Assembly: GCA_938005475.1 (NCBI GenBank)
Contig: CALLNY010000005.1
Location: 5,684-69,683, forward strand
From: an uncultured Bacteroidia bacterium
GTDB lineage: Bacteria; Bacteroidota; Bacteroidia; J057; CALLMJ01
Length of the DNA stretch: 64,000 nt
Reading direction: 5' to 3'
This document shows positions 1-64,000 of the stretch, piece by piece (the first letter of the stretch is position 1; the number at the start of each line of letters is the position of its first letter). A program made the position numbers and the translations under genes. The notes under the pieces were generated by a model. The model saw only the letters and a list, made by a program, of their open reading frames with translations. It was not told the DNA's origin and made no database searches.

Positions 1-1530
1 GTAGTAGATGAAGCTTATTTTAAAGCTAATCAGAATCCTTACTTTGGTTATAAACTCCCAGTGGGTACTAAACTTGATGGTAAACAAATTACATTAAATT
101 TTTCTATTGTTCAATATAAAAAAGGAAAAGTAAAAAAAGTATTTTGCAATTCCGTTGAAGTTCCCATTGGTCCATTAGATGGTTCTTGTTGTACAGATAA
201 ACCTTGGGAAGAAGTAAGACCTGCTTCTATCGTTGCGCTTCCCGATATTGATATCAAAGATGAAACTTATCGTTATAAAGGCTTTAAAGGTACATTAGAC
301 CTTATCTTTCCGATGAGTTCTACTAAATTCAAAAAAGAAGAACTCATGAATGTGATTGTCAATTACATTGAAAAATATGAGAGAGATGGTTTTAATGTAG
401 TTTCTGTTAATATAGATGGTTACGCTTCACAAGGTGGTAAAATTGATTATAATCAAAGGTTATCAGAAGCTCGTTCCAAAGCGGTTGCAGATTACATCAC
501 CGAGTATTTTAGTAAAAAAGGAAAAAATATTCCTATTTCTGCAAATGGTTTAGGAGAAGACTGGGAAAGATTAGATATTTTGACAAAAACCGCTAATTTT
601 ACGGATGAAGAACGCCAACAAATTTTAGATATCGCTGGTTCTTCCCAAGACCCCGACGAAAAAGAAGCCCAATTCCGCAAAATGCCTCACTGGAAAAAAT
701 TTGTAAAAGAAGTACTTGAAAATTGTCGTCACACTTTAATTACTTTTACCTTTGATTGGCAACCAGATAAAATGTACATAGATTATTATCCTTCTACTTT
801 GCCTGTAATTTCTCCAGAGTTGTACAACGTGTCTACAAAAACTATGACCATCGGTAAATATATTAAAGGTACGGATGCGAACAAAGGTCTAGGAATATTA
901 AATAAACTGATTCCAAATAATGAAAAGCCCAATCTTTACGCTATGCGTTCTACTTATTATTGGGGACTCAGTGATATTGAAAGCGCTATAAAAGACATAG
1001 AAAAAGCCCAAGCCTTAGACCCTAATAACGACCAGTACGGCATTGCTTCATTAGCTTTTAAAACCAAATTTGCTTATAAGTATTCATTATCAGACAGAAT
1101 GAAAATGTTAGATACTTATAACGATTACGTAAAGAAAAATCCTAATAACTCAGGTTTATTATTGAATAGAGCGGTTATGATGGAGAAGGTAGGTTATTTA
1201 TCTGGTGCTATCAAACAATTTAATGCTTTATTATCTGAAAACCAAAATGGCGCTGCCGCTCTGAATAATCGTGGAGTAGCAAGGTTAAAAGCAAACCGCA
1301 TCACCGAAGCAGAATCAGACTTCAAAGAAGCTATTGCTCTTGACGAAAATATTGCAGAAGCCCATTTTAATCTGGCAGTTGTATATGCTTATAAAGGTTT
1401 AACTGATAAAACCATTGATGAATTAGACAGAGCTATTGCATTAGATAAATCATACAAAGCAGAAATCTATTCTAATCCTGTTTTTAGTATCATGAAAGAT
1501 AATCCTAAATTTTCTAAGTACAGAAATTAG
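1..1530 (+). CDS. OmpA-like peptidoglycan-binding domain plus C-terminal TPR repeats (5' truncated by window edge)
   Basis: Frame is open from base 1 (GTA GTA GAT...), so the GTG at 61 is probably internal. OmpA-C motif IDGYAS...YNQRLSEARSKAVADYI. TPR motifs ALNNRGVARL and AHFNLAVVYAYKG...LDRAIALD. Confidence 0.8.
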   Translation, partial: VVDEAYFKANQNPYFGYKLPVGTKLDGKQITLNFSIVQYKKGKVKKVFCNSVEVPIGPLDGSCCTDKPWEEVRPASIVALPDIDIKDETYRYKGFKGTLDLIFPMSSTKFKKEELMNVIVNYIEKYERDGFNVVSVNIDGYASQGGKIDYNQRLSEARSKAVADYITEYFSKKGKNIPISANGLGEDWERLDILTKTANFTDEERQQILDIAGSSQDPDEKEAQFRKMPHWKKFVKEVLENCRHTLITFTFDWQPDKMYIDYYPSTLPVISPELYNVSTKTMTIGKYIKGTDANKGLGILNKLIPNNEKPNLYAMRSTYYWGLSDIESAIKDIEKAQALDPNNDQYGIASLAFKTKFAYKYSLSDRMKMLDTYNDYVKKNPNNSGLLLNRAVMMEKVGYLSGAIKQFNALLSENQNGAAALNNRGVARLKANRITEAESDFKEAIALDENIAEAHFNLAVVYAYKGLTDKTIDELDRAIALDKSYKAEIYSNPVFSIMKDNPKFSKYRN

Positions 1531-1552
1531 AATTTATCTTATTGCTTTGATT

Positions 1553-1584
1553 AAGAGACTACTTATAACAAAGTAGTCTTTTTT
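1553..1584 (+). terminator. Intrinsic terminator
   Basis: AGACTACTT-ATAACA-AAGTAGTCT 9-bp stem followed by a T-run, just after the OmpA/TPR stop. Confidence 0.8.
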
Positions 1585-1638
1585 GCAGTTTATTTGTATA
1601 TTTTAAAAAAGTACTTTATTTTTACAAAAAAATTGGTA

Positions 1639-2424
1639 ATGCCCTATAAAAGAGAAGGTTTACGGGATAAAATAGTTTTTATTACTGGCGCAACAAGTGG
1701 GATAGGGGAGGCTTGCGCAAGAGCTTTTGCTGAATTAGGTTGTAAGCTCATTATTACAGGAAGACAGGTCTTCAGACTTCAAATTTTAGCTTCTGATTTA
1801 ATGGCTTACGGTTGCTCGGTTTTATTTTTTGAGTTAAATGTAACAAAAAAAGAATCTATTAGCCGCTTAATTGATAGTTTACCTGAAGATTGGAAAAGTA
1901 TAGATATTCTTATCAATAATGCGGGGCTTGCTTTAGGTTTAGAACCGCTCCAAGAAGGTAATATAGAAGATTGGGATATCATGATTGATACGAACGTTAA
2001 AGGCTTACTGTATGTAACTCGTAATATAGTTCCTTTAATGATACATTATCAAAAGGGGCATGTTATCAATATAGGTTCATTAGCGGGCGTGGGAGCTTAT
2101 CCGAACGGTGCAGTGTATTGTGCATCTAAAGCCGCTGTGAAAACTTTAAGTGATGGTTTACGAATGGACCTTGTACATACAAACATTCGTGTTACTAATA
2201 TTCAACCCGGTTTAGTAGATACAAATTTCAGTATGACACGTTTCCATGGGGATAGAGAACGCGCTGAAAGAGTATATAAAGGAATAGAAGCCTTGAACGC
2301 AGAAGACATTGCCGATATTATTGTGTATGTTGCCACGGCTCCTAAACATGTTCAAATTTCAGAAGTTACAGTTATGCCTACACAGCAGGCCTCCAGTCAG
2401 GTTATCCATAGAAAACTTAAATGA
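1639..2424 (+). CDS. SDR family NADP-dependent oxidoreductase (YdfG-like 3-hydroxy acid dehydrogenase)
   Basis: TGATSGIG, NNAGLALG, catalytic YCASK. ATG at 1639 preferred over the TTG at 1594. Confidence 0.88.
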   Translation: MPYKREGLRDKIVFITGATSGIGEACARAFAELGCKLIITGRQVFRLQILASDLMAYGCSVLFFELNVTKKESISRLIDSLPEDWKSIDILINNAGLALGLEPLQEGNIEDWDIMIDTNVKGLLYVTRNIVPLMIHYQKGHVINIGSLAGVGAYPNGAVYCASKAAVKTLSDGLRMDLVHTNIRVTNIQPGLVDTNFSMTRFHGDRERAERVYKGIEALNAEDIADIIVYVATAPKHVQISEVTVMPTQQASSQVIHRKLK

Positions 2425-3050
2425 CCAAAGGTTACATTGTAACAGGTATTCATACCAATGTAGGAAAAACCCTGGTTTCTGCAGTACTTTTAGCAGGGCT
2501 TCATTATGATTACTGGAAACCTATTCAAACAGGTACATTGACTGATTTAAGTGATACCCAATGGCTCAAAAATATTCTTAATAATCACATTCATTTTCAC
2601 CCTGAACGATACTGTCTACCTCTGCCCGCTTCCCCCAATATTGCCGCTGATGAACAAAATATTACTATACTTATAGAAGACTTTCTAGTCCCTTCTTCTT
2701 TGAATCCTATCTTAATTGAAGGTGCAGGCGGACTCATGGTACCTATCAATCAACAAAATTTACTAATAGACCTATTTCAAAAATGGAATTTACCCGTTAT
2801 TTTAGTGGTTGACTTGTATTTAGGTGCTATCAATCATACTTTACTTTCAATAGAAGCCTTGTATTCCCGAAAAATAAAAATCGCAGGAATAATATTCAAT
2901 AAAACAGAAGACCATGCCGCTATGAAAACTATCGAGTATTATTCAGGATTAAAAAACTTAGGGTTTATTCCTTATATTCAGAAAATTGATTATAAAAATT
3001 TAAAGTACTGTTTTAATAAATTTTTGAATTTGGATTTTGTAAATAATTAA
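2421..3050 (+). CDS. bioD: Dethiobiotin synthase
   Basis: TGIHTNVGKT P-loop, YWKPIQTG, IEGAGGLMVP, LGAINHTLLS. ATGA overlap with the upstream SDR. Confidence 0.95.
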   Translation: MTKGYIVTGIHTNVGKTLVSAVLLAGLHYDYWKPIQTGTLTDLSDTQWLKNILNNHIHFHPERYCLPLPASPNIAADEQNITILIEDFLVPSSLNPILIEGAGGLMVPINQQNLLIDLFQKWNLPVILVVDLYLGAINHTLLSIEALYSRKIKIAGIIFNKTEDHAAMKTIEYYSGLKNLGFIPYIQKIDYKNLKYCFNKFLNLDFVNN

Positions 3051-3090
3051 AAAATTTTCCTCATACCTATTTAACTATTTTAACTATTTT

Positions 3091-3098
3091 TATTTTTG
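3091..3098 (+). promoter_or_regulatory. Bacteroidota -7 promoter element
   Basis: TATTTTTG matches TAnnTTTG, 20 nt before the ATG at 3119. Confidence 0.55.
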
Positions 3099-3118
3099 CA
3101 GATAAAACCATTTTATAT

Positions 3119-3475
3119 ATGAAAAAGCTTGTTTTAAAATTCTTATTTATGTTCATGGTTGCTATTAGCCAAGCACAAGAATACATGCAGATAACAGCTA
3201 TTGAGTCTGTCATACCTGGAGGTTTTGGGCGTTCTCGTTTGATTGCAACTAAACCTGATGGGCAAATTGATGAGTTACCATTAGAAAACTTCTTTAGTAT
3301 GGTAGGAATTAATTTTGGTAATATACGTGGTAACGATAAAATTATAACTACGAAATTAAATGAATTAGCCAAACAAGGATGGAGTCTTGTGGGAGTTACT
3401 TCGGGGGTTTATAGTGGTTCAGAAAACCGAGCCGCAGGAATTTTTATTACTCGTTACGTTTTAAGAAGAAATTAG
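3119..3475 (+). CDS. Conserved secreted hypothetical protein
   Basis: Sec signal peptide (..AISQAQ). Segments IESVIPGGFGRSRLI and LNELAKQGWSLV resemble a conserved Bacteroidota small-protein family. Confidence 0.75.
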   Translation: MKKLVLKFLFMFMVAISQAQEYMQITAIESVIPGGFGRSRLIATKPDGQIDELPLENFFSMVGINFGNIRGNDKIITTKLNELAKQGWSLVGVTSGVYSGSENRAAGIFITRYVLRRN

Positions 3476-3622
3476 TTTTCACAGCTAGATAGTCCTATAC
3501 ATTTATCTAAAAAGCTAACGATCTAAGCATCTCATTATTCTTTTTTTCTTTTTAGATAGTCATCAAACTAACGAAATGGTTTGGAGTCTTTATTTATCGT
3601 TTTGCAGAGTTAAATTTGAAGA

Positions 3623-5839
3623 ATGGAGAAAGTGTTTTGGGTTGAGGGAATACATTGCAGTGCTTGTGTTGATGCTATTGAGCAATTATTGAAAGAAAAT
3701 CCCTGTGTCTTACAAGTTCATGTACATTTGGCTGAAAAGAAAGTTTTTTTACAACTTTCTCAGGAAATTTCTTTACAAGAGCTTAATCAATTAGTATCAA
3801 AAGCAGGTTATCAAATTCTTGAATTACAGGAAGATAATAATAATAAATTTAATTTTTTGAGAATTATTTGGTTATTAAGTTTATCCACTTTCCTAATGCT
3901 TTTAGGAATGTTTTCTATGGGCAAACTATGGTCAGAATGGATAATGGCTTTAATATCAGGTATTTTAATTTATGAAGGTAGAAAATTTTATTTAAATGCC
4001 TATAAACAAGCAAAAATAAAAAAAGCTTCTATGGATACATTAGTATCTTTAAGTACTGGAATATCATTTATTTACAGTATAGGATTATTAAGTGTTCAAA
4101 CTTTTTTAAATAATTCTGCATTACACCATTACCATACTCATTTTGAAGCCGCAGGAATGATTATAGCTTTTGTTTTAATCGGAAAATACCTAGAAGATAA
4201 AGTCCAAGCTAGTACTCAAAGGTCTTTAAAGAAAATTTTGACCTATAAAAACAAAAAAGTAACAAAGTGTTTAAACGATGGTAGTTTCGTGGAGATTTTT
4301 GTCAAGGATATTCAACCCAATGATAATATTTTAATTAAGGCAGGAGAACAAATTCCTATTGATGGTATCGTATTAGAAGGAGAAAGTTATGTTGATGAAA
4401 GCATGATGACGGGGGAGCCATTGCCTGCTGAAAAAAAACCTCATAGTAAAGTTTATGCAGGAACGATAAATCAGTACCAAAATATTATAGTGAAAGCAGA
4501 AAAGATAGGTGAGAGCACTTTTTTAGAACAAATACTTAAAGCGGTAGAACGAGCGCAAGCATCAAAGCCTGATATTCAAAAGATAACAGATAAAATAGCA
4601 GGTCAATTTACTTTTTTTATTATTGGAATAAGTTTGCTTACTTTTTTTTTATGGATGTTACAAAATGATTTTGAACATGCTTTTACGTCTATGATAGCGG
4701 TCTTGGTGGTAGCCTGTCCTTGTGCACTTGGTTTAGCTACTCCTATGGCAGTGATTGTAGGAATTGGTAAAGCCGCTCAACACGGTATCTTAATTCAAAA
4801 TGCAAATGCACTTGAAAAAGCAAATCATATCAGCCTAATCGCTTTTGATAAAACAGGTACTCTGACTACTGGAAAACCCAACGTGCAAAAAGTTTTATGG
4901 AACGAAACCCCCAAACCACACTGGCCTTGGCTTTGGTTCAAATTAGCCCAGCAATCTAACCATCCTCTTGCTACTGCAATTCATAATTATTTTTTTTATC
5001 TACTCCAAAACTCCCCACAAGTTTTTTTACAATTTCAAGATGTACAAACTATTGCTGGCAAAGGCATAAAAGCAATTTTAGAAGATAGCATGTACCTTAT
5101 GGGAAATGAAAATTTTTTACAACAGAATGGCATTGTTATACCAGATACCTTAAAAATGTCCCTTGAAGAATACAATCAGCAAGGCAATAGTTTTGTTTTT
5201 TTTGCAAGAAATCAGCATTGCTTAGGCGTTTGTATATTAGCAGATACGCTTCGTCCCGATGTACCCCAAACCATTCAAATACTACAAAAAAAAGGTTATA
5301 AACTTTGTATTTTAAGTGGCGATAATCAAGAGACTGTTAAATTTTATGCCCAACAGTTAGGTATTCAAAATTATGAAGGCGAGTTACTTCCCATGCAAAA
5401 AGCCAAAAAAATAGCAAAATTTGAAGTTAATGGACAAAAAACTTTGATGGTAGGTGATGGAATTAACGACTCCATAGCATTAAGCAAAGCAACTATTAGT
5501 GTTGCCTTTTCATCAGGAAATGAACTTACTTCTAATGTTGCACAAGTCCTACTCATCAAAAACGAAATACATGGTATCCTAAAATTCTTAGAAATTGCTA
5601 AACAAACTCATGCACTTATCTATCAGAATTTATTCTGGGCTTTTATTTATAATTTGCTTATGATACCATTGGCAACAGGACTTTTTTATCCTATTCTAGG
5701 TTGGCGGTTTCATCCTATGTGGGCAAGTATAGCTATGTCTCTAAGTTCTATTAGTATCGTTCTTAACAGCCTCAGATTGAACAATAAATCGCTCTGCAGT
5801 GAAAATATTTACCACAGCGAACCCCATAAACCCGAGTAA
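3623..5839 (+). CDS. copA: Copper-translocating P1B-1 ATPase
   Basis: N-terminal HMA GIHCSAC, TGEP, CPCALGLATP, DKTGTLT, GDGINDS, YN and MSLSS metal-binding TM motifs. Confidence 0.92.
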   Translation: MEKVFWVEGIHCSACVDAIEQLLKENPCVLQVHVHLAEKKVFLQLSQEISLQELNQLVSKAGYQILELQEDNNNKFNFLRIIWLLSLSTFLMLLGMFSMGKLWSEWIMALISGILIYEGRKFYLNAYKQAKIKKASMDTLVSLSTGISFIYSIGLLSVQTFLNNSALHHYHTHFEAAGMIIAFVLIGKYLEDKVQASTQRSLKKILTYKNKKVTKCLNDGSFVEIFVKDIQPNDNILIKAGEQIPIDGIVLEGESYVDESMMTGEPLPAEKKPHSKVYAGTINQYQNIIVKAEKIGESTFLEQILKAVERAQASKPDIQKITDKIAGQFTFFIIGISLLTFFLWMLQNDFEHAFTSMIAVLVVACPCALGLATPMAVIVGIGKAAQHGILIQNANALEKANHISLIAFDKTGTLTTGKPNVQKVLWNETPKPHWPWLWFKLAQQSNHPLATAIHNYFFYLLQNSPQVFLQFQDVQTIAGKGIKAILEDSMYLMGNENFLQQNGIVIPDTLKMSLEEYNQQGNSFVFFARNQHCLGVCILADTLRPDVPQTIQILQKKGYKLCILSGDNQETVKFYAQQLGIQNYEGELLPMQKAKKIAKFEVNGQKTLMVGDGINDSIALSKATISVAFSSGNELTSNVAQVLLIKNEIHGILKFLEIAKQTHALIYQNLFWAFIYNLLMIPLATGLFYPILGWRFHPMWASIAMSLSSISIVLNSLRLNNKSLCSENIYHSEPHKPE

Positions 5840-5969
5840 CTCATAAAAAATAAAAAAATAAAAACCATTAGAATGAACAAAACTGTGTATTATATTAAAT
5901 TCATTATAAGTCAAATCGCTATATAGTTGTTCATAAACTCCATTTTTATAAACTTCATTCTAAAAAATA

Positions 5970-6986
5970 TCACTCACGAATTGTTACTCCCTTTATATGC
6001 GATGCACCTACATTAAAAAAGCCAAGAACTTTTTGATTGTTTTTAGAGCGTATATTGGTAATAATATTTTCTGGTGTACGAGCAAATAAACCGCCGTTAG
6101 TCATTTCATTTTGGGCTTGTTGCAGGAAAGTCCAAGTATCTTTATTGATAGAATAGATTTCAACCCATAAACTATCCCCTGGTGAGAGCCCATCCTCAGG
6201 GTTAATAGCAAAGACAGAGATATTAGGAGTAAAATAAAAGCCATCTGCACCTTCACCGCTTGCACCATCCACTGCTAAATTGATTTGACTTGGCTTATAT
6301 AAAAATACTCCATTGTAATAAGTTTTAAACCAATAATAATCAGGTCCCCCTAAACTATCCCTTGCAATAAAACCTACGATATATTTTCCTTTGCTATTTC
6401 CAAAACCATTTTCATTTTTTTCGTAGATAAAACTATCTATTACGGTAGTTCGATTAAGTTTGCTCTGGGCTTCATACTCATTTCCATTCAAACTAACCCA
6501 TAATTTATATTCGTGGTTTACTTGTAAAAATGGATTTAAACTATCGGGTTGAAAAACATAATTACCCTCTCCTTCATGCACAAAAGCTACTGTGTCTTGT
6601 GTAGTTAAATCAATCAATTTGACCGTAGCATTAGGTTCTGTAGGGGCTTGTCTGTTAGAAAAGTAAGGAGCGGAATAAGTAATTTTAATAGTTTGAGGTT
6701 TTATTTGATTATTTAAAAAAGCATCAATAACAAGATATTTTTCTCCTTCGTTAAGTTTAACGTCAATAACATCCTCGCAACTGATTAACACATAAGAAAA
6801 TACTATCATTAAGAAACGAAGCATCATAGGATGCCTGAGACTCAAGATGCGAAATTGCCCTTGACAGTAAGCAAAAAAATTACTAAACCGCCATGTCCAA
6901 ACATTAAGCGAAACTAACCAAGTAAGGATATTCTTAAATGATTGTATAATTTTCATTGTCCTATCTTTTATCACTATCTTTTTCAT
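5970..6986 (-). CDS. DUF4249 family outer-membrane lipoprotein (TonB-receptor partner)
   Basis: Lipobox LISC followed by EDVIDV, C-terminal NIITNI...LGFFNV, directly downstream of a TonB receptor. Alternative start at 6827. Confidence 0.8.
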   Translation of the reverse strand: MKKIVIKDRTMKIIQSFKNILTWLVSLNVWTWRFSNFFAYCQGQFRILSLRHPMMLRFLMIVFSYVLISCEDVIDVKLNEGEKYLVIDAFLNNQIKPQTIKITYSAPYFSNRQAPTEPNATVKLIDLTTQDTVAFVHEGEGNYVFQPDSLNPFLQVNHEYKLWVSLNGNEYEAQSKLNRTTVIDSFIYEKNENGFGNSKGKYIVGFIARDSLGGPDYYWFKTYYNGVFLYKPSQINLAVDGASGEGADGFYFTPNISVFAINPEDGLSPGDSLWVEIYSINKDTWTFLQQAQNEMTNGGLFARTPENIITNIRSKNNQKVLGFFNVGASHIKGVTIRE

Positions 6987-6987
6987 A

Positions 6988-9330
6988 CTAAAAATTGAAA
7001 TTGTAAGTTACCGCAGGAACAAAAGAACCAATCACAGAATAACGAACAGCTTCTGTTTCTAAATTATTGTTTTTATTAGAGCGGAAATAAATAGAAAATG
7101 GATTTCTACGATTATAAACATTGTAAACCGAGAATACCCATTCGCTATGGAAACGCTTTCCTTCTTTTTGTTTACCGTTGAGTGTGGCTGATAAATCTAA
7201 ACGATGATAATCGGGGATACGGAAGTTATTACGTTTTTCCGTAGAATTGTAAGGAATGACATACCCCTGAATTTGCACACGTGTATCAGGAAAGGTAGCC
7301 GGAGTACCTGCTAAATAAACAAAATTAACAGAGAAAGACCATCTTTTGTTGAGTTCGTAAGTAAGTACTGTATTAAGGTTATGAGGCCTATCAAAACGTG
7401 TAGGGAACCATTCATTTTTACTAATACCTTCGGTTTTACGCTCGGTTCGGGATAAGGTATAACTTACCCACCCGGTTAATTTTCCTTTATTTTTCTTGAC
7501 AAAAAATTCTACTCCATAGGCTCTGCCGATTCCTTGTAGTAAATCTCCTTCTAATTTTTCATTGAGTAATAAGTTAGCATTAGGCACAAAATCTAATAAA
7601 TTTTGTAAAGATTTGTAATAAAGTTCAATGGAAGTTTCAAAAGTATTATTAGCGAAATTTCTGAAATACCCTATTGCAAATTGGTCACCGAGTTGAGGTT
7701 TTATGTTATTAGTAGAGATAGTCCATATATCAATAGGAGTGGGGGCGGCTGTATTAGAAACTAAATGTAAGTACTGTGCTGTGCGGTTATAACTCGTTTT
7801 TAGTGAGGAATTTTCATTTAAATCAAACTTTAAAGATATTCGAGGTTCAGGGTTATAATAAGCTTTAATGAGTTCAAGGGTATTGTAAGATTGAGTGGTT
7901 AATAAAGTTCGGGAGACTGCAAGGTTAGTATCTGCAAAAGTATAAGCATCCCCTTTACCAATGAAATGAAAAGCAGAGAACCGTAATCCGAACTCTGTTG
8001 TAATTCTATCATTAATTTTCCATTCCTCATTAAAATATAAAGCGGACTCTATTCCGTAACGGTGTTTTAAACTTATATTCACATTGAGTTCTTCTGAGGA
8101 AACTTTTGCATTGCCTGGTTGCATGTGAAATAAAATAGACTGATAACCAAATTTAATTTTATGTTTTTCATTAGCAAACCAAGTAAAATCAGGCTTAATG
8201 CTATAATTGATGATGTTAGCGTTCCAATCAAAACCTTGCCCTTGCTCGTCCGTAAATTTGAGTTTGTAGTCATAATTGCTGTAAAAAGCTGTTAGATTAA
8301 GGAATAATTTAGGACTAATGACGTTATTCCAACGGATGGTAGTAGTTGCGTTACCCCAATTAAATTTAAATCCTGCCCCAAAAACATCTCTCCCAAAGTA
8401 ACCACTTACAAATAAGGTATTTTTTTCGTTTATGATATAATTAAATTTAGCGGTCAAATCGTAGAAATAGAATTTAGCTTGTCTTAAATCTTTATTGAGA
8501 AAAGGTTTAGCAAGGATATCAATATAAGAACGTCTTGCGGCTACAATGAAAGAAGCTCTATCTTTAAGGACAGGTCCTTCCACAGAAAAACGACTAAAAA
8601 TTGTTCCTATTCCACCTTTATATTCAAATTGTTTATTATTGCCTTCTTTCATGCGAATATCTAAAAGGGAAGACAATCTGCCGCCGTAGGTAGAAGGAAT
8701 ACCTCCTTTCACAAGTTTTACATCTTTTACAGCATCAGGATTAAAAACAGAAAAAAAACCAAATAAATGAGAAGAATTAAATACAGGGGCTTCATCTAAC
8801 AGGATAAGGTTTTGGTCTATATTACCACCACGCACATTAAATCCTGAAGCTCCTTCTCCTACTGTACTCACTCCTGGTAGTAACTGTATACTTCTTACTA
8901 TATCTACTTCCCCTAACAAGGCAGGCATTTTCTGTATAAACTTGATATCCAATTTATTTACAGACATTTCAATAGATTTAATGTTTTCATCTTCTTTTTT
9001 GTCTGTAATTACGACTTCCTCGCCTTCAATGATATCTTCTGTAAGTTCAAGGTCTAACTTGGTATTTTTATCTAAGTTGATTTCTTTTTCTATTTTTTTG
9101 TAACCAATATAAGAAAAAACAATGGTATGATTACCTTTCGGTAACGACAGAGAATAGAAACCATACTCATTAGTATTTACGCCAATATTAGAACCTGCTT
9201 TATAAACCACTACGCCGATAAGTTTTTCTCCTGACTTGGCATCTTTTACATATCCACTTAAAGTGAATTTTTCTTGTGCATGCACTGAGAAGGCTAACAA
9301 CCATAAGAAAACTATGGAAACTGATTTCAT
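6988..9330 (-). CDS. TonB-dependent receptor with N-terminal carboxypeptidase-regulatory-like domain
   Basis: SGYVKDAKSGEKLIGV..TNEYGFYSL N-domain, plug LLPGV..GFNVRGG..DQNLILLD, C-terminal YNFNF. Start at 9330 gives a normal signal peptide. Confidence 0.93.
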   Translation of the reverse strand: MKSVSIVFLWLLAFSVHAQEKFTLSGYVKDAKSGEKLIGVVVYKAGSNIGVNTNEYGFYSLSLPKGNHTIVFSYIGYKKIEKEINLDKNTKLDLELTEDIIEGEEVVITDKKEDENIKSIEMSVNKLDIKFIQKMPALLGEVDIVRSIQLLPGVSTVGEGASGFNVRGGNIDQNLILLDEAPVFNSSHLFGFFSVFNPDAVKDVKLVKGGIPSTYGGRLSSLLDIRMKEGNNKQFEYKGGIGTIFSRFSVEGPVLKDRASFIVAARRSYIDILAKPFLNKDLRQAKFYFYDLTAKFNYIINEKNTLFVSGYFGRDVFGAGFKFNWGNATTTIRWNNVISPKLFLNLTAFYSNYDYKLKFTDEQGQGFDWNANIINYSIKPDFTWFANEKHKIKFGYQSILFHMQPGNAKVSSEELNVNISLKHRYGIESALYFNEEWKINDRITTEFGLRFSAFHFIGKGDAYTFADTNLAVSRTLLTTQSYNTLELIKAYYNPEPRISLKFDLNENSSLKTSYNRTAQYLHLVSNTAAPTPIDIWTISTNNIKPQLGDQFAIGYFRNFANNTFETSIELYYKSLQNLLDFVPNANLLLNEKLEGDLLQGIGRAYGVEFFVKKNKGKLTGWVSYTLSRTERKTEGISKNEWFPTRFDRPHNLNTVLTYELNKRWSFSVNFVYLAGTPATFPDTRVQIQGYVIPYNSTEKRNNFRIPDYHRLDLSATLNGKQKEGKRFHSEWVFSVYNVYNRRNPFSIYFRSNKNNNLETEAVRYSVIGSFVPAVTYNFNF

Positions 9331-9420
9331 TACTTTTAGTTTTTTGTAAGCAAATTTCAGAACAAAAATAAAACGCAAAAAGTTCTTTTGTATGAATGGT
9401 AAAAAACTGTTTTAAATAAT

Positions 9421-9452
9421 AAAAAAGGCAACCTACTACGGGATTGCCTTCT
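9421..9452 (-). terminator. Intrinsic terminator after S46 peptidase
   Basis: On the minus strand, AAGGCAA...TTGCCTT stem followed by a T-run. Confidence 0.6.
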
Positions 9453-9480
9453 ACAAATTATGTATGTGTGTATAAATAAA

Positions 9481-11646
9481 TTATTCTATGATTTTCATTT
9501 CTTTAATGAGATGTGTTGCACCTGCAAATTTATCAATAATAAAAAGAACGTACCCAATATTATTGCTGATACATCTTTTGTATTGTTTATCAAAGACAAG
9601 GTCGCCAGTCATAGCTTCCCAATTGCCATCGTATGCTAATCCAATTATGTTACCATTTCCATCAATTACCGAAGAACCTGAATTTCCACCAGTTATATCA
9701 TTATCCGTAATAAACGAAACCATTAACTCACCATTTTTTCCATATCTACCAAAATCTTTCTTTTTAATAAGGTCAATAAGTTTTTGAGGGACATCAAACT
9801 CTTCGTCACCAGGTTTGTATTTTTCTAATATACCTTTTGTAGTAGTATAGTAGTAATATTTTGCGCCGTCATAAGGTTCATAATCAATAACTTTTCCGTA
9901 GGTGATACGTGGAGTCATATTAGCATCAGGATAAAAAAGTTTATTAGGATACATCTTCCTTAATCCTTCAATATATTTACCACGATTCGTTGATACTGTA
10001 GAATTATAAGCCACAGCTTTGCTCATTAAATTTTGTTGATAATGTTCAAAAAACTTAATCACTAAATTTGCAATAGGATCTCTTTCAATATCTTCTACGG
10101 TTGGATTTTGTATGAAATTACTTAATTTTTTAGGTTCTACTAAAAAAGACTCTTGAAAAGCAAACATAGAGAAAACTGCAAAACTATCTAATTCTCGCGG
10201 TATACCAGATTCTAAATCTCCTGAAAAGTTACCATCAATGATAGATTGAAGGATAGAAGGATGTAAATTTTTATCCACATTTTGGTAAAAAAGCCATAAC
10301 ATTTCTGTTAATATTTTTTTATCAGTTTCAGCATCATAATCTTTAAAGTGGGATTCTGCTTTACTTTTAAGTTCATTGATAAAAGGTTGAATAGCCTCGT
10401 TGTCATTGGGTTTAGCTTTCATCGTTTGATACATTCTTGCTACCGTAAGCCCTAATGAATTCGCACCTACGCCTAAAATGCCTACATTAAAATACAGAAT
10501 TGCCTTCACATGTTTTTTATATTCTTCAACGGCTTTATCAATATTGCTAATCGCATCAGCATACTGTTTACGCGTCGCATCGGCACTTGCCCATTCTAAA
10601 AATTTCTCTTCCTCAGATTTTTTGTAAGCCACTAAATCTAAACGCTTTAATCCTTCATTCTGACCTAAATAATACTTCCAACTATTACTCAAAGAAGCGT
10701 ATTTATCCGCAAGTTTAATACGAACTTCAGGATTTTTATCCATTTCTTTTTTCATGGTTTCAAGACGTTTTCCCATAATTTGGACGAGCGTTGGATTGGA
10801 GTAGTCCATAGCTAATTGAATTTGAGAGGCAGTTTGATAACGTTCCGTTCTACCAGGAAAACCAAAAACCATAGTGAAATCATTGGGTTTAATTCCTTTT
10901 AGATTGATTGGCAAGAAATGCCTTGGCTTATAAGGGACATTTTTTTCGGAGTATTCAGCAGGTTTATTATCGGGAGAAGCATAAACACGGAATAGTGAGA
11001 AGTCACCTGTATGTCTTGGCCAGACCCAGTTATCGGTATCTCCCCCAAATTTACCAATTGCGGAAGGTGGTGCCCCAACCAATCTTACATCTTTAAATAC
11101 CTCATAAACAAATAAATAATATTCACCACCATTAAACATATCCTTTACCTGAGCCATGTACTTTCCATTCTCAGCAGCAGTTTTTTCTATTTCTTTTATG
11201 ATGTCTTGTTTTTTATCTCCTGCATTTTTCACTTTTTCCGTTACATCTTCCATTCTGAATAATATAGAAGCCGTAATTTCTGGGCAATACTTCTCTTCAC
11301 TTTTTTTCATTGCCCAAAACCCATTCGTCAAGTAATCATTCTGTACAGTACTATGATACTGAATGCTACTGTAAGCACAGTGATGATTTGTAAGCATTAA
11401 ACCTTCATTAGAAATAAATGTAGCCGTACAAAACTGTAACCATACAATAGCATCTTTTAAACTGGATTTATTTACACTGTAAATATCTTCTGGCGTGAGC
11501 TTAAGTCCCATTTTTTTCATTTCTTGGTAATTTTTACCAATCAACAAGGGAAGCCACATGCCCTCGTCGGGGGGAGTATCCGCTTTACTTGTACTTACAA
11601 GAAAAGAAAAAACTAATAAAAACCTAAAAACATGATGCTTTTTCAT
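9481..11646 (-). CDS. S46 family dipeptidyl peptidase (DPP7-like)
   Basis: DEGMWLP, TNHHC, DNWVWPRHTGDFS, catalytic TGGNSGS. YDGNWEAM has Gly at the S1 position (DPP7-type; DPP11 has Arg). Confidence 0.93.
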   Translation of the reverse strand: MKKHHVFRFLLVFSFLVSTSKADTPPDEGMWLPLLIGKNYQEMKKMGLKLTPEDIYSVNKSSLKDAIVWLQFCTATFISNEGLMLTNHHCAYSSIQYHSTVQNDYLTNGFWAMKKSEEKYCPEITASILFRMEDVTEKVKNAGDKKQDIIKEIEKTAAENGKYMAQVKDMFNGGEYYLFVYEVFKDVRLVGAPPSAIGKFGGDTDNWVWPRHTGDFSLFRVYASPDNKPAEYSEKNVPYKPRHFLPINLKGIKPNDFTMVFGFPGRTERYQTASQIQLAMDYSNPTLVQIMGKRLETMKKEMDKNPEVRIKLADKYASLSNSWKYYLGQNEGLKRLDLVAYKKSEEEKFLEWASADATRKQYADAISNIDKAVEEYKKHVKAILYFNVGILGVGANSLGLTVARMYQTMKAKPNDNEAIQPFINELKSKAESHFKDYDAETDKKILTEMLWLFYQNVDKNLHPSILQSIIDGNFSGDLESGIPRELDSFAVFSMFAFQESFLVEPKKLSNFIQNPTVEDIERDPIANLVIKFFEHYQQNLMSKAVAYNSTVSTNRGKYIEGLRKMYPNKLFYPDANMTPRITYGKVIDYEPYDGAKYYYYTTTKGILEKYKPGDEEFDVPQKLIDLIKKKDFGRYGKNGELMVSFITDNDITGGNSGSSVIDGNGNIIGLAYDGNWEAMTGDLVFDKQYKRCISNNIGYVLFIIDKFAGATHLIKEMKIIE

Positions 11647-11664
11647 TGATACTAATATTTCTTG

Positions 11665-11672
11665 CAAAGATA
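11665..11672 (-). promoter_or_regulatory. Bacteroidota -7 promoter element
   Basis: TATCTTTG on the minus strand. It overlaps the ORF-track start and so supports the 11646 start. Confidence 0.7.
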
Positions 11673-11713
11673 TAGTAAGAAAGAATAAAGAGAAAATGTT
11701 TTATCCAAACTGT

Positions 11714-12364
11714 TTAACTAATTTTTCCTTTTTCAATACGCAGGGTCCTATGAGCTAAATCAGGTAATTTTAAATTATGAGTGGCTATGAAAAATGCTAT
11801 ATGAAATTCTTGATTTAGCTCTAAAAATAAATGAAATAGTTCCTCCGTATGATATGAGTCTAAATTACCGGTTGGTTCATCGGCTAAAATAAGTTGTGGT
11901 TTATTGATTAACGCCCTTGCAACTGCCACTCTTTGTTGTTCCCCACCTGATAACTGTGATGGTAAGTGATGTAGTCTTTCTTTTAATCCAACTCGAACCA
12001 AAATTTTTTCTGCTTCTTCCAGTGCTTGTTTGGGTGATAATCCTTTTACCATAGCAGGAATTGCAACATTTTCTACGGCCTGAAACTCTTCTAATAAGTG
12101 ATGAAACTGAAACACAAAACCAATATTTTCATTACGAAATTTGGATTTCTGATTCTCGTTCCAACGATTTACTGGTTGACCATTGAAAAAAATAGTTCCC
12201 GCATCAGGTTCATCTAATGTCCCTAAAATATGTAACAAAGTACTTTTTCCTGCACCTGAAAAACCCAGTAAACATGCTAACTCGCCTTGTTTTATCTCCA
12301 AACTAACTCCTTGTAATACAACTAATTCTCCGTATTTTTTTACAAGATTCTCTGCTTTTAACAT
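11714..12364 (-). CDS. lolD: ABC transporter ATP-binding protein, LolD-like
   Basis: GFSGAGKS Walker A, GFVFQFHHLL, LSGGEQQRVA, LADEPTGNLD. Alternative start at 12385. Confidence 0.85.
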   Translation of the reverse strand: MLKAENLVKKYGELVVLQGVSLEIKQGELACLLGFSGAGKSTLLHILGTLDEPDAGTIFFNGQPVNRWNENQKSKFRNENIGFVFQFHHLLEEFQAVENVAIPAMVKGLSPKQALEEAEKILVRVGLKERLHHLPSQLSGGEQQRVAVARALINKPQLILADEPTGNLDSYHTEELFHLFLELNQEFHIAFFIATHNLKLPDLAHRTLRIEKGKIS

Positions 12365-12390
12365 GTTTAGCAAAAGTACATACAATTTTT

Positions 12391-13482
12391 TTACAACAAG
12401 CTATAAATCCCTAACCCTAAAATATTACTAATAGCAAAGCCTGCAAGCCCTGCTGTAATACCAGGTAAAAGCAAATCATCATTTTTAAAATGTTTGACAA
12501 ACATTGGTATGAAAGCAGGACTCATTACACAAGCAACAGCACAAATCATCATTACCTCAGGGTTAATCCTAAAAATTCTACTCAACAAAACCTGGAGTCC
12601 AAAACTCAAAAAAACTATTAAAAATGAAGCTACAAAAAGCATATCCAGGTGCTGAAAAATTTGGGTTATCTCTAAAATTAAGCCTGTTGAAAAACAAAAT
12701 ACCGTAATTAAGAAATTAGCATAGTTTTCATTTTGCGATAAATTTCTAATGTAGGGTTGCGTAGAGCCTACAATCCCAAGAATAGTAATCATAAGCATAA
12801 AAAAAGGAATTTTTAAATCTCCAAAAAATATAAAACTCGTACCTACGGAAAAAAGTGTAACGAAAATAGTTAATAAAAGCGGTAAAAGCTTTTGAAAGAG
12901 AGTTTCTCGTTTGTGATAAGGAGCACTAATTGAAGATTGAAAACGAATAAAAGGGTAGGGTAAAATTTTTTGTAGCAAGGGTTGTATAAACAACATAAAA
13001 AGTATAAATAAGCTACTTGCCATAAGGTCAACCGTGTTAGCGATAGCAATAACCTCAAAAGGAACCTTTAAACTTAATCCTATAGCATTTAAATTAGGGG
13101 TTCCTCCAATAAATACTCCCACTAACATGGCTACTATTTTTTTTTCAATCTCATCATAAATCAAATATTTTCCTACTATATATCCTACTAAACAAATACA
13201 AAAACAAGCTATACAAAAACTTTTGACAGTCAATGGAGCTTGTTTAAGCCACTGCACAAAATCTGCTTTAAAAATGAGTAAAGGCATAGCCAAAGGAATA
13301 CTTAAATAAATCATACCTTGAATCACTTCTCTTGAAAAGAAATCAAAGGTTGCTAATTTTAAGAGTATTCCGATACAATAGGCTAGCAGAATATAATCTA
13401 ATTTTATTTTAGCATAAGTATAATCACGGTAGTAATATATTACAAATGGTATGAGTAAACACACCAGTAAAGTTATTATCAT
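12391..13482 (-). CDS. DUF819 family multi-pass membrane protein
   Basis: About 10 hydrophobic segments, GVFIGGTPNL motif, C-terminal GITAGLAGFAISNILG. Confidence 0.7.
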   Translation of the reverse strand: MIITLLVCLLIPFVIYYYRDYTYAKIKLDYILLAYCIGILLKLATFDFFSREVIQGMIYLSIPLAMPLLIFKADFVQWLKQAPLTVKSFCIACFCICLVGYIVGKYLIYDEIEKKIVAMLVGVFIGGTPNLNAIGLSLKVPFEVIAIANTVDLMASSLFILFMLFIQPLLQKILPYPFIRFQSSISAPYHKRETLFQKLLPLLLTIFVTLFSVGTSFIFFGDLKIPFFMLMITILGIVGSTQPYIRNLSQNENYANFLITVFCFSTGLILEITQIFQHLDMLFVASFLIVFLSFGLQVLLSRIFRINPEVMMICAVACVMSPAFIPMFVKHFKNDDLLLPGITAGLAGFAISNILGLGIYSLL

Positions 13483-13511
13483 AAATGCTGGCAGGCTATT
13501 GAAATTAGTTA

Positions 13512-14381
13512 TTAAGCCTTTTTATTTTTTTCTCGAATGGAATTAAAGATTTGTTTGATTTGGTCTTGGGAGAACATTTGAGCAAAGAAATTAAACTGTC
13601 CGTTTTGTAGGTGTTCGCCGCCATCAATGGTAATACATTCACCGTTAAGGTATCGCGCTAAATCAGACATCATGAATACTGCTAAATTAGTTAATTCTTC
13701 ATGCTCACCATAGCGTTTCATAGGAATGCGTTGAATATAAAATTTTTCTACTTCTTTGGAAGGCATTAGTCTATCCCAGGCTCCTTTGGTAGGAAAAGGA
13801 CCAGGAGCAATAGCGTTACAACGGATACCGTAGTTTGCCCACTCAAAAGCTAATGTCATTGTCATTGCATAAACACCTGCTTTCGCACATGCACTCGGTA
13901 ACACAAATGCACAGCCTGAATGCGTGTAAGTAGTTACTATATTTAAAATATCAGACTGAGGTATCTTATTTTCAATGATATATTTACCAAAAGCATGAGA
14001 GCAATTAAAAGAACCTTGTAAAACAATATCAGTAACGGCTTTAAAACCGTTCGGAGTCAAATCTTCTGACGTCGCTAAAAAATTTCCAGCCGCATTATTC
14101 ACTAATCCATTTAAACCTCCAAGCTCTTGTACGCAGTATTGAACCGTAGTTTTTACTTGTTCATAATCTCGTACATCACAAACATGGTAAATTACTTTGG
14201 AATTATCGGTTTTTGCTATAAGAATTTCATTTAATGCATTTTTTAATTTCTCTTCATCTCTACCACAAATAGCAACATCAGCACTATGAGCGGCGAAAGC
14301 TTTTGCCATCGATAAACCCAATCCACTACCGCCTCCTGTTATGAGTATTTTTTTCCCTTTTAATATCTCTTTTATAAACAT
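13512..14381 (-). CDS. SDR, 2,4-dienoyl-CoA reductase-like
   Basis: TGGGSGLG, NNAAGNF, SACAKAGV (no catalytic Tyr, typical of DECR), IAPGPFPTKGAW. Confidence 0.85.
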   Translation of the reverse strand: MFIKEILKGKKILITGGGSGLGLSMAKAFAAHSADVAICGRDEEKLKNALNEILIAKTDNSKVIYHVCDVRDYEQVKTTVQYCVQELGGLNGLVNNAAGNFLATSEDLTPNGFKAVTDIVLQGSFNCSHAFGKYIIENKIPQSDILNIVTTYTHSGCAFVLPSACAKAGVYAMTMTLAFEWANYGIRCNAIAPGPFPTKGAWDRLMPSKEVEKFYIQRIPMKRYGEHEELTNLAVFMMSDLARYLNGECITIDGGEHLQNGQFNFFAQMFSQDQIKQIFNSIREKNKKA

Positions 14382-14722
14382 ACTAAAAATTTTTCGCAAG
14401 TTAGGAATTTTTTTTATTCATTTTTTATATAACTTGTAATTTCTGATATGCAACCTTATAAACAGAGGGTCTAGTAAAAAAAAACATCTTTAGATTATTT
14501 GGTGATTACCATCATCAAATAATATTGTGGATGTTCTGAAATATATAACCTTAATCTTTCCTTTTAAAGCTAAAAAGCAAGAATCAGAGAAATGTTTACA
14601 ATATTTTGAGGTCTTCCCAAAAGGAAAGAAAATACAACTGTTTATAATAATAAAGGATGCAAATAATAAAATTATCTGGATTAAAGTCCAAAAGGCATTG
14701 TTTCGCAGTGCGTTAGTTTGTT

Positions 14723-14941
14723 TTAATCACTTTTCTTTTTAGATTCTTTTTTTACTGACTGTTCTTCATTTTTCATGTTTTGAACTTCTTTTCGAATTTC
14801 TGTTGCTAAATTTTTCAACTCTTGCATAGCTTTGCGTACTCTAGTACCAGCCGCTTTGTTGTTTTTCTCATAAAACTTTCCAAAATCTTCTTCTACACGG
14901 TCAATAATCTCTTTGATTTGTTGAAAACGATTCATACTCAT
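14723..14941 (-). CDS. Histone H1-like (Hc1 family) small basic protein
   Basis: EDFGKFYEKNNKAAGTRVRKAMQELK signature, Lys-rich tail. Confidence 0.85.
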   Translation of the reverse strand: MSMNRFQQIKEIIDRVEEDFGKFYEKNNKAAGTRVRKAMQELKNLATEIRKEVQNMKNEEQSVKKESKKKSD

Positions 14942-14957
14942 ATGTCCTTTTACGATG

Positions 14958-14988
14958 CAAACTTATAGAATATTTATAATTCCACAAA
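14958..14988 (-). promoter_or_regulatory. Full Bacteroidota promoter (-33 TTTG, 19-nt spacer, -7 TAAGTTTG)
   Basis: On the + strand, CAAACTTA at 14958-14965 and CAAA at 14985-14988, upstream of the Hc1 gene. Confidence 0.75.
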
Positions 14989-15001
14989 TTTTTTTTTAAA
15001 A

Positions 15002-15031
15002 AAATCAATAAAAATTTTTTGTTATTGATTT
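15002..15031 (-). terminator. Inverted repeat, likely terminator of the hisS-ymdB-folK operon
   Basis: AAATCAATAA / TTATTGATTT 10-bp perfect inverted repeat, with a T-run downstream on the minus strand. Confidence 0.6.
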
Positions 15032-15034
15032 GAT

Positions 15035-15526
15035 TTAAACGGTTAAAGCATTTGAAACTATTTTTAAATTTGTTTCTGTAAAAAAGTCATAATATAAATC
15101 CTTTATTTTCAAATTATTAGATAGAACCCAATCAGAATCTATATCAAACCAGGGTATTACTACAAAACTCCTTTCTTGAATGTAAGGGTGCGGAAGAATT
15201 AAATTATTACCGTTGAAAATCACATTTTCATAGTCTAACAAATCTAAATCAATAGTTCTGTTTTCCCATTTTTGAGTTCTTATTCTACCGAGTTGTTTTT
15301 CAATATGAAGTAGAGCATTAAGAAGTTCGCTAGGGCTTAGGTAGGTTGATATTTTCATAACACCATTATAAAAAGGGAATAGATTGGGATTTCCCCAAGG
15401 TTCAGTTTCGTAAATATTAGAGATATTTAGAATTGTTACTTTTTTTTCTAATGCTTTAATAGCACTTTTTAGATAATCTAAACGTGGTTCTATATTAGAA
15501 CCTAAACCAATGAAAGCAATAGGCAT
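15035..15526 (-). CDS. folK: 2-amino-4-hydroxy-6-hydroxymethyldihydropteridine diphosphokinase
   Basis: IGLGSNI, YETEPWG, IEKQLGR..WENRTIDLDLL, LPHP. Confidence 0.95.
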   Translation of the reverse strand: MPIAFIGLGSNIEPRLDYLKSAIKALEKKVTILNISNIYETEPWGNPNLFPFYNGVMKISTYLSPSELLNALLHIEKQLGRIRTQKWENRTIDLDLLDYENVIFNGNNLILPHPYIQERSFVVIPWFDIDSDWVLSNNLKIKDLYYDFFTETNLKIVSNALTV

Positions 15527-15532
15527 AAAATC

Positions 15533-16351
15533 TTAAAAATCTAAAATAGAAGTTTTAAATTTGGGAAATTGAATTCTTTTAATTGAAAAACAAAGTCCTG
15601 TATCTGTATCTAATTCAAAAATAGCACCTTGTAAACATAAATCTCCCTCAGCTAATTTGTATTTTTGGGGAGTTTGATATAAAAAACGTTGAATAGAGGT
15701 TTGGGTATCCATTCCGATTACAGAATGGTAAGGGCCACAAAACCCTACATCAGTGATATAACCTGTTCCATAAGGTAGAATTTGTTCATCAGCTGTTTGA
15801 ACATGCGTATGAGTGCCTCCAATAGCAGAAACTTTTCCATCTAAAAAACGCGCAAAAGACCATTTTTCTGCTGTTGCTTCCGAATGAAAATCAATGAAAA
15901 TAAGCGATGTTTGGTCTTTTATTTCCATTAGTAATTTCTCTGCCGCACGAAATGGGCAACTAATAGGATTACTAAAAAAAGTTAATCCCCTTAAATTGAT
16001 GACAGCTATTTGAAAAGGAGTATTTTTAATTTCATATATACCGTAACCGAAACCAGGTACTCCCTCAGGATAATTATAGGGTCTTAATAAGCGTTTTTCT
16101 TTTTCCATCAAAGGAAATATTAAATGTTTATCGAAAGAATGGTCTCCTCCTGTAATTACGTCAGCACCTGCATTAAGTAATTGATGAACAATAACATCGT
16201 TTATGCCTCTTCCTTGATGTGAATTCTCTGCATTGACTACACAAAATTGTATGTCCTCTTGTTTTTTGAGTTCTGGAATATGCTTGCAAACAAACTCTAC
16301 TGCTTCTTCTCCAACTATATCCCCCAACATTAAAATTCTAATATCCGCCAT
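15533..16351 (-). CDS. ymdB: TIGR00282 metallophosphoesterase (2',3'-cyclic nucleotide phosphodiesterase)
   Basis: LGDIVG, NAENS..GRG, DFHSEATAEK, GTHTHVQTADE, TDVGFCGP. Confidence 0.9.
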   Translation of the reverse strand: MADIRILMLGDIVGEEAVEFVCKHIPELKKQEDIQFCVVNAENSHQGRGINDVIVHQLLNAGADVITGGDHSFDKHLIFPLMEKEKRLLRPYNYPEGVPGFGYGIYEIKNTPFQIAVINLRGLTFFSNPISCPFRAAEKLLMEIKDQTSLIFIDFHSEATAEKWSFARFLDGKVSAIGGTHTHVQTADEQILPYGTGYITDVGFCGPYHSVIGMDTQTSIQRFLYQTPQKYKLAEGDLCLQGAIFELDTDTGLCFSIKRIQFPKFKTSILDF

Positions 16352-17723
16352 TTTTAATAAATTCCGCTATCTCAAATAAATCTAAATTCTTTTGATTACC
16401 TGTTACAAGGTGTTTTAAACTGTAAACTTCTTTTTGTATTTCCTCCTCTCCCACTATTAACACATAAGGAATTTGTTTCTTATCTGCTAATTGGATTTGT
16501 TTGCCTAGTTTATCATTTTTCGGAGAAATTTCTGTCCTAATATTTCGCTTTCTTAAAAAATTTGCTAATTCAAATACTTTTTTTAAGTGTTTATTATCAA
16601 AATAAGCAATGAATATCATCGGTATTTTTAAATCTAAATTTTGGAAAAGTTGCAATTCGTTCATAGCGTCATAGATGCGGTCTATTCCGAAAGAAATACC
16701 TGCACCGCTTAAACCTTCTTTACCAAATAAAGCTGTCAAGTTATCATATCTACCACCGCCTCCAATACTACCTACTTTCATATCCTGTAATTTCACCTCT
16801 AAGATACTCCCAGTATAATAGTTCAACCCTCTCGCCAAAGCTAAATCAAAAATCAAATATGTTTCTATAGCAGGATTGGTGCTACAAACAACTTCATATA
16901 TCCATTCTAATTCTTCTAAAGCTTTTAACCCTGACGGTAAATTACAAAATTCCTCTTTCAAAAAATTTATGGTCTCTTTAAAACCCTCCTGCAATTGAAA
17001 AATCTTTTGAATTTTTTGAATAACCTCTTCATGAAAGCCTTTTTGTTGTAACTCTTCGGTAACTCCCTTCCATTGAATTTTGTCTAATTTATCAATAACA
17101 ATACAAAAATCAGAAAATTTATCTGAAATATGCAGTAAATCTACCACAGCCTGAAGAACTTGTCTATGGTTGATATGAATAGTAAAACGCTGAAAACCTA
17201 AATTTTTTAGGGCTTCGTAATACATTTGAATAAATTCTACTTCATAAACTAACGAATCTGAACCAACAATATCCGCATCGCATTGCCAAAATTCACGATA
17301 ACGCCCTTTCTGAGGAGAGTCTCCACGCCATACCGGTTGTATTTGATATCGTTTAAAAGGAAGTACTATCTCATTTTGATGCATCACTACAAAACGAGCT
17401 AATGGCACTGTTAAATCATAACGTAATACCTTTTCGCATATTTGATATCCTAACTTATTATAATCTTTTTCTTTAAGTAGCTGTTCATCTACTCCTTTCA
17501 AAAAATTACCTGAATTTAATACTTTGAAAATCAGGCGGTCTCCCTCTTCACCATACTTGCCTATCAAAGTATTTAGCTTCTCAACAGCAGGAGTTTCTAT
17601 TGGAAGAAAACCATAATTCTCAAATACTTTTTTGATTGTTTGAAAAATATATTGCCTTTGTTGAACCTGATAAGGTAAAAAATCCCTCGTTCCTTGCGGA
17701 ATAGATGGTTTCTCTTTTGCCAT
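16338..17723 (-). CDS. hisS: Histidine--tRNA ligase
   Basis: GTRDF, LRYDLTVPLAR, WRGDSPQKGRYREFWQCDADI, LARGLNYYTG, GGGRYDNL. Confidence 0.97.
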   Translation of the reverse strand: MAKEKPSIPQGTRDFLPYQVQQRQYIFQTIKKVFENYGFLPIETPAVEKLNTLIGKYGEEGDRLIFKVLNSGNFLKGVDEQLLKEKDYNKLGYQICEKVLRYDLTVPLARFVVMHQNEIVLPFKRYQIQPVWRGDSPQKGRYREFWQCDADIVGSDSLVYEVEFIQMYYEALKNLGFQRFTIHINHRQVLQAVVDLLHISDKFSDFCIVIDKLDKIQWKGVTEELQQKGFHEEVIQKIQKIFQLQEGFKETINFLKEEFCNLPSGLKALEELEWIYEVVCSTNPAIETYLIFDLALARGLNYYTGSILEVKLQDMKVGSIGGGGRYDNLTALFGKEGLSGAGISFGIDRIYDAMNELQLFQNLDLKIPMIFIAYFDNKHLKKVFELANFLRKRNIRTEISPKNDKLGKQIQLADKKQIPYVLIVGEEEIQKEVYSLKHLVTGNQKNLDLFEIAEFIKNGGY

Positions 17724-17728
17724 AAACG

Positions 17729-17736
17729 CAAAATTA
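17729..17736 (-). promoter_or_regulatory. -7 promoter element 5 nt before the hisS ATG
   Basis: Minus strand reads TAATTTTG-CGTTT-ATG. Confidence 0.65.
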
Positions 17737-17854
17737 TAGAAAAACTAACTTATCTCTCAAAAAATTATTTATCTTAAATATAAATTAGAGCTATTAGCAT
17801 TTTTCTTCGCTTTTATTATTTAAAGTTTTTATTCTTCTACAACGATTTAATATG

Positions 17855-17862
17855 TAAATTTG
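17855..17862 (+). promoter_or_regulatory. -7 promoter element
   Basis: TAAATTTG upstream of the adenylation enzyme. Confidence 0.6.
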
Positions 17863-17881
17863 CAATTAAAAAACGACTTTC

Positions 17882-19321
17882 ATGAAGCATATACTACAAT
17901 ACATTCAAATCAGCACTCAACTATATCCCCAAAATACTGCTATTCAACAAAATGAAAAAACCTTGAACTATCAACAAGTATGGGAACAAGCATGCCGAAT
18001 TGCAGTGCTTTTGAACCAAGAAGTCAACCCTTGGATTGCTATTAAAGTTCATAAAACTATTGATTTGCTACCCGCTTTATTAAGCTGTTGGCTAGCAGGA
18101 AAGGGCTACGTGCCTATACATCCCTCTTATCCTACGGAAAGAGTTCAGTTTATCCTTCAAGATTGCCAAGCCAATGTTATAATAGACCCCCAAAATCAAA
18201 CTCTTATTAAAGATAATTTTCTTATTCACTGGGAAAATTTACCTCCCTACAACGATTACATACCAGAAAGTATCTTTTCATTTGATAATCCTGCCTATTT
18301 ATTATTTACTTCTGGTTCTACTGGTAAACCCAAAGGAGTTCCTATCTATCACTCCCAGTTAGCCACTTTCATTGATGCACTTTTTTTACATCAGCCCCTA
18401 AAATTTTCTTCTCAAGACCGCTTCTTACAAATGTTTGAATATACTTTTGATTTATCCGTATTTAGCACTTTTTTCCCTTTATGTTTGGGAGCTTCTACTC
18501 ATATACTACCTAATGATGGTATAGCCGCTTTTAATATTATACAAGTACTTGAAGAACAAAATATCACTATTGCTCTCATGGTACCCTCTGTATTAAACTA
18601 CCTCAAACCTTATTTTAATGAAATTTTTTTACCTCAATTACGCTATAACCTCTTTTGTGGAGAACCTTTAAAATGGAACATACTTAAAGAATGGAAAAAA
18701 TGTCTGCCTAACGCTTATTTAGAAAATGTTTATGGTCCTACTGAAGCCACTATTTTCGTTAGTTATTATCCTATAACAGACCTAACCGAACAAGAATGTT
18801 GGAACGATATTGTCCCTATTGGTAAAGCTTTACCTCATTCAAAACTTTATTTATTAGACGAAGAATTGATTATAGCAGGGGGACAAGTAACAAATGGCTA
18901 TTGGAATTGCCTAGATAAATCAAAAGAAGTATTTTTTCAAAAAGATGGTGTCAATCACTATAAAACAGGTGATATATGCAAACTGAATGAAAATCAAAAT
19001 TTTGTTTACATTGAAAGGAAGGATTTTCAAGTAAAAATTGATGGGCATCGTGTAGAATTATCAGAAATTGAAAAAGTAGCCTATAATTTTTTACAGGAAG
19101 AATGCGTTGCTTTAGCAGTACAGAACGCACAAAATACCTATAGTTTGTTTCTTTTTGTAAGATTAGGTACCAATATTTCAGAACTTCAAAAGTATTTAGA
19201 GCAATATTTACCGCCCTATATGCTACCTAAACATATTTATGAACTATCAACATTTCCTACCAATTTAAGTGGTAAATTAGATAGAAAACAATTGATGGAA
19301 ATCGCTAAAAGTTATGTATAA
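17882..19321 (+). CDS. Stand-alone amino-acid adenylation enzyme, DltA-like
   Basis: A3 YLLFTSGSTGKPKG, FDLSV, FCGE, YGPTEAT, YKTGD, A10 NLSGKLDR. No fused carrier domain. Confidence 0.85.
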   Translation: MKHILQYIQISTQLYPQNTAIQQNEKTLNYQQVWEQACRIAVLLNQEVNPWIAIKVHKTIDLLPALLSCWLAGKGYVPIHPSYPTERVQFILQDCQANVIIDPQNQTLIKDNFLIHWENLPPYNDYIPESIFSFDNPAYLLFTSGSTGKPKGVPIYHSQLATFIDALFLHQPLKFSSQDRFLQMFEYTFDLSVFSTFFPLCLGASTHILPNDGIAAFNIIQVLEEQNITIALMVPSVLNYLKPYFNEIFLPQLRYNLFCGEPLKWNILKEWKKCLPNAYLENVYGPTEATIFVSYYPITDLTEQECWNDIVPIGKALPHSKLYLLDEELIIAGGQVTNGYWNCLDKSKEVFFQKDGVNHYKTGDICKLNENQNFVYIERKDFQVKIDGHRVELSEIEKVAYNFLQEECVALAVQNAQNTYSLFLFVRLGTNISELQKYLEQYLPPYMLPKHIYELSTFPTNLSGKLDRKQLMEIAKSYV

Positions 19322-20453
19322 GAAGAACTATAAGATAGGAATATTAGGTGGGGGACAATTAGGGAGGATGCTCATACAATCTTGTATCGATTTTAATGTA
19401 ATAACCTATGTAATGGACCCAGACCCGAACGCTCCATGTAGTAAGATTTGTCATGAATTTTTAAATGAAAATTTTCAAGATTATGATGCAGTAATTTACT
19501 TTGGTAAAAAAGTAGATGTCTTGACCATAGAAATTGAGCATGTCAATGTAGATGCTTTGTTTGAACTTCAGGATAGGGGAGTTAAAGTTTACCCACAACC
19601 CGAAATTGTTCAGATGGTTCAAGATAAAGGCGTTCAAAAAAAATTTTTTCAAAATCAAGGATATCCAACATTACCTTTTGAATTGCTAACCAACCCACAA
19701 GAGGAACTTAAAATACATAAAGACTTTTTACCTGCCTTCTTAAAGTTGAGAAAAGGTGGTTATGATGGTAGGGGTGTACTCCCAATCCATGATATTAACC
19801 AAGAGAACCTGTTCGTATTTAAAGAACCCTCCGTATTAGAAAAAAAAATTGCCTGTAAAAAAGAGTTAGCTGTAATTGTTGCAAGAAATATTTTTGACGA
19901 AATAGCGGTATATCCCGCTGTAGAAACGGTTTTTCATCCTAATTATCATTTGGTAGATTACTTAATTTCACCAGCCGCCATCACTGAAAGTATTGCAAAA
20001 CAAGCTGAAGAAATCAGTATTCATTTAGCGAAAACCTTAAATTTAGTCGGTATTATGGCTGTGGAATTCTTTTTAGACAATCAAGACAAATTATATATCA
20101 ATGAAATTGCTCCAAGACCTCATAATTCTGGACATCAAAGCATGGAAGCTAATGATTGTTCTCAATTTGAAATGCTCCTAAGGGCTATTTCTGGTTTACC
20201 TTTGGGCTCCACTAAAATTTTATTTCCCTCCGTAATGATTAACATCCTAGGTGAAGCAGAGCATACAGGAACCGCAGTTTACCAAGGACTGCATGATGTC
20301 CTAAAACTAGAAGGAGTTTATTTACATCTATACGGTAAATTGATTACTAAACCCTACCGAAAAATGGGACACATCACTGTTACCGATACTTCCTTAATTA
20401 AAGCTATTGAAAAAGCTATGAGCATTAAAAGTGCATTGAAAGTCATCACCTAA
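19314..20453 (+). CDS. purK: 5-(carboxyamino)imidazole ribonucleotide synthase
   Basis: GILGGGQLGRM, GGYDGRG, NEIAPRPHNSGH, LHLYGK..RKMGH. Confidence 0.97.
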   Translation: MYKKNYKIGILGGGQLGRMLIQSCIDFNVITYVMDPDPNAPCSKICHEFLNENFQDYDAVIYFGKKVDVLTIEIEHVNVDALFELQDRGVKVYPQPEIVQMVQDKGVQKKFFQNQGYPTLPFELLTNPQEELKIHKDFLPAFLKLRKGGYDGRGVLPIHDINQENLFVFKEPSVLEKKIACKKELAVIVARNIFDEIAVYPAVETVFHPNYHLVDYLISPAAITESIAKQAEEISIHLAKTLNLVGIMAVEFFLDNQDKLYINEIAPRPHNSGHQSMEANDCSQFEMLLRAISGLPLGSTKILFPSVMINILGEAEHTGTAVYQGLHDVLKLEGVYLHLYGKLITKPYRKMGHITVTDTSLIKAIEKAMSIKSALKVIT

Positions 20454-20485
20454 TTTTTTGAAACTTTCTGTTCCTTAAATTTACG

Positions 20486-20493
20486 TATATTTG
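20486..20493 (+). promoter_or_regulatory. -7 promoter element
   Basis: TATATTTG upstream of the sensor kinase. Confidence 0.6.
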
Positions 20494-20516
20494 CTCATAA
20501 AATTTTTTTTAATGAC

Positions 20517-23500
20517 TTGGAATTTCTAAAAAAATTATACGCATTAATTGCTATTGTTTCCTTCTGTTTTGGGGGTATATTATTCTATTATGACTACTCC
20601 CAAACTAATTTGGATTACTTCCGTGATTATGAACAAAATATCCATCAAGAGCTTCAAAAAACTATAAACTCTTGCGAAATAACCTTAAAGGAACTATCGA
20701 TAACACAATCACGAAAACCTTTTTCCTTCAAAGAAAAAAAATTCTTAATTTTGATTTTTAATAACGATTTTTCATTGACCTATTGGTCTGATTACTTTTT
20801 TATCCCCTCCAAAGAAGATATTTTTAAAAAAGACCTCCAAAACCCTTTTCTCTATCAAGAAAAAGATAAATATTTTTATATTATACCATTCAAAACACCA
20901 AAAGAAATTTTACTTGGAATAATTCCGTTAGCATTAAACTACCCTATTAAAAATGAAAGTTTAATCCCTTATTACTTTACTGGAAATTATTCTTCTACTC
21001 TGTTCCATCAAATATCCCAAATCAGCAATACTAAATACCAATACGGAATTAGTTATTATGGTAAAAATAATGAATTTTTGTTAAGTTTAAGAATGCAAGA
21101 TGCTGAACCCTTACGATATTTCTGTAAAATTACTACTTTGATATCATGGTCTATCTGTGGTTTAGCATTTTTATTATTCTGGATAGTATATAAACCAAAT
21201 CCAGAATGGAAAAGTGAGTTTTTATTTACACTTACAATTATAGTTTTTAGGATTTTTCTTATTATTTCTCATTTTCCTTATAACTATGTTCAAATACCTT
21301 TATTCTCCTCGCAAATTTTAGCTATCAATGAATGGAATCCTTCACTAGGAGATTTATTTCTAAATTTTATTTTAATTGCTTTTATTACATACCGATGGTA
21401 TCAATGGTTTCATGGACGCAACTGGATTTTAAAATGGTCTTGGAAATGGATTATCCTTATTCACTTCATTTTAACTATTTTTACTTTCATTTTATTCTTT
21501 ACTTTTTTCTCTCTATTTCGTTTAATCATTGAAAACTCACTAGTCTATTTTGAATTTACTGATATCTTTGAGATAAATGTCTATTCAGGACTTTTAGTAA
21601 TTATTCAATCAATAGCTTTACTCATTTTATTTTTTTTACTAGACGCTATCGTGCTATTTAGCATTGCTCTACTTCATAACATAGAAATCCGCTTTAAGTA
21701 TACAGCGCTTTTTGTATGCTATACTATTATCATATTTTCTTGCTATAATCTTTTACCAATAAAGGATGATTTTTTTGATATATACCATGTATTTACCCTA
21801 ATCTTTTTTATAGCTTTAATTTATCATTTAAAACTACAAAACACAGGGCATAAAAACTATTTTTCTGCTTTGTTAATTATAACGGCTTTAGCTTCTATAA
21901 TGAATTTAGCTTTATCCAAAAGTTTTGAAAAGTCTACGCATGCAAACTACGAAAAAATTACTAGAACCTTTGCAAACCCCCGAGACCTTGTCATGGAATT
22001 TACCTTCAATGAATTTGTAGAAAACTTAAAATCTGATAAATTCATTTTTCATTTTACCAGACCACTACCTAATAACACGGAAAAAATCAAAATCATTATC
22101 AATCGTTTGACTACCCAATACTTAATACCAAATTTTAAAAGCTATGATTTCAAAGTTTTTGTTTATGACCACAACCACAATCGGCTCGATAATCAAAATG
22201 AATTACAACCATTAGAAACAGAAAAACTAGAAAAAACATTATCTCCTTATTTAAAATTTGTTAATAATAAAAGAACTTTCTACGAATATGTATATTTGGG
22301 AAAGTTTTCTTTACTTTCTGAAGAATTAGGAGTAGTCAATTTAGAAATAGAATTTTACCCGAAAGCGAATTTTGGTCAAAAACTTTATCCTCAACTCTTA
22401 CTAGATGAGTCGATAAGACAAAAATTAAGGTTGCCAAAAGGGTATGAAATAGGGCTTTATTACCGAAATATACTAATCAATAAATTAGGAAACGCTGTTT
22501 TTCCTTTATATTTAAATGAAAACATCTTACAAGAAGAACTCAAAAATCAACAAAAATATAGCATATATTATGATAAAATTTCAGATGAAAGGGCTATTAT
22601 TATAAAAGCCCCTGTTCGTACCTTCTTTTCTAAACTTACTTCCTTTACTATCCTTTTTTATATCTTTTCTTTAATTTATACCATTATTAACTTACCTTCT
22701 TTGCTACGACTCGTTTTAAATTTTAATTTCAAAAAGCTATATAAAAGTTTAGCTCTCCGTATCCAAACTTATTTTTTACTTATTAGTTTGCTTCCTATTG
22801 TCATCTTTTCCTTTTTGATTACCCCTTTGTTTACCAATTTTTTTAAAACACAAATTGAATTTGACCTGAAAGAAAACATTAAACAATTCGCCAACCATTT
22901 AGAAAATCATTTATTTCAGAACACCATAACCCCCTCTGAAAACTTTGTTAGTTATGATTTATTAAACTATTATTCTGATTTAATGGATTTAGACATCAAT
23001 GTTTTTGATAAATACGGAAAAATTATCAGTACAACTTTGCCGCGTCTTTTTCAGACCGATATTATCTCTAATTATATGAACCCCTTTGTTTACCATGAAT
23101 TTAAGAATGGTTATCAATCGGAAATTATTCAAAATGAAAGAGTTGGTAACTTGGAATACATTTCTGCTTATGTACCTCTTATTGACAAGAATTATATAAT
23201 CGTAGGTTATTTGAATATTCCTTATTTAGCAAAGCAAGATTTACTGAATACGCAAATCCGCCAATTTTTAGCTTATTTAATCAACCTATACATCGTTTTA
23301 ATTTTAACAACAATTCTGTTTGGTTTATTTACCTCTTCAACAATTACCTTTCCTTTAAAAATATTGAGTGAAAAACTTCAGAAGTTAGCATTGGGAAGCC
23401 CAAACGAACCCATAGAATGGAATAGCAATGATGAAATTGGAGAATTAATTTTAAATTATAATCAGATGGTAAAACAGTTGTCGGAATCTGAACAATTACT

Positions 23501-24197
23501 AGCTAAGAGTGAAAGAGAAGGTGCATGGCGTACAATGGCAAGGCAAGTAGCCCATGAAATTAAAAATCCTCTAACCCCCATGAAACTTAGCATGCAAATG
23601 CTTATGAAAAAAATCGATAACCATAATCCTTCCTATGATTTAGTACAAAAAATTGGAAAAACCATTTTATCCCAAATTGATGCTCTCACCCATATAGCAA
23701 ACGCTTTCTCTAATTTTGCTAAAATGCCTGAAGGAAATAAAGAATGGATTTCTTTAAATACCATACTATTAGAGCTTGCTCAATTATATCAATCCGCAGA
23801 AGAAGCGGAAGTCGTTATTACTGTCCCTGTACAAGAAATTAAGATTTTTGCCGTTAAAGAACAAATTACAAGAGTATTGATAAACCTTATCAAAAATGCT
23901 TTACAAGCAATGCCATACTACGGAAGAGTAGAAGTCGGTGTTGAGCAAAATGAAAGCCAAGTAAAAATTTTTGTAAAAGATAACGGAATAGGTATTCCTA
24001 TTGAAAATCAATCCCGAATTTTTGAGCCCAATTTTTCCACTAAAACCTCCGGTATGGGTTTAGGCTTAGCTATGTGTAAAAATATCATAGATGCCCACAA
24101 AGGAACTATTCAGTTCTACTCAAAAGAGAATGAAGGTACTTGTTTTGAAATTACTTTTCCAATTTCTAAATCAAAACAAAATGCTAATACACTATAA
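20517..24197 (+). CDS. Large multi-pass membrane sensor histidine kinase (HAMP-HisKA-HATPase, NtrY-like)
   Basis: More than 10 TM segments, HAMP DEIGEL..YNQM, H-box VAHEIKNPLTP, NLIKNALQA, DNGIG, GMGLGL. Start codon uncertain (TTG). Confidence 0.92.
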   Translation: MEFLKKLYALIAIVSFCFGGILFYYDYSQTNLDYFRDYEQNIHQELQKTINSCEITLKELSITQSRKPFSFKEKKFLILIFNNDFSLTYWSDYFFIPSKEDIFKKDLQNPFLYQEKDKYFYIIPFKTPKEILLGIIPLALNYPIKNESLIPYYFTGNYSSTLFHQISQISNTKYQYGISYYGKNNEFLLSLRMQDAEPLRYFCKITTLISWSICGLAFLLFWIVYKPNPEWKSEFLFTLTIIVFRIFLIISHFPYNYVQIPLFSSQILAINEWNPSLGDLFLNFILIAFITYRWYQWFHGRNWILKWSWKWIILIHFILTIFTFILFFTFFSLFRLIIENSLVYFEFTDIFEINVYSGLLVIIQSIALLILFFLLDAIVLFSIALLHNIEIRFKYTALFVCYTIIIFSCYNLLPIKDDFFDIYHVFTLIFFIALIYHLKLQNTGHKNYFSALLIITALASIMNLALSKSFEKSTHANYEKITRTFANPRDLVMEFTFNEFVENLKSDKFIFHFTRPLPNNTEKIKIIINRLTTQYLIPNFKSYDFKVFVYDHNHNRLDNQNELQPLETEKLEKTLSPYLKFVNNKRTFYEYVYLGKFSLLSEELGVVNLEIEFYPKANFGQKLYPQLLLDESIRQKLRLPKGYEIGLYYRNILINKLGNAVFPLYLNENILQEELKNQQKYSIYYDKISDERAIIIKAPVRTFFSKLTSFTILFYIFSLIYTIINLPSLLRLVLNFNFKKLYKSLALRIQTYFLLISLLPIVIFSFLITPLFTNFFKTQIEFDLKENIKQFANHLENHLFQNTITPSENFVSYDLLNYYSDLMDLDINVFDKYGKIISTTLPRLFQTDIISNYMNPFVYHEFKNGYQSEIIQNERVGNLEYISAYVPLIDKNYIIVGYLNIPYLAKQDLLNTQIRQFLAYLINLYIVLILTTILFGLFTSSTITFPLKILSEKLQKLALGSPNEPIEWNSNDEIGELILNYNQMVKQLSESEQLLAKSEREGAWRTMARQVAHEIKNPLTPMKLSMQMLMKKIDNHNPSYDLVQKIGKTILSQIDALTHIANAFSNFAKMPEGNKEWISLNTILLELAQLYQSAEEAEVVITVPVQEIKIFAVKEQITRVLINLIKNALQAMPYYGRVEVGVEQNESQVKIFVKDNGIGIPIENQSRIFEPNFSTKTSGMGLGLAMCKNIIDAHKGTIQFYSKENEGTCFEITFPISKSKQNANTL

Positions 24198-24209
24198 AAC
24201 AAAAAAATA

Positions 24210-24217
24210 TATATTTG
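24210..24217 (+). promoter_or_regulatory. -7 promoter element
   Basis: TATATTTG 22 nt before the ATG at 24240. Confidence 0.6.
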
Positions 24218-24239
24218 CGTAAAATATAAAATAGTAATT

Positions 24240-24500
24240 ATGAGCAGTGAAGAAGCCAAAGAAATAGCTCAAATACTGAAAGAAGGAAAAATCTTTAAAG
24301 ATACTGAATCGGTTCAAGGTTTTATTGAAATTTACTACAATGAAGAAGATGACGAATTTGTTAAATACTCTGAAATATTTATAGAAGACCTTTATAGTCC
24401 TGAAACTGAAATGAAAAGTTTATCCGAGAACCAATTAAAAAAGTATTTAGAAAAAAATTATGATTATGATTTTGTCATTTCCAATTTAGTAGAATCATGA
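24240..24500 (+). CDS. Small acidic hypothetical protein
   Basis: 86 aa, 22 Asp/Glu, own promoter, ATGA overlap with the next gene. Confidence 0.7.
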   Translation: MSSEEAKEIAQILKEGKIFKDTESVQGFIEIYYNEEDDEFVKYSEIFIEDLYSPETEMKSLSENQLKKYLEKNYDYDFVISNLVES

Positions 24501-25066
24501 AAATATTTCTTTGGAGTTGGTTTTTGATGGGCTTAATGGCTTGTGTAGAAATTTCTGCTTATCAAAAAGAGGTACTTACTTTTCGTAAAGAAAAAGATTT
24601 TTATTTTAAGAACATGCCAGATTCTCCTATCCCCGATACCTTAAAGCCTAATTTCAATAGACTTGCCTATTTTCCAATTGATGAAAAATGGATTTTAAAT
24701 GCTAAATTTCTTCCTAAAAATGATACTTTTAATGCTGAAATTGCCGGTTTAATTGAATTTCAATACCAAAAACAAATTTATCGATTAACCGCTTTCTGGG
24801 AAGATACCTTAAAAAAAAGTATTCTTTTTTTACCTTTCAAAGATAAAACCTGTGGTATTTCTACCTACAGTGGTGGTAGATACTTGAATATTAATTTCCA
24901 AGAAAATACTGAATTGAAGGTAGATTTTAATTATGCTTATCACCCTTTTTGCGCCTATAATCCAAACTATATCTGTAAAAAAGTTCCACAAGAGAATACT
25001 CTTGACTTTGAAGTACTAGCAGGCGAAAAGTTGAATGAGGATATTGCCCCAAAAAACACTAATTAG
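24497..25066 (+). CDS. DUF1684 family lipoprotein
   Basis: Lipobox LMAC, FLPFKDKT..TYSGGRYL, DFNYAYHPFCAYNPNYIC. Confidence 0.88.
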   Translation: MKIFLWSWFLMGLMACVEISAYQKEVLTFRKEKDFYFKNMPDSPIPDTLKPNFNRLAYFPIDEKWILNAKFLPKNDTFNAEIAGLIEFQYQKQIYRLTAFWEDTLKKSILFLPFKDKTCGISTYSGGRYLNINFQENTELKVDFNYAYHPFCAYNPNYICKKVPQENTLDFEVLAGEKLNEDIAPKNTN

Positions 25067-26390
25067 AATACTTAATCCATTTTGTTTGGTAGGTTTTACC
25101 ATCTTTCTCTTGAAGTACTAAATAATATAGACCATTCTTTAAACCTTCAAGATTAATTTTAAGTAGTGTATTATCCACTAATGTAAATGATATGGGAATT
25201 ACTTGTCCGAGAGAATTATAAAGAGTAACTGTATAATCCAGCCTATTTAAGTGAGAAAGCGGTATATTAACAAAATCGGAAGAAGGATTAGGATAAATGG
25301 GTAAGAAAGACCATTCGGATTTTGATTTAGCAGTGTAAGTAGAGCATTGAACAGGAGTACCAATTTGTTCAGTGAATATCCCATTAGAAACACTCCAGTT
25401 ATACCATGTTCCACCAGTTCCAAGTTGCCAATTGTTTAGATCAAAAGAATTACTACCTAAGCTATTTCCTTTTATTTGATAGGCTTTCAAGGCAAGCCCA
25501 TTTAAATTCCATGTTAAAGGTTGATGGGGAATACAATTCTCAGGTTGATGGTTTACTAACTCACAATTTACTTGGATAAAGTAAGCATTATCATCATAAT
25601 TAGGATAATCACCGAATACGCTTGCAATACCGTTCGTATCTATACATACAGCAGTGTATTCATCGCAGGCAATAGCTTTTGCAACCTTTCCAAAATCAAC
25701 ATATATTCTTGCTAAAAAAGCGACTAATCTTCCTTTTCTATCTGGATTATCAAAATGAGTATCAGTAATAACGTCATATAAAAAACGATTTTGAATAAAA
25801 CTTATTGAGTCTATAGTTACGAGAGTATCAAAAGGATTTGATAGTGCGATATAAGAAGTAACGGTTCCATTTTGGGCAGTAAAATAATACTTTCCTAGAA
25901 TGGCCATACCTGCGCTTGTTCCTCCCACCACTATATTTTTTTGTCGTATAGCATGATTAATAGCACTATCAACAGGGGAATTTCTCCAATAATGAACGTA
26001 AGTCCATTGATTACCGCCCGCAAACCATATAGCTTCTGCTTGTTGAATTTTTTGAATGATATATGGTTCATAACTTGCTTGTGCATTATGAAATACAATC
26101 GTTTCAACAGAATGAATTGGAACTCCTAAATCATTAAAAAAATAAGAATTATAACCATCTGACCCCGACGTTCTCAATACTAATACATCGCCTCCGTTTG
26201 CTCTTTGTAAAAACCAACGCATAGCATTATCGTTTTCTTTTGCCCCGCCCATTAAACAAATACCCCCTAATGGACTAACAATTGTATCCGATGCATCTCC
26301 CATGAAATAACTGGTATAATTTTGAGCAATACTTATAAACGGTAAAAAACAAATAATTGAAAAACAGTATCTTATAATTTTCATTGCCAT
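25059..26390 (-). CDS. S51 cyanophycinase-like peptidase with T9SS C-terminal sorting domain
   Basis: Signal peptide, AGGNQ, GGTSAG, DTHF...RKGRL, DEYT, CTD IYPNPS...GLYYL..K. Confidence 0.85.
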   Translation of the reverse strand: MAMKIIRYCFSIICFLPFISIAQNYTSYFMGDASDTIVSPLGGICLMGGAKENDNAMRWFLQRANGGDVLVLRTSGSDGYNSYFFNDLGVPIHSVETIVFHNAQASYEPYIIQKIQQAEAIWFAGGNQWTYVHYWRNSPVDSAINHAIRQKNIVVGGTSAGMAILGKYYFTAQNGTVTSYIALSNPFDTLVTIDSISFIQNRFLYDVITDTHFDNPDRKGRLVAFLARIYVDFGKVAKAIACDEYTAVCIDTNGIASVFGDYPNYDDNAYFIQVNCELVNHQPENCIPHQPLTWNLNGLALKAYQIKGNSLGSNSFDLNNWQLGTGGTWYNWSVSNGIFTEQIGTPVQCSTYTAKSKSEWSFLPIYPNPSSDFVNIPLSHLNRLDYTVTLYNSLGQVIPISFTLVDNTLLKINLEGLKNGLYYLVLQEKDGKTYQTKWIKYSN

Positions 26391-26458
26391 TATTTTTTTA
26401 ATTTAATCTTTACTACTTCAAGAGATTTCGTTTAGTTCTTCCGCAATATAATTTGGGT

Positions 26459-27604
26459 TTATACCTTTGATAAAGCATACTCGATAGATTCCAGTAAATC
26501 CTCCGTATCTTCAATCCCGACGGAGAGGCGTATTAGGGTGTCTTTAAGTCCTCCTTTCAATCTATCTTCGCGCGGTATAGAAGCATGAGTCATAGTTGCG
26601 GGATGCCCAACCAAAGATTCTACACCACCTAAGCTTTCAGCAATGGTAAATAATTTTGCATTTTTCATGAAATTAAAAGCACTCGCGATACTATCATTTT
26701 TAAGTGTAAAAGAAACCATACCTCCAAAGTCCCTCATTTGTTTTTGAGCAATATCATGATTTGTATGACTTTCTAAGCCAGGATAGTAAACTTTTTCAAT
26801 TTTGGAATGATTATTTAAAAAATTCGCGATAGCACTAGCATTTTTACAATGTTGAGCCATTCTTAAATGTAATGTTTTAAGCCCTCTTTGCACTAAAAAA
26901 CAATCAAAAGGACTCGGTACAGCACCACAAGAGTTTTGTAAGAATGCTAATTGTTGGTAAAGTTCATCATCATTCGTCATTAAGCAACCCATTACGACAT
27001 CAGAATGCCCTGCAAGGTATTTGGTAGCTGAATGTACTACAATATCTGCCCCTAGGTCTAATGGATTTTGCAGAAAAGGTGAAGCAAAGGTATTATCTAC
27101 GACGGTTATGATATTAAGCTTCTTAGCAATTTCTACAATACTTTGGATATCAATAATATTGAGAAGTGGGTTTGTAGGAGTTTCTATCCAGAACATTTTA
27201 GTATGGGTACTTAAAACAATATGAACCAAATCAATTTCTTGAAGAGGAATAAAATGAAATTTAATGCCGAACTTAGCGAAAACTTTGGTAAATAATCTGA
27301 AAGAGCCACCATAGAGGTCATTAGTACAAATAACTTCATCTCCTGGTTTTAAGAGTTTGATGACGGTATCCTCTGTAGCCATTCCTGAAGCGAAGCATAA
27401 AGCATATTTAGCATTTTCTAATGCAGCTAAGGTAGTTTGAAGAGCAGTACGCGTAGGATTATGAGTTCTTGAATATTCATAGCCTTTGTGCTTGCCGGGT
27501 TCTTCTTGCGCATAAGTAGACGTTTGAAAAATAGGAGTTATAACAGCTCCCGTTGTAGCATCAGGCTCATTGCCAATGTGAATAGATTTCGTACCAAATT
27601 TCAT
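26459..27604 (-). CDS. PLP-dependent cystathionine gamma-synthase/lyase family enzyme
   Basis: YSRTHNPTR, ETPTNP, VVDNTFASP, HSATKYLAGHSD, AESLGGVESL, RLSVGIED. Confidence 0.92.
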   Translation of the reverse strand: MKFGTKSIHIGNEPDATTGAVITPIFQTSTYAQEEPGKHKGYEYSRTHNPTRTALQTTLAALENAKYALCFASGMATEDTVIKLLKPGDEVICTNDLYGGSFRLFTKVFAKFGIKFHFIPLQEIDLVHIVLSTHTKMFWIETPTNPLLNIIDIQSIVEIAKKLNIITVVDNTFASPFLQNPLDLGADIVVHSATKYLAGHSDVVMGCLMTNDDELYQQLAFLQNSCGAVPSPFDCFLVQRGLKTLHLRMAQHCKNASAIANFLNNHSKIEKVYYPGLESHTNHDIAQKQMRDFGGMVSFTLKNDSIASAFNFMKNAKLFTIAESLGGVESLVGHPATMTHASIPREDRLKGGLKDTLIRLSVGIEDTEDLLESIEYALSKV

Positions 27605-27615
27605 ATATCTATTTT

Positions 27616-30600
27616 TTATTTTACTTCAAATCCAATAAATAGCACATCATCCGTTTGTTGATAATTACCTTTCCATTCATCAAAAGCTTTATCAATTACT
27701 TGTATTTGTTCATTTAATGATAGTTTTACACTCTCTTTAATTAGAGTTCTTAATTTTTTGGGAGTAAACTTTCTACCCTCCGGTCCACCAAACTGGTCTA
27801 TTATACCATCCGAAAATATATAAAATCTATCTCCCGTTTCTAACTGTATATTTCTAGATGTAAATATTTTATTAGCATATTGGTCACCACCAATAGGAAA
27901 ACGGTCAGGTTTCATTTCAATAAGCTCTTGATTTTTTTTCAGTATCATTAAAGGTCTATTTGCACCGGCAAATTCTAACATCTTAGAGTTTAAATCCAAC
28001 TTAACTAATACCATATCCATACCATCTTTACTGGAGCCACCTTGTTGATGTAATAGAACTTGGACTCTGAGGTCTAATAATTGTAAGATTTCAGCAGGTT
28101 CGCTAATTGCGTTCTCTGTGATAATAGATTGTAAAGAGTTTTGTCCAAGCATACTCATTAAAGCACCAGGAACGCCATGCCCTGTACAATCAGCGGCAAC
28201 TAAAAACAAATTATTTCCTTGCTTATCAAAGAAATAAAAATCACCAGAAACAATATCTCTTGGCTTATAAATTATGCTAATATTCAAATAACTAGCATAA
28301 TCATTTGGGGATGGTAAGATAGCTTCTTGTATCCTTTTAGCGTAAACTATACTTTCGTATATTTCTTGGTTAATGATTTCTAATTCCTTTTTTTGTTGAT
28401 TAATTTCTTGAGTAGCTTCTTCAATTTTTTGAGCAAGTTCTGCGTTTCGTCTTTCTAGTCGTTTTAAATTGTATTGTATTAATAACCATATTAAGAATAT
28501 GACAACGAATAAATAGATGATATAAGCCCATAGAGTTCTATACCAAGGTGGGGTTATATAAACATGAATATAATCAGGTTCACCTACTGTTCCATCGGCG
28601 GCTTGTGCACGTACATGAAAAGTATATTGCCCTTCCGTTATTCCGTTTAAAGTAAAAATTGGGGAACTCTGCCATTCTGACCAATTCTCAATTAAACCTC
28701 CTATCTTAAACTGATAAGATAAGCCCTCTCCACTTTGTAAATCATTACTTGAAGCAATTACCTTTAATACTTCCCCATAAGGTACTACAATAGATTTAGA
28801 ATTTTGTTTTTTAAAATCTGATAATCCACCATAAAGAATATCACTTTCATTTTCAAAGAAACGAATAAATGTTTTTAGGGATTTTGGGGATTGATACTGA
28901 GATAAGTTTAATTTATGTAATTGGTCAGAAAAAGCTATCCAAGAGTTATTACCGTCAGAATAGAATGCTGTTGGTAGTTCTTTTCTAAAACGATTGAAAG
29001 AAATAGAATCAGGAATAATCTGATTATTAGATATTTTAAAAGGGAGTATTCCTTGATTGTCATAAGTTATTAGTAAACTATTAGCTCCCCATAAATTAGG
29101 CTTTGCATTTTTAAGTGCATTAAATGGTTGAAATTTATTTTCATTTTCAGGAATAAAATAACCCTTATTAGTCTCTACAATCAATTGGTGATTAATAAAA
29201 TGTACAATAGCTTTAGCGGCGGGTATTCCTTCTTCAATACCATAAAACTTTGCAGTTGATGGAGGAATAAATTTCACTAAACCTTTATAATTAGTCCCTA
29301 TCCAAATATTTCCTTTTGAGTCTTTAACAATACTATTAGTTTCGAGAGAAACATTTTCTATAAAGTTGTTGATTTTGTGTTTTCCATCAATAAGTTGTAT
29401 ATTACCTGCACAATCCTGCCCAGCAAACCAAAGTAAATCTGCCTGGGAATTAAGATAGTATACAGGCTTTTCCCTATAAATCAATTGAGTATTGACTTCA
29501 TTTACAACAGAGATACCAAAATTAGAAGCAATGTAAAGTTTATTTTTATGATTGACTATCTTCCAACATTCAGTATTCTCTAAACCTTTTAAAGATATGA
29601 ACTGATTTCCTGTTTTTTTATAAGCACCTGTATTTGCCGTTAAATATAAATCTCCATTCCATTCTATTAACGAAGTAATTTTTCCACCTATATTATCAAT
29701 ATTATAAATTTCAAGCGGTAAATTAAATAAAATTTGTGTTACGCCTTTTGATGTACCTACCCAAAGGTTTTGGTCTTTATCAATAAATATACTATAAATA
29801 TTATTATCTGGTATGAGATTTCCTTTGACTACTCTTTTGATAATTTTTCCTTGTTTATCAATAATATAGACTCCCGCACTATAAGTTCCGACAGCAATAT
29901 TTCCATTAGAAAAGCAAGCAACATCCACAATATGATATTTAGCAAACGCTGCATCACCTTCTGTTTTAAAAGGCTTTAAAGAACCATCTAACCAAAACAG
30001 CTCATCTGCTAATGTTACGATGAGCTGTTTATCATTCCAACGAGTAGATTTATACAATCCGCTAGTAGATAGAGTTTCAAAGTTTTTTAAGTCATAGATA
30101 TTTTTATTCTTAATTGCTTTAAACCCTGATTTCTCAGAATATATCCAAACTTCATTTTTATTACTCCCTGATCCATCAATTGTTTCATTCCATTTTAATT
30201 GAGTAGGCTTATTATTCAAATTAGAAATATCTAAATGATAAATGCTTTTATCTGTAACAAAGGTTGCTTGATTACCAATTACATGGATATTGATTACTTC
30301 ATTAAAACTAAGTTTATTATCTAATAGATTTTTGTATGACTTATAAACATAATGATGGTTTTGATTTGGTATTAAAGCTCCAAAATCTTCTTTACAACCT
30401 ACAAAAATAATTTTGTTGGGACCTAAAGCCAGGTATCTTACAGGATTAGGAGTTTCGATGAGTTTCCAATTAGTACCATCATAAATTAAAACTCCGTCAT
30501 TGTTTGCTAAATACAAAAAATTATTTTCGCACTGAACAATATGCCATATGAGGCTATTTGCTCCCATCTCTTTGTAAGAAAAATTTCTGAATAAAGGATT

Positions 30601-30663
30601 TTGGGAATTTGTAAATTCAAAAAATATAAAAAAACAAACCGTAAAAGCTAACAGTAGTTTCAT
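27616..30663 (-). CDS. Periplasmic beta-propeller + Y_Y_Y + TM + PP2C/SpoIIE phosphatase sensor
   Basis: Signal peptide, repeated DKDQNLWVGT / DSKGNIWIGT blades, YTFHVRA..PPWYRT, then SGDFY, ADCTGHGVPGA, DGMD, SDGIIDQFGG, TDDV. Confidence 0.9.
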   Translation of the reverse strand: MKLLLAFTVCFFIFFEFTNSQNPLFRNFSYKEMGANSLIWHIVQCENNFLYLANNDGVLIYDGTNWKLIETPNPVRYLALGPNKIIFVGCKEDFGALIPNQNHHYVYKSYKNLLDNKLSFNEVINIHVIGNQATFVTDKSIYHLDISNLNNKPTQLKWNETIDGSGSNKNEVWIYSEKSGFKAIKNKNIYDLKNFETLSTSGLYKSTRWNDKQLIVTLADELFWLDGSLKPFKTEGDAAFAKYHIVDVACFSNGNIAVGTYSAGVYIIDKQGKIIKRVVKGNLIPDNNIYSIFIDKDQNLWVGTSKGVTQILFNLPLEIYNIDNIGGKITSLIEWNGDLYLTANTGAYKKTGNQFISLKGLENTECWKIVNHKNKLYIASNFGISVVNEVNTQLIYREKPVYYLNSQADLLWFAGQDCAGNIQLIDGKHKINNFIENVSLETNSIVKDSKGNIWIGTNYKGLVKFIPPSTAKFYGIEEGIPAAKAIVHFINHQLIVETNKGYFIPENENKFQPFNALKNAKPNLWGANSLLITYDNQGILPFKISNNQIIPDSISFNRFRKELPTAFYSDGNNSWIAFSDQLHKLNLSQYQSPKSLKTFIRFFENESDILYGGLSDFKKQNSKSIVVPYGEVLKVIASSNDLQSGEGLSYQFKIGGLIENWSEWQSSPIFTLNGITEGQYTFHVRAQAADGTVGEPDYIHVYITPPWYRTLWAYIIYLFVVIFLIWLLIQYNLKRLERRNAELAQKIEEATQEINQQKKELEIINQEIYESIVYAKRIQEAILPSPNDYASYLNISIIYKPRDIVSGDFYFFDKQGNNLFLVAADCTGHGVPGALMSMLGQNSLQSIITENAISEPAEILQLLDLRVQVLLHQQGGSSKDGMDMVLVKLDLNSKMLEFAGANRPLMILKKNQELIEMKPDRFPIGGDQYANKIFTSRNIQLETGDRFYIFSDGIIDQFGGPEGRKFTPKKLRTLIKESVKLSLNEQIQVIDKAFDEWKGNYQQTDDVLFIGFEVK

Positions 30664-30681
30664 TTAATTTTAAATAAACTG

Positions 30682-30689
30682 CAAAAATA
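30682..30689 (-). promoter_or_regulatory. -7 promoter element (divergent pair)
   Basis: TATTTTTG on the minus strand, upstream of the PP2C sensor. Confidence 0.55.
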
Positions 30690-30747
30690 AAAATTTTTTT
30701 GAACTTTAAAAATCTGAAAATATTTCCTGTTAAAGTAAAAAAATTTC

Positions 30748-30755
30748 TAACTTTG
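30748..30755 (+). promoter_or_regulatory. -7 promoter element (divergent pair)
   Basis: TAACTTTG upstream of the transketolase subunit. Confidence 0.65.
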
Positions 30756-30768
30756 CCAAGTTATAGTT

Positions 30769-31725
30769 ATGAAGAAGTTTGAATTTTCTGTTAAAAAAGA
30801 TACACGTTCAGGATTTGGAGATGGGCTTTTAGAAGTTGGTAAGAAAAATGAAAAAATAGTAGGATTATGTGCAGATTTAACAGGTTCTTTGAAAATGAAT
30901 GCTTTTCAGAAACAATTTCCGAACCGTTTTTTTCAATGCGGTATAGCGGAGGCTAATATGATGGGCGTAGCGGCTGGTATGGCAACGGTAGGTTTAATTC
31001 CTTACACGGGAACTTTCGCTAATTTTGCAACTGGAAGAGTTTATGACCAGATTCGTCAATCTATTGCTTATTCCCAAAAAAATGTAAAAATTTGTGCTTC
31101 CCATGCAGGTTTAACCCTTGGCGAGGATGGTGCTACACATCAAATTTTAGAGGATATAGGTTTAATGAAAATGTTACCACATATGACTGTCGTCGTTCCA
31201 GCTGATTACAACCAAACCAAACAAGCTACCATAGCTATTGCAGATATTCAAGGACCTGTTTATTTACGTTTCGGTAGACCTTCATGGCCTGTATTTCTTC
31301 CCGAAAATGACTCTTCCTTTCAAATTGGTAAAGCACAAATCCTGCAAGAAGGTAAAGATGTAACTATTTTCGCTTGTGGGCACTTAGTATGGAATGCCTT
31401 AAAAGCCGCTGAAATTCTTTATGAACAAAATATTGCTGTTGAAGTAATTAATATCCATACTATCAAACCTTTAGATAAAGAAGCAATACTAAAATCAGTT
31501 TCCAAAACGCGTTGTGTAGTTACAGCCGAAGAACACCAAAAAAATGGCGGTTTAGGAGATACCATTGCACAACTTTTAGCTGAACAACTACCAACTCCTA
31601 TTGAATTTATTGCAGTGAATGACTCCTTCGGACAAAGCGGTACTCCTGCTGAATTATTAAAAGTATACCATCTTGATATTCCTGATATTATAGACGCTGT
31701 AAAAAAAGTACTAACTCGTAAATAA
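30769..31725 (+). CDS. Transketolase C-terminal (pyrimidine-binding) subunit
   Basis: [44 protein letters not shown]. Confidence 0.93.
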
Positions 31726-31764
31726 TTTATTATCATGTTATTACCAATAATCAAAAAATTTATC

Positions 31765-32817
31765 ATGAAAATAAATTTATTATTACTAATTGTTACGGCT
31801 TTAATGTTAAGCGCTTGTGGAACGAGGTCAGTAGGGTTTCAAGCACTTGAGCCAGGGAAAATTACCTTACCAGCCGATGTGAAAACCATAGCAGTAATAA
31901 ACCGATATAAGCCTGATAGAACGAAAGATAAAGCATTAAATTTTATTGAAGGTTTATTAACAGGAGAAATGGTAGGCACAGATTTAGTCGGCTCAAGGGC
32001 GGCAGTAGAAGGATTGCAACAGAAGCTTTCCCAGAGTCCAAGAGTTAAGGTAATTTTTGTCCCATATGAACTAAAAGGTTCTGGGACAGGCTTCTTCCCT
32101 AACCCTCTTGACCCATCTGAAGTAAAAAGAATTTGTGAACAATACGCTGCTGATGCCTTGGTTACATTAGAAGCATTTGACCATGACGTTTCTCGTAGAA
32201 TTAAAAGAATAGAAACCAAGAGGACGGAGAATGGTAAGGAAATCATAGATATAAAATTCAGGGCAACGAAATGGATAAGAATCAATGCAGGTTGGAGGGT
32301 ATATGATGCTACGGGGACAAAACTGATAGATGAACACCAAATCTTAACGGAGATGGGGTTTGATAATATTGCCTCAACGGAGGCAGCTGCCTTTGCAGGC
32401 CTTCCTAATGCTATGGATTTAGTACCTCTCGTTGGTAATCGTGCAGGTTTTGATTATGCTACAAGAATTGCACCACATTATGTTTGGATTACACGTTCTT
32501 TTTATGCTAAAACCAAGAATCAAAATATCAGAGAAGGTGCTGAAAAAGCCCGTTTTCACTATTGGAGCGAAGCCGCAGAAAAATGGATTAAAGCCACTGA
32601 AGATCCTGACCCCAAAATAGCCGCTAAAGCGTGTTTTAACATGTCCATTGCTGCCGAAGCTATGGGAAATTTTGACGTGGCAGAATCCTGGGCAAGAAAA
32701 GCCTATGAAAAACATCCTAAATCAAAGTATAACAATCGTATATGGGAAATTAAAGATAGAATACAACGTTCTAAGCGTTTAGACGTACAAATGGCTCCCG
32801 TCGAAGATAATCCTTAA
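31765..32817 (+). CDS. DUF6340-like lipoprotein with C-terminal TPR
   Basis: Lipobox LSAC, EPGKITLP..KTIAVINR, AKACFNMSIAAEAMGNFDVAESWA. Alternative start at 31735. Confidence 0.7.
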   Translation: MKINLLLLIVTALMLSACGTRSVGFQALEPGKITLPADVKTIAVINRYKPDRTKDKALNFIEGLLTGEMVGTDLVGSRAAVEGLQQKLSQSPRVKVIFVPYELKGSGTGFFPNPLDPSEVKRICEQYAADALVTLEAFDHDVSRRIKRIETKRTENGKEIIDIKFRATKWIRINAGWRVYDATGTKLIDEHQILTEMGFDNIASTEAAAFAGLPNAMDLVPLVGNRAGFDYATRIAPHYVWITRSFYAKTKNQNIREGAEKARFHYWSEAAEKWIKATEDPDPKIAAKACFNMSIAAEAMGNFDVAESWARKAYEKHPKSKYNNRIWEIKDRIQRSKRLDVQMAPVEDNP

Positions 32818-32849
32818 TTTTTCTGCCTTATAATCAATAAGTTATAAAA

Positions 32850-32857
32850 TAAATTTG
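32850..32857 (+). promoter_or_regulatory. -7 promoter element
   Basis: TAAATTTG upstream of the O-methyltransferase. Confidence 0.45.
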
Positions 32858-32917
32858 CAAAACAAATATTTTGTAAGTAATTTTACCTAATTATTCAACA
32901 AACGCTTAAATACTTCA

Positions 32918-33556
32918 ATGAAAATCATAGCTGATGAAATTCAATCATACGTGGAAAATTATATAGATAAAGAACCTTTCTTACTTTCTGAATTAAATAA
33001 AGAAACTCACCAAAAAACCATGTTTCCAAGAATGATCTCTGGAAACTACCAAGGTAGGTTATTGAGTTTTCTTTCTAAATTAGTTCAACCGAAATATATT
33101 CTGGAAGTAGGTACTTACACAGGTTACGCGAGTTTATGTTTAGCAGAGGGCTTAGCAAAAGATGGTAAAGTAATTACTATCGAAGTGGACCCTGAATTAC
33201 AAATTTATTCTCAAAAATACTTTGATTTATCGGAACTGGGTCATTTGGTAGAACAAAAAATTGGAGACGCTTTAGATATTGTTCCTTCGTTGGAGCATGA
33301 ATTTGATTTAATCTTCCTTGATGCCGATAAAATGCGATATTTAGATTACTATGAAGCCTTATTACCCAAATTACGTAAAGGTGGGCTTTTGATAACAGAC
33401 AACGTCCTATGGAGCGGTCAAGTAGTTGATAAAAGATTTGATGACAAAACAACTAATTCTCTACGAGAATTTAATGACTATGTGGCCTCAGACGAAAGAG
33501 TCGATAAAATTATTCTTCCTATTCGTGATGGGCTCTTCTTAATACGTAAAAAATAG
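32918..33556 (+). CDS. Class I SAM-dependent O-methyltransferase (caffeoyl-CoA OMT-like)
   Basis: MISGNYQGRLL, LEVGTYTGYAS, FLDADK, DNVLWSG, LPIRDGL. Confidence 0.92.
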   Translation: MKIIADEIQSYVENYIDKEPFLLSELNKETHQKTMFPRMISGNYQGRLLSFLSKLVQPKYILEVGTYTGYASLCLAEGLAKDGKVITIEVDPELQIYSQKYFDLSELGHLVEQKIGDALDIVPSLEHEFDLIFLDADKMRYLDYYEALLPKLRKGGLLITDNVLWSGQVVDKRFDDKTTNSLREFNDYVASDERVDKIILPIRDGLFLIRKK

Positions 33557-33574
33557 TTTTACCTACCTAAATCA

Positions 33575-33602
33575 AAAAGATGACCTTTAACGGTCATCTT
33601 TT
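33575..33602. terminator. Bidirectional terminator between convergent genes
   Basis: AAAAGATGACC-TTTAAC-GGTCATCTTTT, 11-bp perfect inverted repeat overlapping the stop of the minus-strand gene. Confidence 0.85.
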
Positions 33603-34009
33603 CTCATTCCATATTTCAAAGTAAATTCTTTGTATATTCTGTTCAAATATTTTTCTTCGCCTTCTGTTAACTCCCCAACTTCCGCTATAATCTCAAATAA
33701 ATCATACATAGCATCTAAATGAATAGCATTAGCTTGCCCCGAATTAACAAATTTATCAAAGAATTCAAGTCCTTTTTCCAAATGGTCAGCAGGCTCCCAT
33801 GATTTGTAATCGGGGTCATCATTAAGTTGTAAAATCATTTTCATGATATCATCATAGTCCGCAGGTAGCCCATGACGCATCTTGTAGACTAAGATTTCTA
33901 TTTTTTCCACCTCTGATACAGAAAGCCCTGCATCCGCTTTAATTAAACCACCCAAAATATGTGCCAATGCCGCACAAGCCTCATCATAATTTGTTATTAC
34001 ATTTAGCAT
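33587..34009 (-). CDS. Hypothetical protein, TerB-like helical fold
   Basis: LIKADAGLSVSEVEKI and IAEVGELTEGEEKYL resemble the two AxDG..sxxE repeats of TerB. The promoter at 34032 supports a start at 34009. Confidence 0.6.
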   Translation of the reverse strand: MLNVITNYDEACAALAHILGGLIKADAGLSVSEVEKIEILVYKMRHGLPADYDDIMKMILQLNDDPDYKSWEPADHLEKGLEFFDKFVNSGQANAIHLDAMYDLFEIIAEVGELTEGEEKYLNRIYKEFTLKYGMRKDDR

Positions 34010-34031
34010 ATCTTTATTCAGTTTAACTACG

Positions 34032-34039
34032 CAAAAATA
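34032..34039 (-). promoter_or_regulatory. -7 promoter element
   Basis: TATTTTTG on the minus strand. Confidence 0.6.
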
Positions 34040-34243
34040 CGAATTTATTAACAAGTAAAAATGTTTTTTTCTCTCTTACTCCTTTCTGTGCATAATTCTA
34101 TCATGACCACAATAAAAATTTACTATTCAAATAATTAAAATTTTTTTCACATGTTTATAATACCCTAAATTTTCGGTTGTAAACAATTACAATTTTGTAA
34201 ACCTCCTTTTGATTTTAATTTTGTTTTTAAAATCTTTACCAAA

Positions 34244-34681
34244 ATGCAAATAAAAATATTTATTAGTTTTTTTATATTGATAATCACGTTATTAGGTTGT
34301 AATGAAACTCGTAGAGAAGCTGTCAATAGAGCTTTTAATGGTGAAGCATCTTCCTCTAACATAGCCGAAGGTAACGAAGAAAAAATTAAGCTTCATTGGA
34401 ATAAAATTTATAATCTTAAAGGTACTAAATCCAAAAAATCCAAAGTTTTTAAAATTACAGGTAAAGAATGGAAAATATCTTGGAAAACAAACCCTCAAAA
34501 AAATAAAGAAGGTGAATTTATCCTTTTATTAAGAGATAAAAGAAACAAAAGTGATGCTGAAATTATCGCTAATGTAACTGGTGCAGACGAAGATACTCGC
34601 TACCTTAATTCCAAAGGAAATTATTACTTAGTAGTAAATACTAACCAAAACTACGAGATTACAGTAGAAGAACTTAAATAA
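34244..34681 (+). CDS. Hypothetical lipoprotein (beta-sandwich domain)
   Basis: Lipobox LLGC, alternating beta-strand patterns WKISW, GNYYLVV. Confidence 0.75.
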   Translation: MQIKIFISFFILIITLLGCNETRREAVNRAFNGEASSSNIAEGNEEKIKLHWNKIYNLKGTKSKKSKVFKITGKEWKISWKTNPQKNKEGEFILLLRDKRNKSDAEIIANVTGADEDTRYLNSKGNYYLVVNTNQNYEITVEELK

Positions 34682-35555
34682 CTGTTCTACTAAAAATTTC
34701 ATACCATTTCAATGTTGCTCTCACAAAGTTTTTACACGCATCCTGATAATACGGAAAATATAATGAAGGTTCTATAAGTTCTACTTCCATAATTAGCCAT
34801 TTATCGCTCTTTCTTACTAGATCTATTCTTGCATATAGTAAAAGACCCAATCTATTGTTCAAATATTGAATAACTGAATTTGCAATAGCTAAAAGGTCAT
34901 CAGGCGCATTAAAAGGCTGAATTCTTCCACCGTGCTCTTCCTGAACCCTAAAATCATCTGGCTTAGGAGTCTTTTTTACTGCGTGAGAATATTCTCCATT
35001 AAAATAAATCAAAGAAATTTCACCTTCATTTTCTATACTTTCAAGAAAAGGCTGTAAGATATATGGTTTATTTTCAAAAATAATTTTTAAATGTTTATAA
35101 TCCTTGTAACTTTCAATGATATAAGTATTATCAGAATTTGCACTGATTTGTGGTTTAATTACTAAATATGGATTATTAAAGTTAGATATTACTGATTGAT
35201 AGTCTTTTGGACTAATTATAGTATCTAAAAAAACAGAAGGTATTACAGGAAACATGTGTTCTTTTAACGCTCTCAAATACGTTTTATTGACATTCCATAA
35301 AACAGTTTCTAACGAATTAGCAAGTAGTGTTTGAGATTGTATAGTTTTTAAAACATGAATAAATTCACTCCATTTTTGTTGATAATCCCATGGTGAACGT
35401 ATAACTACCAAATCGTAATTAGACCATTCTTTTTTCTTTGTCCAAGGAATTGGTATTACCTGTATTCCTAACTTCTCAAAAAATGGTATACATAAAGAAT
35501 CATAGATTACAAAACCCTCTGGGTTTTCTAACGTCAAAAAAGCTATCCGCTTCAT
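34674..35555 (-). CDS. ATP-grasp (RimK/glutathione-synthetase-like) ligase
   Basis: DLVVIRSPWDYQ, WNVNKTYL, VIKP, QPFL..GEISL, DFRVQEEHGG, YARIDL, EVELIEPSLYF. Confidence 0.85.
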   Translation of the reverse strand: MKRIAFLTLENPEGFVIYDSLCIPFFEKLGIQVIPIPWTKKKEWSNYDLVVIRSPWDYQQKWSEFIHVLKTIQSQTLLANSLETVLWNVNKTYLRALKEHMFPVIPSVFLDTIISPKDYQSVISNFNNPYLVIKPQISANSDNTYIIESYKDYKHLKIIFENKPYILQPFLESIENEGEISLIYFNGEYSHAVKKTPKPDDFRVQEEHGGRIQPFNAPDDLLAIANSVIQYLNNRLGLLLYARIDLVRKSDKWLIMEVELIEPSLYFPYYQDACKNFVRATLKWYEIFSRTVI

Positions 35556-35971
35556 AATATGCTCGAAAACAAATTCACAATTTCTTTTCTTTGCTCAATA
35601 ATATTTGTAATAACAATATCCTCTATTGTATGAATTTGCACAAGTAAATCTTGTGTCTCTCGTTGAGAAATTTTGGGATAGCCAATTAAAAAGTAATCAT
35701 AATCTTTTAGATTAGCCTTTCTTTGGAAATTATTCTTGAATAAATACCAACTTCTGTCTATTTCGTTACTGAAATAAATTTCAGGTAAATTTGGAAGTGA
35801 AAACTCTATATGTTCATTATTATAAAGTACAAAATTTGTATTTAATGACTTATTTAATAGAAAAGCAACTTTATATATCGGCTTTGGGCTAATTATCCCT
35901 AACAAAGAAAAATTTTCTTCTTTTTCTACGGTAATTTTAGCTAATTTATTTTTTATTGGGTTTGGCTTCAT
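35552..35971 (-). CDS. IPExxxVDY family protein (divergent)
   Basis: FSLLGIISPKPIYKVAFLLNKSLNTNF N-terminal signature, DYFL. ATGA overlap with the ATP-grasp gene. Confidence 0.7.
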   Translation of the reverse strand: MKPNPIKNKLAKITVEKEENFSLLGIISPKPIYKVAFLLNKSLNTNFVLYNNEHIEFSLPNLPEIYFSNEIDRSWYLFKNNFQRKANLKDYDYFLIGYPKISQRETQDLLVQIHTIEDIVITNIIEQRKEIVNLFSSIL

Positions 35972-35978
35972 TGCATGG

Positions 35979-35986
35979 CAAATATA
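35979..35986 (-). promoter_or_regulatory. -7 promoter element
   Basis: TATATTTG 7 nt before the ATG at 35971. Confidence 0.6.
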
Positions 35987-36139
35987 AGAAAATCACTAAA
36001 AAAATCTATAAAATAATCCATCTTTCCTTAAACTTTTTATCTCCTCTTTTTAAACGTTACTTTGTTGTTTGTGAACTTTATATTCATTACCATACTCCAC
36101 GAATTAATTTTTTTATTTTATTTGTAATTTTTTTGACAG

Positions 36140-36841
36140 ATGTCTATAAAAATTTTCAAGCTCATCTTCTTTACCGTTGCTTTCTTACAAATTCTCGGGG
36201 AAGTTTTTTTTCATTTTACCCAAAATAAAATCGGTATTTATCTCTTTAAACCCCTTTTGATGCCTGTATTGATGTTTTATTTTTACTTTGCTATTCCTTT
36301 TAAAAATGATATCCTAACGAAAATTTTACTCGTCTCCTTATTTTTCTCTTTGCTCGGAGATATATTTTTAATGTTATCTAATGATGCTTTTATATTAGGA
36401 TTAGCTTCGTTTTTGGTTGCTCACTCGTTATATATCTTTGCTTTCTGGAAGGAAAATGAAGGTTTCCCTGAAACTTCTCTCAAAACTATACTTTTACGTT
36501 CAATGGTACTATTATTTCCAGCCGCTATCTTATTTGGAGAAATGCAAAAAAATCTAGGTGACCTTACTCTCCCCGTAGTCATTTATATACTTGTAATTGA
36601 AACTATGGGATTAACTGCTTGGTTACGCAGAGAATATCAATCCTTGAATGCTTACTTTCTTACCTTCTTAGGCGCCATTCTCTTTATTATCTCTGACTCC
36701 ACTATCGCTTTTAATAAGTTCATTCAACCTTTTGATTTTGCTAACGTACTAATTATGACTACTTATATTCTCGGGCAATTCTTTATTATTGAAGGTATAA
36801 TTCATTCGCAATATTATGCTATTCATCATAAACAAAATTAA
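36140..36841 (+). CDS. yhhN: YhhN family lysoplasmalogenase-like membrane hydrolase
   Basis: KPLLMP, SLLGDIFL, GLASFLVAHSLY, PVVIYI, FIISDS..AFNKF, TYILGQ. Confidence 0.9.
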   Translation: MSIKIFKLIFFTVAFLQILGEVFFHFTQNKIGIYLFKPLLMPVLMFYFYFAIPFKNDILTKILLVSLFFSLLGDIFLMLSNDAFILGLASFLVAHSLYIFAFWKENEGFPETSLKTILLRSMVLLFPAAILFGEMQKNLGDLTLPVVIYILVIETMGLTAWLRREYQSLNAYFLTFLGAILFIISDSTIAFNKFIQPFDFANVLIMTTYILGQFFIIEGIIHSQYYAIHHKQN

Positions 36842-36971
36842 AATCATACTTCGTTGGACGGTATGGCTTACTGCTATTCTTGGTTGCCAAAATCTAAAAG
36901 AAATGCAACCCCAAGAAAAAGATATTCTCTTTATTCATCCCGACTCCACTAATCAAACTATTCGCTCTTAA
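36816..36971 (+). CDS. Putative small lipoprotein (51 aa, absent from ORF track)
   Basis: MLFIINKIKIILRWTVWLTAILG-CQNLKEMQPQEKDILFIHPDSTNQTIRS. Basic n-region, h-region, lipobox ILGC. Fills the yhhN-tilS gap exactly. Confidence 0.5.
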   Translation: MLFIINKIKIILRWTVWLTAILGCQNLKEMQPQEKDILFIHPDSTNQTIRS

Positions 36972-36977
36972 ACCTAT

Positions 36978-38186
36978 ATGGAAATTATACCTTTTTTAGA
37001 AAAATACGTCCCCGATTACCATGAAAAAAAATATTTACTTGCTGTAAGTGGTGGAGTAGACTCTATGGTGCTTTTGTATTTATTTGCTAATACTAAACTA
37101 TACTTTGAAGTTTGTCATGTCAATTTTCAATTGAGAGGTAAAGAATCCGATGAAGATGAAAAGTTTGTCGTAGATTCATGTAACAAGTTTGGTATTTTAG
37201 TGCATGTTATAAAAGCCAACACTAAACTTTATGCAAAGCAAAATCAGCTATCCAAACAAGAAGCCGCACGAGCTATACGCTACCAAGCCTTTCAAAATCT
37301 TTGTAATCAAAATCATTTAAACTATATCGTTACCGCTCACCATCTTAACGATTTCACCGAAAATTTGTTGTACAGCTTTATCAAGTCCTCCTATCATCAT
37401 GTTATTGAAAACCTGCCACCTATTCACCAAAACATTATACGCCCTTTAATCTATTACAAAAAACAAGATATTTTATATTTCGCTGCCCTAAAAAAAGTTT
37501 CATTCCGCGAAGATAGTTCTAATCTCCTAAACGACTACTCAAGAAATAAGATTCGTAATCAAGTTATCCCCGTCCTAAAAGAAATACAACCCCGTTTAGA
37601 AACTTTTTTACTAAAAAAATGGAATAACTACGAAAAAAAAGAACGCTTTATTTACCAACACCTTCAAAACCTTTACCTTAACTCTGTTCATGAAATACAT
37701 CCTAAAATACGAATTTGGAAACCCGACCCTACACTTAACTCCGATACCACTTTACTTTTCATCCAATTCCTTATAGACCATATTTTTCATTTAAAACTCC
37801 TTTCCGACCAGCAAATTATGTATGTTCTACAATACTCTCAAAAAGGTAGAATGCTCGTAGATAAAGAATGGTCTATCCTCAAAGAAAAAAAAGCATTAAG
37901 CTTTGTACATCAAAGTATTTTAGAATATTCTGAAGAAATTATAGTACATGCTCCTCAAAATACTTACTCATGGAATATCTTTACCTTAACGCTAAAAAAT
38001 ACTTACCAATACCCGATTACTATTAGAAAATGGAAATCGGGAGATGTATTCAAAAACCAAAAATTAAGCAATTATTTTACAAAAAAACAGTACCCTGCAT
38101 GGCTTAAAAAAATAGCATACGTCATTGAAAGCCCAACAAAAAAAATCCTAGACATTTGTCCTCTCTTTACGACCTTTCTTTCTTAA
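36978..38186 (+). CDS. tilS: tRNA(Ile)-lysidine synthetase
   Basis: AVSGGVDS PP-loop, HVNFQLRG, ARAIRY, TAHHLND, IIRPL, REDSSN..YSRNKIR. Confidence 0.95.
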   Translation: MEIIPFLEKYVPDYHEKKYLLAVSGGVDSMVLLYLFANTKLYFEVCHVNFQLRGKESDEDEKFVVDSCNKFGILVHVIKANTKLYAKQNQLSKQEAARAIRYQAFQNLCNQNHLNYIVTAHHLNDFTENLLYSFIKSSYHHVIENLPPIHQNIIRPLIYYKKQDILYFAALKKVSFREDSSNLLNDYSRNKIRNQVIPVLKEIQPRLETFLLKKWNNYEKKERFIYQHLQNLYLNSVHEIHPKIRIWKPDPTLNSDTTLLFIQFLIDHIFHLKLLSDQQIMYVLQYSQKGRMLVDKEWSILKEKKALSFVHQSILEYSEEIIVHAPQNTYSWNIFTLTLKNTYQYPITIRKWKSGDVFKNQKLSNYFTKKQYPAWLKKIAYVIESPTKKILDICPLFTTFLS

Positions 38187-38224
38187 AAAAATATAAATTG
38201 TTCAATATTCTGTTGGATTTGTTG

Positions 38225-38232
38225 TAACTTTG
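38225..38232 (+). promoter_or_regulatory. -7 promoter element
   Basis: TAACTTTG upstream of the first M1 peptidase. Confidence 0.6.
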
Positions 38233-38248
38233 AAGGCAAAATAAAGAC

Positions 38249-40231
38249 ATGCATTCAAAAATATTTATTACATTTAATCTTTTATGGTTTTCGCTCTTAT
38301 TAAATGGACAACAGAACCAATACGTTCCTAATTTGTGTAGCCATTCTCAAATTCAGAAACCTCGAAAAATCTTTTCTTCGCAACTTGCTTCTAATGCCCA
38401 TATAGCTCGAATGAATCAATACGATGTTAAGTTTTATTTTTTAGATATCAAATTAGAACGTACTTCTACTTACATTTCAGGAAAAGTAACCATCAAAGCT
38501 CTCGTTAAAGCAACTCAACTTGATACTTTCAGTTTTGAATTACATCAAAATTTAACCATAGACTCCGTAAAAGTAAATGGCTCATTATGCACAATCACTC
38601 GAAATCAAGGTGAAGTAAATGCAATGCTACTCTCAGGATTAGCAGGTAATACTATCTTTGATGCAGAAATTTGGTACAAAGGAACACCGCCAAGTGGTGC
38701 ATCTGCCGCTATCGGTAACGGCATTTCAAGTGCTAACTCTCAAACCTGGGGAAATCGTATTACTTGGACTCTAAGCCAACCTTACGCCGCTTATGAATGG
38801 TTCCCTTGCAAACAAATACTAGCCGATAAAGCAGACTCCGTCTGGGTATGGGTCACTACCGATACCTCTAATAAAGTTGGCTCTAATGGTTTACTACAAA
38901 AAATTACTCCTATCTCCTCTACAAAACATCGATATGAATGGCGCTCTATCTATCCCATTGCTTACTACCTCATCTCCGTTACCGTTGGTCAGTATGTAGA
39001 ATACAATATCTATGCAAAACCTGCTGGTTATCAAGATTCTATTCTCATTCAAAATTATATCTACAATAACCCTAATACTTTACCTTACTTTAAAAATGAA
39101 ATCGATAAAACTAAAAACTTGGTTGAACTCTTTTCTGACTTGTATGGATTATATCCTTTCTATCAAGAAAAATATGGACACTGCATGGCTCCTTTTAGTG
39201 GTGGAATGGAACACCAAACTATGACTACACAAGGTTTCTTTAATTTTACTATCACTGCCCATGAACTTGGGCATCAATGGTTTGGGGATTGGGTTACCTG
39301 TGATAACTGGTCTGATATTTGGCTCAACGAAGGTTTTGCCTCCTACTCAGAATTTTTAGCTTTACAATATTTACCGAATTTAGGTAATCAATCCGCATCA
39401 GCTTGGATGAATGACGTACATAATAACGTCATGAGTTCTCCTGATGGTTCTGTTTTTGTGATGGATACTGCTGATGTTCCCCGTATTTTTGATATCAGGT
39501 TAACTTACGACAAAGGTGCTGCCATTTTACATACTCTACGTTTCATTATTAACAATGATAGCCTTTTCTTTTTGAGCCTCAAAAACTACTTGCAACAACA
39601 TGCTTTTTCAACTGCTACCGCTTACAGTTTTAAATCTTCCATCGAAAACACCACCGGATTAAACTTACAAACATTCTTCGACCAATGGTACTACGGAGAA
39701 GGTTTTCCAACCTTCGAAGTTAGATGGTTTCAAGTAGGTTCACAACTCATTATGAAAGTTACTCAAACCTCCTCGTCTATTGTTACGCCTCTTTTCATTA
39801 CACCTATTGAATACAAAATCAAAAGGCAATCTATTGGAGATACTATCATCCGTGTAGAACACACTCAACCTATTGAAAATTACATATTTACAATCAATGG
39901 AACTATCACCAATATTCAAGTCGACCCTAACAACTGGTTACTCAACCAAGCTACCGTCATCAAAGACCAAACTTTAGCAAATAGTCAACTGTTAGATCAA
40001 TTAGAATGTCTGATTTATCCTATTCCTGGCACTAAATCGCTTCATATTCATCTAAACTATAGCGAACCAACCCAAATTAAAATTTATGATACACAAGGAA
40101 AATTGATTTACCATGACCTTATGAATCAACCACATAAAGAAATATCTATTTCAGACTGGCCTAATGGCTTTTATGTGATAGAATTACAAAACACCAAAGG
40201 AAAAACAATCAAAAAGTACCAAAAGATGTAG
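38249..40231 (+). CDS. M1 family zinc aminopeptidase with T9SS sorting domain
   Basis: GGMEH, HELGHQWFG..WLNEGFA (HEXXH-X18-E), YDKG, CTD IYPIP..NGFYVIEL. Confidence 0.93.
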   Translation: MHSKIFITFNLLWFSLLLNGQQNQYVPNLCSHSQIQKPRKIFSSQLASNAHIARMNQYDVKFYFLDIKLERTSTYISGKVTIKALVKATQLDTFSFELHQNLTIDSVKVNGSLCTITRNQGEVNAMLLSGLAGNTIFDAEIWYKGTPPSGASAAIGNGISSANSQTWGNRITWTLSQPYAAYEWFPCKQILADKADSVWVWVTTDTSNKVGSNGLLQKITPISSTKHRYEWRSIYPIAYYLISVTVGQYVEYNIYAKPAGYQDSILIQNYIYNNPNTLPYFKNEIDKTKNLVELFSDLYGLYPFYQEKYGHCMAPFSGGMEHQTMTTQGFFNFTITAHELGHQWFGDWVTCDNWSDIWLNEGFASYSEFLALQYLPNLGNQSASAWMNDVHNNVMSSPDGSVFVMDTADVPRIFDIRLTYDKGAAILHTLRFIINNDSLFFLSLKNYLQQHAFSTATAYSFKSSIENTTGLNLQTFFDQWYYGEGFPTFEVRWFQVGSQLIMKVTQTSSSIVTPLFITPIEYKIKRQSIGDTIIRVEHTQPIENYIFTINGTITNIQVDPNNWLLNQATVIKDQTLANSQLLDQLECLIYPIPGTKSLHIHLNYSEPTQIKIYDTQGKLIYHDLMNQPHKEISISDWPNGFYVIELQNTKGKTIKKYQKM

Positions 40232-40403
40232 TACATCTAAACGTATCTCATCCTGAACTCTTTTCAATGTTTCAAAATTATATTTCCTCTCCTGTTTTGG
40301 TAATGCAGAACCCAAGCGTAATATCGTTTCTATAAATTTCTAATTTTATCATAAAAGCTCATCTTGGTTGGCTCTCCTACTAGCAACTTAAACAAAATTT
40401 TTC

Positions 40404-40411
40404 TATCTTTG
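40404..40411 (+). promoter_or_regulatory. -7 promoter element
   Basis: TATCTTTG upstream of the second M1 peptidase. Confidence 0.65.
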
Positions 40412-40430
40412 CGATACTTGTTTATCGTTT

Positions 40431-42749
40431 ATGAAAAAGTTAAAAATCTTTATTCTTTTCGTTTTTTCCAACTCTTTGTCTTATGCACAAAACATAGATG
40501 TATTACATTATGACTTAAACCTTTCTATTCGTAATCTCACTCAAAAAAACATTCAAGGCCTGGCAACTATCCGCTACAACCTACTGCAAGTTTCAGATTC
40601 CCTTTTCTTTGAACTCAATCATTTACAAGTAGACTCTGTTATTTATCACCAACAAAAACTTAATTATGTTCAGCGGGGAGATTCGATATGGATACAATTT
40701 AATAGCACTACAAATCAAGGAACAGACAGTATTCAAATTTATTATAAAGGTGAACCAGGTAAAGACCCTGGTAATTTGGGGGGCTTTTATTTTCAGGATT
40801 CCTCTTATGCTTTCAATATAGGCGTTAGCTTTTACAAAGACCCTCATAATTTTGGAAAAGCCTGGTTTCCCTGTCGTGATAACTTTCAAGATAAAGCTAC
40901 CTATTCCTTTCACATCAACGTAGACCCTAATATGACAGCCGTTTGTGGCGGGCTTCTCTATCAAGTTGATACCTTACAAGATAGTTCCTTAATTTATCAC
41001 TGGAATATTAGTACTCCTATTTCTACTTATCTAGCTTCTGTTGCAGTCGCTAAATACCATGCCGTTCAAGATACCGTTTTAAGCATCAATAATCAAGTTA
41101 TCCCTATTGCTATCTACGGATTAGCTTCCGATACTACCAAAATCATCGGTACTTTTGCTAACTTAAAAACCGCTTTCCATATCTACGAAAATTTATTCGG
41201 ACCCTTCCGCTTTGAACGTATTGGCTATATAATGGTCCCTTTCTCTGCGGGAGCTATGGAACATGTTGGTAATATTGCCTATCCTCGTAATCTTCTCTCA
41301 GGTAATACCTTCCTAGATTATTTAATGGCTCATGAACTCTCTCATAACTGGTTTGGTAATCTTGTCACTTGTGATTCTCAAGAAAATATGTGGCTCAACG
41401 AAGGATGGGCTAATTACTCTGAACCTCTTTATTTTGAATTCTTACAAGATAAAAAAGCCTACAAAGACTATGTACGTAGCTTACACGAAGATGTTTTAAG
41501 AAGAGCCCATATCTTCGATGAAAGTTATTTACCCCTAACTCCTATGCCCTCTGATTTCACTTATGGACTAACAGTCTACAAAAAAGGCGCTACTACTCTT
41601 CATACCCTCCGTCATCATCTTGGTGACAGCCTATTCTTTGGTGCCGCCCGTTATTACCTTAATAAACATGCTTTTAGTAACGCATCTACCGAAGATTTTC
41701 AGTTGGCTTTTGAAGAATATACCAATCAAAACCTAACAAACTTTGTGGACAGCTGGATTAAAACCCCAGGATTTACGCATTTCAGGCTTGATAGTTTCAA
41801 GGTTAACAACCAAGGTAGTACCTTTCATAATCAACTATTTATCCGTCAAAGTCTTAAACAAAAACCTAACTTTATTCAAGCAAAACTGCCTATTGCTTTA
41901 TGGTCAAAAAATTGGCAAAGGAAAGATACTACCGTTATGGTATATGGAGAGTTTACGAACGTAAATATCACAACCAACTTTGAGCCAGCTCTTATAATGA
42001 TAGACCCTGAAGAAACCCTCGCTGACGCTACCGTTGATGAATATAAAATAACCAAAACAATTGCATCCTTACCCTTTAATAAGGCTTATGGTAGTGTAAG
42101 TATAACAAAAATTCCCACGGGAGATTCTGCATTAGTTCGCTTCATTCATCATTTCATTAAACCTAACGGTGACCAACCCGAAAAAGGTATTTATTTAGGA
42201 AACCGATATTGGGAAATTCAAATCTTATCTCCTGATACAGGTTTTGAAGCAAAAGCTGTCTTTCAATACAATGGTGCTACCTCAGGAAATTCCGGTTATA
42301 TTGATATCGACTGGTGGAATACTCATGAAGACTCATTAGTTTTATTATATAAATCTAATATACATGAACCATGGCAAGTTTGGGATTCTGTTTTACATCA
42401 AAAAGGTGCTCCAAACGATAAAATTGGTTCTTTTGAAGCCCGTAAAATTCAACCTGGTTTCTTTGCTATTGGGTATAGAGATACTGTCCGAACTATTAAC
42501 CGACAAAAAATCTCCACTAATGAATTTTTCAAAATCTATCCTAATCCCGCCCAAAACGCTATTCATCTCGAAACTTCTTTGAACTCCCAAAATACTCTTA
42601 TACATCTCTACGATATTTCTGGTAAAAAACTTTTAGAAACCCCTTTTGTTTCTTATCTTCCTTTAAATCTAACTAACGGATTATATTTCATTAAGTTGCA
42701 ACATTCAGATCATATTCTCACCCAAAAATTGATTATCTACCATGAATAA
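40431..42749 (+). CDS. M1 family zinc aminopeptidase with extra C-terminal domain and T9SS sorting domain
   Basis: GAMEH, HELSHNWFG..WLNEGWA, YKKG, CTD IYPNPA..NGLYFIKL..QKLII. Confidence 0.93.
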   Translation: MKKLKIFILFVFSNSLSYAQNIDVLHYDLNLSIRNLTQKNIQGLATIRYNLLQVSDSLFFELNHLQVDSVIYHQQKLNYVQRGDSIWIQFNSTTNQGTDSIQIYYKGEPGKDPGNLGGFYFQDSSYAFNIGVSFYKDPHNFGKAWFPCRDNFQDKATYSFHINVDPNMTAVCGGLLYQVDTLQDSSLIYHWNISTPISTYLASVAVAKYHAVQDTVLSINNQVIPIAIYGLASDTTKIIGTFANLKTAFHIYENLFGPFRFERIGYIMVPFSAGAMEHVGNIAYPRNLLSGNTFLDYLMAHELSHNWFGNLVTCDSQENMWLNEGWANYSEPLYFEFLQDKKAYKDYVRSLHEDVLRRAHIFDESYLPLTPMPSDFTYGLTVYKKGATTLHTLRHHLGDSLFFGAARYYLNKHAFSNASTEDFQLAFEEYTNQNLTNFVDSWIKTPGFTHFRLDSFKVNNQGSTFHNQLFIRQSLKQKPNFIQAKLPIALWSKNWQRKDTTVMVYGEFTNVNITTNFEPALIMIDPEETLADATVDEYKITKTIASLPFNKAYGSVSITKIPTGDSALVRFIHHFIKPNGDQPEKGIYLGNRYWEIQILSPDTGFEAKAVFQYNGATSGNSGYIDIDWWNTHEDSLVLLYKSNIHEPWQVWDSVLHQKGAPNDKIGSFEARKIQPGFFAIGYRDTVRTINRQKISTNEFFKIYPNPAQNAIHLETSLNSQNTLIHLYDISGKKLLETPFVSYLPLNLTNGLYFIKLQHSDHILTQKLIIYHE

Positions 42750-43239
42750 AGCTTCCTTCAAAAGTAAACATTATCCCATCTCAAAAAAACGTATCTGGTT
42801 AATACAGCAGCATGCTCAAAAATACTATCAATTCTTTGCTTTATTTATCATGGTTACTTCTTTAATCATGTTATTAAATCACCAAAGTCCTTTATATTTT
42901 GCTTGTATAACCGCTACGATTGCTGTTTTACTCTCCAATTTTTTAGGTTTCATGAAATTGAACGCCTTGATTGCGGAAATTTATTTTGTCGATGAACAAT
43001 TTTATGTTTTATTTGTAGACGATGTACTCAAAGGAGGAAAAATACCTTCTTTTCCCATTCGTTTTGCTCATTTTTCTTGGAACGCTCAAGGCGCTACTAT
43101 TCATTACCATGATAGAATTTTACAACTATACCGTGAAGACTGGGAAGAATGGAACATTCTAACTAATTGGTTTCTACCCCAATCAGTAAATAACCTCACT
43201 TTTTGTTATGAATATGTAGAAAAACTTAATAATGAATAA
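42742..43239 (+). CDS. Hypothetical membrane protein (2 TM plus soluble beta domain)
   Basis: Two hydrophobic helices near the N-terminus. Overlaps the upstream stop. Confidence 0.65.
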   Translation: MNKASFKSKHYPISKKRIWLIQQHAQKYYQFFALFIMVTSLIMLLNHQSPLYFACITATIAVLLSNFLGFMKLNALIAEIYFVDEQFYVLFVDDVLKGGKIPSFPIRFAHFSWNAQGATIHYHDRILQLYREDWEEWNILTNWFLPQSVNNLTFCYEYVEKLNNE

Positions 43240-43242
43240 ATT

Positions 43243-43587
43243 ATGCAAACATACAAAGAAGATTGGGATGACCTAAAAAAATGGTTTACCGTAACCGAAG
43301 TTTCTGAAATGTTAGATATTCCGTCAACCGTTTTACGATACTGGGAAACAGAATTTGAACAATTAAAACCCCGTAAAAATAAACATGGTAAACGTATGTA
43401 TAGCCAAGAGGATATTGAATTACTTAAAAAATTACATTATTTATTACGTGTAAAAAAGTACACCATAAAAGGAGCAAAAGAAGCTTTAAACACCCAAAGC
43501 AATGAAATAACCTTTCAAATTCAAGCAAGAGAGTTACTTTTGAAGTTTAAACAGTTATTAGAAGAAATGTTAAATAAATCTTCATAA
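43243..43587 (+). CDS. MerR family transcriptional regulator
   Basis: FTVTEVSEML..VLRYWETEF..LKPRKN..GKRMYSQEDI. Confidence 0.92.
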   Translation: MQTYKEDWDDLKKWFTVTEVSEMLDIPSTVLRYWETEFEQLKPRKNKHGKRMYSQEDIELLKKLHYLLRVKKYTIKGAKEALNTQSNEITFQIQARELLLKFKQLLEEMLNKSS

Positions 43588-43626
43588 TGATTTATTTTTA
43601 AGTGATATTATATTGTAAAATTTTGT

Positions 43627-44493
43627 ATGCTATACTTTTCACTGTTAATCTTAATCTTTATAACTTACATTATATTTGCTTTAATTATTGCATTAAAAAT
43701 TATCAAGCCCCAAAATGATAGTCAAAAACCTCCTACCTACAAGCATCCATCAGAATTAAATCTGTTTCAAGAAGAAGTATCTATACCCGTAAACAAGAAT
43801 ATTAAAATTGATGCTTGGTATTTTCCTGCTAATTCAAAACATACTCTTTTATTACTTCATGGTATACATTTAAGTAAACCATATCTTATACCGTTTGCAA
43901 AAGCTTTTCAAGAAATGGGAATAAATGTATTACTACCCGATCATCGCGCTCATGGAGAAAGTGAAGGAAAATGGATTACTTACGGAAAAAATGAAGTTCA
44001 AGACATTATTCAAATAGTAGAGTGGCTTGAAAAAGAAAAGCCTTTTGAAAAATTATCTATGTTCGGTATCTCCTATGGTAGTATTATTGGCTCTCAAGCT
44101 GGTTTAAAAATAAAACACAAATTTAATGCGTTTGTCTTTCAGAGCCCTTATACCAATTTAGATTTAATAATACGATGGACTATCATAAAAAAACTTGGGT
44201 CCTGGGCAAAAATTATGATGCCTGCAGTAAGATTATGGGTTAAACTCTTAGCTGGATTTTGGCTCAATGAAGTGGATGTCATTAGTGCTTGTTCAAAATT
44301 AGATAAACCCACCTTATTTATTGCCGCAGAAAAAGATGAAATTTGCCCTGCCTACGAAACCGTAAAATGTCATGAAGCCTCCGCAAAACCCTCCGATTTA
44401 TGGATTGTTAAAAACGCTAAACATAATAACATTCATAAAATAGCTGGTGAATCTTTTTATTTTAAACGAATTTACGAATTTATTATCCATTAA
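43627..44493 (+). CDS. Alpha/beta hydrolase with N-terminal TM anchor
   Basis: LLHG, DHRAHGESEG, nucleophile GISYG, acid D in EKDEIC, His in AKHN. Confidence 0.88.
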   Translation: MLYFSLLILIFITYIIFALIIALKIIKPQNDSQKPPTYKHPSELNLFQEEVSIPVNKNIKIDAWYFPANSKHTLLLLHGIHLSKPYLIPFAKAFQEMGINVLLPDHRAHGESEGKWITYGKNEVQDIIQIVEWLEKEKPFEKLSMFGISYGSIIGSQAGLKIKHKFNAFVFQSPYTNLDLIIRWTIIKKLGSWAKIMMPAVRLWVKLLAGFWLNEVDVISACSKLDKPTLFIAAEKDEICPAYETVKCHEASAKPSDLWIVKNAKHNNIHKIAGESFYFKRIYEFIIH

Positions 44494-44877
44494 TTATCCA
44501 CATATTTAATAATAAAAAACAGTAAATTGTGAATACAATAAACCTTTTTCATTACAACAAGTAAAAAAATCATCAGCTACCATGAAAATAACCTTATATT
44601 TCCACACTAATACATCCAAAGTTAAATATTTTTGTTAATTAAAATAATCAACATGAATAAAAAAATAAATTTTCACAATTGTGGAAATCTTTTGATAACT
44701 ATCAGTAAAATAAAAATAAAAATTGAGTAGAAATAATAAACTTTGTGGTTTATTTGTTCGTAAAATTATTTACGGGATACCAAGTAGGAGTTTATTAAGA
44801 TACTAACATACCTAATACAACTATAAATATCAGTATTTAAGTAAATATATGAATTTAATTATTATAATAGCATAAAA
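44494..44877. other. oriC: Putative chromosomal replication origin (oriC)
   Basis: Gene-free AT-rich gap with perfect TTATCCACA (44494), near-consensus boxes at 44528, 44598, 44645, 44669, 44680, 44744, a DnaA-trio-like run at 44725-44739, a G/C skew switch, and a parS pair 7 kb away. Confidence 0.75.
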
Positions 44878-45885
44878 ATGGAAATTGTTGACAAAGTGAA
44901 ATGGAAAGAAATTGAAAGAAAAGGTTTTTACGATATAGAGGTAGAACCAACAATAGATTTGTTTTATGAGATTGAAAAATTAAAAAAAGAAAAAAATGCA
45001 ATCATACTTGCCCATTATTATCAAGATGCGGATATACAAGATATTGCTGATTTTGTTGGAGATTCATTAGGTTTAGCCCAGCAGGCAGCTAAAACAGAAG
45101 CCGATATTATTCTGTTTGCAGGCGTACACTTTATGGCTGAAACTGCTAAAATCTTGTCCCCAAAAAAGAAGGTAATATTACCAGACTTAAATGCGGGATG
45201 CTCTTTATCGGATTCTGCTCCTGCTCCACTGTTTGCTGAATTTAAAAAGAAATACCCAGACCATAAAGTCGTTACTTATGTAAATTGTTCTGCCGCTCTT
45301 AAAACAATGTCTGATGTTATTGTTACTTCAAAAAATGCTATACAAATCGTTAATTCTTTTCCACCAGACCAACCTTTAATATTTGCTCCTGATAAAAATC
45401 TAGGTGCTTATATCAATAAAATAACTGGAAGAAACATGGTTTTATGGAATGGTGCTTGTATGGTTCATGAAATTTTTAATCATAAAAAAATTTCAGATTT
45501 ACTGGCTTCGCACCCTGATGCAGAATTGATAGCTCATCCTGAATGTGAAGCTTCTGTACTATCCCTAGCAAAATATATTGGTTCTACTTATGGTTTATTA
45601 GAATACACTAAAAAATCATCAGCGAATAAATTTATTGTTGCAACTGAGCCTGGTATATTACATCAAATGCAAAAAAGTTCACCGCAAAAAATTTTTATTC
45701 CTGCACCTACTAATCATACTTGTGCTTGTAATAATTGCCCTCACATGAAATTAAATACTCTTGAAAAAGTTTATATTTGCTTAAAATATGAAGTCCCAGA
45801 ATTAATTTTGGATGATGAAACCATTCAAAAAGCTCTCATTCCAATTCAAAAAATGCTTGAAATATCTGCTCAACATTCTTTATGA
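44878..45885 (+). CDS. nadA: Quinolinate synthase A
   Basis: ILAHYYQ, GDSLGL, FAGVHFMAETAK, AGCSLSD, YVNCSA, GACMVHE, HPEC, CPHMK. Confidence 0.97.
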   Translation: MEIVDKVKWKEIERKGFYDIEVEPTIDLFYEIEKLKKEKNAIILAHYYQDADIQDIADFVGDSLGLAQQAAKTEADIILFAGVHFMAETAKILSPKKKVILPDLNAGCSLSDSAPAPLFAEFKKKYPDHKVVTYVNCSAALKTMSDVIVTSKNAIQIVNSFPPDQPLIFAPDKNLGAYINKITGRNMVLWNGACMVHEIFNHKKISDLLASHPDAELIAHPECEASVLSLAKYIGSTYGLLEYTKKSSANKFIVATEPGILHQMQKSSPQKIFIPAPTNHTCACNNCPHMKLNTLEKVYICLKYEVPELILDDETIQKALIPIQKMLEISAQHSL

Positions 45886-46931
45886 TAGAAGACAAAGATA
45901 TTAAGTTTACTCCATTAAATCAATTCAGTGAATTTGAGTTAATTCACGAATGGACAAAAAACTTTAAAGTTTATCATTCTAACCTTTTAAAAGGAATTGG
46001 TGATGATTGTGCTGTGCAAGAACTGTCAGATAATCAGGTTTTACTTACTTCTACGGATTTACTAATTGAAAGTGTTCATTTTGATTTAAGTTATTGCCCA
46101 CCAGTGCATTTGGGTTACAAAGCCGCAATGGTTAATTTTTCAGATATAGTTGCTATGAACGCCCTTCCCACTGCTATAACGGTCTCTATTGCCTGCTCTA
46201 ATTATCATTCTTTTGAACTTGTACAACAAATTTACTTAGGTATTCAAATTGCCTGTGATGAACTTCAAGTTGATTTAATAGGTGGTGATACTTCCTCAAC
46301 GAGAAAAGAGATGGTTATATCTATTACTGTTAATGGAGTGCGAGAAAAAGATAAAATTGTTTATAGAGAGGGTGCTAAACATTCGGATTTAATATGTGTT
46401 ACAGGGGACTTAGGTGCTGCTTATGCTGGTTTACTAATATTGGAACGCGAAAAAAAAGTATTTATCGAAAATCCTAATATTCAACCAGATTTGAATGATT
46501 TTGATTACGTTATTGAAAGACAATTAAGACCACGTGCAAGGTATGATATAATTCGTTTTTTTAACGAAAGATGTTTAAAACCAACCTCTATGATTGATAT
46601 TTCCGATGGACTTGCTAATGAAATCAATCATTTATGTAAAGCCTCCAAGTTGGGTGCTGTCCTATATCAAGATAAACTTTTCTCTGATTACCAAACTCAA
46701 AAAGTCTCTGAATTACTAAATATTCCGTTAACTTCTTTTATCTTATATGGTGGTGAAGACTATGAATTACTCTTTACAATTTCACCACAATACTATGCTG
46801 ATATTTCTAAAAATAAAGATATTAAAATTGTAGGTTACATGACTGAACAGTTTGTAGAACCTATGTTGTTTCAGGCAGATGAAACTTATATTCCTTTGAA
46901 GCCTTATGGTTATCATCACTTTAAGAAATGA
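45882..46931 (+). CDS. thiL: Thiamine-monophosphate kinase
   Basis: GIGDDCAV, DLLIESVHF, VNFSDIVAM, IGGDT, TGDLGAA, IDISDGL, GGEDYELLFT. Confidence 0.95.
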   Translation: MIEDKDIKFTPLNQFSEFELIHEWTKNFKVYHSNLLKGIGDDCAVQELSDNQVLLTSTDLLIESVHFDLSYCPPVHLGYKAAMVNFSDIVAMNALPTAITVSIACSNYHSFELVQQIYLGIQIACDELQVDLIGGDTSSTRKEMVISITVNGVREKDKIVYREGAKHSDLICVTGDLGAAYAGLLILEREKKVFIENPNIQPDLNDFDYVIERQLRPRARYDIIRFFNERCLKPTSMIDISDGLANEINHLCKASKLGAVLYQDKLFSDYQTQKVSELLNIPLTSFILYGGEDYELLFTISPQYYADISKNKDIKIVGYMTEQFVEPMLFQADETYIPLKPYGYHHFKK

Positions 46932-47692
46932 AAAAGTTAATCAATTTGAATGTCAATGGATTTCGTTCTGCCGTAAGAAAAGGTTTTATATCTTTTTTAG
47001 AAAAGGAAAATCCCGATTTTATTACTTTACAAGAGGTAAAAATTAACGACGACTTAATTATAAATGAGATTCCTTTTTTGCGTGATTATTACATAATTTC
47101 TAATTATGCCCTAAAAAAAGGGTATTCAGGCGTGGTAACGTTAACAAAGGAAAGTCCTATCTATCAAAAAACTAAATTTGGTATAGATTTGTTTGATAAA
47201 GAGGGTAGGGTAGTTGTTACAGAATATGAAAAATTTTATCTAATAAACGTGTATTTCCCTTCAGGAACTATGGGTGAAACTCGACAAAAGGTTAAAGATG
47301 TTTTCTTAAGTATTTTTTATAATTGGATAAATAATTTTGGTTTTTATAAACCTTATTTGATTGCTGGGGACTTTAATATTGCACATCAAGAAATGGATAT
47401 TCATAATCCGAAAGGTTTATCAAAAACATCAGGTTTCTTACCACATGAAAGAAAGTGGTTTTCTGACTTCATCAATTTTAAGCATGTAGATATCTTTAGA
47501 CATATTTACCCTGATAAGGTAGAATACACTTGGTTTTCTTTTAGAGCAAATGCAAAAATGAATAATAAAGGTTGGAGAATTGATTATGTGATTACTAATC
47601 GTTCTTTTTGCAAATTTGTTGATAATATAAAAATTGTGAAAGATTTTGATTTTTCAGACCATTTACCTATTATTGTATCCTTAAATTTGTAG
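46928..47692 (+). CDS. xth: Exodeoxyribonuclease III
   Basis: NVNGFR, LQEVK, GYSGV, DKEGR, NVYFPSG, GDFNIAH, GWRIDY, SDH. Confidence 0.95.
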   Translation: MKKLINLNVNGFRSAVRKGFISFLEKENPDFITLQEVKINDDLIINEIPFLRDYYIISNYALKKGYSGVVTLTKESPIYQKTKFGIDLFDKEGRVVVTEYEKFYLINVYFPSGTMGETRQKVKDVFLSIFYNWINNFGFYKPYLIAGDFNIAHQEMDIHNPKGLSKTSGFLPHERKWFSDFINFKHVDIFRHIYPDKVEYTWFSFRANAKMNNKGWRIDYVITNRSFCKFVDNIKIVKDFDFSDHLPIIVSLNL

Positions 47693-47695
47693 ATT

Positions 47696-50600
47696 ATGAT
47701 AGATAAAACTATTTATGATAAATTGAACGAGTTCAGAAAAAGATATTACCTTAATCAGATTGTAAAAGGAGCTGTTTTTACTAGTTTAATATTTCTTGTT
47801 CTTTATGTTTTTTTTGTAACGTTTGAGGGTATTTTCTGGTTTAACTCACTTATTAGAACGACTTTCTTTCTTATATTAGTTGGACTACCTTCTTGGGTTT
47901 TTTATAAAACGCTTCTATTCCCTTTATTGAATTATTTTAATGTTGGAAAAACTTTATCTGATGAACAGGCGGCTCGAATCATCGGTGAGCATTTTCCAGA
48001 AATTTCAGATAAATTATTGAATTATATTCAACTATCTAATTCTAATCAAGCAAATGAAATTATAACACTTGCTATTGAACAAAAGAAATTTAATGTTTTA
48101 CCTTTTGATTTTAAAAAAGTTATAAATTTAAATATAAACTTACGTAAGGCTCGTTTTGTTTTAATTCCTATTCTTTTTTTATTTTTTCTTTTTTTACTTG
48201 CCCCTGAGGTAGTCACAAAAGGAACATACCGTTTAATAAATTTTTCTAAGCCATTTACTCCACCTCCTCCATTTCAAATTAAAGTTTTGAATTTGCCCAC
48301 AAAACTAATTGATAATGAAACCTATACCCTCAATATTGAAGTTGATGGAGAACAGTTGCCTAAAGAACTTTTCTTATATTATAAAGAAATTTATAATTCG
48401 GAATTCCAGCCTTTTATTCTAAAAAAAATATCAAAATCTAAATATCAATACTCTTTTTCTAATATCAACAACGATTTTGAGTTTTCTATTGGTAACGAGT
48501 TATATAAATCTCAGGTTTTTCATGTTGATGTTTTAAAGAGACCATATATCCAAGATTTTGAGATATCTATCAATTATCCTTCTTATACAGGTTTAAAACC
48601 TGAAAAACTAATCCCTAATGTTGGCGATATTTCAGTTTTAAAAGGATCTGTTGTTGAATGGAAGTTAAATGCTAAGGGCAATGTGAAAGAAGCTTTTTTA
48701 GAACTTAATCCTAGAGTCTATTTTAAAGATAATAAAGTAAGCCAACAAATTTTAACTTCACAGTCATATTTTATTCAATTGATTTCGCAAGAAAACTTAT
48801 CTAATTTAGATACGGTCAGATATCAAATACAAGTTATCGAAGATAAATATCCCGAGGTTCAGATTATATCGCCTAGTATGGATTATAACTTACCTAATAA
48901 TGGATTTTTGCCATTAGTTTATGACTTAAATGATGATTATGGTTTTACTACACTGTTACTAAATTATCGTTTTATTAAGTCAAACAATCCTAATAAAATT
49001 TCAAATCAATTTAAATCAAAGGTAATCAATAAACAGTTTAATGGTAATTTTTTAAGGTCTGAGATCAAATTAGATATGTTCGATATTAACATGGAACAAG
49101 GTGATGTTATTGAATATTCCTTAACTGTATTTGATAATGATGCTATTTCGGGTTTCAAGTCATCAACTTCGCAAGTATATAAGGTTAATTATTTGTCAGT
49201 TAATGAATTATACGAAAATAATGAAAAAGTTCAAGAAAAAATTGAAGAAAATTTAGATAATACTTTGAAAAACAATGAACACTTAAACGATAAGTTTGAT
49301 AAAATTCAAAAAAAGCTTATAGAGAATAAAAATTTAGACTATGAGCAAAAAAAAGAAATTCAAGAATTTGTAAAGAATCAACAAAAAATTTTTGAAAATA
49401 TACAGAATTTGAAGGAAGATTTAAATGAAATAAAACAAAACTCCCAAATGAATGAATTGTATAACGAAGAAACGCTTCAAAAAATGGACCAATTACAAAA
49501 TTTGATTAAAGAAATTGAAAATTCCGACCTTAAAAAGCAATTGGATGAATTGCTTAATAAATTGAATAAGAATGATGAGAATCGTTCAATCAAGCAACAA
49601 TTGGAACAAATTCAATATAAACAAGAAAATTTACAATACAATTTAGAACGTATTCAACAATTATACAAGCAATTAAAAGCATATCAAAAAGCTGACGAAA
49701 TTCAAAAGAAATTAGAAGATATTAAGCAACAACAAGAAACTTTAAATCAATTAACTAATGAAAAAAATAATAAAGAAGACTTTAAGAGAATTGCAGAAAA
49801 GGAGAAAGAAATTGAAAATAAGATTAATCAGCTCAAGGAGGATTTAAAAGAATTTGAAAAGTTAAGTAAGGAAGCTGGTAAAAGCATATCAGATAAAATG
49901 AATGATATTCAAAAAACACATCAGGAAATTTTAAGGGATTTACAAAAATCAATTGATCAATTAAATCAAAATCAGAAATTTAATGCTTCTCAAAGTCAGC
50001 ATAATGCTACTAAGAACATGGAAAAGATGCAACAACAAATTTCAGAAATGATGCAAGAAGAAGAATTTGAAGAAAATGCAGAAAATTATGAATCATTACG
50101 GAATTTATTAAAAAATCTTTTAAAGCTTTCATTTACTCAAGAAGAACTTCGTGATAAAACTAAAAAATTAAAATACAGTGATCCTCTTATAAAAAAATAT
50201 CTTGTAGAGCAGAAAAAACTACGTGATAACATGGAAATGGTAAAGGACTCTTTATACGAATTAGCTAAACGAGTTTTTCAAATAAAGAAATATGTTACTG
50301 ATGAAGTTAATATAATCAATCTTCATATGGATAATACTATCACTTATCTATCTAATTTTCAGATACCTAATGCGAATAATTCTCAGCATTATGTTATGAC
50401 AAGTTTGAATAATTTAGCAAATATGTTAACAGAATCTCTAGACCAAATGCAACAACAAATGAAATCTCAGCGAAATCAGAAAGGTGGAGGGGGTTCATGT
50501 AAAAGACCGGGAGGTAATAATTCATCTATGCAAGGATTAGCTAAACAGCAGTCTAAACTTAATCAAATGCTACAAGATATGATGAATCAAGGTGGTCAAG

Positions 50601-51028
50601 ATCCAGCTAAATTAGAACAGATGGCAAAAGAACAAGAGGCTATTAGGTTAGGTTTAAAGGAAATGTATGATAAGATTTCCAAAGAAATAGGAGAGAAAGG
50701 AGGACTAGGCAACATATCTAAAATAATTCAAGATATGGAAGAGACTGAAAAAGAATTATTGAACAAGCAGTTAACTGCTGAATTATTAAAACGTCAACAA
50801 CAGATTCTTTCAAGAATGTTAGATTATGATAAATCTATACGTCAAAGAGATTTAGACAACAAACGTGAATCTAAAACGGGTAGCGATATTTATAGAAATT
50901 TTCCTAGTAATCAATTAGATGTCAATCCCATGATTTTTATAAATCATGAAAATTTAAGTCGTACTAAATATAATTACACCAAACCATTTCAGTTAATGAT
51001 AGATGATTATTTTAATAAGATAAAATAA
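47696..51028 (+). CDS. DUF4175-like membrane-anchored protein with Ig-like and very long coiled-coil region
   Basis: Three N-terminal TM segments, beta-rich middle (DDYGF, DNDAISGFK), Q/E/K-rich coiled coil, C-terminal RQQQILSRMLD. Confidence 0.75.
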   Translation: MIDKTIYDKLNEFRKRYYLNQIVKGAVFTSLIFLVLYVFFVTFEGIFWFNSLIRTTFFLILVGLPSWVFYKTLLFPLLNYFNVGKTLSDEQAARIIGEHFPEISDKLLNYIQLSNSNQANEIITLAIEQKKFNVLPFDFKKVINLNINLRKARFVLIPILFLFFLFLLAPEVVTKGTYRLINFSKPFTPPPPFQIKVLNLPTKLIDNETYTLNIEVDGEQLPKELFLYYKEIYNSEFQPFILKKISKSKYQYSFSNINNDFEFSIGNELYKSQVFHVDVLKRPYIQDFEISINYPSYTGLKPEKLIPNVGDISVLKGSVVEWKLNAKGNVKEAFLELNPRVYFKDNKVSQQILTSQSYFIQLISQENLSNLDTVRYQIQVIEDKYPEVQIISPSMDYNLPNNGFLPLVYDLNDDYGFTTLLLNYRFIKSNNPNKISNQFKSKVINKQFNGNFLRSEIKLDMFDINMEQGDVIEYSLTVFDNDAISGFKSSTSQVYKVNYLSVNELYENNEKVQEKIEENLDNTLKNNEHLNDKFDKIQKKLIENKNLDYEQKKEIQEFVKNQQKIFENIQNLKEDLNEIKQNSQMNELYNEETLQKMDQLQNLIKEIENSDLKKQLDELLNKLNKNDENRSIKQQLEQIQYKQENLQYNLERIQQLYKQLKAYQKADEIQKKLEDIKQQQETLNQLTNEKNNKEDFKRIAEKEKEIENKINQLKEDLKEFEKLSKEAGKSISDKMNDIQKTHQEILRDLQKSIDQLNQNQKFNASQSQHNATKNMEKMQQQISEMMQEEEFEENAENYESLRNLLKNLLKLSFTQEELRDKTKKLKYSDPLIKKYLVEQKKLRDNMEMVKDSLYELAKRVFQIKKYVTDEVNIINLHMDNTITYLSNFQIPNANNSQHYVMTSLNNLANMLTESLDQMQQQMKSQRNQKGGGGSCKRPGGNNSSMQGLAKQQSKLNQMLQDMMNQGGQDPAKLEQMAKEQEAIRLGLKEMYDKISKEIGEKGGLGNISKIIQDMEETEKELLNKQLTAELLKRQQQILSRMLDYDKSIRQRDLDNKRESKTGSDIYRNFPSNQLDVNPMIFINHENLSRTKYNYTKPFQLMIDDYFNKIK

Positions 51029-51032
51029 TATT

Positions 51033-51449
51033 ATGCTAACTATAAGTAATTATTTCCAAGAAATTAATATTCCTTCTGATATAAATGAGTTGTTTAGCGT
51101 TGAAGTTTTTTTAGAGCGAATAAAGGATGATTTAAATTTATCAGAAAATATATTTGCTAATATTATAATTAGTGTAACAGAGGCTGTTAATAATGCAATT
51201 ATTCATGGTAATAAGAATGATATAACTAAGAAGGTTACAATAACTGCTAAGTTGAGTGATGCACATACTTTATCGATTTTTGTTAAAGATAATGGTGATG
51301 GTTTTGATATAAATTCTTTAAAAGATCCTACTTTAATAGAGAATATTTTTTATGAGAGTGGTAGAGGTGTTTTTGTCATGAAGCATTTATCTGATGATAT
51401 GTTGTATCATGATAATGGTTCTTTATTGGAATTAAAATTCAAGTTATGA
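51033..51449 (+). CDS. RsbW-like HATPase (anti-sigma / Ser-Thr kinase fold)
   Basis: SVTEAVNNAIIHGN, VKDNGDGFD, DPT..EN..ESGRGVFVMKHLSD. Confidence 0.88.
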   Translation: MLTISNYFQEINIPSDINELFSVEVFLERIKDDLNLSENIFANIIISVTEAVNNAIIHGNKNDITKKVTITAKLSDAHTLSIFVKDNGDGFDINSLKDPTLIENIFYESGRGVFVMKHLSDDMLYHDNGSLLELKFKL

Positions 51450-51898
51450 TTTCATATAGTTATACCCAAAAGCCTTTTTTTCTAAGCAATAATTTTAAGA
51501 AAATATTTAAAAATGTTGTTAACAAGCTATGTAGTGATTATAATTTTCGTTTGAAAAGGATACATTATCATTTTTGTGATGATGAATACTTATTAAAAAT
51601 GAATTATGAGGTATTAAACCATGATTATTATACTGATATAATCACATTTGATTATACAACTGAAAATAAGTTAGAAGCAGAGATGTTTATTAGTTTAGAT
51701 AGAGTTACGGAAAATTCTGTCATTTATAATCAAACTTTTTTGGATGAATTAGTCAGAGTCATGATACATGGTCTTTTGCATTGCATTGGTTTTGGTGATA
51801 GTACCGATGTAGAAAAAAATGAAATACGCAAATTAGAGGATAATTATTTAAATTTTTTTAATTTGTATAATGTTCCACGTGGAACGTTATATTTATAA
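51446..51898 (+). CDS. ybeY: rRNA maturation endoribonuclease YbeY
   Basis: LNHDYYTDIITF, ISLDRV, RVMIHGLLHCIG. Confidence 0.92.
   Translation: MISYSYTQKPFFLSNNFKKIFKNVVNKLCSDYNFRLKRIHYHFCDDEYLLKMNYEVLNHDYYTDIITFDYTTENKLEAEMFISLDRVTENSVIYNQTFLDELVRVMIHGLLHCIGFGDSTDVEKNEIRKLEDNYLNFFNLYNVPRGTLYL
51871..51886. promoter_or_regulatory. parS: parS centromere-like site 1 (inside ybeY 3' end)
   Basis: TGTTCCACGTGGAACG: perfect 14-bp palindrome GTTCCACGTGGAAC matching the universal parS consensus. Confidence 0.9.
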
Positions 51899-51908
51899 TT
51901 TATTTTTA

Positions 51909-51924
51909 TGTTCCACGTGGAACT
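51909..51924. promoter_or_regulatory. parS: parS centromere-like site 2 (ybeY-mnmG gap)
   Basis: TGTTCCACGTGGAACT, same palindromic core, 38 bp from site 1. Confidence 0.9.
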
Positions 51925-51952
51925 GTTATGATAGATAAAAATAAAAAAGGAT

Positions 51953-53824
51953 ATGCAAGAAATTTATGATGTTATAGTAGTTGGTGCAGGGCATGCGGGT
52001 TGTGAAGCCGCAGCTGCCGCCGCAAATATGGATTGTAAAGTTTTATTGATAACCATGAACATGACCACTATTGCTCAGATGTCTTGTAATCCTGCTATGG
52101 GTGGAGTAGGAAAAGGTCAAATCATTAGAGAAATTGATGCATTAGGTGGCTATTCTGGAATAGTGTCCGATAAAACTGCTCTTCAATTTAGAATGCTTAA
52201 TAAATCCAAAGGTCCAGCTATGTGGAGCCCCAGAACTCAAAATGATAGACTGAAGTTCTCCGAAGAATGGCGATATATACTTGAAAATATTCCTAATTTG
52301 GACTTCTGGCAAGATATGGTACCTAAAATTATTGTAAAAAATAAAACTGCTAAAGGTGTAGTTACCGCTATGGGAAAAGAATTCTATTCAAAAACTGTTA
52401 TTTTAACTAATGGTACCTTCTTAAATGGTATTATTCATATCGGTGATAAACAATTCTCTGGTGGTCGATCAGGAGAAAGAGCCGCAAAAGGGCTTACAGA
52501 ACAATTAAATGAACTTGGATTTGAATCCGGTAGAATGAAAACAGGCACGCCCCCAAGAATTGATGGAAGAACTATCAATTACTCTCAAACCGAAATTCAA
52601 GAAGGTGATAAACCTAAAAAAACATTCTCCTTTAATATTGATTACTATGATTTAGAAATGAAACAATTACCTTGCTATATTACCTATACTAATCCCAAAG
52701 TTCATGAAATCTTAAAAAAAGGATTTAATAAATCTCCCCTTCTTACTGGCAAAATTAAAGGAGTAGGACCAAGATATTGCCCATCTATTGAGGACAAAAT
52801 CGTTCGTTTTGAAGAAAGAGATAGACATCAACTTTTTATTGAACCTGAAGGATGGAAAACCCATGAAATTTACTTGAACGGATTCTCTTCTTCCCTACCC
52901 GAAGAAATACAATATGAAGCCTTAAGACATATACCCGGACTTGAAAACGCTAAAATGTTTAGACCAGGTTATGCTATTGAATATGACTTTTTCCCTCCTT
53001 ATCAATTAGAACTAACCCTAGAAACCAAATTGATTAGAAATTTATTTTTTGCAGGACAAATTAACGGTACCACTGGATATGAAGAAGCCGCTGCACAAGG
53101 TATTATGGCTGGAATAAATGCCGCATTACGTGTAAAAGACTCTGAACCCCTGATTCTTAGAAGAGACCAAGCTTATATCGGTGTACTCATTGACGATCTT
53201 GTTACTAAAGGTACTGATGAACCTTACCGTATGTTTACTTCTCGTGCTGAATATAGAATCCTTTTAAGACAAGATAACGCCGATAGACGCCTTACTGAAA
53301 TTGGTTACAAAATTGGGCTCGCCTCTGAAGAAAGATATCAAAATTTAAAGAAAAAAGAAAAAGAAATCAATGAAATTATTCAACTTTTAGATAGTGTAAT
53401 GGTTGAACCTGAAAGTGCTAATGAAATTTTGGAATTTAAAGGTGAACAACCTATTCAAACTAAACAAAAAGCTTCACACCTTTTACTTAGACCTAATATT
53501 AATATGGAATACCTGCGTTTTATGGACTCCAAACGCATCTCCTATCCCTTAGTTTATTATTCTATTGAAGCAATTAAAGCCGCTGAAATTGAAATAAAAT
53601 ATAGAGGTTATATTGAAAAAGAACTTCAATTAGTAGAAAAAATGAAAAAATTAGAAAATATAACTTTGCCTGAAAATTTGAAATATGAAAATTGTCATGG
53701 CCTTTCTAATGAAGCAAAACAAAAATTATCAAAAGTAAAACCCAAAACTATTGGACAAGCTTCTCGTATTAGCGGTGTTACTCCTGCTGATATATCTGCA
53801 TTGCTAATCTTCATTGGTCGTTAA
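51953..53824 (+). CDS. mnmG: tRNA uridine-5-carboxymethylaminomethyl modification enzyme GidA
   Basis: VVGAGHAGCEAA, MSCNPAMGG, RMLNKSKGPA, KTGTPPRID, GPRYCPSIEDK, GQINGTTGYEEAAAQG. Confidence 0.98.
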   Translation: MQEIYDVIVVGAGHAGCEAAAAAANMDCKVLLITMNMTTIAQMSCNPAMGGVGKGQIIREIDALGGYSGIVSDKTALQFRMLNKSKGPAMWSPRTQNDRLKFSEEWRYILENIPNLDFWQDMVPKIIVKNKTAKGVVTAMGKEFYSKTVILTNGTFLNGIIHIGDKQFSGGRSGERAAKGLTEQLNELGFESGRMKTGTPPRIDGRTINYSQTEIQEGDKPKKTFSFNIDYYDLEMKQLPCYITYTNPKVHEILKKGFNKSPLLTGKIKGVGPRYCPSIEDKIVRFEERDRHQLFIEPEGWKTHEIYLNGFSSSLPEEIQYEALRHIPGLENAKMFRPGYAIEYDFFPPYQLELTLETKLIRNLFFAGQINGTTGYEEAAAQGIMAGINAALRVKDSEPLILRRDQAYIGVLIDDLVTKGTDEPYRMFTSRAEYRILLRQDNADRRLTEIGYKIGLASEERYQNLKKKEKEINEIIQLLDSVMVEPESANEILEFKGEQPIQTKQKASHLLLRPNINMEYLRFMDSKRISYPLVYYSIEAIKAAEIEIKYRGYIEKELQLVEKMKKLENITLPENLKYENCHGLSNEAKQKLSKVKPKTIGQASRISGVTPADISALLIFIGR

Positions 53825-55392
53825 TGTCTTTCTTTTATATAGTATTTTTTCTGTTTTTGTTCAGTTGTGCATCTATACATTACCCCGAAGGAGGACCTAA
53901 AGATGGAGAACCTCCTGTAATCACTTTTATATCCCCTAATCTCCCCAAAACGCAATTTAATCAAAAAAAAATTGAAATAAAATTCAATGAATACCTAAAA
54001 AACGAAGATTATACAAAAGAAATTTTATTCTCTCCGCTCTTGAAATCACCTCCAAAAGTATTAACATATGCCAAAAAAATTAAAGTTATATTACCCCATG
54101 ACCTAGAAAATGATTGTACCTACTTGTTAACTATCGGTAAAAACATAAAAGATTTTCATGAAGGAAATACGCTTCAAGTTATGCAACAATTCCCATTTAC
54201 AAAATCTTCTCAATTTGATACCTGTGCAATACGTGGTGAATTACTAAAAACTCACCCCAAAATGAAATTAGATAATTATCTCGTTTTTTTATATCACTAT
54301 GATAGTGTGCCTGATAATAACTTTCTTAACAAGACTCCAATTTATTTCGGGCTAATTGATAACAATCAATTTAAAATTGAATATGTTAAATCAGGAAAAT
54401 ATAAAATTCTTGCTCTACAAGATAAAAACAATGATTATAAGTGGAATGATAATGAAAACGTCGGAATTGATGAAGATTTAACAGTAGACTTTACGAAAAA
54501 TACTAAAATAGAAATGGATTTATTCTGCTTTCCTTATGATATAAAACCACCGAAAATCAGTAAAGCATCTTGGAAAGACAGCCTAACTTTTGTCATAGAT
54601 TTTAATGAGCCAATTATTAATGACTCTTTAAAAATCTTATTATCAACAAATTATAAAGCCATAAGTTCAGATAAAAAAGCAGAAATATGCTTTGCAAACT
54701 TTGTGAAAGATAGTATTTCTATACAACTTATAAATCTTTTAGATACCCTTGGCAATAAAACAGATACTACTTTTACTATAGTATTGAATAAGACAAACTC
54801 TTCACCTAAAAAATTTCAATTACATCAACCTGAAATTTTTCCTGATTATTGGCTTATAAAAGCAAATGCTTGTTTAGATGAAAAGGAAATTCATAAAATA
54901 CAAATATTGGATACCTTAAATCATATTATGCACTTACCAATTAAAATTCAAAATAACTACATTAAAATACATGTCAATGAAAAGTTAGATACAGCTCAAA
55001 TTTATACTATCCAAATTGATAGCACTTTTTTATCATTTCAATCTAGTAAATTAGATTCTACAGTGCAGTTCAAAGTAAAACCAATAAATAAAGAAAATTA
55101 CTATTGCTACTTAAAAATAGATGTAGATTGTGATTATGAAAGTTTTCTAGGAGTATTAAAAAACATTACTACACAAGAAAAGATAATATTTACTAATAAA
55201 ATTGCTGAATTTGGAGAATTAAAGCCTGGTAAATATCAAATCATAATTATTAACGATTTGGATAACAACGGTTTGTGGTCAACGGGTGATTTAAAAAATT
55301 TAAAATTACCTGAAGATATTTATATTTTTCCACAAGAATTAGAACTTAAACCTAAAATGAAAATTGAAAATCTAAAAATTAATGTTGATTAA
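53824..55392 (+). CDS. Ig-like (Big_5) domain lipoprotein
   Basis: Lipobox LFSC, then A..PEGGPKDGEPP, IKFNEY, GKYKILALQDKNNDYK, DLDNNGLWSTGD. Confidence 0.85.
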   Translation: MSFFYIVFFLFLFSCASIHYPEGGPKDGEPPVITFISPNLPKTQFNQKKIEIKFNEYLKNEDYTKEILFSPLLKSPPKVLTYAKKIKVILPHDLENDCTYLLTIGKNIKDFHEGNTLQVMQQFPFTKSSQFDTCAIRGELLKTHPKMKLDNYLVFLYHYDSVPDNNFLNKTPIYFGLIDNNQFKIEYVKSGKYKILALQDKNNDYKWNDNENVGIDEDLTVDFTKNTKIEMDLFCFPYDIKPPKISKASWKDSLTFVIDFNEPIINDSLKILLSTNYKAISSDKKAEICFANFVKDSISIQLINLLDTLGNKTDTTFTIVLNKTNSSPKKFQLHQPEIFPDYWLIKANACLDEKEIHKIQILDTLNHIMHLPIKIQNNYIKIHVNEKLDTAQIYTIQIDSTFLSFQSSKLDSTVQFKVKPINKENYYCYLKIDVDCDYESFLGVLKNITTQEKIIFTNKIAEFGELKPGKYQIIIINDLDNNGLWSTGDLKNLKLPEDIYIFPQELELKPKMKIENLKINVD

Positions 55393-55438
55393 ATATAAAC
55401 ATTAACATTATAGATTAATACTTTCCTTTATTTCTTTC

Positions 55439-55446
55439 TAATTTTG
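55439..55446 (+). promoter_or_regulatory. -7 promoter element
   Basis: TAATTTTG 8 nt before the mqnD ATG. Confidence 0.65.
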
Positions 55447-55454
55447 CAAGCATT

Positions 55455-56246
55455 ATGCGCAAAATACGTTTACTAATAAGTCCATGTCCTAATGATACTT
55501 ATATTTTTTATGCATTGATAAATCAAAAAATAGATACTCACGGATATAATTTTATACCCGAATTTTACGACATCAAAGAATTAAATGAAAAGGCAAAACA
55601 AGGATATGGAGATGTGATTAAAGTTTCTTTTTATGCATATTCAAAGTTAAAAAATCATTATTATTTATTGCGAACGGGGGGGGCAATAGGCAGAGGTTGT
55701 GGTCCTTTATTGGTGACCATAATAGGTAAAACCATAACTTCACAATCAATAATTGCTATTCCTGGAATAGATACCACAGCTCATTTCCTTTTACAATTTT
55801 ATTTACCTGAACATAATAAAAAAAAAGTACTTTTATTTCATGAAATTATGCCTGCAGTAGCAAAAGGTGAAGTAGATGCAGGAGTTATTATCCATGAAAG
55901 TCGTTTTACCTATAAAGATTACGGTTTGCAATGTATCCAAGATTTAGGCGCTTACTGGGAAGAAAAAACAGGTTGTCCAATTCCATTAGGCGGTATTATC
56001 GCCTCAAAAAATCTATTTTCTTTAAATCAAATCATTGAAATAGAAAATCTTATTCAAGAAAGTATCTTGTATGCACAACAACATGAAGACGAAGTTTTGA
56101 AGTATTGTCAGAATTACGCGCAAGAAATGGATAAAGAAGTAATGCTTGCCCATATCCAATTGTATGTCAATGATTTTAGTTTAGAATTAGGCAAAGAAGG
56201 AAACCATGCCCTACAAATGATGGAAAAAATTATCCAAAATCAGTAG
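55455..56246 (+). CDS. mqnD: 1,4-dihydroxy-6-naphthoate synthase (futalosine pathway)
   Basis: SPCPNDTYIFYAL, DIKELN, GGAIGRGCGPL, IAIPG..TTA, GVIIHESRFTY, DLGAYWE..PIPLGG, HIQLYVN. Confidence 0.93.
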   Translation: MRKIRLLISPCPNDTYIFYALINQKIDTHGYNFIPEFYDIKELNEKAKQGYGDVIKVSFYAYSKLKNHYYLLRTGGAIGRGCGPLLVTIIGKTITSQSIIAIPGIDTTAHFLLQFYLPEHNKKKVLLFHEIMPAVAKGEVDAGVIIHESRFTYKDYGLQCIQDLGAYWEEKTGCPIPLGGIIASKNLFSLNQIIEIENLIQESILYAQQHEDEVLKYCQNYAQEMDKEVMLAHIQLYVNDFSLELGKEGNHALQMMEKIIQNQ

Positions 56247-56261
56247 TATTTTTATAACTTA

Positions 56262-57734
56262 ATGAATTGGTCAGAAATTTTTAAAACTTTATTTGTTTAT
56301 AACCCAAGCGAACCTATGCTCTTTACGAGCGGTGTATTCTTAATATGGTATTGCTTATTTTTATTAGTTTATTCATGGATATATAACGTTAAAATATATC
56401 GCACTTTATGGGTTATATTATTTAGTTTCTTTTTTTACTACAAATCTTCTGGTGGATATTTAGTAATTTTATGTTTTTCTATACTTTTAGATTATTATGT
56501 AGCACGTTGGATTTATCAATCTTCCAATCCATCAAAACAAAAGTTTCTGCTTATTCTTTCTATTACTTGTAATTTGCTCTTATTAGGCTATTTCAAATAT
56601 ACCAATTTGATTTTAAGCACTTTGAGTAGAATCGTAAGCTTAAAGTTCGAGACATTAGATATATTTTTGCCTATTGGCATTTCTTTTTATACCTTTCAAA
56701 CCATATCTTATATTGTAGATGTATACAAAAAAGAAATTAAACCTACTGAAAATCTTTTAGATTATACGTTTTATATGTCTTTTTTTCCCCATTTAGTAGC
56801 AGGACCGATTGTAAGAGCACGAGATTTTCTTCCCCAACTATATCAAAAGTTAATAATTACCAACGAATATGTACAGGAAGGTTTATGGATGATTTTAAAA
56901 GGATTTATTAAGAAAGCTATTATTGCCGATTATGTAGCTCAATACAATGATTTAGTTTTTGGTGGTGTAAAAAACTACTCAGGTTTTGAAAACCTAATGG
57001 GATTGTATGGATATGCTTTGCAAATTTATTGTGATTTTTCTGGTTATTCGGATATGGCAATAGGGTTTGCTTTATTGATGGGCTATCGGCTTTTGCCAAA
57101 TTTCAATAGTCCTTATGTTTCGTTGAATATTACGGAGTTCTGGCGAAGATGGCATATTTCACTTTCTCACTGGCTCAGAGATTATGTTTATATTCCGCAA
57201 GGCGGAAATCAGAAAGGACTTTTCTGGCAAAATGTATTTCTATTAAACACAATGTTGATTGGTGGCTTGTGGCATGGTGCAGACTGGAAATTCGTTTTAT
57301 GGGGCGGCATACATGGACTTGCATTAGTACTTCATAAACTATATCAAAATTTCATTGGAAAGACCTATAAACTAAAAGAAAATATATTTGTTGATTTGGT
57401 TTCATGGTTAATTACGTTTCATTTTGTTGCATTTTTATGGGTTTACTTTAGAGCTAGCAGTTTCTACGAAGCTAATTTATTTATTATACATATCGTTACA
57501 AATTTTGATTGTGCATATTTTATTCCCTTCTTACAAGCAAGATATTTATTTTGTTTGATGTTGAGTTTAGGATTTACTATCCATTTTATGCCTAATTCTT
57601 TCAAAAATCAATTATTTGGTTATTTCTCTAAAATGCCCTTTTGGGGAAAAACTGTCATTTTTGTGATAGTCATTCAAACTATGATACAATTACGCTCAGA
57701 AACTATTCAACCGTTTATTTATTTTCAATTCTAA
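56262..57734 (+). CDS. MBOAT family O-acyltransferase (AlgI/DltB/PatA type)
   Basis: PIGISFYTFQ, FFPHLVAGPI, YCDFSGYSDMAIG, FWRRWHISLS, catalytic GLWHGA, C-terminal QPFIYFQF. Confidence 0.92.
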   Translation: MNWSEIFKTLFVYNPSEPMLFTSGVFLIWYCLFLLVYSWIYNVKIYRTLWVILFSFFFYYKSSGGYLVILCFSILLDYYVARWIYQSSNPSKQKFLLILSITCNLLLLGYFKYTNLILSTLSRIVSLKFETLDIFLPIGISFYTFQTISYIVDVYKKEIKPTENLLDYTFYMSFFPHLVAGPIVRARDFLPQLYQKLIITNEYVQEGLWMILKGFIKKAIIADYVAQYNDLVFGGVKNYSGFENLMGLYGYALQIYCDFSGYSDMAIGFALLMGYRLLPNFNSPYVSLNITEFWRRWHISLSHWLRDYVYIPQGGNQKGLFWQNVFLLNTMLIGGLWHGADWKFVLWGGIHGLALVLHKLYQNFIGKTYKLKENIFVDLVSWLITFHFVAFLWVYFRASSFYEANLFIIHIVTNFDCAYFIPFLQARYLFCLMLSLGFTIHFMPNSFKNQLFGYFSKMPFWGKTVIFVIVIQTMIQLRSETIQPFIYFQF

Positions 57735-57821
57735 TAAGTATTTATGCGTAATTTTATCCCTAATTATTAGTAATTTTTAAACTTATTGCCATAAATATTG
57801 ATGCTTTGTCAAAAATATCTA

Positions 57822-57829
57822 TACTTTTG
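57822..57829 (+). promoter_or_regulatory. -7 promoter element with no annotated downstream gene
   Basis: TACTTTTG 20 nt before the ATG at 57850. Confidence 0.5.
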
Positions 57830-57849
57830 TAACGCTTTATAAACTTAAC

Positions 57850-57963
57850 ATGATACGTCCAAGGTCTAGGTCTTCCATAACATTTAGCGATATATCTTTA
57901 AAATTGTTACCTATTTGTATTTTTTTAGTATTAACTATAAAATTATTGCAGTGGCTACTGTAA
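57850..57963 (+). CDS. Putative 37-aa single-TM small protein (absent from ORF track)
   Basis: MIRPRSRSSITFSDISLKLLPICIFLVLTIKLLQWLL, with an upstream promoter and an A-rich initiation region (A at -3). Confidence 0.4.
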   Translation: MIRPRSRSSITFSDISLKLLPICIFLVLTIKLLQWLL

Positions 57964-57968
57964 GATTT

Positions 57969-59588
57969 TTATGAAAGTTTTTTTGATAGAAGTTTTTTAT
58001 TTAAAACAAGGATACTTATCAAAAGCCCAAGCCACGAAATCCAATCCCCTAACATTACATACAGAGTTTTATAATGGTAATGTTTCACTTGGACATCTAT
58101 AAACAAGGGCTTCCACCAATCCGTAGATTTTAAAATATTACCTTGATTGTCAATATGCATACTTAAACCAGTGTTAGCACAACGAACTATTTCCCTACGT
58201 GTTTCAATGGCTCTTAATTTTGCGTAGTACGCATGTTGAACATATCCTGAACTTTTTCCCCACCAACCATCATTTGTTATTACACTAATAAATTTTGCTC
58301 CTTTTTGTACAATCTGTCTCACATGATGTGGGAAAATAGATTCGTAACATATTACATTTCCAATTTCATTGGTTGTTTTTCCATCTAGACAATAAATGCT
58401 ATCAGGAATACCATAATTCCCAAAACCACCACCTAAATCAATTTGAATAATACTTTGTAAACACTTCAAATAATCATAATAAGGTGTTCTTTCTACGAAT
58501 GGTACCAACTTAGATTTTTCGTAAAACTCTGGACTTGTATCCCCAAGTACCGTTGAAGAATTATATGCTTGTATCCATTGATTTTCATAACGTTTTGCCG
58601 TACTTGGTGCATTAAGCTCATTATCAAATACCTTATATTCCGAACAACCAGTCAATAAAGGAACTTTATGCTTCTGTACAACGTCTAATAAGGGTTGAAG
58701 TCTTGGGTCCTCTAAATAACTATGATAAAAAATTCCAAAAGGGATAGCCGTTTCTGGTAAAATCACCAAGTCCAAACTATCTATGCCGTTCGCTTTATAC
58801 ATCTTTGTAAAAAGCGCTATTTGACTATCTTCCGACAAAACCTCAAATTTTTGATAAGGGTCTATATTGGGTTGAAGAATTCTTACATTCCATGTTTTTT
58901 CTACTTTGTAAGCATTACGAAATGGTAAAGTAAGAAAAATAGAAAGGACGAATGGAAAAAACACAACAAAAGCAAGGGCATATTGAAGTTTACGATTATG
59001 GATTTCATGTAAAAGAAGAAAACACAAAATATTGATTAATAGTAATAATGCAGAAGCACCATAAATACCTGTAAATTCAATGAATTGAATGTAAAATGGA
59101 AAGGAAGCAAAGGAGTGTCCTAACGTAAGCCAAGACCATGTCAGTTCCCATTGAAAATGTAAAAACTCAAAACTTATCCATAACGGGATAAATGTTAAAT
59201 AGCAATTTAAAGAAGTACTTTTTTTTCTGATATACCAAAATAAAGCGATAGGTATGGTCATCAAAAAAGGGTTTAAGGTATTAGCTAAAAAACCTGCGAA
59301 AAAATTTTGGAAAGCCTCATTGAAAGAATTGGCTCCAATTACCGTTAAACATAGCCAGTATCCAACAATTATATTCCATAATAAAAGAGCAAAATAAGTT
59401 TTCCAATATTTTTTGGGGCTGTACTCCCAAATATAGAACAGAGGAATCCAACCTATACACGCCAAAAAAGGAAAAGGAAAAGGTGGAAAAGATAATCCAA
59501 GTAGTAAACCACTCAAAAAAACTAAAATAAAAGGCTTATTAAGGGCTTTGGAATGAAAGAATGGATGGATATTTTGTAAAATCCTCAT
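57969..59588 (-). CDS. lnt: Apolipoprotein N-acyltransferase
   Basis: WSWLTLG, QPNIDP, catalytic E (LPETA), K (SKLVPFVE), C (ICYESIF), TNDGWWG, RCANTGLS. Confidence 0.95.
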   Translation of the reverse strand: MRILQNIHPFFHSKALNKPFILVFLSGLLLGLSFPPFPFPFLACIGWIPLFYIWEYSPKKYWKTYFALLLWNIIVGYWLCLTVIGANSFNEAFQNFFAGFLANTLNPFLMTIPIALFWYIRKKSTSLNCYLTFIPLWISFEFLHFQWELTWSWLTLGHSFASFPFYIQFIEFTGIYGASALLLLINILCFLLLHEIHNRKLQYALAFVVFFPFVLSIFLTLPFRNAYKVEKTWNVRILQPNIDPYQKFEVLSEDSQIALFTKMYKANGIDSLDLVILPETAIPFGIFYHSYLEDPRLQPLLDVVQKHKVPLLTGCSEYKVFDNELNAPSTAKRYENQWIQAYNSSTVLGDTSPEFYEKSKLVPFVERTPYYDYLKCLQSIIQIDLGGGFGNYGIPDSIYCLDGKTTNEIGNVICYESIFPHHVRQIVQKGAKFISVITNDGWWGKSSGYVQHAYYAKLRAIETRREIVRCANTGLSMHIDNQGNILKSTDWWKPLFIDVQVKHYHYKTLYVMLGDWISWLGLLISILVLNKKLLSKKLS

Positions 59589-59591
59589 ACA

Positions 59592-61589
59592 TTAAGCAAT
59601 TTCTGTGACGGGTTCAATCCATTTGCCATCGGCTTGAATAAGTTTAATAAGCTCTTGAACAGCATTTTCAGAAGGTACATCTCTAACTAAAAGTTCTTTT
59701 CCTTTGTAAAGGGAGATTGTTCCATGCCCTGAGCCAACATAGCCATAATCTGCGTCAGCCATCTCCCCAGGGCCGTTCACAATACAGCCCATAACTGCTA
59801 TTTTTACACCTTTTAAGTGTTCCGTATGACGCCTTATCATAGCAGTTGTTGTCTGTAAATCAAATAAGGTTCTACCGCATGAAGGACATGAAATATACTC
59901 GGTTTTAGTCATTCGTAACCTACTGGCTTGTAAAATACCAAAAGAGGTTTCATTGATCGTTTTTAAACTTATTCTTTCGTCTGAAGTTTGTAATAAAATA
60001 CCATCTATTAAGCCATCTATCAATAAAGCACCAAGTCTTCCTGCCGCCGCAATTTGAAAATATTCCCATTCCTTCACTCCTTCATAAAACTCCTCTTCAA
60101 TAAAAGTCTCTAAAATTATTGGTGCTTGAATACCTTTTTTTATCCATAGAGCAATCGCAAGCCGTATGGGCTGTATCGAATACGTTTCACCGCTTAAAAT
60201 AAAAACTACATTTTGAGAAAAAGGAGGATAAAAATTTTCAAATAAAATATCTTCAACTCTTATTTTTACAAAATTCAGTATATCCGAACGAATTAGTGCA
60301 TGCTTAAAAGCATTGTAATTATCAAATAAAGGGAAGATATTACGTTGAGGAGACTTAATCCAAAAGTGATAGGGTTGTATGACATTCAATGAATTAGGAA
60401 GGTCAAAATCAAGGGATTGTTTACCTATGATAAGATAGTCAGCGGCGTTATCTTGAAAATTCCATTTATCAGTTTGCAAGTTATAAATATAACCTATGGC
60501 TTCCAAAGTTTCATAAGAAATAGATTTTAGATTTTGGAGGTCTATAAGGACGCGAGGTAGTTCATTTTGACCTATTTGGTGAACTTTTTGGGTTTTTCTT
60601 CTTTGAAATTGAAAAGGGTCATAAGGAAGTTGGTAGTTTGAATAGGATTCACGATAGGAAGGATATTTTGCTATCCAATGCTGTAAATGGTTTTTTTGGT
60701 TTTCAAAATGATGGAGAATAGCTTTTGCAACAGGTATTTCTGCTTCAGGAGGTTCTGTAAGTGAGACACGGATGGTATCCCCTAAACCATCCGCTAATAG
60801 TGTTCCAATACCAATAGTAGATTTTATTCTTCCATCAGAACCATCTCCTGCTTCTGTAACACCTAAATGCAAAGGATAGTAGTATTTAGTTCTTTTTTTT
60901 ATCATTTCATGAACTAACAACCGATAAGCATACACCATGATTTGAGTGTTAGAAGCTTTCATGGAGATAACAATTGAATGGAAATCTTCTTTTTCGCAGA
61001 AATGGATGAATTCAAGGGCAGATTCTACCATACCTTTTGGGTTATCTCCATAGAAACTCATAATTCTATCGGATAGCGAACCATAATTTGTTCCAATACG
61101 TAGAGCTGTTTGATTTTGTTTAAGGATTTTAAGTAAGGGCAAAAATTTTTTTTCAATTTTTTGGAGTTCATTTTGGTAGATTTCTGGTGTGTATTCAAGG
61201 AGTTCAAATTTTTTTTTATCGGCGTAATTTCCGGGGTTGATACGGACTTTTTCTACGATTTGAGCGGCAATTTCAGCGGCATTAGGTGTAAAATGAATAT
61301 CCGCAACTAATGGAGTATTGAAACCTTTTTTTTGTAGTTCATTTTTTATATTTTTTAGATTTTGAGCTTCTTTTTTAGAAGGAGCTGTGATACGAACCAA
61401 TTCACAACCTGCTTGTATCATTCGAATGGATTCTTCTACGGTTGCGTTGGTGTTCATAGTATCTGCGGTTGTCATAGATTGAACGACAATTGGGTGCGAT
61501 CCTCCAATGCATAATGATGAACCTATTTGTACAGGTAAGGTTTTTAATCGAACGGGTTCAATTAAAGAAAGACAGTAAATAGTATTCAT
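59592..61589 (-). CDS. ispG: (E)-4-hydroxy-3-methylbut-2-enyl-diphosphate synthase, long three-domain form
   Basis: VQSMTT, LVADIHF, RINPGN, RIGTNYGSLS, PLHLGVTEAG, DTIRVSLT, ISCPSCGRT, VMGCIVNGPGEM. Confidence 0.97.
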   Translation of the reverse strand: MNTIYCLSLIEPVRLKTLPVQIGSSLCIGGSHPIVVQSMTTADTMNTNATVEESIRMIQAGCELVRITAPSKKEAQNLKNIKNELQKKGFNTPLVADIHFTPNAAEIAAQIVEKVRINPGNYADKKKFELLEYTPEIYQNELQKIEKKFLPLLKILKQNQTALRIGTNYGSLSDRIMSFYGDNPKGMVESALEFIHFCEKEDFHSIVISMKASNTQIMVYAYRLLVHEMIKKRTKYYYPLHLGVTEAGDGSDGRIKSTIGIGTLLADGLGDTIRVSLTEPPEAEIPVAKAILHHFENQKNHLQHWIAKYPSYRESYSNYQLPYDPFQFQRRKTQKVHQIGQNELPRVLIDLQNLKSISYETLEAIGYIYNLQTDKWNFQDNAADYLIIGKQSLDFDLPNSLNVIQPYHFWIKSPQRNIFPLFDNYNAFKHALIRSDILNFVKIRVEDILFENFYPPFSQNVVFILSGETYSIQPIRLAIALWIKKGIQAPIILETFIEEEFYEGVKEWEYFQIAAAGRLGALLIDGLIDGILLQTSDERISLKTINETSFGILQASRLRMTKTEYISCPSCGRTLFDLQTTTAMIRRHTEHLKGVKIAVMGCIVNGPGEMADADYGYVGSGHGTISLYKGKELLVRDVPSENAVQELIKLIQADGKWIEPVTEIA

Positions 61590-61816
61590 AAAATCGCCTC
61601 CACTTTTTTTATTTCAGGAATAGATTTGATAATAGTTTGTTCTAAACCTGCCTTCATGGTCATAGTATTCATATTACAACTTTCACAACTGCCTAATAAT
61701 TTTACTTTTAAAACGTCTCCTTCAATTTCTACTACCTTAACATCACCACCATCGGATTGTAAATAAGGTCTTAAAGTATCAAGCACTTCTTCCACTCTTT
61801 CTAAAAGCGTTTTCAT
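61586..61816 (-). CDS. NifU/NfuA C-terminal domain Fe-S carrier
   Basis: LRPYLQSDGGDV, GSCESC (CxxC), GLEQ. Start at 61816 supported by the promoter. Confidence 0.92.
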   Translation of the reverse strand: MKTLLERVEEVLDTLRPYLQSDGGDVKVVEIEGDVLKVKLLGSCESCNMNTMTMKAGLEQTIIKSIPEIKKVEAIL

Positions 61817-61821
61817 GACTA

Positions 61822-61829
61822 CAAATCTA
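61822..61829 (-). promoter_or_regulatory. -7 promoter element 5 nt before the NifU ATG
   Basis: Minus strand reads TAGATTTG-TAGTC-ATG. Confidence 0.65.
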
Positions 61830-61914
61830 CTATGATTTTTAGGTAAACACAAAAAAGCCGTAAAAAATTTAGCTTGTAAGAAGAGAATAATTATTAAAAT
61901 GAAGAAATTCCTTT

Positions 61915-61922
61915 TACTTTTG
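61915..61922 (+). promoter_or_regulatory. -7 promoter element 4 nt before the USP ATG
   Basis: TACTTTTG-TAAC-ATG. Confidence 0.6.
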
Positions 61923-61926
61923 TAAC

Positions 61927-62724
61927 ATGAAAAAGGTTGTTATTCCATTAGATTTAAGCCCGGAGAATTTTAATGTACTTCCTTACTTAAAACTTTTTCC
62001 TAAGGAAACAACGGAATTTATTTTTTTGCATGTATGGCAATCTTCATTTTGGAACAGGCAACAAGAACTGAAGTTGAATAATAAAGAGCTTCTGGATTCA
62101 CTAAAAAATCATTCAAGTTTGGAAGGTTTAAATATTAGAACCGCTTGGTTAGAGAGTAATCAATCAGTGGGAGTTGTTTTAAATCAGTACATAGAAAAAG
62201 AAAAAGCGGATTTGGTTTTGATGGTAGTAAAGCAAAAAGACCAACTAGATAAAATGATTTTAGGTACAGAGGCTACAAAAATATTACAGAATTGTTTTAT
62301 TCCAATATTAGTAGTACCGAGGAAAGTAGCGAAGGTTCAATTTAAAAAAGCTACTTTTTTTACAGATGCATCACCGGTATCTATAACGGCTTTTCTTAAT
62401 ATACTTCCTTATTTAGATTTTTTTCAATCAGAAGTAAATATCATAAAAGTGAATACGCCCACAGACTTTATTTCTTCAAGAGAATTTTTATCTTTTCAAA
62501 ATGCTATTCACGAGCAAATTTCTAGAAGATTAAGTTTTGATATTTATTGCGATTATGAAGTGGAAAAAGGAGTATTAGATTACGCATTGGATTATAATAT
62601 TGATTTGATTGTATTAGCAACACACGGAAGAAAAGGGTTAGCGTTAATGTTAAACGGCTCTGTTACGGAAGAAGTTATTTGTGCAAGCTTTAAGCCTGTT
62701 TTAATTTGTCGCATACCTAATTAG
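61927..62724 (+). CDS. Universal stress protein (tandem USP domains)
   Basis: KKVVIPLDLS, ADLVLM..LGTEATKIL..PILVVP, DLIVLATHGRKGL..GSVTEEV. Confidence 0.9.
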   Translation: MKKVVIPLDLSPENFNVLPYLKLFPKETTEFIFLHVWQSSFWNRQQELKLNNKELLDSLKNHSSLEGLNIRTAWLESNQSVGVVLNQYIEKEKADLVLMVVKQKDQLDKMILGTEATKILQNCFIPILVVPRKVAKVQFKKATFFTDASPVSITAFLNILPYLDFFQSEVNIIKVNTPTDFISSREFLSFQNAIHEQISRRLSFDIYCDYEVEKGVLDYALDYNIDLIVLATHGRKGLALMLNGSVTEEVICASFKPVLICRIPN

Positions 62725-62755
62725 CATAAAATGCAATCTTTTTAAAAGAATTTTT

Positions 62756-62763
62756 TAAATTTG
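62756..62763 (+). promoter_or_regulatory. -7 promoter element
   Basis: TAAATTTG upstream of the reductase. Confidence 0.6.
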
Positions 62764-62782
62764 CAGAAAAATCATAAAGTAA

Positions 62783-63847
62783 ATGAAATTCTACTCGTTA
62801 AAAATTAAAGAGGTACAACCCGAAACAAATGAGGCGGTTGTAGTAACTTTGGAGAAGCCTGAAGGAAATATCTTTGACTATAAGGCTGGCCAATATTTGA
62901 CTTTCAAAGTTTACATCCAAGGACAGCAACATAGAAGAGCTTACTCATTATGTTCAGCACCTAATTTAGATAAGGACTTACAAGTTTGTGTAAAGCGCGT
63001 ACATAATGGTTTAGTTTCGAATTATATCAATCAATCCTGGCATAAAGGAGATATTATAGAAGTTTTACCACCTAATGGAAATTTTTGTGTAAAAACCGAA
63101 GCTAATCGTTTGCATCATTATATTTTAATTGCAGGGGGAAGCGGTATAACACCTATTTTTTCTATTTTAAGAACTGTTTTACATGAAGAACATTTTGCTT
63201 TTGTTACTCTGATCTATGCAAATCGTGATGAAAATTCCATTATTTTTGGTAAATGGATTGATAATCTACAATTTAAGCATAGAGATAGATTTACTGTGCA
63301 TCATGTTTTGGAAAATCCTATCGGGGATTGGAGAGGCTTAACAGGAAGAATTGGAAATGATGATACTACGAAACTCCTAAAAGAAGTTATTCAACGTCAT
63401 AATCTAGAAAGTTCTGTTTATTTATGTGGACCCTCGGGTATGATGGATGCCGTTAAACATATACTAGAAAAATACAAATATCCAAAAGAACAAATATTTA
63501 CAGAGTCTTTCGGTGCTACCAAGGAGATTGAGGGTTTTAATACTTTAATAGATACGGCTAATATTCAGTATAATACGCATCAGGTGAAGGTGATACTAGA
63601 TGGAATGCCCCATATTTTAACGGTCAAGGCGGGACAGACTATTTTAGAATCCGCAATTCAAGCAAATTTAGACCCACCTTATGCATGCCAAGAAGGCTCT
63701 TGTAGTACTTGTAGAGCTTTATTACATTCTGGGAGGGTGCATTTATTAGAACGAGAAGGGCTCTCTGACAATGAAATGAAACAGGGATATGTTTTAACTT
63801 GCCAGTGTCATCCTTTATCAGACGATGTGGAAGTTGAATTTGGTTGA
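62783..63847 (+). CDS. FAD/NAD-binding reductase with C-terminal 2Fe-2S ferredoxin (PaaE/KshB-like)
   Basis: AGQYLT, RRAYSLCS, GLVSNY, IAGGSGITP, YLCGPSGMM, YACQEGSCSTC...LTCQ. Confidence 0.92.
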   Translation: MKFYSLKIKEVQPETNEAVVVTLEKPEGNIFDYKAGQYLTFKVYIQGQQHRRAYSLCSAPNLDKDLQVCVKRVHNGLVSNYINQSWHKGDIIEVLPPNGNFCVKTEANRLHHYILIAGGSGITPIFSILRTVLHEEHFAFVTLIYANRDENSIIFGKWIDNLQFKHRDRFTVHHVLENPIGDWRGLTGRIGNDDTTKLLKEVIQRHNLESSVYLCGPSGMMDAVKHILEKYKYPKEQIFTESFGATKEIEGFNTLIDTANIQYNTHQVKVILDGMPHILTVKAGQTILESAIQANLDPPYACQEGSCSTCRALLHSGRVHLLEREGLSDNEMKQGYVLTCQCHPLSDDVEVEFG

Positions 63848-63861
63848 TGAAAATTAGGTTC

Positions 63862-63890
63862 AAAAAATAACCCCCAAAATTTGGGGGCTT
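63862..63890. terminator. Terminator hairpin between convergent genes
   Basis: CCCCCAA-AAT-TTGGGGG preceded by an A-run (a T-run on the minus strand). Confidence 0.75.
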
Positions 63891-63906
63891 AATTATGTAA
63901 AACGTT

Positions 63907-63999
63907 TTAAAAATTCCATCTATATTGCAAACAGTAGCTTCTTTGTGGTCCCATAGAACCCGGTATTAACGCATATTCTTCATTAAATACATTGAAAAT
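63907..63999 (-). CDS. C-terminal fragment of an outer-membrane beta-barrel, likely a TonB-dependent receptor (truncated by window edge)
   Basis: Minus frame IFNVFNEEYALIPGSMGPQRSYCLQYRWNF*: the NxFN..Y motif and terminal Phe are typical of TBDR ends. Confidence 0.7.
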   Translation of the reverse strand: MFNVFNEEYALIPGSMGPQRSYCLQYRWNF

Positions 64000-64000
64000 A

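Follow-up and report, generated by a model that had tools for sequence, protein, structure and literature searches.

We analyzed a 64,000-nt stretch of DNA (hereafter, the window) that comprises bases 5684-69683 of contig C5 in a draft assembly (G000) of 2.63 Mb, 105 contigs, and 32% G+C. The host genome was placed in the order Chitinophagales from the similarity of its NadA protein, and T9SS sorting domains on neighboring peptidases agree with this placement. A first-pass annotation of the window had proposed that an intergenic gap upstream of nadA is a putative chromosomal origin of replication (oriC), and every one of the motifs that it reported was recovered in the gap at its coordinate. 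The features of the gap and of the two genes that border it are the following:

43627-44493, plus strand: alpha/beta-hydrolase gene to the left of the gap, with its TAA stop directly before the perfect box
44494-44877, no strand: putative oriC gap, 384 bp, 80% A+T, with the hydrolase gene on its left and nadA on its right
44494-44502, plus strand: perfect DnaA box TTATCCACA by sequence match, a probable high-affinity anchor site
44528-44536, minus strand: DnaA-box-like TGTGAATAC (minus strand GTATTCACA), 2 mismatches to TTATCCACA
44598-44606, plus strand: DnaA-box-like ATTTCCACA, 2 mismatches; TTTCCACA is 12-fold enriched in the nadA gaps of relatives
44633-44641, minus strand: TAATTAACA, a copy of the lineage variant box, whose core TGTTAAT is kept in a genome of the same genus (G001)
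44645-44653, plus strand: DnaA-box-like TAATCAACA, 2 mismatches
44669-44688, no strand: convergent box pair ATTTTCACA-AT-TGTGGAAAT, with the G001 counterpart GATTTCACA-AC-TGTGGATAG
44690-44724, no strand: AT-rich block TTTTGATAACTATCAGTAAAATAAAAATAAAAATT, 35 nt, almost identical in G001, a candidate unwinding tract
44744-44752, minus strand: DnaA-box-like TGTGGTTTA (minus strand TAAACCACA), 2 mismatches, heading an alternative leftward module
44792-44808, plus strand: tandem boxes TTATTAAGA (44792-44800) and ATACTAACA (44800-44808), the positional homolog of the box pair of relatives
44809-44835, plus strand: spacer TAC, then the trio-like series CTA ATA CAA CTA TAA ATA TCA GTA (44812-44835; bottom strand 3'-GAT TAT ...-5')
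44836-44877, no strand: AT-rich tract from the trios to the nadA ATG, a probable DNA unwinding element and nadA leader
44878-45885, plus strand: nadA (quinolinate synthase; PF02445, E = 7e-119), the conserved right-hand neighbor of the origin

The description of this gap as the largest gene-free one in the window holds roughly: the interval 14400-15034 is longer, yet it has ORFs of 71-72 aa. That interval measures 635 bp and lacks any ORF of at least 100 aa (its ORFs span only 48-72 aa), and a search of it for tRNAs and Rfam families returned no match.

Only one box in the gap is perfect, and the remaining DnaA-box-like sites and members of the convergent pair each differ from TTATCCACA at two positions. 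Seven boxes with at most two mismatches were counted against 2.04 expected (P = 0.003, 5000 dinucleotide shuffles) and six YCACA cores against 1.0 expected (P = 0.0002, dinucleotide shuffles). By box score, the nadA gap ranked second among the 225 gaps of 250 bp or more that lack an ORF in the whole genome, and none was a clear outlier by this measure; the perfect boxes of the genome, 53 in all, are nowhere clustered. The DnaA-box cluster in the gap exceeds chance, though not overwhelmingly.

In the same-genus genome G001, nadA and the right two thirds of the gap aligned with the window at 72% identity. The conserved blocks include TGTTAAT, a convergent pair TTTCACA-Ay-TGTGGA, the 35-nt AT-rich block, and ACTTTGTGGT, as well as AAACTTTGTGGT..ATTTGT.CG and TTATTAAGATAyTmAC. 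The G001 homolog of the hydrolase gene is on another contig, and a different, divergent gene lies to the left of the G001 nadA gap; a rearrangement breakpoint therefore abuts the gap, and this break in synteny is located at the left edge of the origin (window 44400-44660 versus G001:C147 and G001:C22; L003, L004).

Beyond the genus, similarity at the DNA level was found in only one of the 39 relatives searched, and the comparison was therefore anchored on the NadA protein, using 80 loci that encode NadA relatives from Chitinophagales, Sphingobacteriales, and other Bacteroidia. In 60 of these 80 loci, nadA is preceded by a gap of 350 bp or more, mostly with a divergent gene on the left, and such a large gap carries the majority of the boxes that its locus has at no more than one mismatch (7 of 8 in L021, 4 of 4 in L016, and 6 of 8 in L050). 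In about 50 of the 80 relatives, a gap of 400-760 bp before nadA carries DnaA boxes together with a conserved module, which could be located just ahead of the start of nadA in 49 of the 60 loci with a large gap; it is absent from the small-gap loci (Saprospiraceae, Lewinellaceae, Marinilabiliales, and Polaribacter). The module consists, in order, of tandem boxes (consensus tTTCCACA-tATTcACA), a spacer of 2-5 nt that is usually GC-rich (4 nt in 32 of 49 loci), TAATAGTAATAG, and an AT-rich tract. Its canonical reading is box-CCC-CTA-ATA-GTA-ATA with the bound strand 3'-GAT TAT CAT TAT-5', an orientation that we take to follow from the sequence of oriC in E. coli together with the definition of DnaA-trios in the literature. 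Runs of at least three trios are present in the relatives and in G001. A nadA-linked, dnaA-unlinked origin very probably recurs across Chitinophagales and neighboring groups.

Several 8-mers are enriched in the nadA gaps of the relatives, namely TATTAACA (28-fold), AATTAACA (21-fold), TTATCCAC (17-fold), TATCCACA (15-fold), and TTTCCACA (12-fold). The first-pass suggestion that the repeated TTTCCACA word reflects a lineage-specific box holds only in part: the word is enriched, but the variants that best characterize the lineage are T(T/A)ATTAACA and ACTAACA, found at the box position next to the trios. A MAFFT alignment of 60 upstream regions proved too diffuse, and the nhmmer profile made from it gave zero matches in the genome. 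An element GTGGATAA-N5-9-TTTTAATTTTGCA, situated about 50-60 nt before the box pair, is conserved in L014, L016, L041, L044, L062, and L067. TTTTAATTTTGCA contains TAnnTTTG, which we take to be a Bacteroidota -7 promoter-like motif; placed upstream of the module, it implies that nadA transcription would start upstream and cross the module, as it probably does in the Chitinophagaceae relatives.

The counterpart of this module in the window, at 44792-44835 beside the nadA start, is absent from the first-pass annotation and is a probable unwinding module. Its second box, ATACTAACA, recurs with all nine bases unchanged as the trio-proximal box of the Pedobacter loci L038 and L049 and of L074. Its trio array is degenerate, with only two consecutive canonical trios (CTA ATA, then CAA), and at the same position G001 has five, TTA TTA CTA CTA CTA. 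An ungapped position weight matrix (PWM) of the module, built from the relatives only, gave the window copy 11.7 bits, a score that puts it near the 5th percentile among the relatives and that 74 genomic sites equal or exceed; the chance of a module-like site in the right orientation within ~100 nt of nadA is roughly 0.003. As a unique locator of the module the PWM was rejected, given those 74 sites and spurious top matches.

We also applied the published rule for a basal unwinding system (BUS), which calls for a box with at most two mismatches and a second with at most four, no more than 16 bp from a run of three or more consecutive trios, with the central A on the bound strand (PMC8287927). 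By hand count, TTATTAAGA and ATACTAACA differ from TTATCCACA at three and four positions, both over the BUS limit of two, and from the lineage variant TTATTAACA at one and two. An alternative module on the minus strand, formed by TAAACCACA (44752-44744), AAGT, the series TTA TTA TTT CTA CTC, and then the conserved AT block, does match the formal rule with five NTN trios, a match that T-rich DNA yields trivially, and G001 does not keep the trio run of this module. The nadA gap of G001 contains no formal BUS match, its box ATATTCACG having three mismatches from the E. coli consensus. We set the formal rule aside as a test, as it is too permissive in AT-rich DNA and misses variant boxes. By sequence composition, AT-rich tracts lie beside the boxes at both 44836-44877 and 44690-44735. 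We favor the nadA-proximal module over the leftward one as the candidate melting site because it is the positional homolog of the order-wide element.

The change from C-rich to G-rich coding strands that the first-pass annotation had noted across the gap was confirmed. All genes from 36.1 to 57.7 kb of the window lie on the plus strand, and their GC skew at third codon positions (GC3 skew) is -0.25 to -0.53 to the left of the gap and mostly zero or positive to its right; the switch falls inside a co-oriented block, and gene orientation therefore cannot explain it. The best split of C5 by orientation-corrected GC3 skew is exactly the hydrolase/nadA junction (t = 3.48, Mann-Whitney P = 0.002). 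A cumulative skew minimum had been expected at the gap, and the cumulative G-C minimum of C5, at 43.8-46.4 kb of the window, does span it, but 18 other contigs have stronger GC3 sign flips than C5. The top ten include five stronger flips from negative to positive, all at gene junctions of at most 130 bp. Raw GC skew was rejected as a genome-wide discriminator, with V and inverted-V profiles common and C5 ranking 12th of 46 contigs. The skew of the host's own genome is noisy: it agrees with the oriC call and cannot prove it.

Sharp GC3 flips stronger than that at the origin were observed on C15 (~7.1 kb), C85 (~20.6 kb), C90 (~8.4 kb), C99 (~15.6 kb), C18 (~60.6 kb), and C31 (~81.3 kb). Such flips at tight gene junctions suggest recent inversions, acquired islands, or chimeric contigs.

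The relatives gave clearer profiles, with the skew minimum lying inside the nadA gap or no more than 3 kb from it in four of them (G001, G040, G042, and G043). The cumulative minimum of G001 is at 22,979, within its nadA gap (22,749-23,175). In the complete 6.29-Mb genome of Chitinophaga sp. E66 (G040), the minimum over a contiguous 400 kb is at 5,614,500, against 5,617,380 for nadA, and twenty samples spread around the chromosome gave positive skew over the arc that runs from 5.6 Mb through zero to ~2.1 Mb and chiefly negative skew over the arc 2.5-5.3 Mb, which by this sparse sampling puts the terminus opposite nadA. The G040 dnaA is at 0.109 Mb, about 780 kb from nadA, with positive skew on both sides. 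Chitinophaga sp. YR573 (G042) has a clean V with its minimum at 2,527,858 (nadA at 2,527,000) and a skew of -0.041 to the left and +0.043 to the right; its dnaA, at a distance of 843 kb on that contig, lies in a region of monotonically negative skew with no turn. A 2.9-Mb Bacteroidia MAG (G043) likewise has a clean V, with its minimum at 322,500 and a nadA gap starting at 322,104. The profile of UWPOB_CHIT4 (G041) is flat and ambiguous, with a minimum 105 kb from nadA. The dnaA gene of G040 (G040:C1:108782-109266, CP079103) appears to be broken into two overlapping pieces of frame that a TAG separates, probably a sequencing error.

To the right of the gap, the window contains three further features of relevance:

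51871-51886, no strand: parS site 1, TGTTCCACGTGGAACG, within the ybeY frame (51446-51898) at its 3' end
51909-51924, no strand: parS site 2, TGTTCCACGTGGAACT, upstream of mnmG
51953-53824, plus strand: mnmG/gidA (PF01134, E = 9e-165)

Sites for the partition protein ParB, parS, are normally found in the origin-proximal part of the chromosome. The parS pair that the first-pass annotation had reported 7 kb from the gap is indeed present and unique in the genome: these two sites, both 7 kb right of the gap, are the only ones with at most two mismatches from TGTTCCACGTGGAACA in 2.63 Mb. The ParB gene is on contig C73. Two perfect parS sites also lie 7 kb downstream of the nadA gap in G001, with the same 38-bp spacing as in the window, and in G040-G043 the only parS sites within the sampled 200-400 kb are 3.6-4.5 kb away from the gap, so that in all five relatives examined the distance is 3.6-7 kb. 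Within the 13-kb loci, parS was present in 11 of the 60 with a large gap and in none of the 20 with a small one. The first-pass annotation had also drawn support from mnmG, a gene often near bacterial origins. Its identity and location were confirmed, but its start is 7.1 kb right of the gap with six genes between, so there is no direct gidA-oriC flanking, and it adds little.

The further claim that the origin is not linked to dnaA was borne out, dnaA being on another contig (C22; L172 7047-8516), where its neighbors are fabD and a glycosyltransferase gene, not dnaN. The encoded DnaA is complete, with 489 aa and the domains DnaA_N, Bac_DnaA, and Bac_DnaA_C, and its domain IV motif GGRDHSTVIHA (residues ~448-460) aligns to GGRDHTTVIHA of B. 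subtilis. This reading motif has a Ser where E. coli and B. subtilis have a Thr (DHTTV), a substitution that might bear on how well TTAACA-type boxes are tolerated. Autoregulation is what boxes upstream of dnaA usually signify, and those in the 226-bp gap upstream of the host's dnaA (L172 8517-8742), which has three box-like sites in the form of a tandem TTATTCAC-TTATTCACA plus TAATCCACA / TGTGGATTA, are probably autoregulatory. No dnaN was found in the assembly with Pfam PF00712 and PF02768 or by tblastn with a DnaN of the same genus (386 aa); as the genome is rated 100% complete, the gene is probably in an assembly gap. Another gap, C29:19364-19734 (L171 5365-5735), upstream of a PP2C phosphatase-LysM gene, has the same box score as the nadA gap, with two 1-mismatch and six 2-mismatch boxes that include TTATCCACT, TTTTCCACA, CTATTCACA, and TCATTCACA. 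This second gap may serve as a promoter under DnaA control or as a site of DnaA titration.

We consider it highly likely that the gap at 44494-44877 is the DnaA-dependent chromosomal oriC of this member of the Chitinophagales because of its box cluster, the order-wide nadA module, the skew minima at the nadA gap in four relatives, and the linked, genome-unique parS pair, and the original oriC call is supported to that extent. The following course of initiation is proposed. DnaA, which is canonical-looking and encoded on the other contig, would bind the perfect box with which the gap begins on the left and would also occupy weaker CACA-type and TTAACA-type boxes across about 300 bp, the TTAACA-type sequences being putative DnaA boxes. 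The protein would then oligomerize, presumably rightwards, onto the tandem boxes at 44792-44808, engage the trio repeats of the bottom strand, and melt the AT-rich tract before the nadA start codon, the likely site of opening, where the helicase would be loaded. ParB on the parS pair, 7 kb farther right, would organize segregation of the origin.

A more elaborate reading, which we find rather doubtful, is that in Chitinophagales and Sphingobacteriales the unwinding element sits inside the transcribed nadA leader, that its trio-proximal site has drifted to TTATTAACA or ACTAACA (with box positions 5 and 6 changed), and that in this genus melting has perhaps moved to the leftward module at 44690-44752. 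If true, initiation would use a lineage-specific class of low-affinity boxes and might be tied to the transcription of a gene for NAD synthesis.

Three other accounts of the gap were weighed against its being the origin. The real origin might lie elsewhere, at the 226-bp dnaA gap on C22 or at C29:19364-19734, with the nadA gap as a secondary DnaA-binding locus; the tandem and third box upstream of dnaA, the tie in box score between the C29 and nadA gaps, and the failure of own-genome skew to discriminate between candidate sites all speak for this account, which we nevertheless hold to be improbable. The dnaA region of relatives has no skew turn and no parS (partly on sparse samples) and only 1-2 boxes in 3.4 kb, the boxes before dnaA are readily read as autoregulatory, neither C22 nor C29 carries parS, and the C29 gap, which precedes the PP2C-LysM gene, is outside the 20 strongest skew splits. 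That the gap is instead a nadA promoter or operator only, through which DnaA or another factor regulates NAD synthesis with no origin present, would suit the constant position of the boxes and conserved module directly before nadA, as well as the -7-like TTTTAATTTTGCA upstream of the module in Chitinophagaceae, from which nadA transcription probably crosses the module. A pure operator would, however, leave unexplained both the skew minima at the nadA gap in four genomes and the linked parS, nor does it account for the order of box, spacer, trios, and AT-rich tract, which is typical of unwinding modules. Rfam families, NAD riboswitches included, were sought at the nadA gap without a match, and no known RNA element was found there. 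We regard the operator-only account as very improbable, and the roles of operator and origin are not mutually exclusive.

Chance clustering of box-like words in an AT-rich spacer has in its favor that 2-mismatch boxes are common in DNA of 80% A+T and that 53 perfect boxes are scattered through the genome. Against it stand the shuffles of the gap (P of 0.003 to 0.0002), the retention of the boxes in G001 despite its rearranged left flank, and the order-wide recurrence of the box pattern, and we give this account almost no credence.

As the probable origin of its host, the nadA gap is of practical use. Together, oriC, parS, and nadA form a reliable anchor for ordering and orienting the contigs of this draft and of many Chitinophagales and Sphingobacteriales MAGs, groups in which dnaA is misleading as an origin marker, lying 780-840 kb away in two Chitinophaga genomes. 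The compact fragment upstream of nadA offers a basis for oriC plasmids in a group with few genetic tools, and the 49 aligned modules are a natural data set on the variability of the trio-proximal box and the trios. The current view of bacterial replication initiation is unchanged by a nadA-linked origin. We did not find nadA named as an origin marker for Chitinophagales or Sphingobacteriales in the literature searched, nor any report there of a nadA-linked origin in Bacteroidota, though it may be implicit in DoriC entries, and DoriC predictions probably exist for the complete genomes.

In E. coli, oriC is located between gidA/mnmG and mioC, 42 kb from dnaA, and to our knowledge this species is without parS/ParB. 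The putative origin described here resembles it in that dnaA is unlinked, mnmG is in the neighborhood, a single (predicted) high-affinity box anchors an array of weaker sites, and neighboring transcription probably crosses or approaches the unwinding element; it differs in that mnmG is 7 kb off rather than adjacent and parS/ParB are present. The basal unwinding system of B. subtilis is said to have been set out by Richardson in 2016 and 2019. It comprises boxes 6 and 7 of oriC, a GC cluster, DnaA-trios, and an AT-rich tract, a layout inferred in 85% of predicted origins (Pelliciari 2021, PMC8287927). The relatives' modules share with it the tandem boxes, of which the upstream one is closer to consensus, the ~4-nt spacer, the 5'-NTA trios, and the AT-rich tract, whereas their trio-proximal box is often TTAACA or CTAACA instead of CCACA, the trio run in the window breaks after two repeats, and the origin precedes nadA rather than lying between dnaA and dnaN. 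Within the same phylum but in a different order, Cytophaga hutchinsonii shows that an oriC plasmid test is feasible: a working fragment is credited to Xu et al. 2012 as cited in PMC4009838, and an oriC plasmid was used in PMC7906972. Origins unlinked to dnaA are also found beside hemE (Caulobacter, Rickettsiales) and hemB (Chlamydiae), and in cyanobacteria with dnaN only or with neither gene (PMC4009838). Like the hemE- and hemB-marked origins, the one described here is marked by a lineage-specific neighbor, nadA, instead of dnaA. Origins of this dnaA-unlinked, neighbor-marked type are already well known, and the nadA gap is very probably a genuine, rather typical oriC in a poorly documented position.

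Follow-up and report, generated by a model that had tools for sequence, protein, structure and literature searches.

The locus analysed here raises the question of what role is played by two identical palindromes at the junction of ybeY and mnmG in the genome of an uncultured member of the Bacteroidia. The window, i.e., the whole 64-kb stretch of DNA that was analysed (C5:5684-69683), belongs to an assembly of 2.63 Mb in 105 contigs with a G+C content of 33.8%, 100% completeness, and 0.26% contamination. A previous sequence-only reading interpreted the palindromes as tandem parS sites, the first within the ybeY frame and the second in the 54-bp gap before mnmG, 38 bp apart from start to start, and each of these descriptive statements is correct (Table 1). 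The locus reads ...TATAA TGTTCCACGTGGAACG TTATATTTATAATTTATTTTTA TGTTCCACGTGGAACT GTTATG..., and the 14-mer GTTCCACGTGGAAC is present in exactly two copies in the window. The evidence presented below makes it very probable that the two palindromes are the parS sites of the chromosome and thus the centromere at which a canonical ParABS system nucleates.

Table 1. Coordinates of the parS pair and its genomic surroundings (positions in the window)
Feature	Position	Strand	Description
parS-1	51871-51886	.	TGTTCCACGTGGAACG; perfect 14-bp core at 51872-51885; overlaps the final ybeY codons
parS-2	51909-51924	.	TGTTCCACGTGGAACT; perfect 14-bp core at 51910-51923; in the ybeY-mnmG gap
ybeY	51446-51898	+	rRNA maturation RNase; TIGR00043, 74 bits vs. 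cut-off of 45, residues 20-140
ybeY-mnmG gap	51899-51952		54 bp; contains parS-2
mnmG (gidA)	51953-53824	+	TIGR00136, 868 bits; 5' flank bears parS across Bacteroidota
Probable oriC	44494-44877	.	Predicted; context, not part of parS; 384-bp gap with 20% G+C, upstream of nadA

Both sites consist of a perfect 14-bp core with the half-sites GTTCCAC and GTGGAAC. They match the palindrome tGTTNCACGTGNAACa, with G as the first and A as the sixth base of each 7-bp half-site core (numbering according to PMC7383237). The outermost base departs from the full 16-bp palindrome in both sites (G or T instead of A) but lies outside the 14-bp core, at the position that is least conserved among 155 parS sites from across the phylum. 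There is no further copy of the 14-mer in the window even with up to two mismatches, and the expectation by chance is 0.02 copies (100 shuffles of the window, ≤2 mismatches; none of the shuffles reached two). The genome-wide scan covered the assembled sequence (2.63 Mb in 105 contigs; unassembled gaps lie outside it), where parS-1 and parS-2 are the only sites within two mismatches of TGTTCCACGTGGAACA. The form of Bacillus subtilis, TGTTCCACGTGAAACA, likewise has no closer match in the assembly than these two sites (two mismatches); matches to parS with three mismatches are scattered, lack the core, and resemble noise. Two sites in 2.63 Mb fall within the range of one to a few tens that is typical of parS. 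A dispersed repeat or mobile element was rejected because the genome holds only two copies. A Noc-binding site (NBS), a palindrome of the tATTTCCCGGGAAATa type that has A1 and C6, occurs only in Firmicutes, and is read by a Noc protein with Gln and Arg, was likewise dropped; the sites in question have G1 and A6, and their host was placed in Bacteroidota by a comparison of 80 mnmG loci.

The machinery that would act on such sites is encoded in the same genome. The ParB_N profile has a single match in the entire assembly (127 bits), which is located on contig C73, so that the window itself contains no parB, as stated in the sequence-only reading. The corresponding open reading frame of 295 amino acids (TIGR00180, 187 bits) is immediately preceded by a gene for a ParA-family ATPase of 263 amino acids (Walker-type partition/MinD superfamily), forming the only parA-parB operon of the genome; the other neighbour of parB is a homologue of the CCA-adding enzyme. 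The sequence-only reading had named a genome devoid of parB as grounds for its refutation, and this genome does have the gene. It also encodes full-length Smc (in a frame of 1212 amino acids; 974 bits), ScpA (89.5 bits), and ScpB (177.6 bits). The dnaA gene is located on contig C22, apart from both the parS sites and parAB.

The ParB protein matches ParB/Spo0J structures from Myxococcus xanthus, B. subtilis, Thermus thermophilus, Caulobacter crescentus, and Helicobacter pylori (7BNK, 6SDK, 1VZ0, 6T1F, and 4UMK) with E values of 1e-47 to 1e-54. The specificity of ParB and Noc is set by four residues, among which R173 and G201 (Caulobacter numbering) are invariant in ParB orthologues and replaced by Gln and Arg in Noc (PMC7383237, Jalal et al.). 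R173 and G201 read half-site positions 1 and 6, occupied by G and A in parS but by A and C in NBS (PMC7383237). In an alignment of the helix-turn-helix region, the protein has the residues GKKR...MGHARA, which correspond to GKER...MGHARA in ParB of M. xanthus, GKAR...AGHARA in Spo0J of T. thermophilus, and GKGQ...ERHARA in Noc of B. subtilis. Because its residues are Arg and Gly rather than the Gln and Arg of Noc, the protein belongs to the class that reads parS. Together with the CTP box GERRFRAA, which conforms to the GERRxRA motif, these residues are those of a cognate ParB.

Conservation among relatives of the same order provides further evidence. Matches to the degenerate 16-mer of parS are present in 38 of 40 genomes (the control pattern yielded mostly 0-1), and most of the loci that were retrieved have two to three copies of TGTTCCACGTGGAACA that are tens to a few hundred base pairs apart. 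When 29 of these loci (L003-L032, excluding L005, which is that of the window) were searched by tblastn with the proteins of the window, ybeY or mnmG (or both) adjoined parS in 26 cases; in two others, ybeY was 0.5 kb away, and only at L003 was neither gene detected. The usual gene order comprises a protein of 1110 amino acids, an RsbW-like protein, ybeY, parS, and mnmG. In side-by-side comparisons, the 16-mers are unchanged, but the spacers and flanks are unalignable even with a genome of the same genus. The site has been retained at the orthologous position while the adjoining non-coding DNA has diverged, which represents the classic phylogenetic footprint of a protein-binding site.

The reading of parS-1 as part of ybeY is real but incidental. 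The predicted protein ends in NLYNVPRGTLYL before the stop codon, and parS-1 is therefore read as N-V-P-R-G-T. The conserved domain of YbeY stops near residue 140 of 150, and the palindrome is traversed by a tail of 9-10 residues (YNVPRGTLYL). Among 75 orthologous ybeY loci, the commonest layout is a stop codon that abuts the site, with parS beginning 1-5 nt later; the genus of the window differs from most of its relatives in this respect. An apparent overlap of the two features is present at about 20 of the 75 loci, but several of these cases are artefacts of alignments that pass through stop codons. In the clean cases, the palindrome is read either as VPRGT (in the genus of the window and several genomes of the same order) or as FHVK/FHVE, i.e., in different frames, so that the peptide tail of YbeY is variable and the DNA site is constant. 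The claim that a parS site is embedded in the ybeY frame thus holds for this genus, but the comparison of orthologues shows that the embedding is a by-product of the position of the stop codon, with the constraint acting on the DNA and not on the peptide. A parS site within a coding sequence has a long-standing precedent in the first parS of B. subtilis, which lies inside spo0J.

The same arrangement extends far beyond the order. A site resembling parS is located within 300 bp upstream of mnmG at 43 of 80 loci from Bacteroidota, or 43 of 65 if Saprospiraceae are excluded. The position and sequence of the sites are shared by Cytophagales (13/17 loci), Flavobacteriales (9/11), Sphingobacteriales (5/6), and Chitinophagaceae (9/17). 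Flavobacteriales differ in having an additional site beyond the stop codon of mnmG, at a distance of up to about 300 bp (7/11 loci), and Saprospiraceae lack parS beside mnmG (0/15). In an even sample of the phylum, at least one parS was detected in 145 of 151 genomes, most often two, and the control pattern gave 0-1 matches for most genomes. The spacing of the sites among relatives ranges from 24 to more than 100 bp, with preferred centre-to-centre distances of 35-39 and 46-48 bp, and the copy number ranges from one to seven. In a tree of MnmG, a single gene that does not settle the order, the genus of the window groups with MAGs of Bacteroidia, and the large-genome families of the same order adjoin Saprospiraceae. 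ParABS systems of Bacteroidota have hardly been studied experimentally; a literature search on this subject identified the OMM12 Hi-C paper as the only relevant item.

If the palindromes are parS sites, they should be located close to the origin of replication, as the sequence-only reading assumed. The right edge of the candidate oriC is 6,994 bp (7.0 kb) from the start of parS-1. The gap contains one perfect DnaA box and six boxes with two mismatches, a number that places it among the top 0.18% of 384-bp windows genome-wide, and the GC skew per kb turns from about -0.2 to positive at this position. A scan of the window for DnaA boxes with at most one mismatch detects just the one perfect box in this gap, so that the case for oriC requires the comparison of two-mismatch boxes with the genomic background and the evidence from synteny. 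In nine relatives of the same order, parS is preceded at a distance of 6.4-7.8 kb by the densest cluster of DnaA boxes in the stretch that was retrieved. This cluster is located immediately upstream of (nadA-)thiL-xth, where the local skew also changes its sign; eight of the clusters comprise 4-10 boxes with at most one mismatch, and that of L172 comprises only two. The gap in the window occupies the syntenic position of these clusters.

Complete chromosomes of relatives support this placement. In a member of the same order with a chromosome of 7.54 Mb (G033), the GC skew (sampled in 20-kb blocks) stays below zero between 0.2 and 3.78 Mb and above zero between 3.784 and 7.5 Mb, and its sign switches between positions 3,786,000 and 3,788,000. 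DnaA boxes with at most one mismatch, including three perfect copies of TTATCCACA, cluster at 3,786,431-3,787,413 (eight of them within about 500 bp), and the parS pair is located 7 kb to the right (3,794,367-3,794,429). In this genome, dnaA maps to the opposite skew switch (position 25), and parB is located at 1.44 Mb. In the complete chromosome of a member of Parvicellaceae (G041, 4.38 Mb), the skew switches from negative in the sampled block at 0.82 Mb to positive in that at 0.88 Mb. At this coarse sampling, the switch is 50-110 kb away from mnmG and parS (0.934 Mb); parB is located at 2.26 Mb, and dnaA (3.13 Mb) adjoins the opposite switch. Overall, dnaA and parB of the complete relatives are 1.3-3.8 Mb from parS. 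In Bacteroides caecimuris, Hi-C data show that the parS cluster coincides with ori and that ori need not coincide with dnaA (PMC10197239). A literature search for origins of Bacteroidota that are unlinked to dnaA returned nothing specific.

Taken together, the pair has every sequence-level property expected of a chromosomal parS: the sites are unique in the genome, a cognate parA-parB operon and Smc-ScpAB are present, the 16-mers are invariant at the orthologous ybeY-mnmG position, and the predicted origin is close by. Judged by these features, the pair is a genuine and conserved chromosomal centromere, an ordinary member of a well-known type that reveals no new mechanism. The departure from the textbook arrangement is one of linkage, with oriC, ybeY, and mnmG beside the sites and parAB and dnaA elsewhere, a pattern found throughout the phylum.

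From the established mechanism of ParB, we infer that binding and spreading of the protein, loading of Smc, and segregation take place at this locus. A dimer of the single ParB would recognize each core via its helix-turn-helix, with Arg and Gly reading G1 and A6. Upon binding of CTP at the GERRFRAA box, ParB would close as a clamp and slide onto the flanking DNA. Repeated loading at two sites that are 38 bp apart would produce a partition complex several kilobases wide, which probably extends to the origin 7 kb upstream. ParA would then segregate the origin region, and Smc-ScpAB would be loaded to align the chromosome arms.

Several well-studied systems share these features. The origin-proximal sites parS1-parS4 of Pseudomonas aeruginosa are of the TGTTCCACGTGGAACA type and have the same GTTCCAC half-site variant as the pair in the window. 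They also form a tight cluster near oriC, with some sites in intergenic regions just before genes, and gidA is located in the origin region. The cluster of P. aeruginosa adjoins gidAB-parAB and the dnaA region; by contrast, the genome of the window has only two sites and carries parAB and dnaA on two other contigs. Both GTTCCAC and GTTTCAC are half-sites bound by ParB (reviewed in PMC7022226). The Spo0J/parS system of B. subtilis (TGTTNCACGTGAAACA) shares the 16-bp palindrome, a ParB with a CTP-binding N-terminal domain, and Smc-ScpAB, but its sites, about ten in number, are scattered across the origin-proximal region (PMC7022226) rather than forming a single pair 38 bp apart. Unlike B. subtilis, the genome of the window lacks a Noc paralogue. 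In the ParB-parS system of C. crescentus (6T1F, 6S6H), ParB is similar to that of the window genome (E value of 1e-49), the residues R173 and G201 are conserved, and parS is located a few kilobases from the origin. The parS sites of Caulobacter adjoin parAB; in the genome of the window, genes and sites are unlinked.

An additional role, which would not exclude that of a centromere, is that of a cis-regulatory element for mnmG. Here, ParB that is bound or loaded at either site would make the promoter inaccessible or act as an obstacle to RNA polymerase, tying the expression of mnmG to the occupancy of the sites; we consider this unlikely. Since parS-2 ends 28 nt before the start codon, any promoter specific for mnmG must overlap or precede the sites, and in about ten relatives a consensus Bacteroidota -7 box (TAnnTTTG) begins 17-23 nt upstream of the first parS, which would place parS just past the start of transcription. 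However, no exact TAnnTTTG box is present in the ybeY-mnmG region of the window, and mnmG may be co-transcribed with the tightly packed genes upstream. In many other relatives, the -7 box comes after the last parS and 12-66 nt ahead of the start codon, with the sites upstream of the promoter, so that a roadblock by ParB is not a conserved feature of mnmG. Loss of Spo0J in B. subtilis alters the expression of few genes. Precedents for local effects diverge: in P. aeruginosa, ParB bound at the intergenic parS3 and parS4 represses adjacent genes, but none of the genes affected by the loss of ParB in Streptococcus pneumoniae are near parS (reviewed in PMC7022226). The repression of mnmG by ParB that had been suggested from the sequence is unsupported as a conserved feature and would be speculation.

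A broader scenario is even less probable. In it, the ybeY-mnmG junction would be the fixed seat of the centromere in Bacteroidota, next to an origin unlinked to dnaA and parAB, and the parS pair would serve also as an operator or terminator that couples the expression of mnmG and the read-out of the origin-side operon to the loading of ParB and hence to the cell cycle. A helical-phase requirement for the loading of two ParB clamps would account for the preferred centre-to-centre distances of 35-39 and 46-48 bp. The part of this scenario that is borne by evidence consists of the conserved placement and the spacing peaks.

A predominant function at the RNA level, either as a long hairpin or, in the case of parS-1 and a T-rich tail, as an intrinsic terminator that ends the ybeY transcript or attenuates read-through into mnmG, is very improbable. 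The region 51855-51945 folds with -31.5 kcal/mol (z = -7.2 vs. shuffled sequences), a terminator scan flags positions 51865-51892 plus a T-rich tail (0.2 such matches expected), and in many relatives parS starts 1-5 nt past the stop codon of ybeY, where a terminator would be located. However, two palindromes of identical sequence necessarily pair, so that a strong fold is expected; a single site forms a stem of only 5-6 bp. A structural RNA would show covariation, but the 14-bp core is invariant letter for letter across orders, with variable spacing and copy number, and its sequence is exactly the consensus of ParB. A search of Rfam yielded no match above noise, and the sub-threshold hairpin-like matches were to eukaryotic miRNA models only. 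As the terminator-like match and the strong fold both cover parS-1, whose sequence is fixed and does not covary, a stem is indistinguishable from the constraint on parS, and a side effect of the parS hairpin on read-through is possible.

Least probable of all is that the sites are bound by another CACGTG-recognizing regulator or a Noc-like paralogue, or that they have decayed and ParB no longer uses them, because the score of 245 bits that ParB obtains with the Noc model TIGR04285, the only point in favour of this view and not a specific one, is below the cut-off of 315 bits, the genome has a single gene of the ParB family with Arg and Gly as specificity residues, half-site positions 1 and 6 are of the parS and not of the NBS type, and the perfect conservation of the sites across the phylum opposes their decay. 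Another regulator or Noc is therefore excluded as far as sequence allows.

Recognized as the parS pair of the chromosome, the two palindromes mark the partition locus and, in combination with the AT-rich gap located 7 kb upstream, the predicted replication origin of an assembly whose 105 contigs are otherwise unanchored. Such an anchor helps in the orientation of contigs, the estimation of growth rates from read coverage, and the design of ParB ChIP or Hi-C experiments. The locus is a further example of a rule that applies across the phylum: oriC, parS, and mnmG remain neighbours, and the positions of dnaA and parAB change.

The predicted ParB-loading palindromes (parS) at the ybeY–mnmG junction lie near a probable chromosomal origin (oriC), which is the intergenic gap preceding nadA. 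Its G+C content is 20%, and its DnaA boxes (one perfect and six with two mismatches) rank it in the top 0.18% of windows of the genome. The sign of the local GC skew flips at the gap, and eight of nine relatives from the same order have clear DnaA-box clusters at the syntenic position. This probable oriC is located away from dnaA. The genes for a 1110-aa protein and an RsbW/SpoIIAB-like protein, which lie between the predicted oriC and parS, are kept at the same place across the order and also in loci of Cytophagales and Flavobacteriales.

The separation of dnaA from oriC and parS is evident in two complete chromosomes of distantly related Bacteroidota. In the same-order relative G033 (contig C1), dnaA is located at 25–1431, with GC-skew switches close to 0 and 3.787 Mb; in the Parvicellaceae genome G041 (contig C1), dnaA is located at 3.133 Mb and the skew switches at about 0.85 and 3.0–3.1 Mb. 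In both cases, dnaA lies at the terminus-side switch, roughly opposite oriC/parS. The distance between dnaA and parS is 0.65–0.72 Mb in two genomes of Cyclobacteriaceae. The parB gene, too, lies 1.3–2.4 Mb from parS.

Features around the predicted origin and groups of mnmG-region loci from relatives
Feature	Window position or loci	Description
Probable oriC	44494–44877	384-bp gap before nadA; AT-rich, DnaA boxes, skew switch, synteny
Genes for 1110-aa protein and 138-aa RsbW/SpoIIAB-like HATPase protein	47696–51449	Between predicted oriC and parS
Flavobacteriales loci with extra parS	L040, L065, L081, L098, L102, L103, L112	Past mnmG stop
Loci with TAnnTTTG	L013, L014, L015, L032, L040, L060, L067, L085, L097, L112	Upstream of first parS
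Pseudomonadota-titled MAG loci	L033, L043, L076, L084	

The placement of parS around mnmG differs among groups. In 7 of 11 loci of Flavobacteriales, an extra site is present within about 300 bp 3' of the mnmG stop, so that the gene is bracketed by sites. Neither parS nor ybeY was found beside mnmG in any of the 15 Saprospiraceae loci (among L037–L091), whose centromere must therefore be located elsewhere. The ybeY–parS–mnmG arrangement of Bacteroidota type occurs also in MAG records that bear the Pseudomonadota names Limnohabitans, Comamonas, and Rhodanobacter; in the MnmG tree, these loci are nested within clades of Cytophagales or Chitinophagales, so the respective bins are probably mislabelled or contaminated.

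The consensus Bacteroidota −7 box (TAnnTTTG) begins 17–23 nt 5' of the first parS in 10 loci, within ybeY or at its end, an arrangement in which parS would stand at the beginning of an mnmG transcript; in other relatives, the box instead follows the last parS and precedes the mnmG start codon (ATG). Among 51 neighbouring parS pairs in 109 mnmG-region loci of relatives (L003–L004, L006–L112) and the window's own locus (L005), a small sample whose pairs are not independent because the genomes are related, centre-to-centre spacing peaks at 35–39 bp (13 pairs) and 46–48 bp (11 pairs). The step of roughly 10 bp between the peaks could reflect helical phasing.

Models of ScpA and ScpB matched in the window's genome but not in the control genome of Bacteroides thetaiotaomicron. 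The latter result agrees with the reported lack of recognisable condensin subunits in gut Bacteroides (PMC10197239); the distribution of Smc-ScpAB is therefore not uniform across the phylum.
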